Origin: Longimicrobiales bacterium
Lineage (GTDB): Bacteria; Gemmatimonadota; Gemmatimonadetes; Longimicrobiales; Gaopeijiaceae
DNA: 64,000 nt
NCBI GenBank assembly: GCA_965219445.1
Contig: CBDCNQ010000005.1
Coordinates: 672,001-736,000, forward strand
Reading direction: 5' to 3'
Below are positions 1 to 64,000 of the stretch, piece by piece; the first letter of the stretch is position 1, and every line of letters starts with the position of its first letter. The notes below the pieces were generated by a model. It had not been told where the DNA came from, did not search any database, and worked only from the letters and a program-made list of their open reading frames with translations. Made by a program: the position numbers and the translations under genes.

Positions 1-237
1 ACAAAGCTGGACGTAAGAGGCGAGATCTGCCCCTATCCGATGATGCGGACCGTCAGGGCCTTGAAGAAACTGCCCGGAGACGAGAGCGAGTTGGTGGTGG
101 TCACCGATCATGCGCCGGCGCTGGAGACGATCCCAACACAGGCCGCCCGCCTCGGGTTCCGAACCGACATCGAAGAGGCCGGCGCGTCGGAGTGGCGTAT
201 CACGATTACACGCACGCAAGTGGAGGAGGAAGCATGA
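1..237 (+). CDS. TusA/SirA/YedF-family sulfur carrier protein (5' end outside window)
   Basis: Frame 1 from base 1 reads TKLDVRGEICPYPMMRTVRALKKL...VVTDH, the LDxxGxxCPxP signature. The stop overlaps the next ATG (ATGA). Confidence 0.9.
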   Translation, partial: TKLDVRGEICPYPMMRTVRALKKLPGDESELVVVTDHAPALETIPTQAARLGFRTDIEEAGASEWRITITRTQVEEEA

Positions 238-1151
238 GCAACCATCGAACGGCACTAACGAAGCTTCTCTGGATCATGCTCCTGAGCGCCGTGTCGGCCT
301 CCTGCGCGAGCGAGGGCGGTGACGCGACCGAGCGGGCCTACGCCAACGACGTCCTGGTCGATACGGAATGGATCGAAGCGCGTACGGAGGACTCCAGCGT
401 GCGTATGCTGGAGGTCGGTGGAAACGCGGAGGCCTTCGGGGAGGGGCACCTTCCCGGGGCATCCTTTCTGTCGATGGGCCGGTTGTCGAACCCCGACGAT
501 CCCGTTCGCGGCCAGATCGCCACGGCGGCCCAGGTGTCGGCAGCCATCTCCGGCACGGGTGTCGGACGGGATCAGACCGTGGTCCTGTACGACCGCCAAA
601 ACAATCTCCAGGCAGCCAGAGCCTATTGGGTCTTGAAGTACTATCAGCACCCCGACGTCCGCATCTACAACGGTGGGACCCGCAGTTGGACTGCGGACGG
701 GCGGGCGTTGAGCACGGAAACTACCGAGTACGAGCCATCCGACTATCAAGCGGGTCCGGCCGACCCGGAGATCCGCACGACCTGGCAGTACGTCGTAGAC
801 CATACCGATGATCCGACGACGCTCTTCTGTGACACGAGGAGCCCGGGTGAGCACCTGGGTCTAGATGTCAGGGCGGAACGGGGTGGCCACATCCCGGGCT
901 CGATCAACATGGAATGGACGGCGGCGGTGAATTCGAATGGGACGTTCAAGTCCGTCGCTGAACTGGCAGCCTTGTATGGTGGAGCGGGCTTCACATCCGA
1001 CAAGCAGATCATCACCTACTGCCAGAGTGGCGTCCGGGGCGCTCACACATGGTTCGTCCTGAGTGAGCTCCTGGGTTATCCGAACGTACGCAACTACGAC
1101 GGGTCGTGGGGAGAGTACGGAAACAACCCCCAGAGTCCGATCGAGAGCTAG
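234..1151 (+). CDS. Tandem-domain rhodanese/thiosulfate sulfurtransferase, probably an exported lipoprotein
   Basis: GHLPGA and GHIPGS motifs, active-site YCQSGVRG, C-terminal YDGSWGEYG signature. N-terminal hydrophobic stretch ends in lipobox-like SASC. ATG at 234 overlaps the tusA stop. Confidence 0.9.
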   Translation: MSNHRTALTKLLWIMLLSAVSASCASEGGDATERAYANDVLVDTEWIEARTEDSSVRMLEVGGNAEAFGEGHLPGASFLSMGRLSNPDDPVRGQIATAAQVSAAISGTGVGRDQTVVLYDRQNNLQAARAYWVLKYYQHPDVRIYNGGTRSWTADGRALSTETTEYEPSDYQAGPADPEIRTTWQYVVDHTDDPTTLFCDTRSPGEHLGLDVRAERGGHIPGSINMEWTAAVNSNGTFKSVAELAALYGGAGFTSDKQIITYCQSGVRGAHTWFVLSELLGYPNVRNYDGSWGEYGNNPQSPIES

Positions 1152-1164
1152 CGTCGGGTCCCCC

Positions 1165-1668
1165 TCAGTCGTTCTCGCGCGGGTCGCCTTCATCCAAGAC
1201 CTGCTGCGTACGGCCCGCCCGGTAAGTACGGACGGCTTCTCGGACCTCGGGGTATTTATTCCCTAGTATTGCAGCGGCGAGCAGCGCGGCGTTGGCCGCC
1301 CCTGCCTTGCCGATGGCGAGTGTCCCGACCGGGATGCCTGCCGGCATCTGCACGATCGACAACAGCGAATCCAATCCGTCCAGTGCCCAAGCCTTCATCG
1401 GCACGCCCAGGACCGGGACGAGGGTCTTCGCAGCCATCATTCCCCCGAGGTGGGCCGCCCCCCCCGCTCCGGTGATAATCACCTCGAGACCGCGCTCTTC
1501 GGCGGCGGCAGCATACTCGATGCAAAGGTCGGGTGTGCGGTGGCCGGAGATCACTCGGACTTCATGGGCGATGCCGAGCGTTTCGAGCGTCTCCGACGCA
1601 CGCCGCATGGTCGCCCAATCCGACTTAGACCCCATAACGACGCCAACTAGTGGTTGGGACTCGTTCAT
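1165..1668 (-). CDS. purE: N5-carboxyaminoimidazole ribonucleotide mutase
   Basis: VGVVMGSKSDW, SGHRTP, GAGGAAHLGGM and LDGLDSLLSIVQMPAGIPV motifs. Confidence 0.97.
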   Translation of the reverse strand: MNESQPLVGVVMGSKSDWATMRRASETLETLGIAHEVRVISGHRTPDLCIEYAAAAEERGLEVIITGAGGAAHLGGMMAAKTLVPVLGVPMKAWALDGLDSLLSIVQMPAGIPVGTLAIGKAGAANAALLAAAILGNKYPEVREAVRTYRAGRTQQVLDEGDPREND

Positions 1669-1826
1669 GGCAAGAGCTTGCACGAGAGGCCCTGCAGGGT
1701 CAAGAGTTGGCTTCGAGAATCACCGATGAACGTCCCATCTGGCGTGAGAAAAAACACTTGTTCCGGCGGCCCCACAACCACATCTTTCACCTGCAGACTG
1801 GTTCCAACTCCCCGAGGAAGGATCTC

Positions 1827-2840
1827 ATGGATCGCAAGATCATAGCCACCGGAGTACTCCTCACCGGCTTACTGGTGGCGATGCCCGTTCTGGCGCAAGA
1901 CCAAGCCTACGTATGGACGACGGATCGCCCCGACGGGCATGCTCCCGCCGGGGTCAAGTCGGACTTCACACTCTCCGCAGGGGAGCTCTACGTTGGCTAC
2001 CGGTACTCTGCGGAGAAATTCAGAGGTACGCTCATCGGCACCCAGGACGTGTCCGCCGATGAGGTCCGAGACTTCTTCACGGTCGCTCCGCTGACGCACG
2101 ACCGCTGGACGGGAGAGCTCGACGTCCGCTTCGGGTTCGGTCTCGCCACGGTGGAATTCTCGATGCCGTGGGTCAGAAACGAGATGTTCAACGAGACGGA
2201 CACGGGGTTCTTCGAGAGTTCGTCCCAGTTCCTGGGTGACATCAGCCTTCGAGGGTTGTTCGATGTTCTCGAATTAGACGGGTATCGGCTGAGCCTTACC
2301 CTTGGAGGCACAGTGCCAACGGGGAAGATCGGGAAGAGGGGTGCCACGGCCACCGATCCTCGGGGGGTCCTACCCTACACGATGCAGGGCGGCTCGGGTA
2401 GTCCCGACGTCCTGGTCGGCGGAACGTTTCTAGTGCAGAATGAAGTTGCCTCCGTCGGAGCCCAGATCAACTCCGTAATCCGCGTCGTGGACAACGGTAA
2501 GGACTACCGTCTCGGTGATGAGTTCAACTTCTCGGTGTGGGGCGCCTACAACCTCACCGGGTGGGCAAGCGTTTCCCTCAGAGGAAGTTATGAACAGATA
2601 TCTGCGATCTCGGGATTCGACGCACGCACGGACGGGACCGTCGACCCTCTAGCGAACCCGTTCGCCCAGGGCGGAGAACGGATAACGGTCCCGATAGGAC
2701 TCAACGTTTACCTCCGCGACGGCAGGGCCGCGGGACACCGGCTCTCGATCGAGTTCTACTACCCGGTCCACGAAGACCTGAATGGGCCGCAGATGTCGGC
2801 TCATCGGAATCTTGTCGCTTCCTGGCAGACCGTGTTCTAG
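1827..2840 (+). CDS. Outer-membrane beta-barrel putative transporter (phenol MetA-like 'transporter' family)
   Basis: Signal peptide (…MPVLA-QD), RPDGHAP motif, LGDISL…LGGTVPTG…LPYTMQGGSGS, amphipathic strands and terminal F. Purine-rich RBS (gaggaagga) before ATG 1827. Confidence 0.65.
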   Translation: MDRKIIATGVLLTGLLVAMPVLAQDQAYVWTTDRPDGHAPAGVKSDFTLSAGELYVGYRYSAEKFRGTLIGTQDVSADEVRDFFTVAPLTHDRWTGELDVRFGFGLATVEFSMPWVRNEMFNETDTGFFESSSQFLGDISLRGLFDVLELDGYRLSLTLGGTVPTGKIGKRGATATDPRGVLPYTMQGGSGSPDVLVGGTFLVQNEVASVGAQINSVIRVVDNGKDYRLGDEFNFSVWGAYNLTGWASVSLRGSYEQISAISGFDARTDGTVDPLANPFAQGGERITVPIGLNVYLRDGRAAGHRLSIEFYYPVHEDLNGPQMSAHRNLVASWQTVF

Positions 2841-2857
2841 ACCTCCATACACTCATC

Positions 2858-2900
2858 AGAACCGCCCCGCCTGGCTCAGCCGGATGGGGCGGTTTTTCTT
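2858..2900. terminator. Rho-independent terminator between convergent genes
   Basis: aaccgcccc...ggggcggtt stem followed by tttctt on the + strand. Confidence 0.75.
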
Positions 2901-2926
2901 GGTGGGTGCGTCCTACCATCGCTGCG

Positions 2927-4201
2927 CTACACGACACGCACCATATGATAGTTCTTCTTGCCCTTCCGCAGAATCAAGAACCTCCCTTCGATCGCATCTG
3001 AGCGGGTGACAGCCGCCTCAACGTCTTCGACTCTGACGTTGTTGATGGAAAGACCTCCACCCTCGACGGAACGCCTGGCCTCTCCGCGGGACTTGCACAC
3101 GCCCGCGTCCGCGAACAAGTCCAGAACGCCGGTACCGTCCCCCTCCAGCCCGGCCCGCGTGATCTCGCTCGACGGAACATCCGAGAAGACGTCCGCGAGC
3201 TCATCTGCCCCGAGGCCTGCAATCTCGCCACCGAAAAGCACGTTCGTCGCACGTTGGGCACTCGCAAGACTATCGTCTCCGTGAACTCGCCGTGTCACCT
3301 CCTCGGCGAGCGCACGGTGGGCGCCGCGCTCATGCGGCCGCTCGGCGTGGATCGATTCGAGTTCGGAGATCTCATCGGGACCCAGCAGCGTGAAGCACCG
3401 GAGATGCCGAACGACGTCGCGGTCATCGGCCGTCATCCAAAACTGATAGAACCGGTAGGGCGACGTGAGTGCCGGGTCGAGCCAGACGCCACCGGCCTCG
3501 GTCTTACCGAACTTGTGCCCACCGGCGCCCGTCAGGAGGGGATACGTAATGCCGTACGCCTTCTCTCCTCGCATACGGCGGACCAAATCGATGCCCGCCG
3601 TGATGTTTCCCCACTGGTCGCTGCCGCCCATTTGGAGTGTGCATCCGTACCGCTCGTTCAACGCCACGAAGTCGTACGCCTGTAGGAGCGCGTAGCTGAA
3701 CTCCGTGTAGGAAATCCCCGTCTCTTCGCTCTCCACGCGCCGCCGGATAGACTCTTTCTTGAGAAGCGCGTTCACGGAAAAGTGCTTCCCGACGTCTCGT
3801 AGGAAGTCGACCATCGAGATCTCGCCGAGCCAGTCCAGATTGTTGATGGTCCGAGCCGGGTTGTTGAGGCCGCCGAATTCCAGGAAGTGCTCCAGCTGCC
3901 GCCGGATTGCCTCGAGGTTTTCAGCCGCTTCTTCTTTGGTGAGGAGTTGGCGCTCCTCAGTCTTTCCGGAGGGGTCTCCAATGAGCCCGGTCCCGCCACC
4001 CATGAGCACAAGCGGATGATGCCCGGCCCTCTGAAGGTGCACGAGGCCCATGATGGGCATGAGATTGCCCACGTGAAGGCTGCCCGCAGTGGGATCGAAG
4101 CCGATGTAGGCCGTTACAGGACCCTCGGCGAGGGCGGCTTCCACTCCCTCGGTGGAGTCCTGCAGCATGCCCCGCCAGCGATATTCTTGCAGTAAGCTCA
4201 T
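2927..4201 (-). CDS. tyrS: Tyrosine--tRNA ligase
   Basis: YIGFDPTAGSLHVGN (HIGH), QMGGSDQWGNI, KFGKT (KMSKS) and a C-terminal S4 domain ending LRKGKKNY. Confidence 0.98.
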   Translation of the reverse strand: MSLLQEYRWRGMLQDSTEGVEAALAEGPVTAYIGFDPTAGSLHVGNLMPIMGLVHLQRAGHHPLVLMGGGTGLIGDPSGKTEERQLLTKEEAAENLEAIRRQLEHFLEFGGLNNPARTINNLDWLGEISMVDFLRDVGKHFSVNALLKKESIRRRVESEETGISYTEFSYALLQAYDFVALNERYGCTLQMGGSDQWGNITAGIDLVRRMRGEKAYGITYPLLTGAGGHKFGKTEAGGVWLDPALTSPYRFYQFWMTADDRDVVRHLRCFTLLGPDEISELESIHAERPHERGAHRALAEEVTRRVHGDDSLASAQRATNVLFGGEIAGLGADELADVFSDVPSSEITRAGLEGDGTGVLDLFADAGVCKSRGEARRSVEGGGLSINNVRVEDVEAAVTRSDAIEGRFLILRKGKKNYHMVRVV

Positions 4202-4308
4202 CTAACTCGGTCGCGTGACACGCTCCCTAACGGGGATCCTCGAAACCCGACACGGCGCGTAAGATCGTCGGCCAAAGATGGTCGGCTATCAACCCCAGTC
4301 AAGCGCAG

Positions 4309-5709
4309 TCAGGCCTGCGAGACGCCCGAAAAAACCGCTCGCACCCTGCCCCGATCGATCTTCCCGTTCACGTTGACCGGGAGGGTGTCAGTGAACTCTA
4401 CGCGCCTCGGTAACTCAGAGGCGGAAAGCCGTTCCCGGGCCCGCGCCATCAACGTATCCAGATCCTCCTCCACCTCGGGGTCGGCTACGATGAGCGCCAC
4501 GACCGTTTCGCCCCAAACCTCGTCCGGAACGCCCGTAACTGCAGCGCTGGCGACGCCCGGTAGGCCCTCGAGCACCGCCTCCACCGATCGTGGATCGACG
4601 GTCGCCCCTCCGGTCACGATTCGATCGCTGATCCGGCCGGAAATCCAGAGATGGCCATCACCGTCGAGCCATCCTAGATCGCCCGTCGCGAGCCACCCCT
4701 CCCCGTCCGCCGCACCGGGCGAGACCGTGTCGCCTCTTACGCAGAGCTCTCCATCCTCCAGAATCCGGACCTCGAGGCCGTCCATCGGAGGACCGACCGT
4801 GCCCGGCTTCTCCACGACAAGGTCCGGAGAGGCGGTGGCCACCTGGGAACAGGCCTCCGTCAGGCCGTAGGTCAGGGCGATCGGATATCCCATTTCGAGA
4901 ACTTCGGTAACCAGTGTGGCACCCGCCGCCGCGCCACCGACCAGAAGGCAACGCAGCGTCGAGGGGACGGGCTCCCCTCCACGCACCTCGAGAAGCCGCC
5001 TCAGCATGGTGGGAACGACCGAGGCGTGAGTCAGAGCGTCCCGGTCGATCAACTCCCCCAGCACCTCGGAGGAAAACCGCCCCCGCACCAGGAGCGTGCA
5101 TCCAACGTGGGCCACCCGGTGCACGAGCGCGAGCCCACCGACGTGGCCAAGGGACAAAGAAGCGTACCAGCGGTCCGCTTCGGTGAGGCCCAAGCGCGCG
5201 ACAGACGCGCGGGCGCTCGCATCGAGGGCCGACGAATGGATCGGGACCGCGTTGGCATCACGGGACGTGCCCGACGTCCAGAGGAGGGCGAAAGGGCCCG
5301 GCTTGGGTGGGAGTTCGGGCGTGGCGTCCGCCGGCTTGGGCAGATCGTCGAGCGTCGTGACCCAATCCGCGTCGAGCGCCGCGTCGTGGACGTCATCTTG
5401 CGTGCTGAGGATCAGGTCGGGCCCGATCATGTCGAGCGCCCGTTCCATCGAGACCGCGCCCAGCCGAGGATCGAGCGGCGCTAGGACGGCGCCGGTTCGT
5501 GGGACAGCCCAAACAGCCTGGATGGATGACGCGTTCGGGTGGGCCACAAGCGCAACGGTTGAGCCGGGCCCCGCCCCGAGGGGTGCGAGGCGGCGGGCCA
5601 TGCGGCCCACCGAGGCGTCCAGTTCGGCGTACGTCCACACGCGTCCGCCGTCGTCCAGCGCGGGGGCGTCGGGGCGGGCTTGCGCCACCGCCCGGAGTGG
5701 ATCACTCAC
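4309..5709 (-). CDS. menE: O-succinylbenzoate--CoA ligase
   Basis: AMP-binding motifs (TSGTS, TYGLTE, ATGDLG, GKIDR). GTG start overlaps the menA stop; men operon context. Confidence 0.85.
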   Translation of the reverse strand: MSDPLRAVAQARPDAPALDDGGRVWTYAELDASVGRMARRLAPLGAGPGSTVALVAHPNASSIQAVWAVPRTGAVLAPLDPRLGAVSMERALDMIGPDLILSTQDDVHDAALDADWVTTLDDLPKPADATPELPPKPGPFALLWTSGTSRDANAVPIHSSALDASARASVARLGLTEADRWYASLSLGHVGGLALVHRVAHVGCTLLVRGRFSSEVLGELIDRDALTHASVVPTMLRRLLEVRGGEPVPSTLRCLLVGGAAAGATLVTEVLEMGYPIALTYGLTEACSQVATASPDLVVEKPGTVGPPMDGLEVRILEDGELCVRGDTVSPGAADGEGWLATGDLGWLDGDGHLWISGRISDRIVTGGATVDPRSVEAVLEGLPGVASAAVTGVPDEVWGETVVALIVADPEVEEDLDTLMARARERLSASELPRRVEFTDTLPVNVNGKIDRGRVRAVFSGVSQA

Positions 5710-6587
5710 CCGAATGCCAATCCCGCGGCCAAGAGCACGCCGTAAAGCCCAACCACACGGGCGGTGCCCGCCAGCGCTGGGATCAACTCTCTTGGGTCGT
5801 CCGTGGCCATGATGAGGGTCACCGGCGAGACGGAGGCCGCCCCCGCAACGAGGGCGATCAGCGCCGCCGGGGGCCACTGGTACAAGCCCACACCCAGCAC
5901 CGGAATGGTGAACCCGAACGCCATAAGGAAAGCGTACTCAACCCGGCTCCCATTTCGGCCCAACCGAACGGCCAGGGTACGTTTACCGGACGAGGCGTCC
6001 GTTTCGAGATCCCTGATGTTGTTGGCCACCAGAATCGCCGTACTCAGCGCGCCCATACCGGCCCCTGCCACGAGCACATCCCCGGTGACGACAAGCGCCT
6101 GCACCCAGTACGTCCCGCCGACTGCGATAAGACCGAAGAATACGAAAACGAACGGATCGCCCAGGCCGTGATAAGCGAGCGGATAGGGTCCGCCGGTGTA
6201 GGCGACCGCACACAGGAGCGACGCGAGACCGATCCACACGATCGGCCACCCGCCCACGAACACCAGGTAGACGCCGACCGCAGCGGCGGCGGCAAGCACC
6301 AATACCATACCGCGCCACACGTGCTCAGCGGGAATGAGCCCCGCCTGCGTCACACGCACCGGGCCGACCCGGTTCGGTGGATCGCCCCCCCGCATGAAGT
6401 CGTAATAGTCGTTAGCGAAGTTGGTCCCGATCTGGATGAGAATAGCCCCGGCAAGAGCCGCTACCACCGGGAGTAGAGCGAAGGTCTCGTGCGCATCCGC
6501 CAAGCCGGCTCCGACGAACACTGGAGCGGCGGCGGCGGTCAGTGTCTTGGGTCGCGCGGCCTGAATCCAGTGGGAGACAGCCATCAC
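5706..6587 (-). CDS. menA: 1,4-dihydroxy-2-naphthoate polyprenyltransferase
   Basis: [42 protein letters not shown] and KRTLAVRLG motifs. Confidence 0.95.
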
Positions 6588-6593
6588 GGGAGG

Positions 6594-6677
6594 GATCGCA
6601 TCCGGGGCGGCATCGGGTAGCGCGTCGGGTAGCGCGTGGGGTAGCGCATCGGCGACAGCATCAGGGAGGGCATCGGG
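6594..6677 (-). repeat. Degenerate 12-bp tandem repeat (about 7 units) between menB and menA
   Basis: Minus strand reads ccc gat gcc ctc / cct gat gct gtc / gcc gat gcg cta / ccc cac gcg cta / ccc gac gcg cta / ccc gat gcc gcc / ccg gat gcg atc. Confidence 0.8.
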
Positions 6678-6688
6678 ACGTCACGTCC

Positions 6689-7528
6689 CTACCAGGGCAA
6701 CCATGGGAATTTGCTGAAATCCGGTTCGCGCTTCTCCAGATAGGCGTTCTTCGCCTCCTTCGCTTCTTCCGTCATGTAGAAGAGGAGCGTTGCGTTCCCG
6801 GCGAGTTCCTGAATTCCAGCCTGCCCATCGACGTCGGCGTTGAACGCGGACTTGAGCACGCGGATCGCCAGCGGGCTCTTCTCGAGGATCTCCTGAGCCC
6901 ATTTCCAGCCCTCCGCCTCGAGCTCGTCCACCGGCACCACGGCATTGACCATGCCCATCTCGAGCGCCTCTTCGGCACTGTATTGACGGCACAAGTACCA
7001 GATCTCCCGTGCCTTCTTCTGACCCACCATGCGCGCCAGGAAAGACGAGCCGAAGCCGCCGTCGAAGCTACCGACCTTGGGACCCGTCTGGCCAAAGACG
7101 GCGTTGTCGGCAGCGAGCGTGAGGTCGCATACGACGTGCAACACGTGGCCGCCACCGATCGCGTACCCCGCCACCAGGCAGATGACGGGTTTGGGCATAC
7201 TCCGGATGTAGCGCTGGAGCTCCAGTACGTTGAGGCGCGGCACACCGTCGCGCCCTACGTAACCCCCATCACCGCGTACCCTCTGGTCTCCCCCGGAGCA
7301 GAACGCGTACCCGCCGTCCTCCGCCGGTCCCTCCCCAGTGAACAGCACGACCCCGATGCGTATGTCCTCTCCGGCGTTCCTGAACGCCTCCTGCAGCTCC
7401 AACAGCGTCTCTGGCCGGAAGGCATTCCGCACCCGAGGGCGATTGATGGCTATACGGGCCACCCCCTCCGCCTTCTTGTACGTGATGTCCTCGTATTCCT
7501 TGACGACTTCCCACTGCGGCTCGCTCAT
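6689..7528 (-). CDS. menB: 1,4-dihydroxy-2-naphthoyl-CoA synthase
   Basis: [34 protein letters not shown] and [14 protein letters not shown] motifs. Start MSEPQW. Confidence 0.97.
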
Positions 7529-7652
7529 GGTCTCGCCCCGCCTATGTGTAGTGTCGCAGAAGTGTCTCGGCCATTGATCTCGTTGCGCTCGATCGTCTCG
7601 TAACCCGGCAGCCACGACGAGCATGAGGGCGCTCGGCTCGAACACCGATGCG

Positions 7653-9503
7653 TTACAATAGCGTCCCAACGGCTTGGCGCACGGCCTCGACGACCGCTTG
7701 GCGGGCGTGCTGGTTCTGGTCGCGATCGCTTCGAACCTCCAAGATTCGCGGTCCTGCACACGCGAGGACGTCCCCGAGCGCGTCTGCCGCATCGTTCGGA
7801 TGGTCCACGCAGCGGTAGGAGATCCCATACAGATCGGCCACATGGCGAAAATCGAGCCCATGCGGAGTCGCAAAATACCTCGTGAATTCGGGCTCGTGAT
7901 CCCGGATGGGGAGCATATGGAAGATGCCCCCACCGTCGTTGTTGATCACGACGAACACGATGTCCAGCCGATATTTGGCGACGGCGAGGAGTCCGTTCAT
8001 GTCGTGGTAGAAGGCGACATCTCCCACGATGGCGACGATCGGCGACCGCCCTTCACCCGCCGCGGCCATCCCTCCCACAGTGGACACGATCCCGTCGATT
8101 CCGCTGGCTCCCCGGTTGCCGTATACGCGAAGAGCCTTCCCTCCCCCGCCGAACGCGTCCAGATCCCGGACCGGCATGGAATTGGACACGAACAGCGTCG
8201 TGCCCTCCGGGACCCCGGAGACAACGGTGGCCAAGACGGCACCCTCGCCGGGCTCGCCGGCTTCGGAGGTCCGAAAATCACAGACCGCCTGCTTCGCGGC
8301 CTGATCGATCCGTCTCCACTGCTCGCACCATGACGGAGGTGCTCCCGACGTACGCAGTGTATTCGTCACGGCCTGGATGAAGGGCGCCTCCTCCGCGCGT
8401 ACGTTGAGCGAGGCTACGCCGAGATGATCCTTCCAGCGATGTCCCGACGTGACTCTCACCTGGGGCACATCCACGAGCTCGCCCAGGAAATCCAGGAGCG
8501 AAGCGGACACCGGTGCGCCCCCGATGCGGATGGCAACGTCGGGCTTGAGTGTCTCTCGAAGATCTCCGCGGGGAGACGATGACTCGAGCCCAGACGATGC
8601 CTCGGGCCCGGACTGGTCCCGTGGCAATGGGTTCTGAAGAAAGAGGTCGTAGGCCGTCACGGCGTGCTCCACGCAGTCCCCGCTGAAACGGGCACCGGAG
8701 AGAGGATCGCCGAGCACGGGAAATCCGGTGGCACGGGCCAGCTCCCCGACGGCCGGCCCTACGGCCTCGGGATCGGCAACCGGCCCCACGACGATCAACC
8801 CACGCGAGCCCTCCGCCAAGGCGACCGCAACCGCGCGCACATCGTCCTCGGCGGGGCCGGCTCCGCCCCCCTCATCAACCGGAGCTACGGGCATGCCATC
8901 CGGGTGCCCGTCCAGTCCGACGGGATCCCTCTCACGGAGATTCGCTGCCCGCTCCGCAGTGAGTTCGGCTGGCTCCAGAGGCTTGTCGAGCGGAAAATTC
9001 ACATGGACGGGGCCGGGATCCATCCCCAACGTCGCGGCGACGGCCTTGCGCGTGAGCGATCGCACGCCCAGGAAATCATCCGCCGAGGGCTCGCCGGCAT
9101 CGAGGCTCTCCCTGACGAACGACCCGTAAAGGCCGGACTGGTCGATCGTCTGGTTCGCGTCGGTCCCCCGGAGCCGATGCGGTCGGTCCGCGGTGAGCAC
9201 AAGCAAGGGCACTCCAGCCTCTGACGCCTCGATCACTGCGGGGAAAAGGTTTGCGGTGGCGGTCCCGGACGTCGTGATCACAGCCGCCGGACGCCGAGTG
9301 GCCTTCCCGAGTCCAAGGGCGAAAAACCCGGCGCACCGCTCATCCAGATGGACCCACGTCCTGATCCCATCTTCCCTCGCACACGCCATAACCAGCGGTG
9401 TCGATCTGGACCCGGGGGCGATGCAGACATGTTCGACGCCCCCGCGAACCAACTCATCGGTGAAGGCCCTGACCCAGGCGGTCGTGACCGCCGGGTCGGT
9501 CAT
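7653..9503 (-). CDS. menD: SEPHCHC synthase
   Basis: [38 protein letters not shown] and the ThDP motif GDVAFYHD…[11 protein letters not shown] overlaps the menF stop. Confidence 0.96.
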
Positions 9504-10900
9504 CGTGCTCCGCTCGCCGCGAGGGCCCTCAACATTGGCTCGAACTTGATGCTCGTTTCGTCCCATTCGAGGCGGGGATCAGAGCCCTCCACGATTCCTG
9601 CCCCAGCAAAAAGTCTCCACCGGAGGTCCTGGACCACCGCACAGCGAAGCGCCGGTACGAACACGCCGTTCCCGTCCAGATCGAACCATCCCACCGGGCC
9701 CGCGTACCAACCGCGCTCGAAAGGCTCTTCTTTCCCGAGGAACTCCAACGCAGCGTCCCGAGGAAGGCCGCACACGGCCGGCGTGGGGTGGAGCGCTTCG
9801 AGCACCGTGAGGGCCGACGTGCCCTCGGGAAGCCGAGCCCGGATCTCTGTCTCGAGGTGCTGAAGCCGGGCTAGCGTAAGCACGTGCGGCTCCGGCTGCG
9901 CGCGGATTTCCTCGGCCAGCGGGCCTAGCCGAGCGACCATGTCTTCGAGGGCGATGCGCTGCTCGACGCACTCTTTCTCACTGGCCAGCAGCTGTTCCGC
10001 CAAGCGCTTCTGCTCGCTTGCCGTCTCCCCACGTGCCACCGTGCCCGCGACCGCCGTGGCATGGAAATGGCCACCCGAGAGCGTGGTCACGGTTTCCGGC
10101 GCAGCGCCGAGAAATGCGCATCCGTCCTCCGGTTCGAAGTAGAATACGTGACTGGCACCGTTTCCCGTCCACAGATGATGGACGACTTCGATCGGATCCA
10201 GGCGGCCCTGAGTGATCACATCGAGGGTTCGAGCGAGAACGACCTTTGAGACTCGCCCCTCGTCGATCGCCGCCAGGGCATCCGTCACGGCGGCGTCCCA
10301 GCCCGCACGCTCGGATTCGGCTCGAGTGAAGGGAACGAGAGGCGAGGACGCCTCCACGGATCCACCGGAATCGCCACACCCTTCCCCCGCCGGCTCCGCG
10401 AGCTCTCGGGAAAGCCGCCCCGCATGTGTCAGTAGACGGGTCAGAATCGATTCGGCCCCGTTGCGCTCCGGGTCGACCAGGATCCGCACGGTCAAGACAG
10501 GGTCTTCTCCCGAAACCCTCTGGAGTTCGAGCGCCGGAACGTGGAAGAGGGCCGGCGGAAATCCCGCCCAAAGATCTTCCGTCGCATATTCTGGGCGAAA
10601 CGCGAAGCCGCCAAAAAACCTCACTCCAGGGGCGTCGCCCACGCCCCCTGCGGAGCCGGGAGCGAAGAGGTCCATGGCGTTCGTCTCGACCCCGGAGAAC
10701 GGTCCTCCCGGGTGAGCCCCCTCGGCAGTCACCGTCGCCAGAGCCCCCGCGTGGGCGATCCAGCCATCGGACCGCGCCCAAAACCCCCGAGGCCCACCGC
10801 CGGCACGCCGAAGAAAGCGCATCGGATCGGCACCAGTGGCGGGAGCGGTCACAGCCAGCACTCGCGCCTGTGCAATCGCAGCGGTGTTCGCCGGGTTCAT
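9500..10900 (-). CDS. menF: Isochorismate synthase
   Basis: KVVLAR, FLGAAPE, LHPTPAVCG, RGWYAGPVGW and FAGAGIVEGS motifs. First gene of the men cluster. Confidence 0.92.
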   Translation of the reverse strand: MNPANTAAIAQARVLAVTAPATGADPMRFLRRAGGGPRGFWARSDGWIAHAGALATVTAEGAHPGGPFSGVETNAMDLFAPGSAGGVGDAPGVRFFGGFAFRPEYATEDLWAGFPPALFHVPALELQRVSGEDPVLTVRILVDPERNGAESILTRLLTHAGRLSRELAEPAGEGCGDSGGSVEASSPLVPFTRAESERAGWDAAVTDALAAIDEGRVSKVVLARTLDVITQGRLDPIEVVHHLWTGNGASHVFYFEPEDGCAFLGAAPETVTTLSGGHFHATAVAGTVARGETASEQKRLAEQLLASEKECVEQRIALEDMVARLGPLAEEIRAQPEPHVLTLARLQHLETEIRARLPEGTSALTVLEALHPTPAVCGLPRDAALEFLGKEEPFERGWYAGPVGWFDLDGNGVFVPALRCAVVQDLRWRLFAGAGIVEGSDPRLEWDETSIKFEPMLRALAASGAR

Positions 10901-11134
10901 GGCTCCGGGGTTTCGGACAGGCGTGCAGCTTCCCGGTCCTTCGGTGGGCTCACGCCAACGTTCTTACGCAGAGCCAATATATGGGAATCAGGCGGATGAC
11001 CAAGAACCGAAGGGCTTGCGCCACCGCCTCCTCCGCTATTAACGAAGTGAAGCCGGATTCAGTCTCGAGCAGTCGTTTTCGCTGGCGCCGGGTATCAAGC
11101 TGGCGTTGGTTCTCAGGTCCACGAGCGTTGGTCT

Positions 11135-11332
11135 ATGGTTGAAGAAACCTCACTGGAGAGATTACCCATTTCCGCCGTGGCAATCCTCGTGCTGCTTGCC
11201 CTGCTCGGGCCGCCTCGGTTGGGGGCCCAGGAACCCCCTCAGCCCACACAGGAGCCGGAGGACACCGTGCTGGTGCCTGTCGGCCCGGTGCAGCCAGATA
11301 TCGAGGTGCCCAGGAGGTTGACCGAGTGTTGA
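11135..11332 (+). pseudogene. Probable N-terminal remnant of a secreted protein
   Basis: Hydrophobic signal-like stretch and AQEPPQPTQEP linker, then an early stop at 65 aa. Confidence 0.3.
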
Positions 11333-11590
11333 GGGCTCAATCCCCTCATCCGTTCCCGTCGATGCCTCAAGCGCAAGCGCACAACCGGAAGCCGATTGAC
11401 GCGCAGCAGAAAAACATATCCGTTAGAGGGCAACGCGGATCGGTCTCGGGTACGCGTCAGGAGTCGTGAATACGTGACATATCTTCCGGCCGAACCATCG
11501 CTAGTGGCTTTGGATCCCATGGTGAACCCAACTGAAGGCCCTCTCAGGCGTCTTGTCGGTGAGGTCTGTAGCCGGCTGAAGACGGCCAGC

Positions 11591-12658
11591 ATGCTGAAGT
11601 TGCTGGTCTGTTTCGTGGTGACCCCGTGGTCAGCGGTCGCGCAGAATCGGCCGGATGACATCATGGAGATCTACGTGATCGACGTGGAGGGAGGGGCAGC
11701 CACGCTGTTCGTAGCGCCGTCGGGTGAGTCGATGCTCGTCGATACCGGGTGGCCGGGCCTTAATGGGCGAGACGCTGACCGTATCGCTTCGGCTGCCGAG
11801 CAGGCAGGCGTGACCCGAATCAACTACTTGATCGTGACCCACTTCCACACAGACCACATGGGTGGTGCGGCGCAACTCGCGGACAGACTCCCAATTCTGC
11901 AATTCCTTGACCATGGTACAACCGTCGACCAGGGAAACCGCGCCAGAGCGGGCTTTCAGACCTACGTGAATCTCCGGAACGGCGGAACGCACCGGGTGGT
12001 GACACCTGGCGACCCCGTTCCGGTCGCGGGATTGGACGTCCGAATCATCGCGTCCCACGGCACGGTTCTGACCACTCCGCTACCGAACGCCGGCGACACG
12101 AATCCCTTCTGCGACGGCTTCATGTTCCACGGGGACGACATCACGAGCCGGGGGGGCGACGCGGAAGACCAACGGTCGGTGAGTGCGGTCGTCAGCTTCG
12201 GAGAATTCCGCACGATCATCATGGGCGATCTGACGTGGAACAAGGAACACACGCTGATGTGCCCGGACAACAAGGTTGGCACGGTGGATCTCTACCTCGT
12301 GTCGCACCATGGCTCCGACACTTCGGGCTCGGAGGCGCTCGTCCATGCGCTGCAGCCCCGGGCCGCCATCATGAACAACGGACCGCGCAAGGGGGGTGCC
12401 GTCCAGACCTTCCAGATCCTCCAAGCCGCGACAAGCCTTGAACACCTATGGCAGAATCACTACTCCGTGGCTGCCGGCGACGAATACAACATGCCCGAGC
12501 GTTTCATCGCGAACCTGCAGGTTGGAACGGGACCGCCGGAGGCCCCAGCTGTACACATGGGCGAGGCGAACTGGATCAAGGTCTCGGCGCGGCGCGACGG
12601 GGCCTTCACGGTGACGAACAGCCGTAACGGATTCAGTCGGAGCTATCGGCCGAACTGA
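11591..12658 (+). CDS. Secreted metallo-beta-lactamase-fold hydrolase (ComEC/Rec2-like)
   Basis: IDVEGGAATL, LVDTG, THFHTDHMGG (HxHxDH), GDL and SHHG motifs; signal peptide. Start codon uncertain. Confidence 0.85.
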   Translation: MLKLLVCFVVTPWSAVAQNRPDDIMEIYVIDVEGGAATLFVAPSGESMLVDTGWPGLNGRDADRIASAAEQAGVTRINYLIVTHFHTDHMGGAAQLADRLPILQFLDHGTTVDQGNRARAGFQTYVNLRNGGTHRVVTPGDPVPVAGLDVRIIASHGTVLTTPLPNAGDTNPFCDGFMFHGDDITSRGGDAEDQRSVSAVVSFGEFRTIIMGDLTWNKEHTLMCPDNKVGTVDLYLVSHHGSDTSGSEALVHALQPRAAIMNNGPRKGGAVQTFQILQAATSLEHLWQNHYSVAAGDEYNMPERFIANLQVGTGPPEAPAVHMGEANWIKVSARRDGAFTVTNSRNGFSRSYRPN

Positions 12659-12709
12659 CTGTCGCCTGCTCGACTCCTCCCATGTCAGCGCCTGCGCGGC
12701 ACAGCCATG

Positions 12710-12745
12710 TGACGTCTTGACGCTATGACGTTGTGGAGTCATATT
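12710..12745 (+). promoter_or_regulatory. Sigma70-type promoter of the TA operon with overlapping TGACG repeats
   Basis: TTGACG (12717-12722), 17-nt spacer, CATATT (12740-12745). TGACG occurs at 12710, 12718 and 12726. Confidence 0.6.
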
Positions 12746-12751
12746 GCGAGC

Positions 12752-12985
12752 ATGAGCGAAGATACACGCCGCACCACAGTCTATTTTGACCCGTCGATTC
12801 ATCGTGCCCTCCGCCTGAAGGCGGCAGAGACCGATCAAAGCTTTTCGGAACTCGTCAACATGGCGGTTCGCGAGAGCCTCTCGGAAGACGTCACCGATTT
12901 GGAGGCGTTCGAATCCAGAACCTCTGAACCCAACGTCTCGTTCGAGAGCGTCGTCAAGGACTTGAGGCGCAGTGGAAAGCTATGA
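12752..12985 (+). CDS. CopG/ribbon-helix-helix antitoxin
   Basis: RTTVYFDPSIHRALRLKAAETDQSFSELVNMAVR RHH pattern with an acidic C-terminus. Overlaps the toxin gene. Confidence 0.85.
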   Translation: MSEDTRRTTVYFDPSIHRALRLKAAETDQSFSELVNMAVRESLSEDVTDLEAFESRTSEPNVSFESVVKDLRRSGKL

Positions 12986-13232
12986 GCTTTTCATCAAGCC
13001 CTCCGCGGCGAAAGAGCTCGAGGCAGTGGGCCGAAAATCGGATCGCACGCGGATCGTCGACCAGATCTACACGTTGAAGGACGATCCGCGACCTCAGGGG
13101 TGCGAGAAACTCACGGGCCAGGATCGTTACCGAGTCCGCCAGGGCCAGTTCCGGATTCTCTACGTTGTCGACGATAATGAATGCGTTGTCACGGTGGTCA
13201 AGATCGGTCATCGGCGCGACGTCTACCGATAG
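12972..13232 (+). CDS. RelE/ParE-family toxin
   Basis: IKPSAAKEL…[12 protein letters not shown]…[12 protein letters not shown]…[12 protein letters not shown]. Confidence 0.92.
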
Positions 13233-13360
13233 CGATTGCTGCAGTCGCGGTAGGCTTTCAGGCTCGCGCGCTTCGCTCGCGGAGGGCATCTTGGACGCTC
13301 AGCAGAATCGCAGAGACGTTAGATGGCCTATCTATATGCCCTGACAGTGGGACGGGATCT

Positions 13361-13828
13361 ATGCCGAAGGTTGTTCCGAAACGTGTGACAGCTGAGATCG
13401 AAGGTGACTTTGTCGTCTTCCTCATCGGGATGCGAATCAACAAGCCCTGGAAGATCCACAAGTGGCTCCCCGTCTTCCGTGCGATGCCCAGAATGATCCG
13501 CGAGCTTCAGCAGCGTCCTGACTCAGGGTTCCTCGGCCATATCATGAGCTTCGGCGTAATTGTGCAGTACTGGCGAACCTTTGACGATTTAGAGTCCTAC
13601 GCCCGGAGCGCCGACCAACTGCACTGGCCAGCTTGGGTCGACTTCAACAAGCGCATCGGCGGGAGTCGTGGCGACGTGGGTATCTGGCACGAGACGTACC
13701 GAGTCCGCGCCGGGGAGTACGAGTGCGTGTACAGCGGAATGCCACCCCATGGTCTGGCGAAGGCGAGCGTAACAACGGACGCTGTGGGAGAACTCGAATC
13801 GGCGCGGGGTAGGATCGAGAGTAACTGA
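13361..13828 (+). CDS. DUF4188-domain protein (putative monooxygenase-like)
   Basis: [17 protein letters not shown]…LESYAR and VGIWHETY…[13 protein letters not shown]. Confidence 0.8.
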
Positions 13829-14004
13829 GACGCTAGGGCGGGCCATCTAGGCATCAGGCTCGCACGCTACGCCCGCGGTCACCACATTAGCCGCGCAAGT
13901 TGCGGCTCGAAGAGGGCGACGTCCTAGGTGCGCCCCAGGCGGAGTTTACAGCCAATCTGACTGCCATCGAGCGTGTGATTGCCTTCCACACGCGACACCG
14001 TGAG

Positions 14005-15381
14005 CTAGCCCGCGGGCGGGATGTTCTGGTTCATCCGGAAAAGGTTGTCCGGGTCGTACTTCTTCTTGATGTCGGCGAGCCGCGTGTAGGTGGCGCCGTA
14101 GTTCTTCTCGGCGTTGTCCGCGTCCTCGGCCGACTGGAAGTTGATATAGCCGCCCTCGCGCGAGAGCGGCGCCGTGGCCACGTAGTAGTCCCGCACCCAC
14201 TTGGTGTTGGCCTCGTTGTCCTTCGGCTCGGGCCACATGCCGGCAATGACCGTGGAGAAGTTGGCGTCGCGGTTTCCGAACGCGGTCGCGTCGGCCTCCA
14301 CGTCATGGACGGCGCCGTTGATCGCATGGATGTGCATCGTCGACTCGACCACCGGCACCTTGGGGCCGTGCTCGAGGTGTACGTCGATGAGATCGTCGCT
14401 CAGCTCCTCCACGAAGTTCGCCTTCCAGTAGTGCTGCAGGCCCGGGGGGAGGAGCGCATCGAAGGCCGAGTTGAGCGCCGGGTACGGCACGGGGCCGACG
14501 CCGTGAGCCACGACCGGAGCGGCATCCATTAGTGGCTTGAAGGCCGCCTCTCCCTGCTCCAGGGGCCCCGCCCAGCAGGCGACGATGACGCACATGGTCT
14601 CGCCGTGGCGGTCTTCCGGGATGAACGGGAGCGGCGGAGCGATCTGCCATCCGAAGATCGCGCCGAGCTCCCTCGGCGCGTCGGCGATGTAGGTCCCATA
14701 GGCTTGCAGGACGTCTCGCGCCCGCGCCGCCTGGAAGAAGATCGGACCGCCGTGGACCACGCTGACCGGGTGCAAGCGGAACTCGAAGTCGGTGACGACA
14801 CCGAAGTTGCCGCCGCCACCGCGAAGCGCCCAGAAGAGGTCGGCGTTGTCGTCTTCGCTCGCGTGCACGAGCTCACCGTTCGCGGTCACGACGTCGGCGG
14901 AGATGAGATTGTCGATCGACAGCCCGTGCCCGCGCGTGAGGTACCCGATGCCGCCGCCGAGGGTGAGACCGCCGATGCCGGTCGTCGACACGACGCCGCC
15001 CACGGTGGCCAGACCGAACGGGTGGGTCGCGTAGTCGAGGTCGCCCCATTGGCAGCCGCCCTGGGCGCGGACGGACTTGTTCCCCGGATTGACGCGCGTC
15101 CCCCGCATCGACGACAGGTCGAGGACCACGCCGCCGTCGTTCGTTCCGAACCCGGGCACGCTGTGCGAGCCACCTCGGATCGACAGGTCCGCGCCGGTCT
15201 CCCCGGCGAACCGGACGACGGATATGACATCCGCCTGGTCCGAAGCACGGACGATCGCCATCGGGCGCTTGTCGATCATCCCGTTGTAGACCCTGCGCGC
15301 CTCTTCGTAACGGTCATCGTTTTCGTTGATGACCTCTCCGCGCACCTGCTCGCTCAGACTCTCGATCGTCGCTTTGCTCAT
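14005..15381 (-). CDS. FAD-binding oxidoreductase, VAO/berberine-bridge-enzyme family
   Basis: RGGSHS covalent-FAD His motif, TGIGGLTLGGG, LFWALRGGGGNFGVVT and C-terminal KKKYDPDNLFRMNQNI. Confidence 0.93.
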   Translation of the reverse strand: MSKATIESLSEQVRGEVINENDDRYEEARRVYNGMIDKRPMAIVRASDQADVISVVRFAGETGADLSIRGGSHSVPGFGTNDGGVVLDLSSMRGTRVNPGNKSVRAQGGCQWGDLDYATHPFGLATVGGVVSTTGIGGLTLGGGIGYLTRGHGLSIDNLISADVVTANGELVHASEDDNADLFWALRGGGGNFGVVTDFEFRLHPVSVVHGGPIFFQAARARDVLQAYGTYIADAPRELGAIFGWQIAPPLPFIPEDRHGETMCVIVACWAGPLEQGEAAFKPLMDAAPVVAHGVGPVPYPALNSAFDALLPPGLQHYWKANFVEELSDDLIDVHLEHGPKVPVVESTMHIHAINGAVHDVEADATAFGNRDANFSTVIAGMWPEPKDNEANTKWVRDYYVATAPLSREGGYINFQSAEDADNAEKNYGATYTRLADIKKKYDPDNLFRMNQNIPPAG

Positions 15382-15556
15382 TATCTTTCTCCTCGGAAGA
15401 GCCGGCGAAGCTTGCGTAGGGGGAGCGGGATACGCAAGAGTCCCTCTCGACAATGGAACCGAAGCTCACCCACCTCGCCATGCACGCGAGCGAATAGGCG
15501 GTAGAGGCACGCCACTCATCGACCGAGATCCAATAACCGACAAGGACGACCGATCC

Positions 15557-16258
15557 TCAAAAAGGATTCGTCGCAAACACTGAGAATTCCGGAATGAAGC
15601 CCCGGTGATCCACTTTGAGCGCTCCAAGGATCGCGGTGGCGATTTCCTGAGGCCGCAGTTTCTTGTCGGAAATCTCCCGCTCGACACCCGCTTTTTCCGC
15701 AAAGTTGGTCATGACTTCGCTCGGGTTCACCAACATGACTCGCACGTTGTGACGTCGAAGCTCATCGCGCCAACATTCCGTCATACCACGCAAGGCAAAC
15801 TTCGAGGAACCGTAAGCGGTGCGCCCGCCGCTCCCCTTGAGGCCTGAGGTAGAGGATATGTTAATCATCTCGCCACTACCTTGCTTGATGAACTGCCGAG
15901 CCGCTTCTCGCGCCATGAGGAATGGGCCGAACACGTTAGTCTGGAACATGCCCTCCAACTCTTCGAGCGTCGTGTCAACCAAGGGTTTGAAGAGGCCATA
16001 ACCGGCGTTGTTGACCAAAATATCGAGCCGCCCATGCTTTTCGATCACGGAACTCACGGTGCGGACCGCATCCGCCTCGTTCCCCACGTCGCCCACTATC
16101 CAATCCAGTCCCAGCTCCTGGGCGGCGTCGCGAACGGCATCTTCACGACGGCCTGTAATGGTGACTCTGCTATCCTCACTCTTCAGCGCTTCGGCAATGG
16201 CACGGCCGATCCCCTCGCTGCCACCGGTCACCAGCGCAACTGTATCTCCGAGTTCCAC
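15557..16258 (-). CDS. Short-chain dehydrogenase/reductase
   Basis: TGGSEGIG, NNAG and YGSSK (YxxxK) motifs. GTG start inferred. Confidence 0.93.
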   Translation of the reverse strand: MELGDTVALVTGGSEGIGRAIAEALKSEDSRVTITGRREDAVRDAAQELGLDWIVGDVGNEADAVRTVSSVIEKHGRLDILVNNAGYGLFKPLVDTTLEELEGMFQTNVFGPFLMAREAARQFIKQGSGEMINISSTSGLKGSGGRTAYGSSKFALRGMTECWRDELRRHNVRVMLVNPSEVMTNFAEKAGVEREISDKKLRPQEIATAILGALKVDHRGFIPEFSVFATNPF

Positions 16259-16511
16259 AGGAATCTCCCGAGTATGAGATTTCAATAATCTGCCTCGCTC
16301 CGGCAACGACCTTCGTCCTTCCCGGAATTCCGGGGGGACAGTTTACTCCAGTCGCGGAGCTGGTGCACGCTCTGGAGTCGGCGTTTCACCTAATCCGGTT
16401 ACGGACGCGGAAAGATCGAGAGGCTCGCGCACTTCACTCGCCGTCTGCACATTACAGATCTCGGTGCCGCCGCTGAGTTGGAATCTGACTGAAACCAGAT
16501 CGTCAAATGCG

Positions 16512-17390
16512 ATGAACGAGATGCGCCCGCCCGTGCTGATCTTGATGCTGCTCGTCGCGTGTGCGCCAGCTACGCGCGGTGCGGGCACCCGAACCCCGGG
16601 AAACTGTGCGTGGCGGGTGTGCGTCACGTCCGTGAACACCCCCTCAGGCCGAGCCTATCAGGCTGTGAATCGGGAACCGGTGCCAGCCACAATCGTGCTG
16701 ACCTTCCGGTCCCCGGGGAACCTACGCGCCGGCGCGGATCTTCCAATCGAGCGGGTGGTGCCACCGGAATCGACAACGATCCTGGTCCGCCTCCGCCAGA
16801 TCGTTCAGACTGAAGCAGCCCGTCCGAGGGTAACGATCGGGATCGACCTAGGTTCCAGCTCCACCCAGCCGGACGCCGATCACCTTTACGCGGTACCGTT
16901 CGGTGGAGACTCTCGTCGAGAGTTGAGCCAAGGTTTCGGCGGAGCTGGGTCACACTTGGGCGACATGAGCTACTCCCTCGACTTTCTGATGCCGGAGGGC
17001 ACGCCGGTTCTTGCGGCCCGTGCGGGAACCGTGCTCTACCTGCAAGACGGGTTTACAGAGGGCCGGGCGGATCCGAACCTTCTGGAGCGGGCCAATCTGG
17101 TAGTGGTGGCGCATCGCGACGGTACTATGGCTTCCTACGGTCATCTCACCGCCGGAATTCCAGTGTCAGTCGGTGACGCCGTGGGCGAGGGGGATGTGCT
17201 GGGCTGGAGCGGCGCAACCGGCTTCGCGGGCCGACCGCATCTCCATTTCCATGTGGGTCTACGGATGCTGGGGGCCCCGGGGCGTAGCATTCCTATACAG
17301 CTGAGAGACCGTGAGGGGCACATCCTCGATTTGGCCGTTGGATCTTTGATCGAACCTGCTCGGGCGAATTCGGGAGAGACCCGGAAGTAA
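16512..17390 (+). CDS. M23-family metallopeptidase, lipoprotein-like
   Basis: LDFLMPEGTPVLAARAG, YGHL and SGATG…PHLHF motifs; lipobox-like LVAC. Confidence 0.85.
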   Translation: MNEMRPPVLILMLLVACAPATRGAGTRTPGNCAWRVCVTSVNTPSGRAYQAVNREPVPATIVLTFRSPGNLRAGADLPIERVVPPESTTILVRLRQIVQTEAARPRVTIGIDLGSSSTQPDADHLYAVPFGGDSRRELSQGFGGAGSHLGDMSYSLDFLMPEGTPVLAARAGTVLYLQDGFTEGRADPNLLERANLVVVAHRDGTMASYGHLTAGIPVSVGDAVGEGDVLGWSGATGFAGRPHLHFHVGLRMLGAPGRSIPIQLRDREGHILDLAVGSLIEPARANSGETRK

Positions 17391-17424
17391 TCTGCTCGCT
17401 TCTTCTTCACGCGAGGACAGATCC

Positions 17425-17784
17425 ATGACGCCATCTCCCCGGACGCTCGACTGGCAGTATTACCGCCCCGGATGACAGAGCTGCAAGCGCACGCAGGAGT
17501 TTCTTGCGAAGAACGCCATCCCTGACGGTGTGGTTCAGAGCGCGACGAAGGAGCCGGTAATCGGCGAGGCTGCGCTGACCGTTCTCGAGGGCATCGAACA
17601 CCTCCACGTGGCCAAGGGAACGAAGATCCTCCACTTCGATCTGTCACGGGATCGGCCCGCGGACGCCGAGCTGCTCGGCATGCTCCTCGGCCGCTCGGGA
17701 AAGCTGAGAGCGCCGACCATCAGGACGGGTGCCACACTCTTGGTGGGGTATAACCTTGACCTACTCGAGACCGGGTTGTTGTAA
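17425..17784 (+). CDS. ArsC/Spx-like thioredoxin-fold protein with in-frame UGA (putative selenocysteine, UxxC)
   Basis: RBS gagga then ATG 17425: MTPSPRTLDWQYYRPG-[TGA 17473]-QSCKRTQEFL, continuing in frame into ORF 17530..17784 (…LLGRSGKLRAPTIRTGATLLVGYN). Confidence 0.85.
17492..17508 (+). promoter_or_regulatory. Candidate bacterial SECIS hairpin
   Basis: cgcagga-gtt-tcttgcg stem-loop starting 16 nt after the UGA. Confidence 0.45.
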
Positions 17785-17863
17785 CGTAGAGTAGGTACTA
17801 GAAGCGACACCAGGTCCCCTCGCGGCCCCTTCGCCGACAAGTGCTTGAGCAGTTTGCGCTCCG

Positions 17864-18445
17864 ATGAAGGGACGGTTGCTGGTGAGGAACAAGCTCGGTG
17901 TGGCGCTTTTGGCACTCGCGATCGCGGCGGCCTGGAGTGTTATAGCGCGTGAACAAGCGCCGATAAGCGCGGGCACCTTCTTGGTCTACGACAACGCCGG
18001 CATGGAGATGCGGCTGACTTTCTCCCCCGCGGGCGGCGGCCGATTCGGCACAAGCATCTCCTACCTGGGCGAGGACGGGATGTACGAATCGGCCCAGCCA
18101 TCGTCCGCGCCGAGCAACGTCGTCGATACACGTATGCGAACCACCGATGGTCTTGTCTTCGAGCTAGGCTCGCTGGGACCGCTGTGGGTGCCACCGAACG
18201 AGGTACGCGAGGGCGGTAGCGCACACGGCACGCGAGTTAGTGAGGTTCGACGGTGGGAAAACTGGGAGGTCGGCGTGGTGACAGCCAGTGTCGGGATCGG
18301 TGGGGCGCTGCGTGGTGAATGGTACTATGACACGCGGACGGGCTTCCTGGTCGGAGGTACGAAGAGCACGGCGGTATCGCTCCCGGGCGACGGGCAGGTG
18401 TTCACCCTAACGGACAGCAATCTCCCCGACCTCGGTCTCCGCTAG
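17864..18445 (+). CDS. Secreted hypothetical protein
   Basis: N-terminal hydrophobic signal and beta-rich body; no family recognised. Confidence 0.6.
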   Translation: MKGRLLVRNKLGVALLALAIAAAWSVIAREQAPISAGTFLVYDNAGMEMRLTFSPAGGGRFGTSISYLGEDGMYESAQPSSAPSNVVDTRMRTTDGLVFELGSLGPLWVPPNEVREGGSAHGTRVSEVRRWENWEVGVVTASVGIGGALRGEWYYDTRTGFLVGGTKSTAVSLPGDGQVFTLTDSNLPDLGLR

Positions 18446-18497
18446 TCCACAAGGAGATTGGTGGCCCCGGGGAGCGTTAACCCACGGCGCGATCGAC

Positions 18498-19184
18498 CTA
18501 CTCGACGATCAGGGGATCGACAGACTGGCGGACCTCTACCCGCATCCTGGACCCGAAAAGGCCCCCGGCGATATCCACCTCATTGAAGCGGAAGACTCGG
18601 ATACGCTGATCTACCCTGGCCGGGTTCGATGCACCCGGAATGATCACGGCACCCGTGTCCGGCAGTAGCACAGGCCCGTAGTCCCTCGTCTCAATTTCAG
18701 CACTCCTGGCCTGCGAAGGCACGTCCCAACGCACCGTCAGATCCTGGTCCGCTGAAACCGTCGAGTCCACCGTAGGCTCAGTTATCGTATGGATTCCTGG
18801 CCCACCCAACACGACGCCCCCTACAACGTCCGTACCGCTCACGACACTGAGCTCAAAGTCACCCTCATGGAAGGTGTTGCTCTCTGCTACGTAGTCCCCT
18901 GATGCGCCGGCGTCGAGGAGCGTGACTACGCCAAATCCGGCGTTCGTAATGGTGACCGTAGCTCCCGTCACCAGCTCGCCCATCCCATCGCGAACCCGGA
19001 CTGAGAACTCGGTGACAAAGCCACCGGCCTGGTCGTAGGCATCGACGTCCGCGCGGATGTCGAGCGTTCCGGTCCCGGTTCCGGGGTCATTCCGCTCGAT
19101 GGCAGGGTCGGTCAGGCTATCTCCACAGGACGCGAGAAAGACCGCGGCGCCCATTCCCACAACAGCAAACATCTTGAATCTCAT
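18498..19184 (-). CDS. Lipoprotein of unknown function (Ig-like/beta-rich)
   Basis: Lipobox FLASC and RBS gagga upstream. Confidence 0.75.
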   Translation of the reverse strand: MRFKMFAVVGMGAAVFLASCGDSLTDPAIERNDPGTGTGTLDIRADVDAYDQAGGFVTEFSVRVRDGMGELVTGATVTITNAGFGVVTLLDAGASGDYVAESNTFHEGDFELSVVSGTDVVGGVVLGGPGIHTITEPTVDSTVSADQDLTVRWDVPSQARSAEIETRDYGPVLLPDTGAVIIPGASNPARVDQRIRVFRFNEVDIAGGLFGSRMRVEVRQSVDPLIVE

Positions 19185-19247
19185 TCCTCAAACTCTCCCT
19201 TACATCTGTCCTGAAACCACCTCTTAACACAAAGCCCCCTTATTCAG

Positions 19248-19263
19248 TGCAACAATCGAGCCA
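19248..19263 (-). promoter_or_regulatory. Candidate sigma54 (-24/-12) promoter
   Basis: Minus strand TGGCTCGATTGTTGCA fits GG-N10-GC, about 65 nt upstream of the lipoprotein ATG. Confidence 0.55.
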
Positions 19264-19325
19264 CGAAATCGCTGACTCGGGCCGTCCGGAGTTCTCGCTG
19301 GCGCCCGGGAGCGGCATGGAGTCCC

Positions 19326-20366
19326 TCAGACGTTGAAGCGCACGTGCATGATGTCGCCGTCGGACACGACGTAGTCTTTCCCTTCGACTTGGAGTCGCCC
19401 GGCCTCCTTCACCGCCTGTTCGGATCCGAACTCCATGAAGGTCTCATAGGGAATCACCTCCGCCCGGATGAAGCCACGCTCCAGATCGGAGTGAATACGG
19501 CCCGCCGCAGGCCGTGCGTGTGTGCCGCGCCGGATGGTCCAGGCCCTCACCTCGTCCCCTCCGACCGTAAAAAAGGAAATGAGGTCCAACAGGCCGTACG
19601 CTGTTCGGATGAAGCGTGCCAGCGCCGGCTCACTTAGGCCGAGATCTTCCAGAAACGCGGCCTGATCCCCCGAGTCGAGCCCCGCAATCTCGGCCTCCAC
19701 GCTCGCCGACAACACCATGCCTGCCGCATCCAGCTCCCCGAGGCGAGCGGCGATCCCTTCGGGCATCGGCTCCGCGGCTTCGGTCTCGCCGCGGTTCAGA
19801 GCCACAAGCAGCGGACGGTCCGTGAGCAGCCCGTAGCCCCGCAAATAGGCGGGATTCAGTTCCTCCCGAGGAAGCAGCCGTAACGGGCGCTCCTCCTCGA
19901 GTGTCGACTTCATCACCTCGAACGCCGCAACCTCGTGCGGCTCGGCAGGCTCCTTCTTTGCCCGCTCGAGCCTACGATCGACAATTTCGAGATCGGCGAA
20001 CACACATTCCGTATGGAATGCTTCGAGGTCCGCTGCTGGCTCCGGCTCACCCTCGATCGCGGGGTTCACGAAGTCACGGAGGACCAAGCAAAGCGCCTCC
20101 TGGTCGCGGATCTGCTGAAGCCCTCGGGCAGAGAGCCCCTTCTTTTCGGCCCCGTGCTCGCCGGGAATGTCACAAAAGCTAATCTCGGCATAGGTCGTTT
20201 TCTTACGGGAGAAGATGGCCGACAGCTCGTCGATCCGCTCGTCCGGAACTCGAACGACGCCGAGTCGCAGTTCCCCGCCGAACCCCACCGGCACGTCCAT
20301 ACCCGTCATCGTATTGAAGACGGTCGTCTTGCCGGAGCCGGCAAACCCAACCAGTCCTATTTTCAT
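19326..20366 (-). CDS. ychF: YchF/OLA1-family ATPase (atypical paralog)
   Basis: GFAGSGKTT P-loop, LISFFTVGGDEVRAWTI, AAGRIHSDLERGFIRAEV and EGKDYVVSDGDIMHVRFNV. Confidence 0.85.
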   Translation of the reverse strand: MKIGLVGFAGSGKTTVFNTMTGMDVPVGFGGELRLGVVRVPDERIDELSAIFSRKKTTYAEISFCDIPGEHGAEKKGLSARGLQQIRDQEALCLVLRDFVNPAIEGEPEPAADLEAFHTECVFADLEIVDRRLERAKKEPAEPHEVAAFEVMKSTLEEERPLRLLPREELNPAYLRGYGLLTDRPLLVALNRGETEAAEPMPEGIAARLGELDAAGMVLSASVEAEIAGLDSGDQAAFLEDLGLSEPALARFIRTAYGLLDLISFFTVGGDEVRAWTIRRGTHARPAAGRIHSDLERGFIRAEVIPYETFMEFGSEQAVKEAGRLQVEGKDYVVSDGDIMHVRFNV

Positions 20367-20656
20367 TCACTCTCCGCGGATCAAAGTCGCCGCAATGTCC
20401 CCATTCGTAACGGATTTCCGGAGCTGTGCGGGCCGTTCGAGACTTGGACAGATCGTGCGGAACGGCGTCCGAAACGATGGCAAAGTGAAGCGTCGGCCAC
20501 AGTATAGCACAACGAGGTCTCACGCATGACCGTCCACGGGATCGACGTGGGGAAGTCCGCTGCCGGGGGCGGAACAGAGGCTCGAAGGCTTGACAGCGAC
20601 AGGCTCTTTCCTCTATCTAAACCCTTACGCTTGTCTCCTCAGGAGACTCTCTTTCA

Positions 20657-20770
20657 ATGAAGCACGCAGCGACCATGTTCAGAAATCTCTCTAGCCTTGA
20701 AATCCTTCGACTTACGGAGCTTGCTCCTTTGGGGAGAGGGCTTCGGTCTCTGGTAATCGGTACAGCCTGA
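20657..20770 (+). CDS. Putative leu operon leader peptide (37 aa, 8 Leu)
   Basis: RBS aggaga at 20641; MKHAATMFRNLSSLEILRLTELAPLGRGLRSLVIGTA*. Five of the eight Leu codons are CTT. Confidence 0.7.
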   Translation: MKHAATMFRNLSSLEILRLTELAPLGRGLRSLVIGTA

Positions 20771-20798
20771 CGGAAACGAGATCGAACGCGGCGACGCG

Positions 20799-20834
20799 CG
20801 GGCCCTCTCAACAACGAGGGGCCCGTTTTTATTT
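20799..20834 (+). terminator. Attenuator terminator upstream of leuA
   Basis: cgggccc(t)ctc-aacaac-gaggggcccg followed by tttttattt. Confidence 0.85.
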
Positions 20835-20866
20835 CGATATGAGACTCGCAGCAGGATAGCAAGATC

Positions 20867-22426
20867 ATGGCCAAAATCACCATTTTCGATACGACACTGA
20901 GGGATGGCGAACAGTCGCCCGGAGCCACGATGTCCACGCCCGAAAAGCTCAGGATGGCGACCCAGCTCGACGAGCTCGGCGTGGATGTCATCGAAGCGGG
21001 ATTTCCCGTGGCCTCCGACGACGACTTCGAGGGCGTACGCGCCATCGTCAAAGAGATCCGGCGCCCGGTGATCGCAGCTCTTGCCCGCGCGCACCCCTTG
21101 GACGTCGATCGTGCCGGGGCCGCCGTTGCGGGGGCGGACAAGCCCAGAATCCACGTCTTTCTGGCCACGTCGGACATCCACCTGAAACACAAGCTGGAGA
21201 TCGGGCGTGAGGAGTGCCTGGAGCGGGTGGTCGAGGGCGTCGAGCGTGCCAAGAAGATGGTGGACGACGTGGAATTCAGCGCCGAGGACGCCACCCGTAC
21301 CGACGTGACCTTCCTCTGCCAGGTAGTTCAGGCAGCGGTCGAAGCCGGTGCCACGACGATCAACATCCCCGACACAGTCGGATATACGCTGCCCAGTGAA
21401 TATCGGTCCTTGATCGAGACCCTGTTCCGAGACGCGAAGGGTCTGGAGAATACGATCGTCAGCGTGCATTGCCACGACGATCTCGGCCTCGCCGTGGCCA
21501 ATTCGCTGGCTGCCTTGGACGCGGGCGTTCGCCAAGTCGAATGCACCATCAACGGGATTGGCGAGAGAGCCGGTAATGCCTCCCTCGAGGAAATCGTCAT
21601 GGCGCTCCGGGTCCGGAAGGATCTGACAGAGCACCACACGGACATCGACACGACGGTTCTCTACAAGGCCAGCCAGCTGCTGTCCCACATCACGGGCATC
21701 CACCCACAGCCCAACAAGGCGATCGTGGGTCGCAACGCGTTTTCCCATGAAGCGGGCATCCATCAGCACGGCATGCTGAAGGAGCGCATGACGTACGAGA
21801 TCATGACTCCGGAAATGGTCGGTGCTCCCGGAACACGATTGGTCCTGGGAAAACACTCCGGGCGGCACGGTCTCCGCAACCGATACGAGGAGCTCGGCTA
21901 CGACCTGGAGGATGACGAGCTCGATCGAGCCTACAAGCTGTTCACTCTCGTTGCGGACCAGAAGAAGTCGATTCTCGACGAGGACCTCCTGGTCATCCTG
22001 CACCACGGGGCCATGAAGGACACGCCAGAGTCGTTCCGTCTCCAAGAGCTGGACGTGAACTGCGGGGGCAAGTGGTCCACCGCACGCGTCAGGGTGTCGC
22101 ACCGGGACGGACCGCCGAGGGAGGCGTCCGGCAAGGGCGACGGACCCATCGCCGCTGCCTTCTCCGCCATCGACGAATTGATCGACGCAACGGTGGAGAT
22201 CATAGACTTCGAGATCGTGGCCGCCACGCCGGGCCGGGATGCGATCGGAGAGGTCAACCTTCATGCTCGTATCGGCGGGCGGACGTTCGCCGGCCGGGGC
22301 GCCTCGACCGACGTCGTGGACGCCGCCGCCCGGGCGTACATCAACGTGCTCAACAAGGCTGAACAGGCCAAGGCTCTCGAAGGGATGGACGTGGAGACGG
22401 AAAGCTCGCTGGGAGGTCTGGCGTGA
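20867..22426 (+). CDS. leuA: 2-isopropylmalate synthase
   Basis: DTTLRDGEQSPG, HCHDDLG, NGIGERAGN and HEAGIHQHG motifs plus a C-terminal regulatory domain. Confidence 0.97.
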   Translation: MAKITIFDTTLRDGEQSPGATMSTPEKLRMATQLDELGVDVIEAGFPVASDDDFEGVRAIVKEIRRPVIAALARAHPLDVDRAGAAVAGADKPRIHVFLATSDIHLKHKLEIGREECLERVVEGVERAKKMVDDVEFSAEDATRTDVTFLCQVVQAAVEAGATTINIPDTVGYTLPSEYRSLIETLFRDAKGLENTIVSVHCHDDLGLAVANSLAALDAGVRQVECTINGIGERAGNASLEEIVMALRVRKDLTEHHTDIDTTVLYKASQLLSHITGIHPQPNKAIVGRNAFSHEAGIHQHGMLKERMTYEIMTPEMVGAPGTRLVLGKHSGRHGLRNRYEELGYDLEDDELDRAYKLFTLVADQKKSILDEDLLVILHHGAMKDTPESFRLQELDVNCGGKWSTARVRVSHRDGPPREASGKGDGPIAAAFSAIDELIDATVEIIDFEIVAATPGRDAIGEVNLHARIGGRTFAGRGASTDVVDAAARAYINVLNKAEQAKALEGMDVETESSLGGLA

Positions 22427-23511
22427 GGTGGCGGATCGCCGTCCTGGGTGGAGACGGGATCGGTCCCGAGGTCATCGAGGCATCTCTCCCGGTCCTGCGA
22501 GCGACGGCAAAGCGCTTCGGCCATGAGTTCATCGCCGACGTCCGGGACGTGGGGTTCGCCGCATACGAGCGGAGTGGGCATCCCCTCCCGGACCAGACAT
22601 TGGAGGCCTGCCGCAGCGCCGACGCCGTACTGCTCGGGGCGGTCGGGGATCCGCGCTCCGAGGGCGTACCCGTGGAGTTGCGTCCGGAGGCCGCGCTCCT
22701 GGCCCTTCGTAAGGAGATGGGGTGCTACGCCAATCTCCGTCCGGTTCGGCTCTTGCCCGCCCTGACTTCGGCCTCTCCGCTGCGCCCGGAGACCGTGGCC
22801 GGTACCGACCTGGTCATCGTCCGCGAATTGGCCGGCGGGCTCTACTACGGCGAGCCGCGTGGCCCCCTCGAGGAGGGACGGGCCGCCGTGGACACCATGA
22901 AGTACCATCAGGACGAAGTGGCCCGCATCGCGCGGGTGGCCTTCGAAACGGCGCGGGGACGTAAGAAGAGCGTGCTCTCCGTCGATAAGGCCAACGTGCT
23001 GCACAGCTCCCGACTCTGGCGCCGGGTGGTCGACGAGATCGCCGAGGAATATCCGGACGTCGAGTGTGGCCACATGCTGGTGGATCGCGCGGCGATGGAG
23101 CTCGTGCTGAACCCGTCGAGCTTCGATGTCGTGCTGACGCCCAACCTCTTCGGGGACGTGCTCAGCGATGAGGCCGCCGCGGTCGTCGGATCCATCGGCC
23201 TGCTGGCCTCTGCGAGCACCGGCAGCGGTGGCGGCATCTTCGAGCCGATACACGGGTCCGCTCCCGACATTGTGGGGACGGGGACCGCCAACCCGCTCGC
23301 GATGATTCTCTCGGCCGCGCTCCTGCTCCGCCACGTCTACTCGCTCGATGCGGAGTCCGCGGCCATTGAGGGTGCCGTGGCACAGGTGCTCGAAGACGGG
23401 CTACGTACGAGGGACCTGGTTCAAGACGGCGAGACCGCCGTTGGGACGGAAGAGATGGGGAGGGCCGTCACGGCGGTGATCTCGAACGCCGAGGTGAGCG
23501 TCGATGCCTAG
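22423..23511 (+). CDS. leuB: 3-isopropylmalate dehydrogenase
   Basis: [34 protein letters not shown] and [10 protein letters not shown] motifs. Confidence 0.97.
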
Positions 23512-24904
23512 AACCATGCTCGACAAGATCTGGGATGCGCACCTCGTCCACAGCCAGGCCGACCGGCCGGACCTGCTGTACGTCGACCTGCACCTCATCC
23601 ACGAAGTCACCTCACCCCAGGCGTTCGAGGGGCTTCGGCTCGCGGGACGCCGAGTGCGCCGGCCTGAACTTTGCGTGGCGACCGTGGACCACAATGTGCC
23701 GACCACCGACCGGTCCCTTCCGATCGTGGACGACCTGGCCCGGACCCAGATCGAGGTCTTGCGTAAGAACACCGACGAGTTTGGCATCACGCTCCACGAC
23801 ATCGACAGCCCACATCAGGGCATCGTGCACGTGATGGGACCCGAGATGGGGTTCACGCAACCCGGCCAGACCATCGTCTGCGGGGACAGCCATACATCCA
23901 CCCACGGTGCCTTCGGAGCGCTGGCCTTCGGGATCGGCACGTCCCAGGTGGAACATGTGTTGGCGACACAGTGCCTGCTGATGTCCCGTCCGAAATCGAT
24001 GGAGATCCGAGTGAACGGCGATCTTCCTCACGGTGTCACGGCCAAGGATCTGATTCTGGCGATCATCCACCAGATCGGGGTGGGTGGGGGCACTGGGCAC
24101 GTAATCGAGTACACGGGGGAAGCCCTGCGCGCCCTTTCGATGGAAGCCCGCATGACCGTGTGCAACATGTCGATCGAGGCCGGCGCACAGGCCGGGATGA
24201 TCGCACCCGACGAGAAGACCGTGCGTTATCTTCGGGGCCGGCCGAGGGCTCCCCAGGGGAAGGCATTCGACGAGGCGGCTACTCAATGGGCCGCGTTCCG
24301 AACCGACGCGGGAGCTGTTTTTGACGAAACGGTGGAGATCGACGCCACGTCATTGGAGCCCTTCGTGACGTGGGGCACCAATCCGGGCATGTCGGTGGGG
24401 GTCACCGGTGCGGTGCCGGATCGGGCACCAGAAGTGTCCCCGGATGACCGTGAGGCGATGGAGCGGGCGCTCGAGTACATGGCTCTCGAGCCGGGGACAC
24501 CGATCCAGGAGATCGAAATCGACCGCGTCTTCGTGGGGTCCTGCACGAATTCACGAATCGAGGACCTCCGGACCGCGGCGGGCATCGTGGACGGCAAACG
24601 GGTGCACGAAAGGGTCAAGGCAATGGTCGTTCCGGGCTCGGCTGCCGTTAAGCGAATGGCCGAAGAGGAGGGTTTGGACCAGGTCTTCCGAGACGCGGGA
24701 TTCGATTGGCGTGAAGCGGGATGCTCGATGTGTCTTGGAATGAACCCCGACATCCTGGCCCCCGGCGAGCGATGCGCCTCCACCTCGAACCGTAACTTCG
24801 AAGGACGGCAGGGTCGCGGAGGGCGGACACACCTCGTGAGCCCCGCGATGGCTGCCGCGGCGGCCGTGGCGGGACATTTCGTAGACATACGGGAGTGGGT
24901 GTAG
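23504..24904 (+). CDS. leuC: 3-isopropylmalate dehydratase large subunit
   Basis: [36 protein letters not shown] and [12 protein letters not shown] motifs. Confidence 0.98.
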
Positions 24905-24906
24905 CG

Positions 24907-25497
24907 ATGGATCCGTTCACATCGCATACGGGCAAGGTCACGCCGTTGGATCGCCTGGACGTCGATACCGACCAGATCATCCCCAAGCAGTTTCTGAAGC
25001 GGATCGAGCGGACTGGATATGGACAGTTCCTCTTCTACGACTGGCGGAGGCTGGAAGACGGCTCCCCGAACCCGGAGTTCACTCTCAACCGGCCAGAATA
25101 CGAGGGAGGCACAGTTCTGGTCGCGGGGCGGAACTTCGGTTGCGGGTCCTCTCGGGAGCACGCCCCGTGGGCCCTGTTGGACTATGGATTTCGGGCAGTC
25201 ATCTCAACTGGTTTCGCCGACATCTTCAAGAACAACTGCTACCAGAACGGTCTCCTGCCCATCGAACTCGACGATGCCGACGTGGCCCACATCATGACGG
25301 CGGCACTGGCCGGGGACGGCTACGAAGTCGCCGTAGACCTGGAAACCCAAGAGGTCCGGGACAGAAGCGGCTGGACCGCCGGCTTTTCCATCGACCCCTT
25401 TCGGCGTCACTGCCTCATGAGCGGCCTGGACGACATCGGGCTTACGCTCACGCTCGAGAGTGAGATTCGGGCGTTCGAGGATGGGAGGGGCAGTTAG
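24907..25497 (+). CDS. leuD: 3-isopropylmalate dehydratase small subunit
   Basis: VDTDQIIPKQFLK, NFGCGSSREHAPWAL and GLDDIGLTL motifs. Confidence 0.98.
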   Translation: MDPFTSHTGKVTPLDRLDVDTDQIIPKQFLKRIERTGYGQFLFYDWRRLEDGSPNPEFTLNRPEYEGGTVLVAGRNFGCGSSREHAPWALLDYGFRAVISTGFADIFKNNCYQNGLLPIELDDADVAHIMTAALAGDGYEVAVDLETQEVRDRSGWTAGFSIDPFRRHCLMSGLDDIGLTLTLESEIRAFEDGRGS

Positions 25498-25519
25498 GTG
25501 GCTCGTCGCACCATGTGAC

Positions 25520-26164
25520 ATGGAGGCGGGTGTGCGCCGGAATGGTCTGAAAGTTACGACTCTACTAGTCGCGTACGTCGCGTGGGTCGTGCTGCTGCGT
25601 GTCGATTTCGGTGGGGATCTCGCCGACACAGTGGTCACCATCTTCGGACCAATTCCCCTGGCGATTGCCGTGCTTGCCCTAGAGAACCGGCGCGGCCGTT
25701 TGATCGACTGGCTCCAGGGAGTTATGCCGGGGCTGGTCCCCGGCTTGGTCGCTGGATTAATGCTGGGATTGGCACTGCGCGTGGCGATGCGGTTAGTGGC
25801 GTTAGCAGTAGGCACAACAACCAGCTTCACAGTGCCGGGCACTCTCATAGTGCTGTTGATCTTTATGCTGTTGGGAGGGGCCTACGGGACGCTGCTCACC
25901 GCCGTTTGGCGATCCATACCCGGTTTTCAGTCAGCTCCCGGTCTGAATGGTGGGACCGCCTTAGCATTGTGGTTTTGGTACCCGTTCTTCCTAGCTGCGG
26001 CGGACGATTTGCGTGGCCTGGTCTCGGCGCCCCTAGTCGTACTCTTTACGACCTTGTTGGCAGGAACGTGGATTGGGTACGGAATATTACTCGCAGCCTT
26101 GATGCGGCGCGCCGGTTCGCTCCCCGAGTCTGTCTTAGATGACGCATCCTCTCGCGCCACCTAG
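25520..26164 (+). CDS. Integral membrane protein of unknown function
   Basis: About 6 hydrophobic segments; more A/T-ending codons than the neighbouring genes. Confidence 0.6.
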   Translation: MEAGVRRNGLKVTTLLVAYVAWVVLLRVDFGGDLADTVVTIFGPIPLAIAVLALENRRGRLIDWLQGVMPGLVPGLVAGLMLGLALRVAMRLVALAVGTTTSFTVPGTLIVLLIFMLLGGAYGTLLTAVWRSIPGFQSAPGLNGGTALALWFWYPFFLAAADDLRGLVSAPLVVLFTTLLAGTWIGYGILLAALMRRAGSLPESVLDDASSRAT

Positions 26165-26201
26165 CAGACGATTGCTGTTGACCCGGTAACCTGCAAATCC
26201 G

Positions 26202-27884
26202 CTAGCTCGTCGTCGCCCCCGTCGCCGCGGACGACACCAGCTTCGTGTACTTGGCCATCACACCCGGCTCGATCCTCCGATCGATGGGCGTCCACTCTGC
26301 CGCCCGCCGGCTCAGCTCCCCATCATCGACATCCACCGTAATCGCACGGTTTTCGATATCGAGGGTGATCTCGTCTCCATCCCGCACCCCCGCGATGGGC
26401 CCACCCGCAACCGCCTCGGGCGCGACGTGCCCGGCCATCAAGCCGTGCGTCGCCCCGGAAAAGCGCCCGTCCGTCAGCAAGCCGACGGACTCGCCGAGGC
26501 CCGCGCCGGCGAGGGCGGCCGTGACCGCCAGCATTTCCCTCATCCCGGGGCCACCGCGCGGCCCCTCACAACGGATCACCACGACGTCGCCCTCACGGAT
26601 CTCGCCGTTCTGTACCGCCTCGAATGCGGGCTCCTCACCCTCGAACACACGGGCGGGACCCTTGTGAGAAGTCCGAGCGGTCCCGGCGATCTTCAGCACG
26701 CATCCATCCGGCGCGAGGTTGCCGTGGAGCACGACCAGGCCACCCTGCGGCTTCAGCGGATCGTCGAGGGACCGGACGACCTCCTGGCCGGGCGCCTCGG
26801 TGCAATCCTCCACTTCCTCCTCCAATGTGCGTCCGGTCACGGTCATGGCATCGCCGTGAAGAAGCCCAGCCTCGAGAAGGCGCCGCAGTACCAACGCCAC
26901 GCCCCCGGCCTGATGGAGATCGGTGGCGACGAATCGCCCACCGGGCTTCAGGTCGGCGATGAGCGGCGTCCGAGCGCTGATCTCGTCGAAGTCACGAATC
27001 CCCAGTTCCACGCCGGCCTCGTGCGCCAGCGCGAGGAGGTGTAGAACGGAGTTGGTCGATCCACCGGTCGCCACCGCAGCCGCAATCCCGTTCTCCAGAC
27101 TCTTCCTCGTGATGAGGTCGCCCACCTTCAGCCCGGACTCGACCAGCTCCACGGCCCGCCGGCCACACGCCCGCGCGACATCCTCCTTGGCGGGGTCGAT
27201 GGCTGGAACGGAGCCACTCCCCATCGGCGACACACCCATGGCCTCGAACACGGTGGCCATGGTGTTGGCCGTGAACTGGCCTCCACACGCACCCGGGCCC
27301 GGGCACGCGTCCCGCTCCAACGAACTCAACTCCTCCTCCGTGATCCGGCCGGCCGCACAGGCACCGATACCCTCGAAGACGTCCTGAATCGTGACGTCGT
27401 GGCCGTCGTGTTGCCCCGGTTGGATCGAACCCCCATAAAGCATGAGAGACGGCCGATTCAGGCGCGCCATCGCCATCACCGTTCCCGGGATCGTCTTATC
27501 ACAGCCCGAGAGCGTCACCAAACCGTCGAAGAAGTACGCCCGGCCCACCAACTCGATCGAGTCCGCCACGACTTCCCGGCTCACCAGGGAGGCCGTCATC
27601 CCCGAAGTACCCATCGTAATTCCGTCGGACACGGCGATGGTGTTGAACTCGAGCGCAACGCCACCGGCCTCGCGAACGCCCTCTTTGACCCACTCGCCCA
27701 GATCTCGAAGATGGGCATTACAGGGCGTCGTGTCGGTCCACGTGTTGGCGATCCCGATCAGTGGGCGGCCGAAATCATCGTCACGGAGTCCCACGGCGCG
27801 GAGCATGGCACGGGCCGCCGCACGGTCGCGCCCCAGAACGAGCTGATGGCTGATGAGCGGCAGTTTCAGCGGACCATCGCTCAC
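26202..27884 (-). CDS. ilvD: Dihydroxy-acid dehydratase
   Basis: TPCNAHL, VSDGITMG, GCDKTIPG, GACGGQFTANTM, GGPGMREML and TDGRFSG motifs. Confidence 0.97.
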   Translation of the reverse strand: MSDGPLKLPLISHQLVLGRDRAAARAMLRAVGLRDDDFGRPLIGIANTWTDTTPCNAHLRDLGEWVKEGVREAGGVALEFNTIAVSDGITMGTSGMTASLVSREVVADSIELVGRAYFFDGLVTLSGCDKTIPGTVMAMARLNRPSLMLYGGSIQPGQHDGHDVTIQDVFEGIGACAAGRITEEELSSLERDACPGPGACGGQFTANTMATVFEAMGVSPMGSGSVPAIDPAKEDVARACGRRAVELVESGLKVGDLITRKSLENGIAAAVATGGSTNSVLHLLALAHEAGVELGIRDFDEISARTPLIADLKPGGRFVATDLHQAGGVALVLRRLLEAGLLHGDAMTVTGRTLEEEVEDCTEAPGQEVVRSLDDPLKPQGGLVVLHGNLAPDGCVLKIAGTARTSHKGPARVFEGEEPAFEAVQNGEIREGDVVVIRCEGPRGGPGMREMLAVTAALAGAGLGESVGLLTDGRFSGATHGLMAGHVAPEAVAGGPIAGVRDGDEITLDIENRAITVDVDDGELSRRAAEWTPIDRRIEPGVMAKYTKLVSSAATGATTS

Positions 27885-28852
27885 AGAACGACCTCGCCGG
27901 CGGGTTGCTTGATCGGCTCGAGCCAGCCGTAGCGATCGGGGCGTTCACCGGTGGCGATCCCGAGGTATTCCTTCTGGAGCGTCTGTGTCACCGGGCCCAC
28001 TCCGCCGTTGCCGATCTCGATTCGATCGACGCTGCGCACCGGGGTGATCTCCGACGCGGTCCCTGTGAAGAACAGCTCGTCGGAGGTGTACAGCATCTCC
28101 CTGGGGATGGATTGCTCGCGCGACTGGATACCGAGGTTCGCCGCCAACTTCAGGACCGAGTCCCGCGTGATGCCATTCAAGAGCGTGCCGTCGACCGGTG
28201 GCGTGTAGAGAACGCCGGCGTCCACCAGGAAGAGGTTCTGGCCGCTCCCCTCGCTCACGAGTCCGTCGGGGCCGAGGCCGATCGCCTCGGCGTACCCGTT
28301 TTCCTCCGCCTCCAATCGCATGAGTTGGCTTATCACGTAGTTTCCACCGGCCTTGGCGAGCGTCGGTAGTGTGTTGGGTGCCGGTCGGCTCCAACTCGAG
28401 ACGCAGACGTCCACGCCCTGTTGGAGAGCCTCCGTCCCGAGGTATTGGCCCCAGGGCCACGTAACGATGTACGTCTCGACTGGGCTCTTTCCGGGATGAA
28501 GTCCCAACGCTCCCAGGCCCCGGACCGCCACCGGGCGAAGGTACCCCGCTTCCAAGCCGTTTCGACTCACGACCTCGCGGCATGCGTTGGCGAGCTGATC
28601 TATGCTCAGGCCGAGATCCATCCGGTAGATGCGCGCCGAATTCACGAAGCGCCGCATGTGGTCGGAGAGCCGAAACGCGGCCGGTCCCGCCGGCGTGCTG
28701 TAGAACCGGATCCCCTCGAAGACGGACGAACCGTAGTGTACCACGTGGCTCATCACGTGGAGTTGCGCATCGTCCCACGGGATGATCTCCCCGTCGCGCC
28801 AAATCCACTCCGTGCGTTCCGGAAGTGGGCTGGCCTGCCCCCGCTTGCTCAT
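27881..28852 (-). CDS. ilvE: Branched-chain amino acid aminotransferase
   Basis: [34 protein letters not shown] and [11 protein letters not shown] motifs. Confidence 0.96.
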
Positions 28853-29853
28853 AGCCAGGACATGCGCGCGCGAAGCGCGTCTCCCGTGGTTTCGAGAATG
28901 TGTTGACGCTCCTCACGCCGGCGGCGTTCAAAATGCGGCGCGCCGCAACGCGCTTCCTCGATCCACTTCTTGGCGAACGCGCCGGATTGGATTTCGTCGA
29001 GAACCTCGCGCATGGCGGTCCGGCTGGGCTCCCCGATCACCCGGCCACCGCTCTCGTAATCCCCCCACTCCGCCGTGTCGCTGATCTCGGCCCGCATTCC
29101 CGAAAGTCCCTTCGCGTACGCGAGATCAATGATCAGCTTCATCTCGTGCAGGCACTCGAAGTATGCGAGACGCGGATCGTACCCCGCGTCGACCAGCGTC
29201 TCGAATCCGGCTTTGACGAGTTCGCTGAGGCCACCACACAACACCGCCTGCTCGCCGAAGAGATCCGTCTCGGTTTCGGCACCGAATGTGGTCTGGAGAA
29301 CACCGGTGCGAGTCGAACCGAGACCGGCCGCATAGGCTAGTGCGAAATCGAGAGCCTTCCCGCTCGCGTCCTGATGCACCGCCACGAGCGCAGGTACCCC
29401 CTGACCGGCCACGTACTCCCTCCTCACCATCGCGCCGGGCGACTTGGGCGCGATCAGAATCGTGTCGACGCCCTCGGGTGGGGTGATCTCACCGTAATGG
29501 ATGTTGAATCCATGCGCGAACACGAGGATGTCCCCCTCAGACAGGTTGGGCTCGATGTCGGTGTGATAGACCGCCGCCTGCTTCGTATCCGGAATCAGGA
29601 TCGCTATGATGTCGGCCCACTTCGCGGCCTCGGCCACCGTCTTGACTTCAAAGCCCTGCTCGCGAGCCGCATCCGCGGACGGGCTTCCCTCGTAGAGTCC
29701 TACGACCACCGACACCCCACCGTCACGCAGGTTCAACGCGTGGGCGTGCCCCTGACTTCCAAATCCGATGATCGCCACCCGTCGGTCACTGAGAAGGGAG
29801 GGGTCCGCGTCAGACGCCTCGAAAAATCGGGCTTGCTCCGCCTGTTCACTCAT
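28849..29853 (-). CDS. ilvC: Ketol-acid reductoisomerase
   Basis: [51 protein letters not shown] and ISDTAEWG motifs. Confidence 0.98.
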
Positions 29854-29880
29854 GTCGCCATCCTTATTCCCACTTGGGGG

Positions 29881-29965
29881 TCAAAGTCAGTAACACCGTA
29901 AATGCCTGCTCGGGTAGTCAGCAATTTCTGTGATACCCATAGGGGTTTCAAAGTCAGTAATTCTG
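29881..29965. promoter_or_regulatory. Three direct repeats upstream of ilvC (candidate regulator binding sites)
   Basis: TCAAAGTCAGTAA at 29881-29893 and 29948-29960, and AGTCAGCAA at 29916-29924, in an AT-richer intergenic region. Confidence 0.55.
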
Positions 29966-30019
29966 CAAGGCCGCGCAAACTCGGCACAAGAAAGAAACGG
30001 ACGCTAGTCGAAATCTCGA

Positions 30020-31600
30020 TCAAGGGACCCGAACGCGACTCTGTTCCCGCATGAACTGTTGGAGATAATGCGGTCCACCCGCCCCTGCCCCGGTGGAAGC
30101 GCTCCCCTTCCACCCGCCGAACGGGTTGACTCCCGGCCACGCACCCGCCGTCGCCCCCGCCCGACGGTTCGCGTAGATGGTTCCCGCCTCGATTCCGTCA
30201 AAAAACCCTTGGATTTCCGACTCGTCCTCGGAGAAGATACCGGCCGTCAGTCCATACTCTGTCCCGTTCGCGAGGTCCAGAGCCTGCTCGAGGCCATCGA
30301 CCTCGCCAATCACCGTGATCGGCAGGAAGAGTTCGGTATGGAACAACTCGTGATCGAACGGAAGGCCGTCGATCAGGGTCGGCTCCACATAGAACCCGTG
30401 GTCGAAGAGGCCTCCGGACAGACGCTCGCCTCCGGTCAGGACACGTCCACCGTCCTCCACGGCCTGAGCCACAGCCGCACGATAGCGCTCATAGGCGGCT
30501 TCGCTGATCACCGGTCCGAGCCACACATCCTTCTCCAACGGATTGCCGATGTGGACGTTCAGCGTCTTCTCGACGAGCGCCTCCGTGAACGCCTTGCGGA
30601 CGGGACCCTCAACATACACGCGCGAGCACGCGGAGCACTTCTGTCCTTGCAGACCAAAAGCGGACGCTTTGACACCATCCGTAGCCTTATCGAGATCGGC
30701 CGACCGCATGACGAGCGCCGGGTTCTTTCCACCCATCTCCGCCATGAAGGGCCGGGGCAGAGCGCGTTTCGCGTCCTCGCCCATGAGTTGCATCCCGACC
30801 TGGTAGGAACCCGTGAACACCACCCCGTCTATTCCGGGGCCCAACACCAGCTCGCGGGATACGGTTTCGTTCCCACCCGTCACAAAATTGAACGCCCCCG
30901 GAGGTAGATCGCACCCCAGGATGATTTCGGCAAAGCGCGCCACAGCGAGTGGGGTGATGGGCGACGGCTTGGCTACGACCGTGTTGCCAGTGATCAGCGC
31001 GGCAGCCACGGGGCCGGCGGTCAACGCCATGGGAAAGTTGAACGGGGAAAGCACCGCCCAAACACCGTAGGGGCGGAGCACACTGACATTCATCTGACCG
31101 GCGCTCGACCCTTCCATGGGAGTGATGAAACCGTCATGCTCCTCCATGCGGTCACAGTAGTAGTCGACGAAGTCCGAACACTCCTCGACCTCTCCCACGC
31201 ACTCCAGCCGATTCTTCCCGACCTCGTATCCCAGAATGGCGGATAGCTCCCAACGGTGCTCCCGGATGGCCTCGGCGACACCGCGCATGCGAGCCACACG
31301 TTCCTCCCAGGGAAGGAGACTCCAGTCGAGAAGCGCCCCTCGTGCCGCGGCGACGGCGTCTTGCACATTCTTTTCCGTACCGCTCTGGAAGCGGCCCAGG
31401 ATGATCCGATCGTCTATCGGACTCAGGTCTTCGAACTGTTCATCGGCCGCCACGCGATCTCCGCCAATGATCATGGGATGTTCCGCTCCGAAGGACTCGG
31501 GGGAGCGTTCGATCGCTGCGTCGAGCGCCGCGTGGACTTCGTCGAGCCCCTCTCCGCTCAGAGTCGCATACGTAATTTTCGTAGCGGTCGTCTGGCCCAT
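30020..31600 (-). CDS. Aldehyde dehydrogenase, P5C-dehydrogenase (RocA/PruA)-like
   Basis: SPFNFP, FTGS, AEMGGKN, catalytic QGQKCSACSR, YGLTAG and PFGGWKGS…GGPHYLQQF. Confidence 0.88.
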   Translation of the reverse strand: MGQTTATKITYATLSGEGLDEVHAALDAAIERSPESFGAEHPMIIGGDRVAADEQFEDLSPIDDRIILGRFQSGTEKNVQDAVAAARGALLDWSLLPWEERVARMRGVAEAIREHRWELSAILGYEVGKNRLECVGEVEECSDFVDYYCDRMEEHDGFITPMEGSSAGQMNVSVLRPYGVWAVLSPFNFPMALTAGPVAAALITGNTVVAKPSPITPLAVARFAEIILGCDLPPGAFNFVTGGNETVSRELVLGPGIDGVVFTGSYQVGMQLMGEDAKRALPRPFMAEMGGKNPALVMRSADLDKATDGVKASAFGLQGQKCSACSRVYVEGPVRKAFTEALVEKTLNVHIGNPLEKDVWLGPVISEAAYERYRAAVAQAVEDGGRVLTGGERLSGGLFDHGFYVEPTLIDGLPFDHELFHTELFLPITVIGEVDGLEQALDLANGTEYGLTAGIFSEDESEIQGFFDGIEAGTIYANRRAGATAGAWPGVNPFGGWKGSASTGAGAGGPHYLQQFMREQSRVRVP

Positions 31601-31939
31601 GATCGTTCTCTCCACCACAAGTCGCGTCCGAATATCATTGAATTTCGAAGATCCGGACTCCGAAGGGAACTGAGGGGTGATCGCGAGTGTGTACTCGACT
31701 CCGAGGCAAGCCCCCGAGAGCCCTCGATCGGGGCTATATTCCTCGTGCCTGAACACGACTGGCGTTTCCGGAATCTGGGGCCGCGGCATCCGCAACGCGG
31801 CCCACTGAGCTTCTTCAACAGCCTTCTAAAGGAGATTTACATGGCGTCAGGTACCACCTCCCTACCCGTCCGCGTCTCTTTCGGGCAAACCGCGTGAAGA
31901 AGCTCGTGGAGCTCGTTCCCGGGCGAGGGAAGGAATGAG

Positions 31940-32572
31940 CTACTTGACGTGTTGTAGGTCGAAGGCACCAGCAGCGGCTATCCCCCCGAGGACGGGGCCG
32001 GCCCAATAGATCCACAGGTGGTCGAAGATCCCATCGCCCGCGACGACGTCGACAAGGATGGGCCCCGTGCCGACGGCCGGATTGAAGACGCCCCCCGACG
32101 TGGCTCCGACAGCGAGGGCGCCCACCATGACGGTGAATCCGATGGCGAGGCCATAGTACGAATTGCCGGCGGTAGCATCGTCGGTCGCCACATTCAATAT
32201 CACGAGCGACAAGGCGAAAGTGAACAGAGCCTCACACAGAAGGACCACGACGAGACCAGCCTCTGGGGCCGGTGCAGGAGCAAAGGTGTCGCCCACGATG
32301 AACATCACGGTCAGGCTCGCCAAGATCGCGCCGCTGAGTTGTGCGAGTACGTACGGGACCAGATCACGAGCCTCCATTTTGCCGCGAATCAGAATCGCCA
32401 CGCTCACGGCGGGGTTATAGTGCGCCCCGGAGATATGTCCGCCCATGTACACCATCACCATCAACACCGAGCCGATGGCTAGAGGAGCCAGGGGCGTACC
32501 GTTCATTACCGTCAATCCGATCGTGAGGACTAAGAAGAAGGTCCCCACAAACTCGGTCACGTATCTACTCAT
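31940..32572 (-). CDS. Aquaporin (MIP family)
   Basis: EFVGTF, ISGAHYNPAV and GGVFNPAV (two NPA motifs), WIYWAGP. Confidence 0.93.
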   Translation of the reverse strand: MSRYVTEFVGTFFLVLTIGLTVMNGTPLAPLAIGSVLMVMVYMGGHISGAHYNPAVSVAILIRGKMEARDLVPYVLAQLSGAILASLTVMFIVGDTFAPAPAPEAGLVVVLLCEALFTFALSLVILNVATDDATAGNSYYGLAIGFTVMVGALAVGATSGGVFNPAVGTGPILVDVVAGDGIFDHLWIYWAGPVLGGIAAAGAFDLQHVK

Positions 32573-32739
32573 GATGAGCAAACTCCAATCTTTCGTTTTG
32601 ACTCTCGACCCGACGATCCTGAATCCATGCCGACCCTTGACCTCTCCACCCACGACCACCGGGGATTCGTGACGCAGTTTGCGGACCGCCAGCCCACCCG
32701 GCAAGCTTCAGAGGCCTACTTCTCCAACAGGCCTCCATC

Positions 32740-35214
32740 ATGAGCACTTCCTCCGAGCGACCCTCGGTAGGACTGCACGTCCTAAAGTTTGGGGGCACCT
32801 CACTCGGAAACTCCGACCGGGTGCGGGAGGTGGCGTCGATCATCGCGGCCCAATCCGAGAAGAGTCCAACCATCGCGGTGGTTTCCGCGTTAGGCCATGT
32901 CACCGACGAGTTGGTGGCCGCATCGGAGTTGGCAACGGGGGGAGACGCGAGCTACGCCAAAAAGTTGGAGGAGATCCGCGATCTCCACCTGGAGAGCGTG
33001 AAGGAGCTCACCGCCCCCAGGGATCGGAGTCACGTTGCCGAGTCAATCGATTCGATCCTGTCCGGCCTCGAGGAGCTTCTCCAAGGCGTCTCGCTCGTCA
33101 AGGAGTGCACGGCCCGCACGCAGGACGGCGTTTTGAGCGTCGGCGAGCGGCTCTCCACAATCCTCGTGGCGGGGGCCCTTCGGGCTCGGGGTACAGAGGC
33201 CGAGGCCTGCGACACCACTGGCCTTATCGTGACCGACGCCAACTTCGGTGCTGCTTCTGTGGCCATGGCGGCCACGCGTGAACGTGTGGTGCCGCACTTC
33301 GAGCAGGCCTCCGCCCTTCAGGTCGTGACCGGCTTCATCGCAGGGACGGCCGAGGGTGAGACCACGACTCTGGGCCGAGGCGGGTCGGACTACACGGCTA
33401 CACTGCTCGGGGCAATCCTCGACGCGGAGGCGGTAGAGATCTGGACTGACGTGAACGGGGTCATGAGCGCCGATCCACGCATCGTGCAGGAGGCTTTTTC
33501 CCTGGAGAGCCTCAGCTACGACGAGCTCATGGAACTCTCCCATTGGGGTGCCAAGGTGATGCATCCGGCGGCCGTACAGCCGGCTCGGGAGAAGGGCCTT
33601 CGCGTCCTCATTCGGAACACTCTGAACCGCGAGTTCGAAGGCACCGAGGTACGTGAGGGCCCCCCCAATACGCTGGGATTCCCGGTGCGAGGCATCGCTT
33701 CGATCAACGACGTCTCCCTGCTCCGACTCGAAGGCACGGGCCTCCCGGGATCCACAGGCACCGCCGAGCGCCTGTTCGGCGCTCTGGCTCGCGTGGGAAT
33801 CAGCATCATCCTGATCACCCAGGCATCGAGTGAGCGCTCCATCTGCTTCGCGGTCGAGCCGGGCAAGCTGGATCAGGCGGTCGCCGCGATCCATAAGGCG
33901 TTCGCGTTGGAGCGCCAGGCAGACCTCGTGGACGACCTGGTGGTGGAGCGGCGCTGCTCGATCCTGGCAGCCGTAGGAGAGGCCATGCGCGAGTCGCCCG
34001 GGATCGCCGGCCGCATCTTCGACGTGCTCGGCCATCACCGCGTCAACGTGCGAGCCATCGCCCAGGGGAGCTCGGAGCTCAACATTTCCTTTGTCGTGAC
34101 GCAGGACGATGAGGAACGCGCGTTGCGGGCCATCCACCGAGCCGTTTTCCGGCCACCGGGCCGTAGCCTGCGCCTATATGTGACCGGAGCTGGGCGGGTC
34201 GGAGCCGCGCTGCTGGACCAGATCGATGCGCAGACCGAGAAGCTACGCGAGGATGGGGTGGAGGTCGTTCTCGCCGGTCTTTCCCGAAGCAAGGGGGCGG
34301 CACTCAAACAAACGGGGCTGGACCTGAGTGATTGGCGCGGCGTGAGCGAGGCGGAGATGAGTACCGGAGCGGACATGGTCGAGGCCGCAGTTCGCTCCGA
34401 TCACCCGTGCCGCGTCTTCGTCGACGCCACGGCAAGTACGGATGTGGTCGAGGACTATGAATCCCTCCTCAGAGAGGGGGTCGCGGTCGTGAGTGCGAAC
34501 AAGATTGCGTTTTCGGGAGCGATGGAGAGGTTCGAGACGCTCCAGCGCCTTGGCGCACAGGGGATGGGCCTCTTCTTCGAGACCACCGTCGGAGCGGGAC
34601 TGCCCGTGCTCAAGACGATCGAAGACCTGGTGGCGACGGGCGATGAGATCGAGCGGGTGGAGGGGGTCCTTTCGGGAACGCTGGGATTCATCTGCGACCG
34701 CCTGATGGCCGGAACCCCGTTCAGCGAAGCCCTCAAAGAGGCCGATGACCTGGGCTTTACGGAGCCGGATCCGCGTGAGGACCTGGGCGGCCGTGACGTG
34801 GCCCGCAAGCTAGTGATTCTGGGGCGGATGGCCGGGTTTTCCTTCGAGTTGGACGATGTGGAGATCGAGCCACTTCTGCCTGGCGAGGGATGGGCCGACA
34901 TCAACGTGGACGAGTTCTGGAAGCGCCTCCGGGACGTGAATGCGCACTTCGCGGAGCGCCGCGAGCAGGCCATTGCGGCCGGACGTGCCCTCCGCTACCT
35001 CGCGTCTGTCGATGACGGTCAGGCCTCCGTTCGGTTGACAGAGGTCGCGCCCGGGCACCCGTGCTGGAGCCTCTCCAACAGTGAGAACCTCGTGACCATC
35101 ATCTCAACGCGCTATGCGAACACACCACTGGTCGTCCGGGGTCCGGGTGCGGGGCCCGACGTGACGGCCGCCGGAGTATTCGCGGACATCCTCAGAGCCC
35201 TGGCCGAGTCATGA
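32740..35214 (+). CDS. thrA: Bifunctional aspartokinase/homoserine dehydrogenase
   Basis: KFGGTS, TTLGRGGSDY, WTDVNG, ACT domains, ETTVGAGLP, TEPDPREDL and GPGAG…TAAGVFAD. Confidence 0.96.
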   Translation: MSTSSERPSVGLHVLKFGGTSLGNSDRVREVASIIAAQSEKSPTIAVVSALGHVTDELVAASELATGGDASYAKKLEEIRDLHLESVKELTAPRDRSHVAESIDSILSGLEELLQGVSLVKECTARTQDGVLSVGERLSTILVAGALRARGTEAEACDTTGLIVTDANFGAASVAMAATRERVVPHFEQASALQVVTGFIAGTAEGETTTLGRGGSDYTATLLGAILDAEAVEIWTDVNGVMSADPRIVQEAFSLESLSYDELMELSHWGAKVMHPAAVQPAREKGLRVLIRNTLNREFEGTEVREGPPNTLGFPVRGIASINDVSLLRLEGTGLPGSTGTAERLFGALARVGISIILITQASSERSICFAVEPGKLDQAVAAIHKAFALERQADLVDDLVVERRCSILAAVGEAMRESPGIAGRIFDVLGHHRVNVRAIAQGSSELNISFVVTQDDEERALRAIHRAVFRPPGRSLRLYVTGAGRVGAALLDQIDAQTEKLREDGVEVVLAGLSRSKGAALKQTGLDLSDWRGVSEAEMSTGADMVEAAVRSDHPCRVFVDATASTDVVEDYESLLREGVAVVSANKIAFSGAMERFETLQRLGAQGMGLFFETTVGAGLPVLKTIEDLVATGDEIERVEGVLSGTLGFICDRLMAGTPFSEALKEADDLGFTEPDPREDLGGRDVARKLVILGRMAGFSFELDDVEIEPLLPGEGWADINVDEFWKRLRDVNAHFAERREQAIAAGRALRYLASVDDGQASVRLTEVAPGHPCWSLSNSENLVTIISTRYANTPLVVRGPGAGPDVTAAGVFADILRALAES

Positions 35215-36167
35215 TGTCGAACACCGCAACCGCTCGCGCCTTCGCGCCCGCCACGGTCGGCAACATCATCTGTGGCTTCGATATCTTCGGCCTCGCTTTG
35301 GGGGAGCCCGGAGACGAGGTGGAAGCCAGACTGCGGAATGAGCCGGGCGTGGTGATTTCCGCAGTTCACGGTGATGAGGGACGCCTGCCGACCGAAACGG
35401 CTCTGAACGTGGCCGGCCTCGCCACTCTCGCCGTCCTGGCAGAAAGTGGGATGGAGGACCAGGGCGTCGAGATCGAGGTTTGGAAGGGTCTACCCATTTC
35501 GGGCGGGATGGGAGGCAGCGCCGCCAGTGCCGTAGCGGCCGTTGTCGCCGCGGATGCACTCCTCCAAACGGGACTGTCGCCCAAGGCGCTGCTCCGCTGC
35601 GCCTCGGAGGGTGAGCGGGGACCGAAGCGAGACACCCACCCGGACAACATCGCCCCGGCGCTTCACGGCGGAATCGTCATGGTCCGGCCCGAGGAATCCG
35701 GGATCGCCATTCCACTCCCCGTCCCCACCGGCCTCTCCGTGGCCCTGGTCCATCCCGATATGGAGCTCGAGACGAACGAGATGAGGGGCCTCCTACCCGA
35801 CGCGCTCCCGCTGAGCCAAGCCGTAAGACAGTGGGCGGACTGTTCCGCACTGGTCGTGGGACTGTACGAAGAGGACTGGGATCTCATCGCGCGCTCACTC
35901 GTGGACCGCGTGGCGGAGCCGCATAGGAGTCGCTTCATTCCTGGGTTCGACGCCGTCCGCGCCGCCGGCGTCGAGGCAGGCGCACTCGGAGCGGGACTGT
36001 CCGGCTCGGGGCCCTCGATGTTCGCCCTCTGCCGGACAATGAGCGAGGCCCAATCCGTGGCAGCGGCCATGGCCAATGCCTTCGCCGGGGTCGGCCTCGA
36101 GGGCGCCGATACCCACGTTTCCGAGGTAGCCAATACGGGCGCCCACGTGATCGAGACAGCGGCGTGA
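35211..36167 (+). CDS. thrB: Homoserine kinase
   Basis: APATVGN…GFD, KGLPISGGMGGSAAS, HPDNIAP and SGSGPS motifs. Confidence 0.95.
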   Translation: MMSNTATARAFAPATVGNIICGFDIFGLALGEPGDEVEARLRNEPGVVISAVHGDEGRLPTETALNVAGLATLAVLAESGMEDQGVEIEVWKGLPISGGMGGSAASAVAAVVAADALLQTGLSPKALLRCASEGERGPKRDTHPDNIAPALHGGIVMVRPEESGIAIPLPVPTGLSVALVHPDMELETNEMRGLLPDALPLSQAVRQWADCSALVVGLYEEDWDLIARSLVDRVAEPHRSRFIPGFDAVRAAGVEAGALGAGLSGSGPSMFALCRTMSEAQSVAAAMANAFAGVGLEGADTHVSEVANTGAHVIETAA

Positions 36168-37486
36168 GGTTCGTCAGCACCGGCGGGGAAAGTCCAGCCG
36201 CTGACCTCCGTACCGCACTCATTCAAGGACTCGCGCCGGACGGGGGGCTTTACCTGCCGGAGCGGATGGACCCGATCGACGTCTCGATTCTGACCGAGTT
36301 GCGCGGCCAGTCCTTCTCGGCCGTCTCGCGCATGGTGGCACGGCTCCTCCTCGGCTCGACGATCCCCCCTTCCGATCTCGACCGCATCGTCGACACTGCC
36401 CTGGACTTCGAGGTGCCGCTCGTCGCTCTGAGTGATGACGGGCCTACGAATGATGACGGCTCCACGGAAGACGTGTACCTGCTCGAACTCTTCCACGGAC
36501 CGACCCTGGCGTTCAAGGATGTCGGCGCGCGTTTCATGGCGCAGCTCATGGGCTACTTGATCCGTGAGGACGGAGTCCCGCTCACCATTCTGGCGGCCAC
36601 ATCGGGAGACACCGGGAGCGCCGTGGCCCAGGCGTTCTTCGGTGTGCCGGGCATACGGACCGTGATCCTGTTCCCCAAGGATAAAGTCACCCCTCTCCAG
36701 GAACGACAGTTCACGACCCTCGGAGGAAACGTGCATGTGCTCGAAGTCGATGGCACGTTCGACGACTGCCAACGCCTGGTAAAATCCGCTTTTTCGGACC
36801 CCACGCTCAGTGACGCCGTCCACCTCAGCTCGGCGAATTCGATCAATATCGGCCGCCTACTTCCGCAGATTTTCTATTACTTCCACGCAGCGGCACAGTT
36901 GCCCACGGGGTCGGCTCCACTGTTTTCGGTTCCGTCCGGAAATTTCGGGAACCTGACGGCAGGGTTGATGGCCAAGAGGCTCGGCTTGACGAGCCGAGGG
37001 TTCGTGGCGGTGACCAACGTGAACGACGTGGTCCCAGAGTACTTGCGGACCGGAGTGGTCCGTCCGCGCCCCTCCACTCCCACCATCTCGAATGCCATGG
37101 ACGTGGGTGATCCGAGCAACCTTGATCGCATCCTCGCCCTATATGACGGGGACGTCGATCGCCTCCGGAACGACTTGGTCGGAAGCGTTCACGACGACGA
37201 CGAGACCCGGGGCTGCATCACAGCGGTGTACCGGAGAACGGGCTACGTCCTGGACCCTCACTCCGCGGTGGGTTACCTGGGCGTCGAGGCAGGGCGTCGA
37301 GCGTTCGGGGGGGGACCCTACGTGGTGCTCTGCACCGCCCATCCCGTAAAGTTTCGCGAGGCCGTGGAGCCAGCGATCGGGAGCAGCGTGCCCGTACCGG
37401 AGCGCCTGGCCGCCTGCCTTGACGCCGAGCGTCACGTGACGCCGATTCCTCCCGAGATCTCAGCCCTGAGAGACGTCTTGCTCTAA
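36164..37486 (+). CDS. thrC: Threonine synthase
   Basis: GLAPDGGLY, ELFHGPTLAFKD, ATSGDTG, SANSINIGRL and VPSGNFGN motifs. Confidence 0.97.
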   Translation: MRFVSTGGESPAADLRTALIQGLAPDGGLYLPERMDPIDVSILTELRGQSFSAVSRMVARLLLGSTIPPSDLDRIVDTALDFEVPLVALSDDGPTNDDGSTEDVYLLELFHGPTLAFKDVGARFMAQLMGYLIREDGVPLTILAATSGDTGSAVAQAFFGVPGIRTVILFPKDKVTPLQERQFTTLGGNVHVLEVDGTFDDCQRLVKSAFSDPTLSDAVHLSSANSINIGRLLPQIFYYFHAAAQLPTGSAPLFSVPSGNFGNLTAGLMAKRLGLTSRGFVAVTNVNDVVPEYLRTGVVRPRPSTPTISNAMDVGDPSNLDRILALYDGDVDRLRNDLVGSVHDDDETRGCITAVYRRTGYVLDPHSAVGYLGVEAGRRAFGGGPYVVLCTAHPVKFREAVEPAIGSSVPVPERLAACLDAERHVTPIPPEISALRDVLL

Positions 37487-37537
37487 AACGCCGCCGAAGA
37501 AGTGGCGTGCGGCCGTGCCTCTAGTCCTCGCCGAACG

Positions 37538-38011
37538 TTACTGTTCCCCGCCCCCGGCGTCCCCCCACATGATCATCTGCCTCAGCTGGTCCATCGACCT
37601 CGGCAGTTCGGTCTCGCCCGCTGGAAAGTCGTTCATCTGAAGCAGGTAGGCGATAATGTCGACGTAGGTCTGCTCGGGTAGACCCCCCGGGTTGTCGTCG
37701 GGCATGGAGTAGAGAACGAACTCATAGATGTCCCCGATCGCCCGGTTGGTCCAGCGTCGCTCGAAACTTGATCCCGCGAACTCGGAAGACGCATGGCAGC
37801 TGATGCAATTGTCTCGGAAAAGTCCCTGGCCGCGGCTAGCCTGCGCGGCCGTATAGAAGGCGCCCCCCGATGAAGTCTCTGCAGCCGGAGCGGCAGCGGC
37901 AGCCGGCGCAGCCGCCGTCGGAGCGGCCGCGCTTGCGGGCGCGCTCTCCTGCGTGGATGCGCATCCTGTGAGCAACACCACCAATGCAGCATGAGCGAGA
38001 AGATTTTTCAT
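37538..38011 (-). CDS. Monoheme cytochrome c lipoprotein
   Basis: Lipobox LTGC, Ala/Pro linker, CISCH and distal SMP. Confidence 0.9.
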   Translation of the reverse strand: MKNLLAHAALVVLLTGCASTQESAPASAAAPTAAAPAAAAAPAAETSSGGAFYTAAQASRGQGLFRDNCISCHASSEFAGSSFERRWTNRAIGDIYEFVLYSMPDDNPGGLPEQTYVDIIAYLLQMNDFPAGETELPRSMDQLRQMIMWGDAGGGEQ

Positions 38012-38212
38012 TGATGTCCCCTTGAGTGAATGCGCTCACACTTTGCAAAAACAAGAGGCAAGTGGCAAGGGGGGGAGGCCTGTTCGCCGTGGACTGGTAC
38101 TCGTGGTCCCGCAACACGGACGATCCCGCTAACGTACTGTCTGCGGACTTTGGGGTAAGACGGTGTCGTCGATCGTCACGCCGTGGCATCATTGTCGAAA
38201 ACTTTCTGACGG

Positions 38213-40594
38213 GTGGGAACTGTGCGGAAATCGAGAGTGAAGTGGGTCTTTCTGGCCCTAGGCTTTCTAATGACGACGCCCCTCGCCGGGCAGGGATACG
38301 GACATTCCTTAGCCGTCGGAGACGGTGAAGTGATCGTCGGGGAGTCACTGAGTGAGGCGGCCCCTGGGTACGTCTACGTCTACCGAAAAGATTCTGACGG
38401 AGCCTGGACCGAGGTCCAACGAATCGAGGCATCCAACTCTGCCGTCGGGGACCATTTCGGCAGAACCGTTACGCTCTCCGGGGACCAACTCCTGGTCGGC
38501 TCGACCATTCTCCAGGCGATCTACGTGTTTGGGAAGGACGGAAGCGGCCAATGGCGTGAGACACAGACCCTGACCGTGAGTGACAACGTCGAAGGGAATT
38601 TCATCGGCCGAATCTCAGCGGCCGACGGTGACCATTTCCTAACGGCTTCGTGGGCCAACTCGGAGGGCCGTGGTGCGGTTTACGTTTTCGAACGGGACCC
38701 CGCAACGGGGCAGTGGAGCGAGACCGACAAGCTGACGGGCAGCGACGTCTTGCCGAATGACCTGTTCGGTATGTCCATCGCGGTGCATGGTGACTTGGCT
38801 CTGATCGGCACGGCAGCGCAGGCCAACGGTACTGGAGCGGTTTACGTGTTCAGGCGTGATCCAGCCACCCGGGACTGGTCGGAGCAGAGTAAGCTCGCTG
38901 GGCCGGGAATCGCTCCGAACAGCCGTTTCGGCGCGGCCGTGGGACTCATCGGCGGTGTTGCACTGGTCGCCGCCTCCACGCACGAGGTCGGTGTGGGTGT
39001 GGTATTCGAGTTCTCCTACGACGAATCGACAGGGGAATGGCAGGTCGGCCGTACCCTAAGGCCGTTCGACGGAGGGAATCCGGGCACACAGTTTGGGACA
39101 GCCATGCACCTCGGACTCGAAGAGACATGGTTCGGCGCTCCTGGCGCGGCCAACTTCGAGGGGCGGGCTTATGTGTTGTCTCGCAGCCCTTCGGGAGACT
39201 GGACCGGGGCCAGCAAGCTCACCGGGTCGGAGCTGGGACCGGGTGATCAGTTCGGTGGTACCGTCGCGGTACAGGGCGACCTCGCCGCGGTGGGAGTCGT
39301 CGGGGACGACTTCGACCTCGGTTCGGTTGCGATCTTCGAGCGTCAAGGCGGCATATGGTCGGAGGTCGGGAAAGTATTCACCGAGTCACCCCCGGCCATG
39401 GCTTCGATCACCGGCGGCCGAGTGGACTGCGAGGGCGGGGGGGCGGGCGCATTCAGCTGCAGCGACCTGGACATGCTGTCATTCTTGTCCGTTGCCGACC
39501 TCGGAGGGGGGCGCGGAGTCGAGGTGAACGACGTCTGGGGATGGACCGACCCCGACTCGGGCCGAGAATATGCGCTCGTCGGCCGCTACGATGGCACCTC
39601 GTTCGTAGACGTCAGTGACCCCATGAATCCCAGGTACGTCGGAAATTTGCCGCTGACAGACGGCTCGAGAGCGGATGTCTGGAGGGACATCAAGGTCTAC
39701 AGAGACCATGCCTTCATCGTGGCCGATGGCGCGGGTCCGCATGGGATACAGATCTTTGACCTCACCAAGCTGAGGGACGTCAGGGGCGACCCGGTCACTT
39801 TCGACGAGGACGCTCATTACGGCCAGATCGCGAGTGCTCACAACATCGTGATCAACGAAGACACCGGCTTCGCCTACGCAGTGGGGGCGGGGGAGGGAGG
39901 TGAAACCTGCGGCGGCGGCCTCCACATGATCAACATCCAGGACCCGCGAAGTCCACTCTTTGCCGGATGTTTTCAAGCAATGGGCACGGGGCGTCAGGGC
40001 ACGGGCTACAGCCACGACGCCCAGTGCGTCATCTACCACGGCCCGGACGCTGAGCACGAGGGCCGGGAGATCTGCTTCGGCTCTAACGAGACGGCGTTGA
40101 GCATCGCCGACGTCACGGACAAGGCCAGCCCGGTCTCACTCTCGACTGCCACGTATCCCAACGTGGCGTACGCCCATCAGGGCTGGCTCGATGAAGACCA
40201 CCGCTACTTTTACATGAACGATGAGCTCGACGAGATCGGGGGCAGCGTCGATCAGACACGTACGCTGATCTGGGACATCGCCGATCTGGACGATCCGATT
40301 CTGGCCAGGGAGTACTTCGCCGACAACGCATCGTCGGACCACAATCTCTACATCCGGGGCGATCTGATGTACCAGTCCAACTACGTGAGCGGGCTCCGCA
40401 TCCTGGATATCTCTGACCGGGAAAACCCCGAGGTGGTGGGGTCCTTCGACACCGTTCCAGGACCTTCCGACTCGCCGGGATTCGATGGCTCTTGGAGCAA
40501 CTACCCGTTTTTCGAGAGCGGAATCATCATCGTCAACAGTGGTAAGGAGGGAATGTTCATCCTGCGGGAGCGGGGGCGCCCCATTCTCGAGTAA
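38213..40594 (+). CDS. Secreted protein with FG-GAP-like repeats and a choice-of-anchor B (LVIVD-like) propeller
   Basis: Repeated FGxxV/GAVYVF units, NDVWGWTD…REYALVG, WRDIKVY, AHN, YSHDAQC, HQGWL and WSNYPFFESG. The start may be slightly downstream. Confidence 0.85.
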   Translation: MGTVRKSRVKWVFLALGFLMTTPLAGQGYGHSLAVGDGEVIVGESLSEAAPGYVYVYRKDSDGAWTEVQRIEASNSAVGDHFGRTVTLSGDQLLVGSTILQAIYVFGKDGSGQWRETQTLTVSDNVEGNFIGRISAADGDHFLTASWANSEGRGAVYVFERDPATGQWSETDKLTGSDVLPNDLFGMSIAVHGDLALIGTAAQANGTGAVYVFRRDPATRDWSEQSKLAGPGIAPNSRFGAAVGLIGGVALVAASTHEVGVGVVFEFSYDESTGEWQVGRTLRPFDGGNPGTQFGTAMHLGLEETWFGAPGAANFEGRAYVLSRSPSGDWTGASKLTGSELGPGDQFGGTVAVQGDLAAVGVVGDDFDLGSVAIFERQGGIWSEVGKVFTESPPAMASITGGRVDCEGGGAGAFSCSDLDMLSFLSVADLGGGRGVEVNDVWGWTDPDSGREYALVGRYDGTSFVDVSDPMNPRYVGNLPLTDGSRADVWRDIKVYRDHAFIVADGAGPHGIQIFDLTKLRDVRGDPVTFDEDAHYGQIASAHNIVINEDTGFAYAVGAGEGGETCGGGLHMINIQDPRSPLFAGCFQAMGTGRQGTGYSHDAQCVIYHGPDAEHEGREICFGSNETALSIADVTDKASPVSLSTATYPNVAYAHQGWLDEDHRYFYMNDELDEIGGSVDQTRTLIWDIADLDDPILAREYFADNASSDHNLYIRGDLMYQSNYVSGLRILDISDRENPEVVGSFDTVPGPSDSPGFDGSWSNYPFFESGIIIVNSGKEGMFILRERGRPILE

Positions 40595-40728
40595 GTCGAG
40601 TCCAAGGACTTCGGTGGTGGGGGAGAAGAGAAGCCCGCCACCCAATCGAGTGTGATGGTGGGGTGGGGATAGCGGAAGTAGATTAGCTCGCAGCCGATGC
40701 TCAACGTCCTGCCCAAAGAGGGGGAGAC

Positions 40729-41961
40729 ATGTCGAAGAGTCCGCTCGTGATTTGCGTTCTGGTCGCTCTGCTAGGCCTAAGCCTCCCGGCCGTGGCCCAA
40801 CAGAGCCCGGCTTCTCTCCCCGACGGAGAGGGCAGGGCCCTGGTAGAGGACGTTTGCACCCGGTGCCACGGCGTCAACCAGATCACCGGCTCCGCCGGGT
40901 ACGACACGCCCCAAGGGTGGCAGGATGTGTTCGCCACGATGATTAAGCTACCGGACGCTCAGGCCACCCGAGTGGCAGAGTATCTAGCGGCGCATTTTCC
41001 CGACCGGGCTGACCGGCGCCCCGTTCTGATGGCGGGCGACGAAACCATCAAGATCACGGAATGGATCGTTCCCACGCTGGGGCAGCGCTCACGTGACCCG
41101 GCCGAGGCACCCGACGGCTCGATCTGGTGGACGGGGATGTGGGCCAGCCTCGCGGGACGGCTCGATCCCGCGACAGGCGAGATGGAGGAATTTCTGCTCC
41201 CGGAGACGGCACGCCCACACACGATCGTTCCCGATGAGGCCGGCAACATCTGGTACACGGGGAACAGCAACGCCACCGTCGGCAGGCTCGATCCTCGGAC
41301 CGGTGAGATCACCGAGTACAAGACGGAGGCCCGAGATCCCCACTCCGGGGTCTTCCACCCGAACGGGATGCTCTACTTCACGGCCCAGCAGGCCGGGATG
41401 CTCGGCCGCCTGAACCCGAAGACGGGGGAGGTCACGGAAATCTCGTCGGAGCCGCGCCCATATGGGATCAAGGTGGACTCGAAAGGGACGGTTTGGGTCG
41501 CGTTCAACGGCACGAACAAGATTGGGGCGCTCGATCCGGAGACGATGGAGGTCCGCTATTACGAGGTGCCGAACGAGCGTTCGAGGATCCGGCGGCTCGA
41601 TATTACGAGCGACGACATGATCTGGTACGGGAACTCCACCATGGGCCGCATCGGCCGGCTCAACCCGGAGACAGGTGAGATCAAGGAGTGGCCCTCCCCA
41701 AGCGGGGCGGATTCACATCCGTATGCGTTTGCCGTCGTGGACGACGTTATCTGGTACAACGAGGCGGGTATGAGGCCGGACGCGCTCGTCCGTTTCGACC
41801 CGAAGACAGAGCAGTTCCAGAGTTGGGCCCTCCCCTCTGGCGTCGGCATCGTCAGGAATATGTGGGTGACGCGGGAGGGAAATCTCCTCATCCATCAGTC
41901 CAGCACGAACCGCGTGGGGATCGTCGAAATCTCAGGGAGTCGCATGACGCTCGATCGTTGA
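40729..41961 (+). CDS. Cytochrome c domain fused to a Vgb (virginiamycin B lyase)-like beta-propeller
   Basis: Signal peptide, LPDGEG…CTRCH, then repeated IWY/GRLDPxTGEI propeller blades. Confidence 0.8.
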   Translation: MSKSPLVICVLVALLGLSLPAVAQQSPASLPDGEGRALVEDVCTRCHGVNQITGSAGYDTPQGWQDVFATMIKLPDAQATRVAEYLAAHFPDRADRRPVLMAGDETIKITEWIVPTLGQRSRDPAEAPDGSIWWTGMWASLAGRLDPATGEMEEFLLPETARPHTIVPDEAGNIWYTGNSNATVGRLDPRTGEITEYKTEARDPHSGVFHPNGMLYFTAQQAGMLGRLNPKTGEVTEISSEPRPYGIKVDSKGTVWVAFNGTNKIGALDPETMEVRYYEVPNERSRIRRLDITSDDMIWYGNSTMGRIGRLNPETGEIKEWPSPSGADSHPYAFAVVDDVIWYNEAGMRPDALVRFDPKTEQFQSWALPSGVGIVRNMWVTREGNLLIHQSSTNRVGIVEISGSRMTLDR

Positions 41962-42136
41962 TGCTGGGCGATCCGGCTGGGCGGGTTAGCGGGCTAGCAA
42001 CCTAACGCACGGACCGTTGTCGCTTCAGCCGGAACGTCACGGTCGCTATGAGGACGTCCATCCCCCCTTCAACGAGACAGCCTCATGGACGCGCGGGACT
42101 GACCCAGTGCCCAGTGGCGCCCCCGCCGGCTAGAGC

Positions 42137-43363
42137 TCACATCCCATCCGGATAGAGGGGCCCACCCAACCCCTCCATCATCTCAGCAGAGACCGGTTCC
42201 AGGCCCTGGAAATTGAACTTCTGCGCTCGTCTGCCTACGTTGACTTCCGCGGTGTAGAGATTGCCCGCCGGATCGGCAACCATGTCGTGAAGAACGTAGA
42301 ACTCTCCGGGCCGGTCGCCAACTTGCCCGAAGTGGGCGAGGGGCTCCAACGTCTCGCGATCGAACACCACCACCTCGTGGTTGCTTCGTTCGGCCAGGTA
42401 CAGGTATCGTTGCTCTGGGTCCGCCGAGAAGCCGATTCTGCTAGCCGACATGTGGGCGGTGGCGACCGCCGTGTAAAGCTCCGGAATGGGCCTTCCATGC
42501 GCCCTCTCGTTGGCACGCGCGGCGAGGACTTCTGGATCCAGCTCGGTCCGCCCGATGAAGACCTCCCTTATGTAGTCACCGTCCACCGTAAACACCTGAA
42601 ACCGCATATTGCGTCGGTCGGCCACGTACACGAGTCCGTCGTCCGAGACCTGCACCCCATGCACGTTATTGAACTGCTCGGGTCGTGACTCGTCCAACAT
42701 TTCGCCTTCGGCCGGGTCGGTCGGAGCGTTGCCGTAGGCACCCCACATCCGCTTGTATTCCCCGGTCTCCGCGTCGAAGACGATGATGCGCCTGTTCCCG
42801 TATCCGTCCGCGACGAAGAGCTCGTTCGTCAGCGCATAGACGTCCAGATCGGCAGCTCGGTTCACGTTGAGCGTGTCCGTGTTGCCCCGGCTTTGGTTGG
42901 CCCGTCCGATCTGCATGACGAACTCACCATCGGTCGTGAACTTCAGAATCTGATCGTCCCCCGCACCGCTACCGGCGATCCAGACGTAGTTGTCGTGATC
43001 CACATAGATTCCGTGCTCCGTGGCGGGCCATTCGTAGCCCTGCCCCTCCCCGCCCCAGCTATTGATGAGGTTGCCGTCCGTGTCGAACACCATGACCGGT
43101 GGTGCTGCTCTGTCCACTTCTTCAGGATCGACCGTCCGTGGGCGAGTGAGAACCCAGACGTTGTCATCCGCGTCCATTCCCAGGCCAGACGTGATCCCAA
43201 ACACCCAATCGTTCGGGATTATCGGCCAAGAGGGATCAACCAGGAACGAGGGTGCCATCAGCTCACCCACGTCCGTGGCTTCGCCGGCGTCATCAACCCC
43301 TCCTCCGCATGCCACGACGCCCAACGCCATCACGCAGGCACCCAGCCATATCTTCCTCTTCAT
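42137..43363 (-). CDS. NHL-repeat lipoprotein, peptidyl-alpha-hydroxyglycine lyase (PAL)-like
   Basis: Lipobox VVAC; VWVLTRP, EHGIYVD, VADGYGNRRI, VHGV, VADRRNMRFQVF and LHDM motifs. Confidence 0.8.
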   Translation of the reverse strand: MKRKIWLGACVMALGVVACGGGVDDAGEATDVGELMAPSFLVDPSWPIIPNDWVFGITSGLGMDADDNVWVLTRPRTVDPEEVDRAAPPVMVFDTDGNLINSWGGEGQGYEWPATEHGIYVDHDNYVWIAGSGAGDDQILKFTTDGEFVMQIGRANQSRGNTDTLNVNRAADLDVYALTNELFVADGYGNRRIIVFDAETGEYKRMWGAYGNAPTDPAEGEMLDESRPEQFNNVHGVQVSDDGLVYVADRRNMRFQVFTVDGDYIREVFIGRTELDPEVLAARANERAHGRPIPELYTAVATAHMSASRIGFSADPEQRYLYLAERSNHEVVVFDRETLEPLAHFGQVGDRPGEFYVLHDMVADPAGNLYTAEVNVGRRAQKFNFQGLEPVSAEMMEGLGGPLYPDGM

Positions 43364-43744
43364 GTCTTCTTCTCTCAAGGGAATGTACAAAGCGTTCATC
43401 AAGGCAAAGACAATGTTCATCCAGAACCGGAGGTAGGGCGCTCCGGGTATCAACAAGAACTCCAAAGCTACAGAGATGTTTGGAGGCAGATCCGAATCGT
43501 CAACCGAACCGATCGACTTAGGCGCTGTCAGAGTCCCCCACGAAAGACGACGGTCTTTTCCTCGTCCACCTGAGTCATGAAAGCCTGACCTTCCCGCAAA
43601 CGCGGAGCCGCTCGTCCGAGTGATGGTAATCGGCGCTAGGCTTCAACGGGCTGTACATATATTCAAAGCATGTCGCCAGCCCTTATCTGGAATGGGGACA
43701 CACAGCCGGGATCACACCCCCGGCTGTGTGTCCCCTATGCCGAT

Positions 43745-45082
43745 CTACTGCCCACCCTGCTGGGCCACCTGCTGCTGCCTCTGCTCCAGAAGCTTTTCCC
43801 TCTCCTGGAGCATCCACTCGTAGTCCTCCTCCTCCATCGAGACGAACCCGATATGCATGTGAGACATATCGTCGGCGCTACGCCTGCCAAAAATCACCCA
43901 CTGGTCCGGATCCGGGTTCCCCGGTCGCTCAGTGTTGTCATACCAAGCGGTCACCATAATGACCGTACCCGTGGGCAGCAGCGGCATCACATGATCCTCA
44001 TACGTGTAGGTGATATGCCAGTTAAACTGCCAGCCGGTCCGGCTCAGAATCTGGACACGACCATCCGGATAGATCGCCTCGATCAACTGCCCCGCACCAT
44101 GTGTATGCTGATGTCCCCGGACGCTGTAGATCATGCCCGGTTTCTGTAGCACGGTGACGCCCTGCGTCACTATTTGTCCGTGGGGCGGAATCACGATCTC
44201 CTGGGCCGCTGGTCCCTCGATGTTCCGGATGGAGGTGAAGCTCTTTCGAATGGACTTGAGCCGCGGCTCTGCATCCTCCGGCCAGAACCACATGCCGACC
44301 TCAAGAAATGCGTCTTCCACTGCCTCGATCCCGTCCGGGACGTAGTGGATGTTGAATCCGACCTCGAGCCCTGGCTCGATGATCCGGCCTACGTTCGGGG
44401 GAAAGACGTCATAGGGCTTCCCGATTGCGAACTTCGAAATGTTCGAATTGCCATGATGCGTGACCGGACGGCTCCCGGGGGAGGGCTTGGTCTCGATGGC
44501 CCTGGCATAGCGCGGCTTATCGAGTCCCTCCACCGTGACTGTCGGCTGCCACCACTGGTCCAGCCCAGTGGCTCGCACCGTATAAGGATCGGAACGAATG
44601 ATCAGATCGGGCGGGCGTCCGAACTCCTCCTCGAGCTGCCACACCGTCGCATCCGGCCACTTCACGGGCGGTGGCATGTCCGCCGGGTCGCCCAGCGGCG
44701 CGCCCGCATCGGCCCAGCGGCTGATCGTCGCGATTTGCTCGTCGCTCAGAGAGAGATCGTCCTTGAACTCCTGGATCCCCACCGTCCGGTCGATGTGCCA
44801 AGGGGGCATGAAGCGGCTCTCGACGCGCTCCTTGATCAGTGGCGCCCATTGTGCCGCCTGCTCATACGTCATCAGCGACATCGGCGCGATCCCGCCCGGC
44901 TGATGGCACATCTGACAGCTATTCTGGAGGATCGGGGCCACGTCCCTCGCGTAGGTGACCGAATTGTCCGCCGCCTGCGAGACCGCCTGCCCGGGAAGGG
45001 ACAGCAGGGCGGCCACAGCCAACAGCGGCGTTGCTACCCGGATGCTTGACCCCATCCAGTGGTGTGTTCTCTTCTTGCTCAT
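43745..45082 (-). CDS. Secreted heme c / copper type II (PHM/DBH-like) monooxygenase fusion
   Basis: Signal peptide, VAPILQNSCQMCH…MPPW heme domain, then THHG, NIHY, GHQH and DDMSHM matching the CuH/CuM ligand order. Confidence 0.75.
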   Translation of the reverse strand: MSKKRTHHWMGSSIRVATPLLAVAALLSLPGQAVSQAADNSVTYARDVAPILQNSCQMCHQPGGIAPMSLMTYEQAAQWAPLIKERVESRFMPPWHIDRTVGIQEFKDDLSLSDEQIATISRWADAGAPLGDPADMPPPVKWPDATVWQLEEEFGRPPDLIIRSDPYTVRATGLDQWWQPTVTVEGLDKPRYARAIETKPSPGSRPVTHHGNSNISKFAIGKPYDVFPPNVGRIIEPGLEVGFNIHYVPDGIEAVEDAFLEVGMWFWPEDAEPRLKSIRKSFTSIRNIEGPAAQEIVIPPHGQIVTQGVTVLQKPGMIYSVRGHQHTHGAGQLIEAIYPDGRVQILSRTGWQFNWHITYTYEDHVMPLLPTGTVIMVTAWYDNTERPGNPDPDQWVIFGRRSADDMSHMHIGFVSMEEEDYEWMLQEREKLLEQRQQQVAQQGGQ

Positions 45083-45098
45083 GTGTCGCTCCTGTCGC

Positions 45099-46061
45099 TT
45101 ATGGTGTGACCGTGACCCTTACATACGCATTCGTCCAACAGCAATGCTGCACCAATCCGGCAAGATTCTCTATTGCCGTAACGCGCAGCATATACTCTCC
45201 AGGCTCCTCAAATGTCGCAAACGTGGTCACCTCGCCCGGGTCGGCTCCCTCCAGCACGGTCTCTCGCTCGCTGAAAGTCACCTGGCCAGCCCCCTGGTGG
45301 TGATACCACGTCACGATCATACTCTCCGCATGCTCCGGTGCGTTCCCTTGCGGCGGGCGCGCTCCCTCCTCCGTCCCCGCAGGCTCCGGCTCGACGAAGA
45401 CTCTCAGCGGTAAGGGAGCCCCCACAGCTACGGTGAGCGGACCCAGGGTGATGCCGCGCCGGCCTTTTGTCTCCGGGCCGGACGGGTCGAATTTGAGCCC
45501 CGCAGCGACCGGTGCGTTCGTGAGACTCACCGTGTCGTCTATCGCATAGCCCTCTATCGTCGCTCGCCCCGGAACGGAATATGTCTGGCCCCCGTTGCGT
45601 AATGTCCAAACGACGTCCCCCCGATAATCATCCGGCACCCTTACGACGAAAACGCTCTGGTCCCTGTGCCTGCGACCGTTGTCCTCGGGTGCCGGATAAA
45701 AATGCGTCGGCTGGCCGCCGTTGAATTCACTCGGCTCGATGAAGTTGTCGGGCCCGATCGGGATATCGAAGGTCTCGTCATAATTCATATTGAAGTAGCT
45801 GTAGCTGAGAAGGATCGTGCCAGTACCCGGCTTACGGGTCCAGCCTTCAAAAAGAGGAATGACAGCCTGTCCATGGCTCAACACGTTCGCATGAGGAAAG
45901 GGAGAATAAAATGGGCTCCTACCAACTACTGTGAGCCCTGTCGCTGGGTCCTGCGGCTCACTTCTTGCGCGACCTGGTCGCGTTTGTGCCTCGAGGGGTG
46001 TCCAGCTCGCAAGCAGGAGCCATGCAATCAAACCCCCGCCGAAAAAATACCGTGCCTTCAT
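45099..46061 (-). CDS. Secreted hypothetical protein with Ig-like C-terminus (…HCCWTN…)
   Basis: Signal peptide, FEGW…YFNMN…IPIGPDNFIEP…QPTHF and ATFEEPGEYMLR. Ends 16 nt before the monooxygenase start. Confidence 0.7.
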   Translation of the reverse strand: MKARYFFGGGLIAWLLLASWTPLEAQTRPGRARSEPQDPATGLTVVGRSPFYSPFPHANVLSHGQAVIPLFEGWTRKPGTGTILLSYSYFNMNYDETFDIPIGPDNFIEPSEFNGGQPTHFYPAPEDNGRRHRDQSVFVVRVPDDYRGDVVWTLRNGGQTYSVPGRATIEGYAIDDTVSLTNAPVAAGLKFDPSGPETKGRRGITLGPLTVAVGAPLPLRVFVEPEPAGTEEGARPPQGNAPEHAESMIVTWYHHQGAGQVTFSERETVLEGADPGEVTTFATFEEPGEYMLRVTAIENLAGLVQHCCWTNAYVRVTVTP

Positions 46062-46453
46062 ATTACAGCTGCCGCTCTGTTTAGGTCTCCCACTCCCGGC
46101 TCGGGAACTCGGCCTAAAAGCCCCCCCCAATTTATTACAGGTTTGGATTCGTATCAAATTCGACCTCGTGCAAGGGGACGGCAGGTGCGTGTTGCATTAT
46201 ACTCGCGGCCTCGCAAGTTGAAACCCTGCTGCCACGAGTCATTCAAGCGCAACGCTTGATCATATCTGTCGACTCGCCATGCTGTCAAACCGCCTGAGGA
46301 CCGGATGGGATGCTCTGGTTCCGAAAGCTGAGCGTGGGTGTTTGGCGTGTGTCAGCGAACAGCGGGGAAGAAGAAGAAGAAGAAGTCAACATCATTGTCG
46401 GCATTCGCATGATCGACTCCTCGAGGAAGCCCCTGAGCGTGATCGGATGACTT

Positions 46454-47755
46454 TCAATGGATGATGCCGGCCAAACCCGCCTCCGAGACGACGACCAACA
46501 GCGCGCGTTGTATGGCCAGATGGCCGTCCTCGTTGATCCACCACTCACCGGGGGCGTGACTGCTGCCGCCCGTGCCGCCTCGGCTCAGAGTGACGGCCGG
46601 AATCCCTAGAGCGATGGGGATGTTAGAGTCCGTGGAGGAGCGTGCCAGCCTGGTAGAGACATCGAACTGGGCCGTAGCGGCGGCCGAGCGTTGGATCACG
46701 GGAGTGGACGGGGGCAGCTCACCCGAGGGCCGGTTTCCGATCCGGTCCAACTCCACCTCGAGCGCCGGGCCTTCCCGGCGCAACGCATTCTCACCCTCCA
46801 AGCCACGGTTCATCGCGTCTGTGAAGGCCCGCTCGATGCGCACCAGGCTCTCGGGACTCTCCGACCGCATGTCGACTTCCATCCACGACTCGGCCGGAAT
46901 GGCATTGACCGACGTTCCTCCTCCGATCCGCCCCACGTTGTAACTCGTCGGGGGTCCGGTGCGCGTCAGCGTGTCTGCCGCGTCCTGGAAAAAACCGACT
47001 GCCCTGCTCAGGGCGTGCGCAGGATTGGCCATCCCGAACGCGCCCCACGAGTGGCCGCCGGGCCCTGCGAACGTCACGCGGTAGCGAATCGAGCCCAATC
47101 CTCGGGTCACCAGGCGGTCCAGCCCGCCGCCATCGATGGAGATCCACACATCGATCGGGTCGGCCCCTTCCCGGAAGAGGTGCTTCATGCCGCGGAGGTC
47201 GCCCAAGCCTTCCTCTCCCACGGTGCCGATGAAGAGCACGTCGTCGGACGTTTCGACGTTGGCCTCCTCCATCGCTCTCAAGACGGTGAGTACCACGACG
47301 AGGCCTCTAGTGTCGTCGCCCACGCCCGGGGCGTAGAGCGTGTCGCCCCGCATTCGTACTGCGACGTCGGTTCCCTCGGGGAAGACCGTATCCAAGTGAG
47401 CGCCGAATGCCACGGTGCGCCCCCCGCCGCGTCCGCGCCTCAACCCGACGGCGTTCCCCTCAGCATCGACCCACACACTGTCGGCTCCCGCTTCTCGGAG
47501 AAGCTCGGCGAACCGCGCTGCGCGCGCCTCCTCCATAAAGGGTGGGGCTGGGATTTCGGTGAGCTCGATCAGGAGGTCCATGCCCCACGGGTCGAGATCC
47601 TCCACCCGACTCAGTGCATTTCGCACCGGCTGTTGAGCCGTCAGGATCTCCATCTCCTCGAGGTATTCGGGCTCGATGGTTTGCGCCGTTGCGGATGACG
47701 CAGGAAGAGCGGCCAGTAAGGCCATGAAGGCGAGCGGAGCGGCTGGTGCTCTCAA
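46454..47755 (-). CDS. Secreted M20/M25/M40 metallo-hydrolase
   Basis: AHLDTVF, PGVGDD, GEEGLG, GGHSW, NVGRIGGGTSVNAI and SHAPGE motifs. Confidence 0.9.
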   Translation of the reverse strand: MRAPAAPLAFMALLAALPASSATAQTIEPEYLEEMEILTAQQPVRNALSRVEDLDPWGMDLLIELTEIPAPPFMEEARAARFAELLREAGADSVWVDAEGNAVGLRRGRGGGRTVAFGAHLDTVFPEGTDVAVRMRGDTLYAPGVGDDTRGLVVVLTVLRAMEEANVETSDDVLFIGTVGEEGLGDLRGMKHLFREGADPIDVWISIDGGGLDRLVTRGLGSIRYRVTFAGPGGHSWGAFGMANPAHALSRAVGFFQDAADTLTRTGPPTSYNVGRIGGGTSVNAIPAESWMEVDMRSESPESLVRIERAFTDAMNRGLEGENALRREGPALEVELDRIGNRPSGELPPSTPVIQRSAAATAQFDVSTRLARSSTDSNIPIALGIPAVTLSRGGTGGSSHAPGEWWINEDGHLAIQRALLVVVSEAGLAGIIH

Positions 47756-47866
47756 GGGTCATACTCCGATCGTTGGGGTCTCGAAGTGATCGTTCAGTCC
47801 AGCAAACTTAGGGCCCGAAGCCGTCGCGTCTACCGTTCCGCCACTCCGGCCCGAGCGGCTAGCGAC

Positions 47867-49042
47867 CTAACGCGACCATTGCCGCCTCAACCGAAACGTG
47901 ACGATCGCGAGAAGTACAGCAAGGAGCACCGCCACACGTGCCCACGTTCCGGTGAGTCGCCGTGAGAGGACAGTCTCCCTTTCGTCGACGGCAAGCCGCC
48001 TCTCCCCCGGGTAGTCCACGGAGAACAGGCCGAACCCAGGGCGGAGGTCCAAGACGAAGGTGAAGGGCCGCGTCATGTCCACAGCCGGGTCGAGTAGGAG
48101 AACCCTCAACATCCGAACCTGACCGTCGAGCTTTCCCGCCCGGGGCGGGCCGAATAGGAGGACCCCGGGCGGCGCCAGACCCAGGGTGTCACCGCCCTGC
48201 ACAATCGAGAGCCGCCCGAGGTTGAGAGCCCCGGCCGAGGGCCCGTCCACGCCGGCCAGAACGAGATGCCGCTCCTGGGCAAGGGGCCCCGCCCGCTCTA
48301 GCGCCTGAGCCAACATCTCCGACCCGATCAGGAGCTCCGCGACCGCCTCGTCCCTAAGATAGACTAGGGTGACATCGGCAGCGGTCCGCTCTTCGTCCAG
48401 GACGAGGATCTGCTGCACCAGCCCCCGAAAGAGCATCTGCGTCCAGGACAGCCGCTCGAGTTCACCCAGCGCAACCGACACCGGGTCCAAAAGGGGCGCC
48501 TCCGTGGCGGAGGACACCGATCCAAGACGGTACGCCAAAGCCACCTCTCGGGCCGCGTTCCGTATTCCTCGGGACGTGGCATCGACGGTGATCGTTGCGC
48601 CCGTGATGCCATCCACATCCCGCCGTACCTGAAACGCGTCCAGAATACTCTTCCCGGTGAACTGCTCCTGGAATCCAGGGGTTGCGAGGAAGTCACCGCG
48701 GCTGCTCCGGAGCGATTCGACATAGCGGACCACGACGATCCCGGTGAGTACACCTCTCAGGTCCATCCCGACGAGTACCTCGATGGGCCCGTTGAATCCC
48801 ATCTGTTCGGGCGGCAGATCAGAGGTGAGGAAGGCGTAACCGACCAGGGTCTCCTGTCCGGATACGGGGTCACTTCGGTACGCCTCGAAGACGGGTGGCT
48901 GGCCCTGCCGGTCCGTGAACCGATCGGCTTCGGGCACCACCCTCTCGAGTAGGGTCAGCCACTCCTCGGGTGTGTCCTGAGCCGAGGACGAGACCGGGGC
49001 GATCAATGTCAGAGCCCAGGCGGCCAGAACGGTCACGAGCAT
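47867..49042 (-). CDS. FMN-binding (NosR/RnfG/NqrC-type flavinylated) membrane-anchored protein
   Basis: GFNGPIEVLVG and DVDGITGATIT (ApbE flavinylation motif); signal peptide and one C-terminal TM helix; no Fe-S cysteines. Confidence 0.75.
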   Translation of the reverse strand: MLVTVLAAWALTLIAPVSSSAQDTPEEWLTLLERVVPEADRFTDRQGQPPVFEAYRSDPVSGQETLVGYAFLTSDLPPEQMGFNGPIEVLVGMDLRGVLTGIVVVRYVESLRSSRGDFLATPGFQEQFTGKSILDAFQVRRDVDGITGATITVDATSRGIRNAAREVALAYRLGSVSSATEAPLLDPVSVALGELERLSWTQMLFRGLVQQILVLDEERTAADVTLVYLRDEAVAELLIGSEMLAQALERAGPLAQERHLVLAGVDGPSAGALNLGRLSIVQGGDTLGLAPPGVLLFGPPRAGKLDGQVRMLRVLLLDPAVDMTRPFTFVLDLRPGFGLFSVDYPGERRLAVDERETVLSRRLTGTWARVAVLLAVLLAIVTFRLRRQWSR

Positions 49043-49069
49043 GGCCGACCGAAGCCCCAACGGCAGCGC

Positions 49070-49861
49070 TCAGAGAGGCTTGTCCGGGTTGGCGATGGTA
49101 CGCCACATGTGCGCGGACGGACTGTTGTCGTAGCCGAGCCCTTCCGCCGGACTCTTGAAGTTTCGCCCGATGATGTCGACGAATGGGTCGATGGAGAGCT
49201 CAACACCCTCTTGGAAGCCGTACAAATCGTTCACCGTGATAAGGCGAGATTCCATATACCATCGGTGGCGGCGCGCCTCCTCGTAGGCTCGCCGGATGTA
49301 GTCGGGTGGTACGTAATCCTCGCCGAAGATCCGGTTGTAGAGATCGAACGGATAGTCGTAGCCCACGGTATCATCCGGGTAGAAGCGGAGGGCCCCGTGG
49401 TAGCGGATGCCCCAGCTGATCCGCTCGTCGACGTACGGCTCGTAGAGCTGGGCGCCCCACCAACCGTGGTCGGCCCTGATCAGCCCCTGAACCCCATCGT
49501 GTAGCAAACAAGCCATCACGGTGCGTTCAGGCTGCCCGGTCTCGAGCGCGTGGGTGGCGCTTTGGAGGCAATGGTTGCCCCCCGTGAGCCGAAGTCGGAA
49601 GAAATCGAGGAAGGTGGGGTTGTCCGGCATGGGCTCGAGCGGTTCGGCCCGCGGGAGAAGAAGTCTGCCGGTGCCGCGGGGGGTTTGGGCCTGCTGCTCC
49701 TCGGCCTCTTCGGCCTCTTCGGCCGTCACGGACGTCGTTTCGGGCTTTTCGAGCAGGTCCATCATGTAGTGCTCGAGCGCCTCTGCCTTATCCTCCGGAT
49801 CCATGAATTCCAGCGTCCCGACGCCCAGCGTGGCCAAGAAGGCTCGGCGGTCGACTTCCAT
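49070..49861 (-). CDS. HD-domain protein, PhnZ/MIOX-like, with twin-arginine-like N-terminus
   Basis: DRRAFL; NHCLQSA, ACLLHD, DHG…GA, IRYH and NDLY motifs. Confidence 0.6.
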   Translation of the reverse strand: MEVDRRAFLATLGVGTLEFMDPEDKAEALEHYMMDLLEKPETTSVTAEEAEEAEEQQAQTPRGTGRLLLPRAEPLEPMPDNPTFLDFFRLRLTGGNHCLQSATHALETGQPERTVMACLLHDGVQGLIRADHGWWGAQLYEPYVDERISWGIRYHGALRFYPDDTVGYDYPFDLYNRIFGEDYVPPDYIRRAYEEARRHRWYMESRLITVNDLYGFQEGVELSIDPFVDIIGRNFKSPAEGLGYDNSPSAHMWRTIANPDKPL

Positions 49862-49998
49862 AGCGCCCCTCCCTGTTGCAGAGGCCCGGACGACGTCGCC
49901 GGGCCCCCGTGGTCCAGCGCAGAAGATCCGCCACCCCAGTCGAGCATATTAGGTCGATCAGGTGAGCGGCGCTAATCAGGTGCGGTGATCGGTAGCTA

Positions 49999-51086
49999 TC
50001 AGGTGGGAGCCTGGCCGTCGACGTCCGCCCGGTCAGGCTCGGACAAGAGGGCAGTGAGACGGTCGAGCGCTTCATCGAGCTCGATGCCGAACCTCGCCAT
50101 GGCCTGGCAGGCGCGCACGAGCAGAAAACGTGGGAGGCGTCCCTCGGCCAGCATCTTCCAACGCACCTCGGTCCCACCGTCAGACGGCTTGAACTCCACG
50201 GTGCTCAGCATGCGAAGAGGTCCTCGGTTGAATCGGACCGTGTAGTAGTCGAACGGATGCCAATCCAGAACCTGCTCGACGACCTTCGATATCGTGCAGT
50301 GATTCTGCGTCCCACGGCCGGTGCGGCCAGTGGGGCGAGCCAGCGGCTGCCAGTCCGACCCGGGCATCCACCGGGATCGCTTGACAGGGTCATTGAACCA
50401 GTCCCAGGTGATGGCGGGCGAAGCGTCGAACCTCCTCGAGACGGAGACATGTGCGTCCTCGGCTTCGACGAGGACACGACGGCCCTCCACCAGGTCGACG
50501 TACCGACCATCGAGATCGAGCCCGAGCACTCTGGTCTCGCCCAGATGCTCGTACTCTTCGACGATCTCGTGCATCCCGCTCGACTCTACGCCCATCCGCT
50601 CGAGGCTCGACTCCGAGAAAAGAGCGTAGGCGTGCCATCCGGTCTCCTCGGTCACGTGGTTCTTGAGCAGCCGGTGAGCGAGGTTCACAGAGGAACCGAG
50701 CGGCTTGCTCCTACCGGCCACATTCTGCAGGACGAACTCCCCGAAGTGGGTGACGAACTTCAGATCCAGATGATCGATGGACTGGCAGGCCAGGCAGCGA
50801 CACGTGGCGTTGCGGCTCATGGTCTGGCGAAGGTCACGGAACGCCGTATGGCATCTACCAGATCGAAGATGAGCTCCCCGCGCGACACTCCTTCCTCGAG
50901 CCCGTACACGAAAACCGCGTCGCCCTCCACCTCGGCAAGTTGAAAAGCCGGTGTCAGCTGACCGATGATTGTGCGGATGACGTTCTCGAGGACCCCCTGA
51001 GCATGATCCAGTTCGGTGCCCTCGAGAAAGGCCGTGAAGCCGGAGATGTCCGCGAGGAGGAGATATCCTTTCTGGATTGACGACAC
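49999..51086 (-). pseudogene. DUF2652 (nucleotide-cyclase-like) + SRPBCC domain gene, frameshifted near 50849
   Basis: ORF 50817..51086 (GYLLLADISGFT…EVEGDAVF) continues in another frame as AFRDL…CRCLAC…LDLKFVTHFG…LAHRLLKN followed by an SRPBCC-like domain. Confidence 0.85.
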
Positions 51087-51218
51087 GGGTAGGATCCGGA
51101 GCTAGGTGGACGGGGTCGGTGTCTTCGGCCGGCGCATCGACGCTCACGCAACGTATTCCGTGATCCTCATCGTTAGCAACACAGGCGATCGACTCCCGCT
51201 TCACCCCCCAACGCTGGC

Positions 51219-51653
51219 GTGAGACCCGGCGCCGCGCTGCTGCCCCTGGAATCGATCGCCACCGAGCAGTGGGGCGCGCATCTGCCCGTACACCGCATCT
51301 TCACGCTCCTGTTCGTTCCTACCGCATTCGTGATCGTGGCGACGGCGGGCTTCGCGCTCGGCGTCGGTCTGCGAAAGCCTCGACTTGGGTTGAGCCTGGC
51401 GTGGCGTGCAGGATCGGCCGGTGCCTTGGCCTTTCTCGTCGTTAACCTGCTGATGGAAGGGATGGGATGGCAGGTGGGCGGTCCGGGCGCGGCCGAGCGG
51501 TACACAATGCTCACGGTAACGTTCTCGGGGAACCTGGGCTGCGCGCTGACGGCCGGGGCAGTGATCGGCTCCGGATTGTGGGCCGAGGGCGCTCGGTCGT
51601 CCGCGAACGGGCTCCTCTACTCGGCCGATTCCCTTACTCGGCCGATTCCCTGA
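51219..51653 (+). CDS. Membrane protein, probably a 5'-truncated fragment
   Basis: Three hydrophobic segments and no convincing start or RBS. Overlaps the convergent gene at a tandem duplication. Confidence 0.4.
   Translation: MRPGAALLPLESIATEQWGAHLPVHRIFTLLFVPTAFVIVATAGFALGVGLRKPRLGLSLAWRAGSAGALAFLVVNLLMEGMGWQVGGPGAAERYTMLTVTFSGNLGCALTAGAVIGSGLWAEGARSSANGLLYSADSLTRPIP
51618..51651. repeat. Perfect 17-bp tandem duplication
   Basis: TACTCGGCCGATTCCCT at 51618-51634 and 51635-51651. Confidence 0.95.
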
Positions 51654-52101
51654 AAGCCCTTGCGGTCAAGAGCACGGAGATAAACAGGAGCAAGGCTCCG
51701 GGCGGCACAAGAATTACGCCGACGCCGGGATCACCTCCGTAAATGAACACTCCTCCGAGAAAGAAGCCGAGGGGGATGAGAGCCAGCGCGCCCAGGAGAC
51801 ACCTCGAGGCGAGAACTCGGCTGGACGTCTTCCAGTCGGGCGTCAGGCGGATCGACATCGCGAAGACCAGGTTGAGAACGGAGAGCAGGGTGCCGTGAGC
51901 GTGCGCGAGGGTCCATACCAGGCGGCGCGTGCTATTGGAGACGTCGAGGTAAAAGCCGACCTTGAACCCGTGCAGGGTCTCCAGGACCAGCCCGAGCGTG
52001 AGGAACAGGAGGAGGGACCACCATCCCACCCGGAGATGCAATCGGGAGGTATCCGCAAGGGCTGGGGAGCCTTGCCCCGAGGCGCCGGATTGGCCACTCA
52101 T
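51634..52101 (-). CDS. Four-helix membrane protein coupled to the multiheme cytochrome
   Basis: ATG overlaps the cytochrome stop; LETLHG and TLAHAHG His residues in or near TM helices. Confidence 0.75.
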   Translation of the reverse strand: MSGQSGASGQGSPALADTSRLHLRVGWWSLLLFLTLGLVLETLHGFKVGFYLDVSNSTRRLVWTLAHAHGTLLSVLNLVFAMSIRLTPDWKTSSRVLASRCLLGALALIPLGFFLGGVFIYGGDPGVGVILVPPGALLLFISVLLTARAFRESAE

Positions 52102-54035
52102 TCGATGATCGTCAACGGCCTCTGGTCCCGTTCCGCGAGAAGTCGTTCCCACTCGTCAAAGTCGATCGCAGCGTCCTCGTCGATCAGAAGATGGGCCCCA
52201 GCCCTCCCCGCTCCGCCGGCCTGGATCCACCGCCGCAATGCTTCCCTGGCCTTTTCCTCACGCTCCGAACCCGAGGCGATAAAGTCGTACTCGAAGTCTT
52301 GAAACCCCGGGAAGGTCCCGATGGATCGATACGCCACCTGCCGGGTCGCGGAATATGGATCCATGAGAAGTTGCGTTAGATACGGAGCCATCCAGGTCTG
52401 GCCGGACGCCTCTCGAGCCGCATCCCAACCCAGGTGCCAAGCGAGGATCGTCCGCTGGGCCGCGTCCCCCTTCATAACCCAGAGAATTGAGGCGGCGATC
52501 GATCGATCATCCTCGCCCATCTCCACGAGAGGCTGCCCGTACCATTCGTTGAGGGTTTGGTTGGTCCACTCCATCGTCTCATCGAGGTGGCAGAGATTGC
52601 ATGCATTGGGGCGCCCACTCTCCAGCGAGACCTGAGCGCTGGGACTGTCGATGCGGTGACTGCGTATCGCCGAAAAGAGGCCGTATGTCGTATGCGGCAT
52701 GTGACAATTCATGCACTCGCTACCAGAAGACTCCGGAAGGTGGCGAGTGTGCTCCGAGATCTCATCCGCATAGTCCGTATGGCAACCCAGGCACGATCGG
52801 TTCCCGGTCACATCGGGATCCAGTTGCCCGTCCGGCGCCTCATACTCGTGCATCGAATGGCACGATAGACACGTCATGTCGTCGGTGTGACCCGGGGATT
52901 CGAGGTGCCCGTTGTACTCCCGCCCCGTGACCCGAATCGTTCCATCGCGCCAATACCTGCCTTCGAAGGCGGCGGGTTCGGTCTCCAGAAACTCCAGCAA
53001 CAGTGGATCTTCGGGATCCTCCGTGTAGAGGAACACCGACATGTGCTCGGCCAGCTCATCTCCCGGACGAAACGGGACTCCACTCCTCCTGAACCCCTCC
53101 TTGTCTCGCCACTCTCCGAAGCTGTGACATTGAGCGCACGTCTCGACGGAACGCCGTGGCTCGAGCTTCGCCGGGTTGGCGATCGTCGGATCGGGGGGAT
53201 CCTCCCCCTGCAACTTGCGAAAGTACCGCAGGTAACGCCGCACCGGCGACTGATAGAAACGGACGTGTTGCTCGGCCGGACCGTGGCAGGCCTCACATGC
53301 GATACCCAACTCCACGGTCCGCGTGTCGAAACTGTCGAAGCTCTCCGAAGTCCGCGGCTCGGTCGCGACCGAGTGGCACTGAGAGCAGGTCGCATTCCAG
53401 CGAAGGGGCCCCTGAACGGAGGTACTCGGCGGGCTGATAAACGAATCCTGATTCGGAACCCATCTCTCCTCTTGGATCATCCAAATCCAAGGAAGCTGAA
53501 TGAGTGCTCCATCATCAGGGGCCAGGGATCCTTCTCCCCCGTCCGGTCTGCGTATCCAGTAGTTTTGCATGTGATGAGAGCCCGTGGCCATCACCACCCG
53601 CCCCTCGATCCGCGGCGGCGTCTCGGGCCAGTTGGGGTCGATGAGCTCCATGAACCAGAGCGGTTGCTCGAACCAAAGTGGATCGGGCATCTCAACCCAG
53701 ATTTCGTCGTCCCGGACATCGAATCGATACTGGAACCCGCGGTCCTCCAGGATGATGTCATCGAACGTTGCCAGCACCGTGGAAGGCGTCGCCACTTGGG
53801 TCATGGTCCGATGGTAGGAACGGTGCCAAGCGTCGTATTGAGCCGGATGGCATGACTGGCACGTGACCGAGGTCGTGAACCCTTGCCCGGTCGCCTGCCC
53901 GGGAAGGTCCTCTTCAAGTGCGTCATCTACGTCCGGGCTCCGGAGAGCCCCCGCGCCGACCGTGATTACCGCACAAACGATGAAGATGATCCGGTAAGGG
54001 GGATCCGCGGAGCGTGACTTCGGACTGTTGGCCAT
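52098..54035 (-). CDS. Multiheme (8 CxxCH) c-type cytochrome, C554-like N-terminus
   Basis: CQSCH, CSQCH, CEACH, CAQCH, CLSCH, CLGCH, CMNCH and CNLCH; N-terminal TM anchor. Confidence 0.92.
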   Translation of the reverse strand: MANSPKSRSADPPYRIIFIVCAVITVGAGALRSPDVDDALEEDLPGQATGQGFTTSVTCQSCHPAQYDAWHRSYHRTMTQVATPSTVLATFDDIILEDRGFQYRFDVRDDEIWVEMPDPLWFEQPLWFMELIDPNWPETPPRIEGRVVMATGSHHMQNYWIRRPDGGEGSLAPDDGALIQLPWIWMIQEERWVPNQDSFISPPSTSVQGPLRWNATCSQCHSVATEPRTSESFDSFDTRTVELGIACEACHGPAEQHVRFYQSPVRRYLRYFRKLQGEDPPDPTIANPAKLEPRRSVETCAQCHSFGEWRDKEGFRRSGVPFRPGDELAEHMSVFLYTEDPEDPLLLEFLETEPAAFEGRYWRDGTIRVTGREYNGHLESPGHTDDMTCLSCHSMHEYEAPDGQLDPDVTGNRSCLGCHTDYADEISEHTRHLPESSGSECMNCHMPHTTYGLFSAIRSHRIDSPSAQVSLESGRPNACNLCHLDETMEWTNQTLNEWYGQPLVEMGEDDRSIAASILWVMKGDAAQRTILAWHLGWDAAREASGQTWMAPYLTQLLMDPYSATRQVAYRSIGTFPGFQDFEYDFIASGSEREEKAREALRRWIQAGGAGRAGAHLLIDEDAAIDFDEWERLLAERDQRPLTIIE

Positions 54036-54038
54036 GGT

Positions 54039-54072
54039 CAAGATCGGAAGAGAACACAAGATCGGAAGAGAA
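54039..54072. repeat. 16-bp direct repeat containing AGATCGGAAGAG
   Basis: CAAGATCGGAAGAGAA at 54039-54054 and 54057-54072. Confidence 0.9.
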
Positions 54073-54482
54073 GAAAGGTGCCAGCTTCATGCTTCTCTGA
54101 TCGGCGCCCTCGGTTCCCGACGAGCAAGATGAGTTCCGCGAGACCACAGCGTCAAGATCAGATATGGCAGGAGCCGAGGCGCACGCTCGTCGGTCGGGCT
54201 CGTCTCAGTCGGGTACGGATGGATCGAACTCGAGCTCGGGGATCGGCTCCGGATCCGTGGGGCCGAATCCGGAAGCCGGCACCTTGCTGCAACGCTCCCC
54301 GATCCTACATACTGCGTCGTAATAGTGCGTCGTAGGCTCACCGCCCTGAGAGGGGGGGTCGAGTGAGTCGAGTGAGTTGTTCAAGTGAGTGGACGCTTGA
54401 GTGGACGCTCATAAGTAGACGCCCATGATAGACCCCCATAACAGTAGACTCCCGAAAATCAACGCGACCCCAGGAGATTGAG

Positions 54483-55179
54483 ATGAGCCGTCGAAAAGGA
54501 TCTGACCACGGCATTACCCGCCTGGTGCTGCTGACGCTGGCATTCCTGATGAACGGAACGGCTCTCCTCCACGCCCAGACGCCCGAAAACCTCAACCGCC
54601 CCCCCCGGGACGAGGACTATCTTCGCCACGAAGCCGCAAGCCGAGAGGCGAAGGACGATTCTCTTCGCTGGTACCTGCTGCCATCACGGCGGTGAGGGAC
54701 TCGACGGCGTGCCCACCGGGAACCTGTGGATGATCCAGAACATGGCCCCCACGCTCGAAAGGGCAGCGCTCGTGATCAACATGGAGCACCTGTCACAGAC
54801 GCAGACGTATGCCGCGAGTCGCGGGGGCAGAGGCTACGCGGAGCCGGACGGGTTGGTGTATTCCAACGCGATCGGCGCACGCCGGTGGTTCGTGGGCGGG
54901 TCGGACGACCTCGAGCGCCTCGCGAGGAAAACCTTCCAGGACTTCGGGGTGGCGCTGTACGCTGCGCCCGAGCAGAACCCAGGGGGAGAGTTGGGCGCGT
55001 TCCGGCCCGTGGCCCCGAGCCTCCACATCATCGATCAGATCTTCTACCACACCTCGATGGACACCGCAGAGCTCGTGCCGGCATCGGGCCTCCAGAGTGC
55101 GGTTCAGGCGTTCGCCAAGATCATCAACGAGGTCAATCGGATGGATATGCGCAACCTCAGGGTGAACCTCTCCCCGTGA
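54483..55179 (+). pseudogene. Gene remnant(s): signal-peptide ORF plus C-terminal fragment of a peptidase-like (M28-like) protein
   Basis: 54483..54695 has RBS aggaga and a signal peptide but stops early. 54709..55179, in a different frame, reads ALVINMEHL…GGELG…FYHTSMDT with no N-terminal catalytic part. Confidence 0.5.
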
Positions 55180-55210
55180 TGCTTGGGGTCAATGCCGGCC
55201 CCACCAACGC

Positions 55211-55311
55211 GCTCTCCGAGACGTGGCCCGAGATCACGGTATAGTCCATGTGGCGGCGGTCGCCGGCGACGTCGAAGACCTCCTCCATCATGACGCGAAA
55301 TTCCTTGTCGC
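55211..55311 (-). pseudogene. Decayed 101-bp copy of an internal segment of the DUF4139 gene (60918-61018)
   Basis: Ungapped alignment by eye, 89/101 identical, same orientation. Confidence 0.9.
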
Positions 55312-55413
55312 TAACCTACGTAAATTCGTTGTAGGCACCCCTTTCCCATCCAGGCTAGTAAACGTAGCTTGTCGAGGTACAGTGTCCTCATCCATGAAGG
55401 AGGGGAGGTCAGC

Positions 55414-58400
55414 ATGCGGTATCCAAGGTTAGGCCTATTGTTTGTCGGGGCTCTGGTGGCCTCAACCGTAACCGCCGACGCCCAGGTGATTACCGGGCGG
55501 GTCACGGATGCCTCGAGCGGCCAGGCAGTTGCGGCCGCTCAGGTCTTCGTGTCGGCTCTGGACCTCGGAGCTCTCTCCGAGGGAAACGGAACCTACTCGA
55601 TTCAGAATGTGCCGGCGGGCACCCACACTGTGTCTATCCAGCGCCTCGGGTTCGTGCCCGAGGAGCAGTCCGTGACACTCGGACCGGGCCAGACGGTGCA
55701 GCTCAATTTCCAGCTGGAATCTCAGGCTCTGTCTCTCGACGAGATCGTGGTGACGGGAACGGCGGGCGGCTCCCAGCGGCGCGCCATCGGGAACGTGGTT
55801 GCTCAGGTGAGTATGGATGACCTCACCTCGGTGGCTCCGGTCTCCAATGTGGAGCATGCGCTCTCAGGAAGGGTCCCTGGGGTCATGTTGTTGCCCTCGA
55901 CCAGCGCAGGCGGCGGGGCCAGAATTCGCATTCGTGGGAATTCCAGCATCGGGGTGGCCGGAGATCCCATCATCTTCGTCGACGGCGTTCGGCTCAACGA
56001 AAATCGCGCGAATAGAGCGCGTTATTACGCACTTTCAAGGCTCGCCGATTTCGACCCTGCCGACATCGAGAGCATCGAAATCATCAAAGGCCCCGCGGCC
56101 GCCACGCTGTACGGGACCGAGGCCTCGGACGGGGTGATCCAGATCGTCACCAAGCGGGGTCAGGTCGGAGCGCCGGTGTTCGAGTTCAGCACGGAGCTCG
56201 GGCAAAACTGGTTTCCGCAGTGGAAAAGCTATCGCCGCGACGCATGGGCTCCCATTCCCGCCCTGTGTCCCGCCCTGCCCTGCGCGGACGAAAGCCAGCT
56301 GAAAAGGATCAACTATCCCCGAGAGGACATTGCGAGGGGCCTCCCGGCAACGTACCAGAGCGGGCTCATCCAGCGCTATAACTTCTCGGTCCGAGGCGGC
56401 ACTGACCTGATCCGGTATTCGTTCGGTATCAACCGATCCGATCAGGACGGCCACGTCTACTGGAACACGGACGAGCGTAATGCGCTCCGGACGTCGATCG
56501 GGATAACCGCGAACGACAATCTCAACATTCTGTTCAACGGATCCTACTTCCAGGGGGAATATCATCCCCCTGAGGGCTTCTGGGGTGCGGAGTTTGGTTT
56601 CGGCGGGAGACCGACCACCTTCTTCGACGGCACCACCGGGCTTCAAGACTTCGATGATGACTCGAAGAGAGGATGGCGCGACGGGGGACCCGCGAGGTAT
56701 TGCCGGTTGAGTGTGAACACGCCCTGGTGCGATGGCCTCGAGAATACGCGGTATGACCACAGCATTACCAGCAAGAGGAGCACCTGGAGCATCCAGGCGG
56801 ATCTGGAAAACTTCGGGTGGCTCACCCATCGCCTTACCTTCGGGGTCGACCAGGTGTACGAGCGGGAATTGACGTTCACTCCGAGAGACGCGGTGGAGGG
56901 CAAGAGATGGTGGGGCGATGCAGAATTGGGTGAGAGGGAGCTTGAAGTGCTCGATGCGCCGGTGTACACGGTGGACTTTTCGGGAACCGCCACGTTCCGT
57001 TTTATGGACGGCGTCCTGGGGACCGCCACCTCGTACGGAGCGCAGTACTACAACAAGCAGGAGTTCTTCACTGAAACCATTGGCGATAACTTCGCCGTCC
57101 CCGAGCTCGCGACGGTCGGAGCCGCTTCGGTGACCGAGGCAGGCGAGACGTTCCTGGAAAACACGACGTTTGGCGTGTACTTCCAGGAACAGCTCGATTG
57201 GGACAACCGGATCTTCCTCACAGGTGCCGTCCGTCTTGACGACAACAGCGCGTTCGGGACGGACTTCAACCGTGCCGTGTACCCCAAGATCAGCGGCGCA
57301 TGGGTGGTGTCCGAGGAGGACTTCTGGAACATTGACTTCGTAGATCAGCTCCGGCTCAGGGGCGCGTGGGGCGAGGCCGGGAAGCAGCCGGACGCCTTTG
57401 CGTCCACGCGGCTCTACAGCCCGGAGACGGGTCCGGGCGGGCAGCCGATCCTGACGCCCGATCAGTTCGGGAATTCCGCACTCGGTCCTGAGACAGGCTC
57501 GGAGTTCGAAGTGGGTTTCGAGGCTGTATTGGCCGACTCGAGATTCGCCGTCGACTTCACCTACTACAACCGGAAGACCCTAGACGCCATCGTAGGACAG
57601 ACGCTCTCGCCCTCGCTCTGGCCCGGAGCCGCGGGAGATTTCGCCGGTGGGATCCAGCTGGTGAACATCGGGCAGGTGCACAACTGGGGGAGCGAGACCT
57701 CCCTGAATGCGCAGATCATTAGGGAGGGGCCACTGCAGTTGGATATGGATGTCGCCTTCACCACCCAGCAAAACAGAATCGATGACATGGGTGATATCAC
57801 ACGGATCCAGGTGGGCCGGGCTAGGGCCCACTACGAAGGCTTCTCCATCGCCGCGCAGTCCGACAAGCGGGTCATTCACGCCGAGTTCGTCAACGGCGTG
57901 AACGGTCCTGTGACGAACGTCCTGTGCGATCCGGGCTCGGGAAGGCGTGGTCTAGAATTCACTGATGTCGACGGAATGAGCACCGCCGAGCTCATCGCTC
58001 TTGGCCTTCCCTGCGACGACGCGCCGCTGTTGGTCTGGGGTGACAGCAACCCCACCAAGCTGCTGAACTGGAACACGACGCTCACTATATTCGAGAATTT
58101 GCGCCTGTCGGCGAACATCGACGGCCAGTTCGGCCACACGATCAGCCACGACTACCAGGGCGCCCGGTTCACGAGCCACCCAAGCGCCCGGCTCGTGTGG
58201 CTCCAAGACCAGGCCATCCCCCAGGCGTATCGGGATGTCACCCGGAATGGCCTCTCGTACGCTGATGCGGGCTTCCTGAAGCTCCGCGAGGTGGCGTTGG
58301 CCTACAGGCTGTCCGAGAACCTTGCTTCGAGGGTGGGTGCCTCCTCGGCGAACGTCCGGGTCGGGCTTCGCAACTGGAAACGCCTGTGGCTTGAGCAGCG

Positions 58401-58527
58401 GAGGGTCTATCGTGAGCGGCCGGTGGATCCTGAAGTAACCCGCGACACCCACGACTTCGGCGGGGAATCCGGAGGGGGCTGGCCTGTGGGTAGTCAGTGG
58501 ACGGCCCGCGTCACTCTCACGTTCTGA
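55414..58527 (+). CDS. SusC/RagA-type TonB-dependent receptor
   Basis: Carboxypeptidase-regulatory-like N-domain, LDEIVVTG, DIESIEIIKGPAAATLYGTEAS.GVIQIVTKRG plug signature and terminal F. Confidence 0.93.
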   Translation: MRYPRLGLLFVGALVASTVTADAQVITGRVTDASSGQAVAAAQVFVSALDLGALSEGNGTYSIQNVPAGTHTVSIQRLGFVPEEQSVTLGPGQTVQLNFQLESQALSLDEIVVTGTAGGSQRRAIGNVVAQVSMDDLTSVAPVSNVEHALSGRVPGVMLLPSTSAGGGARIRIRGNSSIGVAGDPIIFVDGVRLNENRANRARYYALSRLADFDPADIESIEIIKGPAAATLYGTEASDGVIQIVTKRGQVGAPVFEFSTELGQNWFPQWKSYRRDAWAPIPALCPALPCADESQLKRINYPREDIARGLPATYQSGLIQRYNFSVRGGTDLIRYSFGINRSDQDGHVYWNTDERNALRTSIGITANDNLNILFNGSYFQGEYHPPEGFWGAEFGFGGRPTTFFDGTTGLQDFDDDSKRGWRDGGPARYCRLSVNTPWCDGLENTRYDHSITSKRSTWSIQADLENFGWLTHRLTFGVDQVYERELTFTPRDAVEGKRWWGDAELGERELEVLDAPVYTVDFSGTATFRFMDGVLGTATSYGAQYYNKQEFFTETIGDNFAVPELATVGAASVTEAGETFLENTTFGVYFQEQLDWDNRIFLTGAVRLDDNSAFGTDFNRAVYPKISGAWVVSEEDFWNIDFVDQLRLRGAWGEAGKQPDAFASTRLYSPETGPGGQPILTPDQFGNSALGPETGSEFEVGFEAVLADSRFAVDFTYYNRKTLDAIVGQTLSPSLWPGAAGDFAGGIQLVNIGQVHNWGSETSLNAQIIREGPLQLDMDVAFTTQQNRIDDMGDITRIQVGRARAHYEGFSIAAQSDKRVIHAEFVNGVNGPVTNVLCDPGSGRRGLEFTDVDGMSTAELIALGLPCDDAPLLVWGDSNPTKLLNWNTTLTIFENLRLSANIDGQFGHTISHDYQGARFTSHPSARLVWLQDQAIPQAYRDVTRNGLSYADAGFLKLREVALAYRLSENLASRVGASSANVRVGLRNWKRLWLEQRRVYRERPVDPEVTRDTHDFGGESGGGWPVGSQWTARVTLTF

Positions 58528-58551
58528 TCTGACGCTAGGAAAAATGCCTTA

Positions 58552-58597
58552 GCCGTGCAGTGTCTCGGGATTCCCGAGGCACTGCACGGTGTTTCTT
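58552..58597 (+). terminator. Long stem-loop between susC and susD
   Basis: ccgtgcagtgtctcggg-att-cccgaggcactgcacgg (17-bp stem with one G-U pair) followed by tgtttctt. Confidence 0.65.
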
Positions 58598-58668
58598 ACG
58601 CGCGCTCAGAGCCGGGATCAATCAACGAGACTCAGAAGCTGCGATTCTGCGATTCATAGGAGGTCGAG

Positions 58669-60087
58669 ATGTGGTTCTCTAACAACAATCGAACAGCAGG
58701 CCGGGCGCACAAGCGCCCGACATCGTTTTCGGACCTTGTCCTGGTGGCCCTTCTTGCGGTCACCCTGGGAGCGTGCGACTCCTTGCTGGAGGTGGATCTG
58801 CCCGGATCGGTAACCGCGGATGCCCTCGACAATCCGGTGCTCGCGGAGACGCTGGTCGCCACTGTCATAGGCGACTTCGAGTGTGGATTAGTGGATCATT
58901 GGTGGGTAGGGCAGTGGATGGAGGAATGGCTGAACTCGAGCGGGGGCCGGCCGAATGCCCTCATCGGAAGCCGGGCTACGCTCAGCGAAGTGTACGCCGA
59001 CCCATGCGACTCGGGTACGGGCCCGATCTGGACCATTTATCAGGTGCCCATCCAGGATGCGGTACTTGCGATCGAGCTCATCGAAGGCTTCGACCAGGCG
59101 GACCTTGCCACCAACAAGGACCTCCTCATTGCGACGGCGCGCCTCTACGAGGGTTACTCGATCGAGCTGCTCGCGGAGACGTTCTGCGGGGTGACTTTGC
59201 TCGGTGGGCCGGAATTGTCGCCTTCGGCGGCGGCCGCCCAGGCGCAGGCCCGCTTCGACCAGGTCATCGCAAGCGCCGCGCCGGCGTCTTCTGAGTTGGA
59301 CGATCTCATCAGCGCCGCCTTGATCGGCCGGGCGAGGGCCAAGCTTTTCCAGGGCGACTTGGCGGGCGTGCTCACGGACGCGTCTGACGCACGAATTCCG
59401 GTGGGGTTCGAGTTGGAGGCGACGTACGACCTCAGCCCTGGTCGGCGCAACAACAGGCTCGCCGAGCGGAACAACAACAGCAGCTCCATGATGCCGCACC
59501 GGGACTATCTAGATCTGACCATCAAGGCGGACGGAACGCTGACCATCGACGATGGCGAGCCCGATCCGAGGGTTGTCGTCACGTTGACGGGGGACGGGAT
59601 AGAGAAGGATGGGCCGCGTGGGGTCATCAAGTACCGGGTACAGGAGAAGTACCCTGACGAAGACTCGGAGATTACGTTCTCCTCGTGGCGGGAAGCCATA
59701 ACCATGCTCGCCGAGGTGACGACAGGCGCGACCCGGGTTGGTCACATCAACACATTGCGCTCGATGGACGACGGATTAGGCGAGTTCATCGATGACACCA
59801 AGTGGCCTCTGACGACCTATGTCGGCGGTACTGATGCGGCAGACAGGGCCACGAGCGTCGAGGAGCGACGGAGGGAGCTCTGGATGCAGGGTAACCAGGC
59901 CGGTGACAAGCTCCGCTGGGCTGCGGCGGGCCTTCTGACGCCGACCACGCTCCCGCTGACGACCGACGAAAACGACGGCGGAACCGACTGGGAGACCGTC
60001 AACGAGTACGGGGAACCGCTCTCGGCTAATAGTGGTACGTGCGTAAGGATTCCGCGCCTCGAGGTACTGGCGAACGACAACCTATAG
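58669..60087 (+). CDS. SusD/RagB-type lipoprotein
   Basis: Lipobox LGAC-DSLL, LAETFCG, DPRV, INTLR and EERRRELWMQG motifs; directly after susC. Confidence 0.85.
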   Translation: MWFSNNNRTAGRAHKRPTSFSDLVLVALLAVTLGACDSLLEVDLPGSVTADALDNPVLAETLVATVIGDFECGLVDHWWVGQWMEEWLNSSGGRPNALIGSRATLSEVYADPCDSGTGPIWTIYQVPIQDAVLAIELIEGFDQADLATNKDLLIATARLYEGYSIELLAETFCGVTLLGGPELSPSAAAAQAQARFDQVIASAAPASSELDDLISAALIGRARAKLFQGDLAGVLTDASDARIPVGFELEATYDLSPGRRNNRLAERNNNSSSMMPHRDYLDLTIKADGTLTIDDGEPDPRVVVTLTGDGIEKDGPRGVIKYRVQEKYPDEDSEITFSSWREAITMLAEVTTGATRVGHINTLRSMDDGLGEFIDDTKWPLTTYVGGTDAADRATSVEERRRELWMQGNQAGDKLRWAAAGLLTPTTLPLTTDENDGGTDWETVNEYGEPLSANSGTCVRIPRLEVLANDNL

Positions 60088-60260
60088 CAAGTAGGGATGG
60101 GCACGTCGCACCGGTAATCGCGGCGGCCAATGTGAGCCCCGTGCCCAAGGACCGATACGGTCCATGGGCACGGGGCTTCGCTTTCTTTGACCGATATCGA
60201 GGTGCGGCTCCACGATTCGTATCCTGCTCCATAGTTCGTATCCTGCTCCGTAGCGGGAGG

Positions 60261-60668
60261 ATGAGAAGCATGACCAGCATGCGAAAGTGCCTGAGGTTGG
60301 GGCAGGTGTGCCTCATGCTCGGCTTGGCCTCGGTCCCAGTCGGTTGTGCCGGTGCCAGTGCCGGAAGGGGAGACTCCTCCGCGAGTTCGTCTCGGAACGT
60401 GCTCACTGGAGAGCAGATACGGGACACCAATGCGGTAGCCCTCTACGACGCATTGCTGGAACTCCGGCCGATTTGGCTTCGCCGCCGGGGTCTCGCAGAG
60501 CCGGTGGTCTACATATATGGACTCCGGCACGGAGGAGTGGGAACGCTGTACGGGATAGCCGTGAACCAGGTCGTCCGAGTCGAGTTCATCAGCGCCCTCG
60601 ATGCCACAACCCGTTATGGGACGGGGCATATGGGCGGAGTACTCCTGGTCGACATAACGAACTTCTGA
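60261..60668 (+). CDS. Small lipoprotein with a TonB-plug-like domain
   Basis: RBS gggagg, lipobox-like VGC, NVLTGEQI…LRPIWL…PVVY…ATTRYGTGHMGGVLLV. Confidence 0.7.
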   Translation: MRSMTSMRKCLRLGQVCLMLGLASVPVGCAGASAGRGDSSASSSRNVLTGEQIRDTNAVALYDALLELRPIWLRRRGLAEPVVYIYGLRHGGVGTLYGIAVNQVVRVEFISALDATTRYGTGHMGGVLLVDITNF

Positions 60669-60716
60669 GTGCGGTTGCAAGGAGTAAGCGGCGTGAGCCG
60701 CCCTCTCAGCTACGAC

Positions 60717-62174
60717 TCAGCACCACCTCACACGAACGCGGTACTCGACGCGGGTCTCGCCGTTCGCCTCGACGTCGGGCGTCAGCGTGAACGTCCACGC
60801 ATCGATCTGCTCGAACGGATGCGTCGACGACAGGATCTGCCAGTCGCCGCCTACGGGCTCGACGAGCATGACCTCGACGTATTCGTCCTTGTGGTTCCTC
60901 AGATCGATCTGCCACGTGCTCTCCGAGACGCAGCCCGAGATCACTGTATAGTCCATCTGACGGCGGTCGCCGACGACGTCGAAGGCCTCCCCCATCTTGA
61001 TGCGCAATTCCTCGTCGCGCGGTGTGTGATCGATCAGATCCTCGCCGATGAACTGCTGGGCACCCGTGTGGTCGCGCTTGTAGACGCGCACGATGCCCTT
61101 CGGAAGTGGCATGCCGAGACCGTTCCGCTCGCTGTTTTCGAAGTCGAGGAAGACGCCGACCTTCTGGTTCGACGCGACCTGGCCGTACTGACCCCGGTAG
61201 TAGTGCGTGGCACCGTGGAAGATGAGCTTCTTCTCGATGCCGAAGTCGTCGGATTCCAGGAGCGTGACCTGCTTCTGCTCGTTGTGCAGCAGGTCCGCGG
61301 GGCGGCCGAGCGTGTACAGGTGGTACTCGAAGAAGGCGTTCTCCGTAAAGCCGTCGCGTTCCTGCATCGCCATCGCGTCGGCCATCATCCTCGATCTGGA
61401 CTCGGGCCTCATGTTGCCTTGCACACGCTGCACGTCGCCCGCGACCAGCTGGAGCCGTGCGTTTTCGTACGCCGTCCCGCTTTGGTTCGTGAGTGTCACC
61501 CAACCCGTGAGCGCTGCCGCGTCGTCGTCTTCGTCGAGAACCATGACGTAGTCGGATTTCCAGTTCAGGCTATTGGTGAGATACGAGACCTCCACCTGCT
61601 GTTGGCCACCCGTCGCGTCTAGCCGCCACAACAGCGTGGGCTCCGCAATGAGGTTGTCGGGGACCTCGGGAAATCCGAAGCGCCCGGGGTAATTGAACGT
61701 GATCTCACCGCCGATCCTCAGGATCGGCCCGCCGTTTACAGACAGGACCTCCGCCTCGACCGCCTCGTCCACGCCGGTCTGCGGATTGGTGCGATACACG
61801 TTCACGGTCCGGCCGACGTACTTCTCGAGGAGCTTCTGGGGATTCAGCAGGTCGAATTGGTAGTTCTGCTCGAGCACCTGCAGCTCACCGCCGCCGAGCG
61901 GGCGGATGTGGACCGTCTCGGGCTGGATACCGGATGCGACGTCACCGTATTCCAGGGCTATGCGACCCGAAGCGAGGTCGAGCGTCCGGATCTCACGCAC
62001 GAGCCCGAAGTTCTGGTTGTATACGGTGATCGACACCGCGTCACGCTGGGCGGACGTGGAGCGGAGCGTCGCAGATTCTTGCGTGATCGCCGTCGATTCA
62101 GTCGCGACGGGCTGGGTGCCGGAAGGCAATGTCACCGCCGTGAGAGTCGCGGCCATGGTGAGTAGTTTTCGCAT
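60717..62174 (-). CDS. DUF4139 (with DUF4140-like N-terminus) secreted protein
   Basis: ITVYNQNFGLVRE, EQNYQFDLL, SYLT..LNWKSDY, LVAGDV, FEYHLY and LGMPLPKG motifs. Confidence 0.85.
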   Translation of the reverse strand: MRKLLTMAATLTAVTLPSGTQPVATESTAITQESATLRSTSAQRDAVSITVYNQNFGLVREIRTLDLASGRIALEYGDVASGIQPETVHIRPLGGGELQVLEQNYQFDLLNPQKLLEKYVGRTVNVYRTNPQTGVDEAVEAEVLSVNGGPILRIGGEITFNYPGRFGFPEVPDNLIAEPTLLWRLDATGGQQQVEVSYLTNSLNWKSDYVMVLDEDDDAAALTGWVTLTNQSGTAYENARLQLVAGDVQRVQGNMRPESRSRMMADAMAMQERDGFTENAFFEYHLYTLGRPADLLHNEQKQVTLLESDDFGIEKKLIFHGATHYYRGQYGQVASNQKVGVFLDFENSERNGLGMPLPKGIVRVYKRDHTGAQQFIGEDLIDHTPRDEELRIKMGEAFDVVGDRRQMDYTVISGCVSESTWQIDLRNHKDEYVEVMLVEPVGGDWQILSSTHPFEQIDAWTFTLTPDVEANGETRVEYRVRVRWC

Positions 62175-62362
62175 CGGAGTCACCTCTGTACGGAGATTCG
62201 GCGGGCATCGAGCCCGACCGAGTGTTTGCTGTCCTTTGTGGATGAGGACGTACGAGGTCGCGGATCTTGCACACACGACGGTTGACGGAAGCGGGGCACG
62301 GCTTCTAGCAACCGAATTCGACTAGGCGCGCCCGCGATCCATCACGGGATCTCCGGCGCGGC

Positions 62363-63988
62363 CTAAAGTGCGTTCAGCCGCTCCATGTCCACCAAGAACG
62401 CGAAAAGCCCGGGAACCAGTCGATAGTTGGTGACCACGCCCGAGTCTTGGAGGGCCAGAAGTTGATCCACGACGGCGGATCGCCAACCCCCCACGAGCAC
62501 CTGCGCTTCCCGCGCCGATCCCATGCCCAGGGAGAGATTGGAGTGGTCCACCCGATCGGTCAAAAAGCTCAGGTTGCTGCCGTCCTGCGCACCGTCGGGC
62601 CCCGCTGTCAGAAGCCACCACTGCACCACCACCGCATCCCGCTCGCCGTACCGGAAGTGGAAGAACAGGTCGTCCGGTCCGTGCCAGGCCTCCTGCCGCT
62701 CCGTGGAGTAGAAGGGGAGGAGCAGGTAGTACGTCTGCAGGTCCATGACCACCAGACGCGGGGCGCCTTCCGGATCCAGGAGATCCACCATCTCCATCAA
62801 GTTCGCTCGCCTCAACACACGCTCGGGCGCCGCGAAAGGGCTGTCGGGGACGCCCATTCCGATCCCCACACTCTCCCGTGCGGCGACCAGGACGGCCACG
62901 ACAACCAACGCGGCCACGGCCCACCTCCTCCCTGAAGTGAGGACGAAGCCGACAGCCCAAGCCAGCGCTGGCAGGGTGAAAGCGAGCATCCAAGTAGAAT
63001 GGCGAATCGAGCCCATGGGGTAGATGCCGGCGGTGGCGGCCACCAGGCCCACCGACAAAGCGGACCCCCCCATCACGACGGGAAGCCACGCCCTGAGCGC
63101 CACCGCTGCCGCGAACGCGGCGATCGCCAACACGGTGACTGGTCCCCCCAGTCCCCTTCCGGCGACAGTGGTCTGAAGGCCGACGAACGCAAGCCACGCC
63201 TCGCGGACCGAATCCACCATGTAGAAGCTCAACCAACCCTCGAGGGCCTGCTCGGCGATGACCGAGGCCGTGAGTTCTCGCAGGTGGAAGAAGTAGAGAC
63301 CCAGCACCACAGCCGCGGGAACCATATGGGCGAGAGCGAGGTCCTGACGGGCCCCAACCGGCATCTCAGTCGAGAGGATCAGGTAGAGGGCTACACCGCC
63401 GAAGGCCCCAAGCGCCAGAACCGAGCTGTAGTGCGTGAGCAGCGCCGGCACGAGTAACGCGATGTACGCCAGGAGTGTGCGGCGCTCCGGCGCCCGCCCA
63501 TACCGGAGCAGGAGGGCAAGCGCCCCGGTCACCAGCGCCAGCTGGAACATGTAGGGCCGCATGATCTGGGAGAGTGTGACGGCAGGCGGGGACAACACGA
63601 GCAGAGCAGCGGCCGCCAGGCCGGTCACGGTCCTCCGCACCGGATCCTTCCCGGCGATCTCGCGGCCGCACTCCCAGAGGGCGAAGATGGCGGCGGTGCC
63701 ACCGATCCATGACAGAGCCCTGAACCAGATGAAGTCCGTAGTGAGGAAGCCCACGGCCCGGAGGATCATGTAGTACAGGGGCGGGTGAGCGTTCGTCGCC
63801 ACCTCCTCCCAGAAGCCGGCGAGGGTGGGCTGGGTGGCGATGGAGAAGTAGATGCCCTCGTCGGGGTTCAACCACCATTCCATAGTGCCGGGCACGCGGA
63901 TGAAGAGGCCCAGGACTACCAGTAGCAGAGCCGCAATGACTCCGTACCGTTCTACGGAGGAGGCCGAGGGTCGCCCTGGCTCTGTCAC
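62363..63988 (-). CDS. GT-C fold membrane glycosyltransferase (ArnT/PMT, GT39/83-like)
   Basis: WLNPDEG, HPPLYY, SQIMRPY and THYS motifs with many TM helices. Confidence 0.8.
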   Translation of the reverse strand: MTEPGRPSASSVERYGVIAALLLVVLGLFIRVPGTMEWWLNPDEGIYFSIATQPTLAGFWEEVATNAHPPLYYMILRAVGFLTTDFIWFRALSWIGGTAAIFALWECGREIAGKDPVRRTVTGLAAAALLVLSPPAVTLSQIMRPYMFQLALVTGALALLLRYGRAPERRTLLAYIALLVPALLTHYSSVLALGAFGGVALYLILSTEMPVGARQDLALAHMVPAAVVLGLYFFHLRELTASVIAEQALEGWLSFYMVDSVREAWLAFVGLQTTVAGRGLGGPVTVLAIAAFAAAVALRAWLPVVMGGSALSVGLVAATAGIYPMGSIRHSTWMLAFTLPALAWAVGFVLTSGRRWAVAALVVVAVLVAARESVGIGMGVPDSPFAAPERVLRRANLMEMVDLLDPEGAPRLVVMDLQTYYLLLPFYSTERQEAWHGPDDLFFHFRYGERDAVVVQWWLLTAGPDGAQDGSNLSFLTDRVDHSNLSLGMGSAREAQVLVGGWRSAVVDQLLALQDSGVVTNYRLVPGLFAFLVDMERLNAL

Positions 63989-64000
63989 GAGATATCTCGG

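What the first reader, a model, noticed from the sequence alone, without database searches (positions are those of the whole stretch)
42137..46061. Candidate bacterial PAM-like system: heme c-fused PHM-type Cu monooxygenase next to a PAL-type NHL lyase
Seen: three co-oriented exported genes. 43745..45082 has a CxxCH heme domain followed by HH (THHG), HY (NIHY), HxH (GHQH) and Met (DDMSH). 42137..43363 is an NHL propeller lipoprotein with LTRP, EHG, ADGYGN, VHG, ADR and LHD. 45099..46061 is an uncharacterised partner ending HCCWTN, 16 nt upstream of the monooxygenase. Known: animal peptidylglycine alpha-amidating monooxygenase uses PHM (CuH HH+H, CuM HxH+M) and then PAL (three Zn-binding His, catalytic Tyr in DGY and Arg in ADR), and these motifs occur here in the same order. 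Inference: a periplasmic two-step oxidative C-N cleavage pathway (amidation of Gly-extended peptides or breakdown of N-acylglycines) in which the fused heme c replaces ascorbate as electron donor. A secreted M20 amidohydrolase lies just upstream on the same strand. Caveat: there is a ~380-nt gap before the NHL gene, so adjacency could be chance.
Basis: partly seen in the sequence, partly recalled or inferred. Interest (0 to 1): 0.8.

Follow-up and report, generated by a model that had tools for sequence, protein, structure and literature searches.

The report
Bacterial two-subunit PAM-like copper oxygenase system
Three neighbouring bacterial genes encode a heme-carrying relative of the animal copper enzyme that starts peptide-hormone amidation, a partner protein predicted to bind it, and a relative of the lyase that finishes that reaction, so together they likely cut glycine-ended or N-acylated molecules outside the cytoplasm, which would give bacterial lyases of this kind their missing natural role.

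Summary
All motifs and coordinates are confirmed. The 445-aa protein models as cytochrome c plus a PHM/DBH core (Foldseek E about 4e-11). Every Cu ligand position is kept, as is Arg322, the position of PHM's carboxylate-binding Arg240. The NHL lipoprotein keeps every PAL catalytic residue.

The constant unit is monooxygenase plus partner: adjacent in 76 of 80 loci, fused in four proteins, and predicted to bind (0.87 against best control 0.02).

The PAL link is looser. Its closest relatives in other species lie far from the monooxygenase, and a hairpin separates the genes. But across four congeneric genomes, PAL-type propellers lie within 6 kb of 11 of 23 Arg-type loci (2.8 expected) and 5 of 40 other loci (4.6 expected). 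PQQ dehydrogenases show a similar bias. Two metatranscriptome contigs of a near strain bridge the gap, which is weak support. The M20 gene is probably incidental.

Best reading (0.45): periplasmic PAM-like C–N cleavage of N-acylglycines or Gly-ended peptides, likely catabolic. No activity is shown. This scan noted the family before on other DNA (230 notes). I found no paper on the family.

The parts
43745..45082 (-). Exported heme c-fused PHM/DBH-fold dicopper monooxygenase, Arg clade (445 aa). Signal peptide; cytochrome c domain (C56, C59, H60; likely axial M92); CuH site H209, H210, H246; CuM site H324, H326, M406; R322 at the PHM Arg240 position; H408 invariant in the close family.
   Evidence: pLDDT 91; DBH E 3.5e-11, PHM E 3.7e-11; 1sdw Z 16.4, rmsd 3.6, 241 aligned; PccH Z 7.1, rmsd 1.9, 76 aligned
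45099..46061 (-). Exported partner subunit (320 aa): beta-sandwich protein whose C-terminal half is Ig/PKD-like, with a near-invariant vicinal Cys-Cys (HCCW, 306-309). Predicted to bind across both copper subdomains of the monooxygenase.
   Evidence: pLDDT 90; best Z 9.9, rmsd 3.0, 111 aligned, generic; 0.87 against best control 0.02; four fusions; 76 of 80 loci
42137..43363 (-). PAL-type NHL beta-propeller lipoprotein (408 aa) with R74, H117, Y188, H235, D249, R250, H359, D360
   Evidence: NHL 40.9 bits, cut-off 20; rat PAL E 4.5e-10; profile aligns to rat PAL over positions 62-375, E 5e-24; ExiPAL H95, Y178, H210, R225, H309, D310
43694..43735 (-). 17-bp perfect inverted repeat 9 nt after the monooxygenase stop, with no U-tract: a possible terminator or mRNA-stabilising hairpin
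   Evidence: read from sequence; -58.1 kcal/mol, z -6.3, 0 of 200 shuffles; no other copy in G000; not listed as an intrinsic terminator
46259..46288 (-). Sigma-70-like promoter candidate (TTGACA-18-TATGAT) upstream of the partner gene, downstream of M20
   Evidence: 11 of 12 matches; 2 sites found against 1.2 +/- 1.0 expected, so a consensus match only
46454..47755 (-). Exported M20 amidohydrolase; probably an incidental neighbour
   Evidence: orthologues at 81-85% DNA identity in G003, G006 and G009 with no such orthologue of the trio; one contig joint skips it

Best explanation
The window encodes an exported cytochrome c-fused PHM-fold protein with both copper-ligand sets and PHM's substrate-anchoring arginine, a partner predicted to be its second subunit, and a PAL-type lipoprotein with all catalytic residues, which together likely perform PAM-like two-step C-N cleavage in the periplasm. 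Steps. (1) Shown: fold, ligands, Arg322, PAL residues, and gene linkage of monooxygenase and partner. (2) Predicted: the partner docks over the loops of both copper subdomains, with the residues just before its Cys-Cys at the interface. (3) Inferred: heme c replaces ascorbate, taking electrons from periplasmic donors, likely the PQQ and quinohemoprotein dehydrogenases that often flank the family or the respiratory chain, and passes them to the coppers. (4) Inferred: Arg322 holds a terminal carboxylate, and CuM-O2 hydroxylates the carbon next to an amide nitrogen of an N-acylglycine or Gly-ended peptide. (5) Inferred: the membrane-anchored Zn lyase splits the carbinolamide into an amide and glyoxylate. 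The purpose is likely catabolic, given 20 monooxygenase and 39 NHL paralogues in this one genome. The lyase is a loosely linked, interchangeable member, not a fixed operon part.
For: Fold and ligand register. Arg322 aligns with PHM R240, which forms the salt bridge to the substrate's C-terminal carboxylate (PMC12164859 passages); DBH has Gln there. Arg is in 118 of 118 close homologues but 6 of 72 of the wider family, and marks one clade (SH-aLRT 95, quick tree). NHL propellers within 6 kb: 11 of 23 Arg-only loci (2.8 expected) against 5 of 40 non-Arg loci (4.6 expected), Fisher p 0.003. Close PAL relatives: 4 of 23 (0.9 expected) against 1 of 40 (1.2 expected), p 0.055. Six mixed loci were set aside. 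The link recurs in 11 of 15 Arg-type groups at 70% identity or more, against 5 of 31 other groups. In 80 GTDB loci: 14 of 35 Arg against 4 of 35 Gln and 0 of 9 Glu. 16 of 17 genomes with the monooxygenase also hold a close PAL relative. Co-oriented clusters with PQQ and PAL-type genes occur in L146 and L147 (these loci were picked for that proximity). Partner: 76 of 80 loci adjacent, four fusions, complex score 0.87 against best control 0.02 (the mark was reached by 116 of 157 solved and 2 of 215 mismatched pairs; runs agree in at least 87% of contacts; partner pLDDT at least 86; calibration only rough because heme rode along and my own alignments were used). Contigs of RNA runs X15 and X16 bridge the monooxygenase and lyase genes in a near strain, at depths 17.5 and 18.
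Against: No activity data. Only 5 of 100 copies have a close PAL relative within 5 kb, and 12 of 23 Arg loci have no NHL within 6 kb. The closest relatives are unlinked: in G103 the 69% monooxygenase and the 67% lyase are 2.4 Mb apart; in G006 the 58% lyase is about 87 kb from any monooxygenase. Four genomes have close PAL relatives with no monooxygenase found, one of them (G017, 88% complete) with 10 copies. In G000, PQQ-dehydrogenase, DUF5916 and amidase families cluster near the monooxygenases as strongly (4.8x, 5.1x, 8.3x) as NHL genes (4.1x) (the all-against-all search was cut off by time). The Arg clade may therefore simply live in catabolic islands. Arg is one clade, so residue and ancestry cannot be separated. 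Many NHL neighbours lack the catalytic Tyr: about 10 of 19 loci have a Tyr type by motif. His408 and His410 replace PHM's Asn316 and Tyr318 (roles recalled), so the pocket differs. A strong hairpin lies between the genes. RNA contigs cannot show one transcript and may hold DNA.
Confidence: 0.45

Rival explanations
1. The monooxygenase-partner pair hydroxylates some other carboxylate-bearing compound, perhaps feeding an alcohol or aldehyde to PQQ dehydrogenases. The PAL-type gene is a co-resident of the same mobile catabolic islands with its own substrate.
For: PQQ dehydrogenases lie within 6 kb in 36 of 80 loci against 19 for NHL. Several expanded families are equally enriched. The closest relatives are unlinked. 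PAL occurs without the monooxygenase in 4 genomes. A hairpin lies between the genes.
Against: NHL enrichment is confined to Arg-type loci; non-Arg loci are at chance level. It recurs in 11 of 15 groups. A PAL site needs a carbinolamide, which is what an Arg-type PHM would make (established PAM chemistry, PMC12164859 introduction). This locus has no PQQ gene within 75 kb.
Confidence: 0.3
2. The protein is not an oxygenase. It is a copper oxidase or dehydrogenase, or a redox relay, in which heme c carries electrons away from the copper site to the respiratory chain.
For: The direction of electron flow cannot be read from sequence. The partner's Cys-Cys is unexplained. Cu geometry could not be measured (the model coordinates were not among the files). 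No Pfam PF01082 or PF03712 hit for this protein.
Against: The complete His3 plus His2Met set and the substrate Arg of PHM are kept in register. The solved enzymes that top both fold searches are monooxygenases.
Confidence: 0.15
3. The trio is a biosynthetic amidation system that matures a specific exported Gly-extended peptide (signal or natural product), as animal PAM does.
For: Same catalytic residues as PAM. The trio stays together in near strains with different flanks, and contigs of RNA runs bridge it.
Against: No candidate precursor in either spacer: no minus-strand ORF of 20 aa or more confined to a spacer ends in Gly, and the lower spacer shrinks to about 100 nt in run X6. No precursor family recurs among neighbours of 80 loci, though only ORFs of 150 aa or more were clustered. 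2 to 33 copies per genome in the genus and dehydrogenase neighbours suit catabolism.
Confidence: 0.1

Closest known systems
Peptidylglycine alpha-hydroxylating monooxygenase (PHM domain of PAM; PDB 1PHM, 1OPM, 1SDW)
   Same: Two-subdomain fold; HH+H and HxH+M ligand sets; Arg two residues before the first CuM His (R240 = R322); exported.
   Different: 12-16% identity; fused class I cytochrome c; only the two heme Cys, so none of PHM's disulfides (recalled); His at the Asn316 position; a dedicated Ig-like partner; no fusion to a lyase found; bacterial.
Dopamine beta-hydroxylase (PDB 4ZEL)
   Same: Same catalytic core; best Foldseek and profile hit by a small margin. An N-terminal accessory domain precedes the core (DOMON in DBH, recalled).
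   Different: DBH has Gln where this protein has Arg. The Gln- and Glu-type bacterial clades are the more DBH-like at this position.
PAL lyase domain of PAM (PDB 3FVZ) and bacterial PAL of Exiguobacterium (ExiPAL)
   Same: Three Zn His, catalytic Tyr and Arg, His-Asp pair; His-to-Arg spacing of 15 as in ExiPAL.
   Different: Stand-alone lipoprotein, one of 39 NHL paralogues in the genome (12 close). Bacterial PALs are known in vitro, but their natural function is called unclear (PMC10900485 section 2.1).
Wider bacterial cytochrome c-PHM family (annotated as cytochrome c, redoxin or Cu2_monoox_C proteins)
   Same: Same heme and Cu core; 3,204 clusters at 50% identity with E up to 1e-30; Pfam PF03712 on 13-14% of members of some clusters.
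   Different: Many carry a fused redoxin domain and lack the Arg (6 of 72 have it). This subfamily has the Cys-Cys partner instead.

Membership tests
PHM/DBH type II copper monooxygenases | Two beta-sandwich subdomain fold | tested here: met
   E 3.5e-11; Z 16.4, rmsd 3.6, 241 aligned
PHM/DBH type II copper monooxygenases | CuH ligands His-His plus His | tested here: met
   H209, H210, H246 align with PHM HH and QVHY; 117, 118 and 118 of 118
PHM/DBH type II copper monooxygenases | CuM ligands HxH plus Met | tested here: met
   H324 and H326 align with H242 and H244. M406 is invariant in 118 of 118; its match to M314 is inferred from the ends of the structural alignment, as the profile alignment stops before it
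PHM/DBH type II copper monooxygenases | Pfam PF01082 or PF03712 above cut-off | tested here: not met
   no hit at E 0.1; relatives do carry PF03712
PHM/DBH type II copper monooxygenases | Two Cu bound about 11 A apart, O2-dependent hydroxylation | not testable with these tools
   no coordinates or assays available
PHM (peptidyl-Gly specific) | Arg240 carboxylate anchor | tested here: met
   R322; role from PMC12164859 passages
PHM (peptidyl-Gly specific) | Asn316 and Tyr318 substrate contacts (recalled) | tested here: not met
   H408 and H410 at these positions, counted from M406
PHM (peptidyl-Gly specific) | Ascorbate-driven alpha-hydroxylation of peptidyl-Gly | not testable with these tools
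   needs an assay
PAL lyases | Six-bladed NHL propeller | tested here: inconclusive
   NHL repeat above cut-off and a full-length profile match to 3FVZ, but TRIM71 and Thin NHL domains score slightly higher, in pieces; the protein was not modelled
PAL lyases | Three Zn His, catalytic Tyr and Arg | tested here: met
   H117, H235, H359, Y188, R250 align with rat PAL and match the ExiPAL set
PAL lyases | Cleaves alpha-hydroxyglycine amides to amide plus glyoxylate | not testable with these tools
   needs an assay
Bifunctional PAM | PHM and PAL in one polypeptide | tested here: not met
   separate genes here; no PAL profile hit among 169 proteins including 20 long forms (a weak search for long forms)
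PAM-like operon | Conserved linkage and co-transcription of the two genes | tested here: inconclusive
   enriched at Arg loci and bridged in contigs of RNA runs, but unlinked in the closest relatives and split by a hairpin
Class I cytochrome c | CxxCH plus distal Met | tested here: met
   CxxCH in 117 of 118, M92 in 118 of 118; PccH match Z 7.1 is middling

The most novel reading that the evidence does not exclude
An Arg-bearing clade of bacterial heme-dicopper monooxygenases, each a heterodimer with a Cys-Cys Ig-fold subunit, forms with PAL-type lipoproteins and PQQ dehydrogenases a self-reducing periplasmic PAM pathway. It is expanded to tens of copies per genome to break amide-blocked organic matter. 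It would be the natural partner of the orphan bacterial PALs, a recombinantly accessible ascorbate-free PHM, and a candidate bacterial root of animal peptide amidation.
Probability: 0.35. Interest if true: 0.85.

Novelty: new variant of a known kind. Interest (0 to 1): 0.65.

Why it matters
PHM/DBH-type enzymes are studied in animals, and how electrons reach their two coppers is still debated (PMC12164859 passages). A bacterial version with a built-in heme gives a spectroscopic handle on that question, and could be expressed in bacteria. Bacterial PALs are used as biocatalysts, yet their natural role is stated to be unclear (PMC10900485); an Arg-type monooxygenase that supplies their substrate would answer that. 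The Arg, Gln or Glu switch at the Arg240 position gives a testable substrate code for a family of thousands of clusters. The partner is an uncharacterised protein family predicted to be a second subunit, which PHM lacks.

Tried and rejected
Single-sequence Pfam, NCBIfam and PDB searches did not detect the copper core, nor did the close-family profile; only the fold searches and the wider profile did. Partner: no Pfam or NCBIfam hit, only generic Ig-fold matches, with its N-terminal half barely tested; the Atlas gave only unnamed clusters. PHM-PAL fusion: none seen, a weak negative. Fixed three-gene operon: rejected. M20 as a member: rejected. It is vertically shared with congeners that lack orthologues of the trio, although in G006 it lies 5.3 kb from another Arg-type copy, convergent. 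The hairpin as a repeated element: rejected. The end of RNA-run coverage at 46251, next to the predicted start site: rejected as evidence, because the contigs run on with unlike sequence. Low cover of the flanking genes in the RNA runs is no control, since the flanks differ in that strain. Precursor peptide in the spacers: none seen. Literature: ten full-text searches listed no study of a bacterial cytochrome c-PHM enzyme. I saw only the search listings, except for three papers: PMC10900485 (passages and section 2.1 part 1), PMC12164859 (passages and introduction) and PMC6669573 (term search, no hits). Subscription papers, patents and supplements were not seen, and the original PAL structure paper was not held, so rat PAL residue numbers are recalled.
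Full report
Observation. The gaps are 16, 381 and 392 nt. All three proteins begin with signal-like sequences, and the NHL protein has a lipobox (read from sequence). The window is G000:C5:672001-736000. Named relatives of the monooxygenase come from Gemmatimonadota, Acidobacteriota and Gammaproteobacteria MAGs.

The monooxygenase. An AlphaFold2 model from the window protein plus 117 of 120 listed homologues has pLDDT 91. Foldseek ranks human DBH (E 3.5e-11) and rat PHM entries first. The independent aligner gives 1SDW Z 16.4 (rmsd 3.6, 241 aligned) for the copper core and a monoheme cytochrome (Z 7.1) for the N-terminal domain. A profile of 72 diverse members (71 chosen from 150 representatives) finds DBH and PHM by sequence and aligns HH, QxHY and RxHxH in register. 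Counting along that alignment places PHM R240, H242 and H244 on R322, H324 and H326. R240 binds the substrate's terminal carboxylate (PMC12164859 passages); DBH has Gln there. M406 is invariant in the close family, and its match to M314 is inferred. Copper geometry could not be measured. The family is very large: 3,204 clusters at E up to 1e-30. It is expanded here, with 20 full copies in G000 and 2 to 33 in each of 12 genomes of the genus. 96 of 100 copies in four genomes keep all ten heme and Cu ligands.

The partner is the constant companion. In G000 all 15 partner copies sit beside a monooxygenase. In the best 80 of 559 confirmed GTDB loci, 76 have it adjacent and co-oriented. Among 31 genomes, 16 have both, 1 has only a weak monooxygenase copy, and none has the partner alone. 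Four proteins fuse the two (P0271, P0275, P0276, P0285). Its model is all beta, with only generic Ig-like matches. Cys307-Cys308 is kept in 118 of 119 homologues. Complex prediction with heme gave 0.87 against best control 0.02. That mark was reached by 116 of 157 solved and 2 of 215 mismatched pairs, runs agree in at least 87% of contacts, partner pLDDT is at least 86, and the calibration holds only roughly here. The interface takes loops from both copper subdomains (protein residues about 174-181, 242-244, 291-307, 390-404) and the partner residues just before the Cys pair. This supports binding; it does not show it.

The lyase. The NHL protein matches rat PAL (E 4.5e-10). A 17-sequence profile aligns to PAL over nearly its whole length, with all three His, the Tyr and both Arg in place. 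Non-enzymatic NHL domains score slightly higher but only in fragments. The residue set and spacing match ExiPAL, a bacterial PAL assayed on alpha-hydroxyhippurate whose natural role is called unclear (PMC10900485 section 2.1). G000 holds 12 close and 27 looser NHL paralogues.

Is the lyase linked? Against a fixed operon: only 5 of 100 monooxygenase copies have a close PAL relative within 5 kb. The 11 congeners hold no orthologue of the trio at the 77-85% DNA identity seen for the flanking genes. In G103 the closest monooxygenase (69%) and lyase (67%) are 2.4 Mb apart. Four genomes have the lyase with no monooxygenase found. A 17-bp hairpin follows the monooxygenase stop. In G000 three other families cluster near the monooxygenases as strongly as NHL genes do, while the other families together are at 1.06x (partial all-against-all search that includes shadow ORFs). 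PQQ dehydrogenases are the commonest third neighbour: 36 of 80 loci within 6 kb, against 19 for NHL.

For a functional link: typing all 100 copies by the residue at position 322 (Arg 33, Glu 26, Gln 22, other 19) and merging them into 69 loci, NHL genes lie within 6 kb of 11 of 23 Arg-only loci (2.8 expected) and 5 of 40 non-Arg loci (4.6 expected; Fisher p 0.003). Close PAL relatives give 4 of 23 against 1 of 40 (p 0.055), and PQQ genes 11 of 23 against 9 of 40 (p 0.051). Six mixed loci were left out of the tests. The genomes are congeners, so the p values overstate. Still, the link appears in 11 of 15 separate Arg groups against 5 of 31 others, and in the 80 GTDB loci (14 of 35 Arg, 4 of 35 Gln, 0 of 9 Glu). 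The Arg type is a single clade, so residue and ancestry are confounded, and about half of the NHL neighbours lack the Tyr. In near strains the trio stays together: run X6 has the same order with a shorter spacer. Contigs of RNA runs X15 and X16 bridge lyase and monooxygenase at even depth while the flanks differ, and one X17 joint skips M20. Contigs show neither strand nor a single transcript.

Mechanism and odds. Heme-dicopper monooxygenase: about 0.85-0.9. Partner as a bound subunit: about 0.8. Lyase active on carbinolamides: about 0.7. PAM-like coupled chemistry, likely catabolic, with heme c fed by periplasmic dehydrogenases or the respiratory chain: 0.45. Rivals: another substrate with the lyase as island co-resident 0.3; oxidase or relay 0.15; biosynthetic peptide amidation 0.1. 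Steps after gene content and linkage are inferred.

Membership and novelty. It works like PHM plus PAL by fold and residues. It is not PAM (not fused) and is not shown to be a PHM (Asn316 and Tyr318 positions differ, no assay). Ten literature searches listed no study of the bacterial family; subscription papers, patents and supplements were not seen. This scan has noted the family 230 times, including the constant partner, PAL neighbours and PQQ neighbours; those are unchecked notes and not support. The Arg-clade-specific link to PAL-type genes, the fusions and the predicted heterodimer were worked out here and did not appear in the short notes shown to me. Verdict: a new variant of a known kind, interest 0.65.

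Noticed in passing
window 47867-49060 (-): Membrane-anchored FMN-binding protein resembling the N-terminal part of NosR and RnfG (PF04205 above cut-off). NosR serves the copper enzyme N2O reductase (recalled), so this is a possible electron donor upstream of M20 on the same strand.
   Followed up: no
window 40729-41961 (+): Exported cytochrome c fused to a virginiamycin B lyase-type propeller (PF24684 above cut-off), convergent on the PAL-type gene; another heme-plus-lyase design.
   Followed up: no
window 49070-49861 (-): HD-domain protein with a Tat-like leader and weak hits to PhnZ/TmpB-type oxygenases: a possibly exported diiron oxygenase.
   Followed up: no
window 52098-54059 (-) and 37538-38011 (-): A multiheme cytochrome (653 aa) and a small monoheme cytochrome c. 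A relative of the multiheme protein appears to lie next to the closest monooxygenase orthologue in L134 (read from its sequence).
   Followed up: partly
L009, L010, L012, L013, L015, L058: Recurrent co-oriented cluster partner, Arg-type monooxygenase, cytochrome c-fused PQQ dehydrogenase, NHL propeller in Gammaproteobacteria and Gemmatimonadota. In L009 and L012 the propeller is fused to a metallo-beta-lactamase-fold domain and has Glu in place of the PAL Tyr.
   Followed up: partly
G000 genome-wide; G005-G007: Extreme expansions: 36 PQQ-dehydrogenase-like ORFs and 39 NHL propellers in G000, and 35-49 PQQ matches in each congener. Most looser NHL paralogues have His instead of the PAL Tyr.
   Followed up: partly
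G000:C3:154960-158499 and C5:1390693-1391667: Three divergent partner copies lack the Cys-Cys motif, and their monooxygenases are Glu-type: a natural test of what the Cys pair does.
   Followed up: no
P0241, P0244-P0246, P0247-P0258: Family members occur as tandem double enzymes or fused to redoxin, PDZ/aspartyl protease, GDSL, TPR, fatty-acid-hydroxylase or Ig domains.
   Followed up: no
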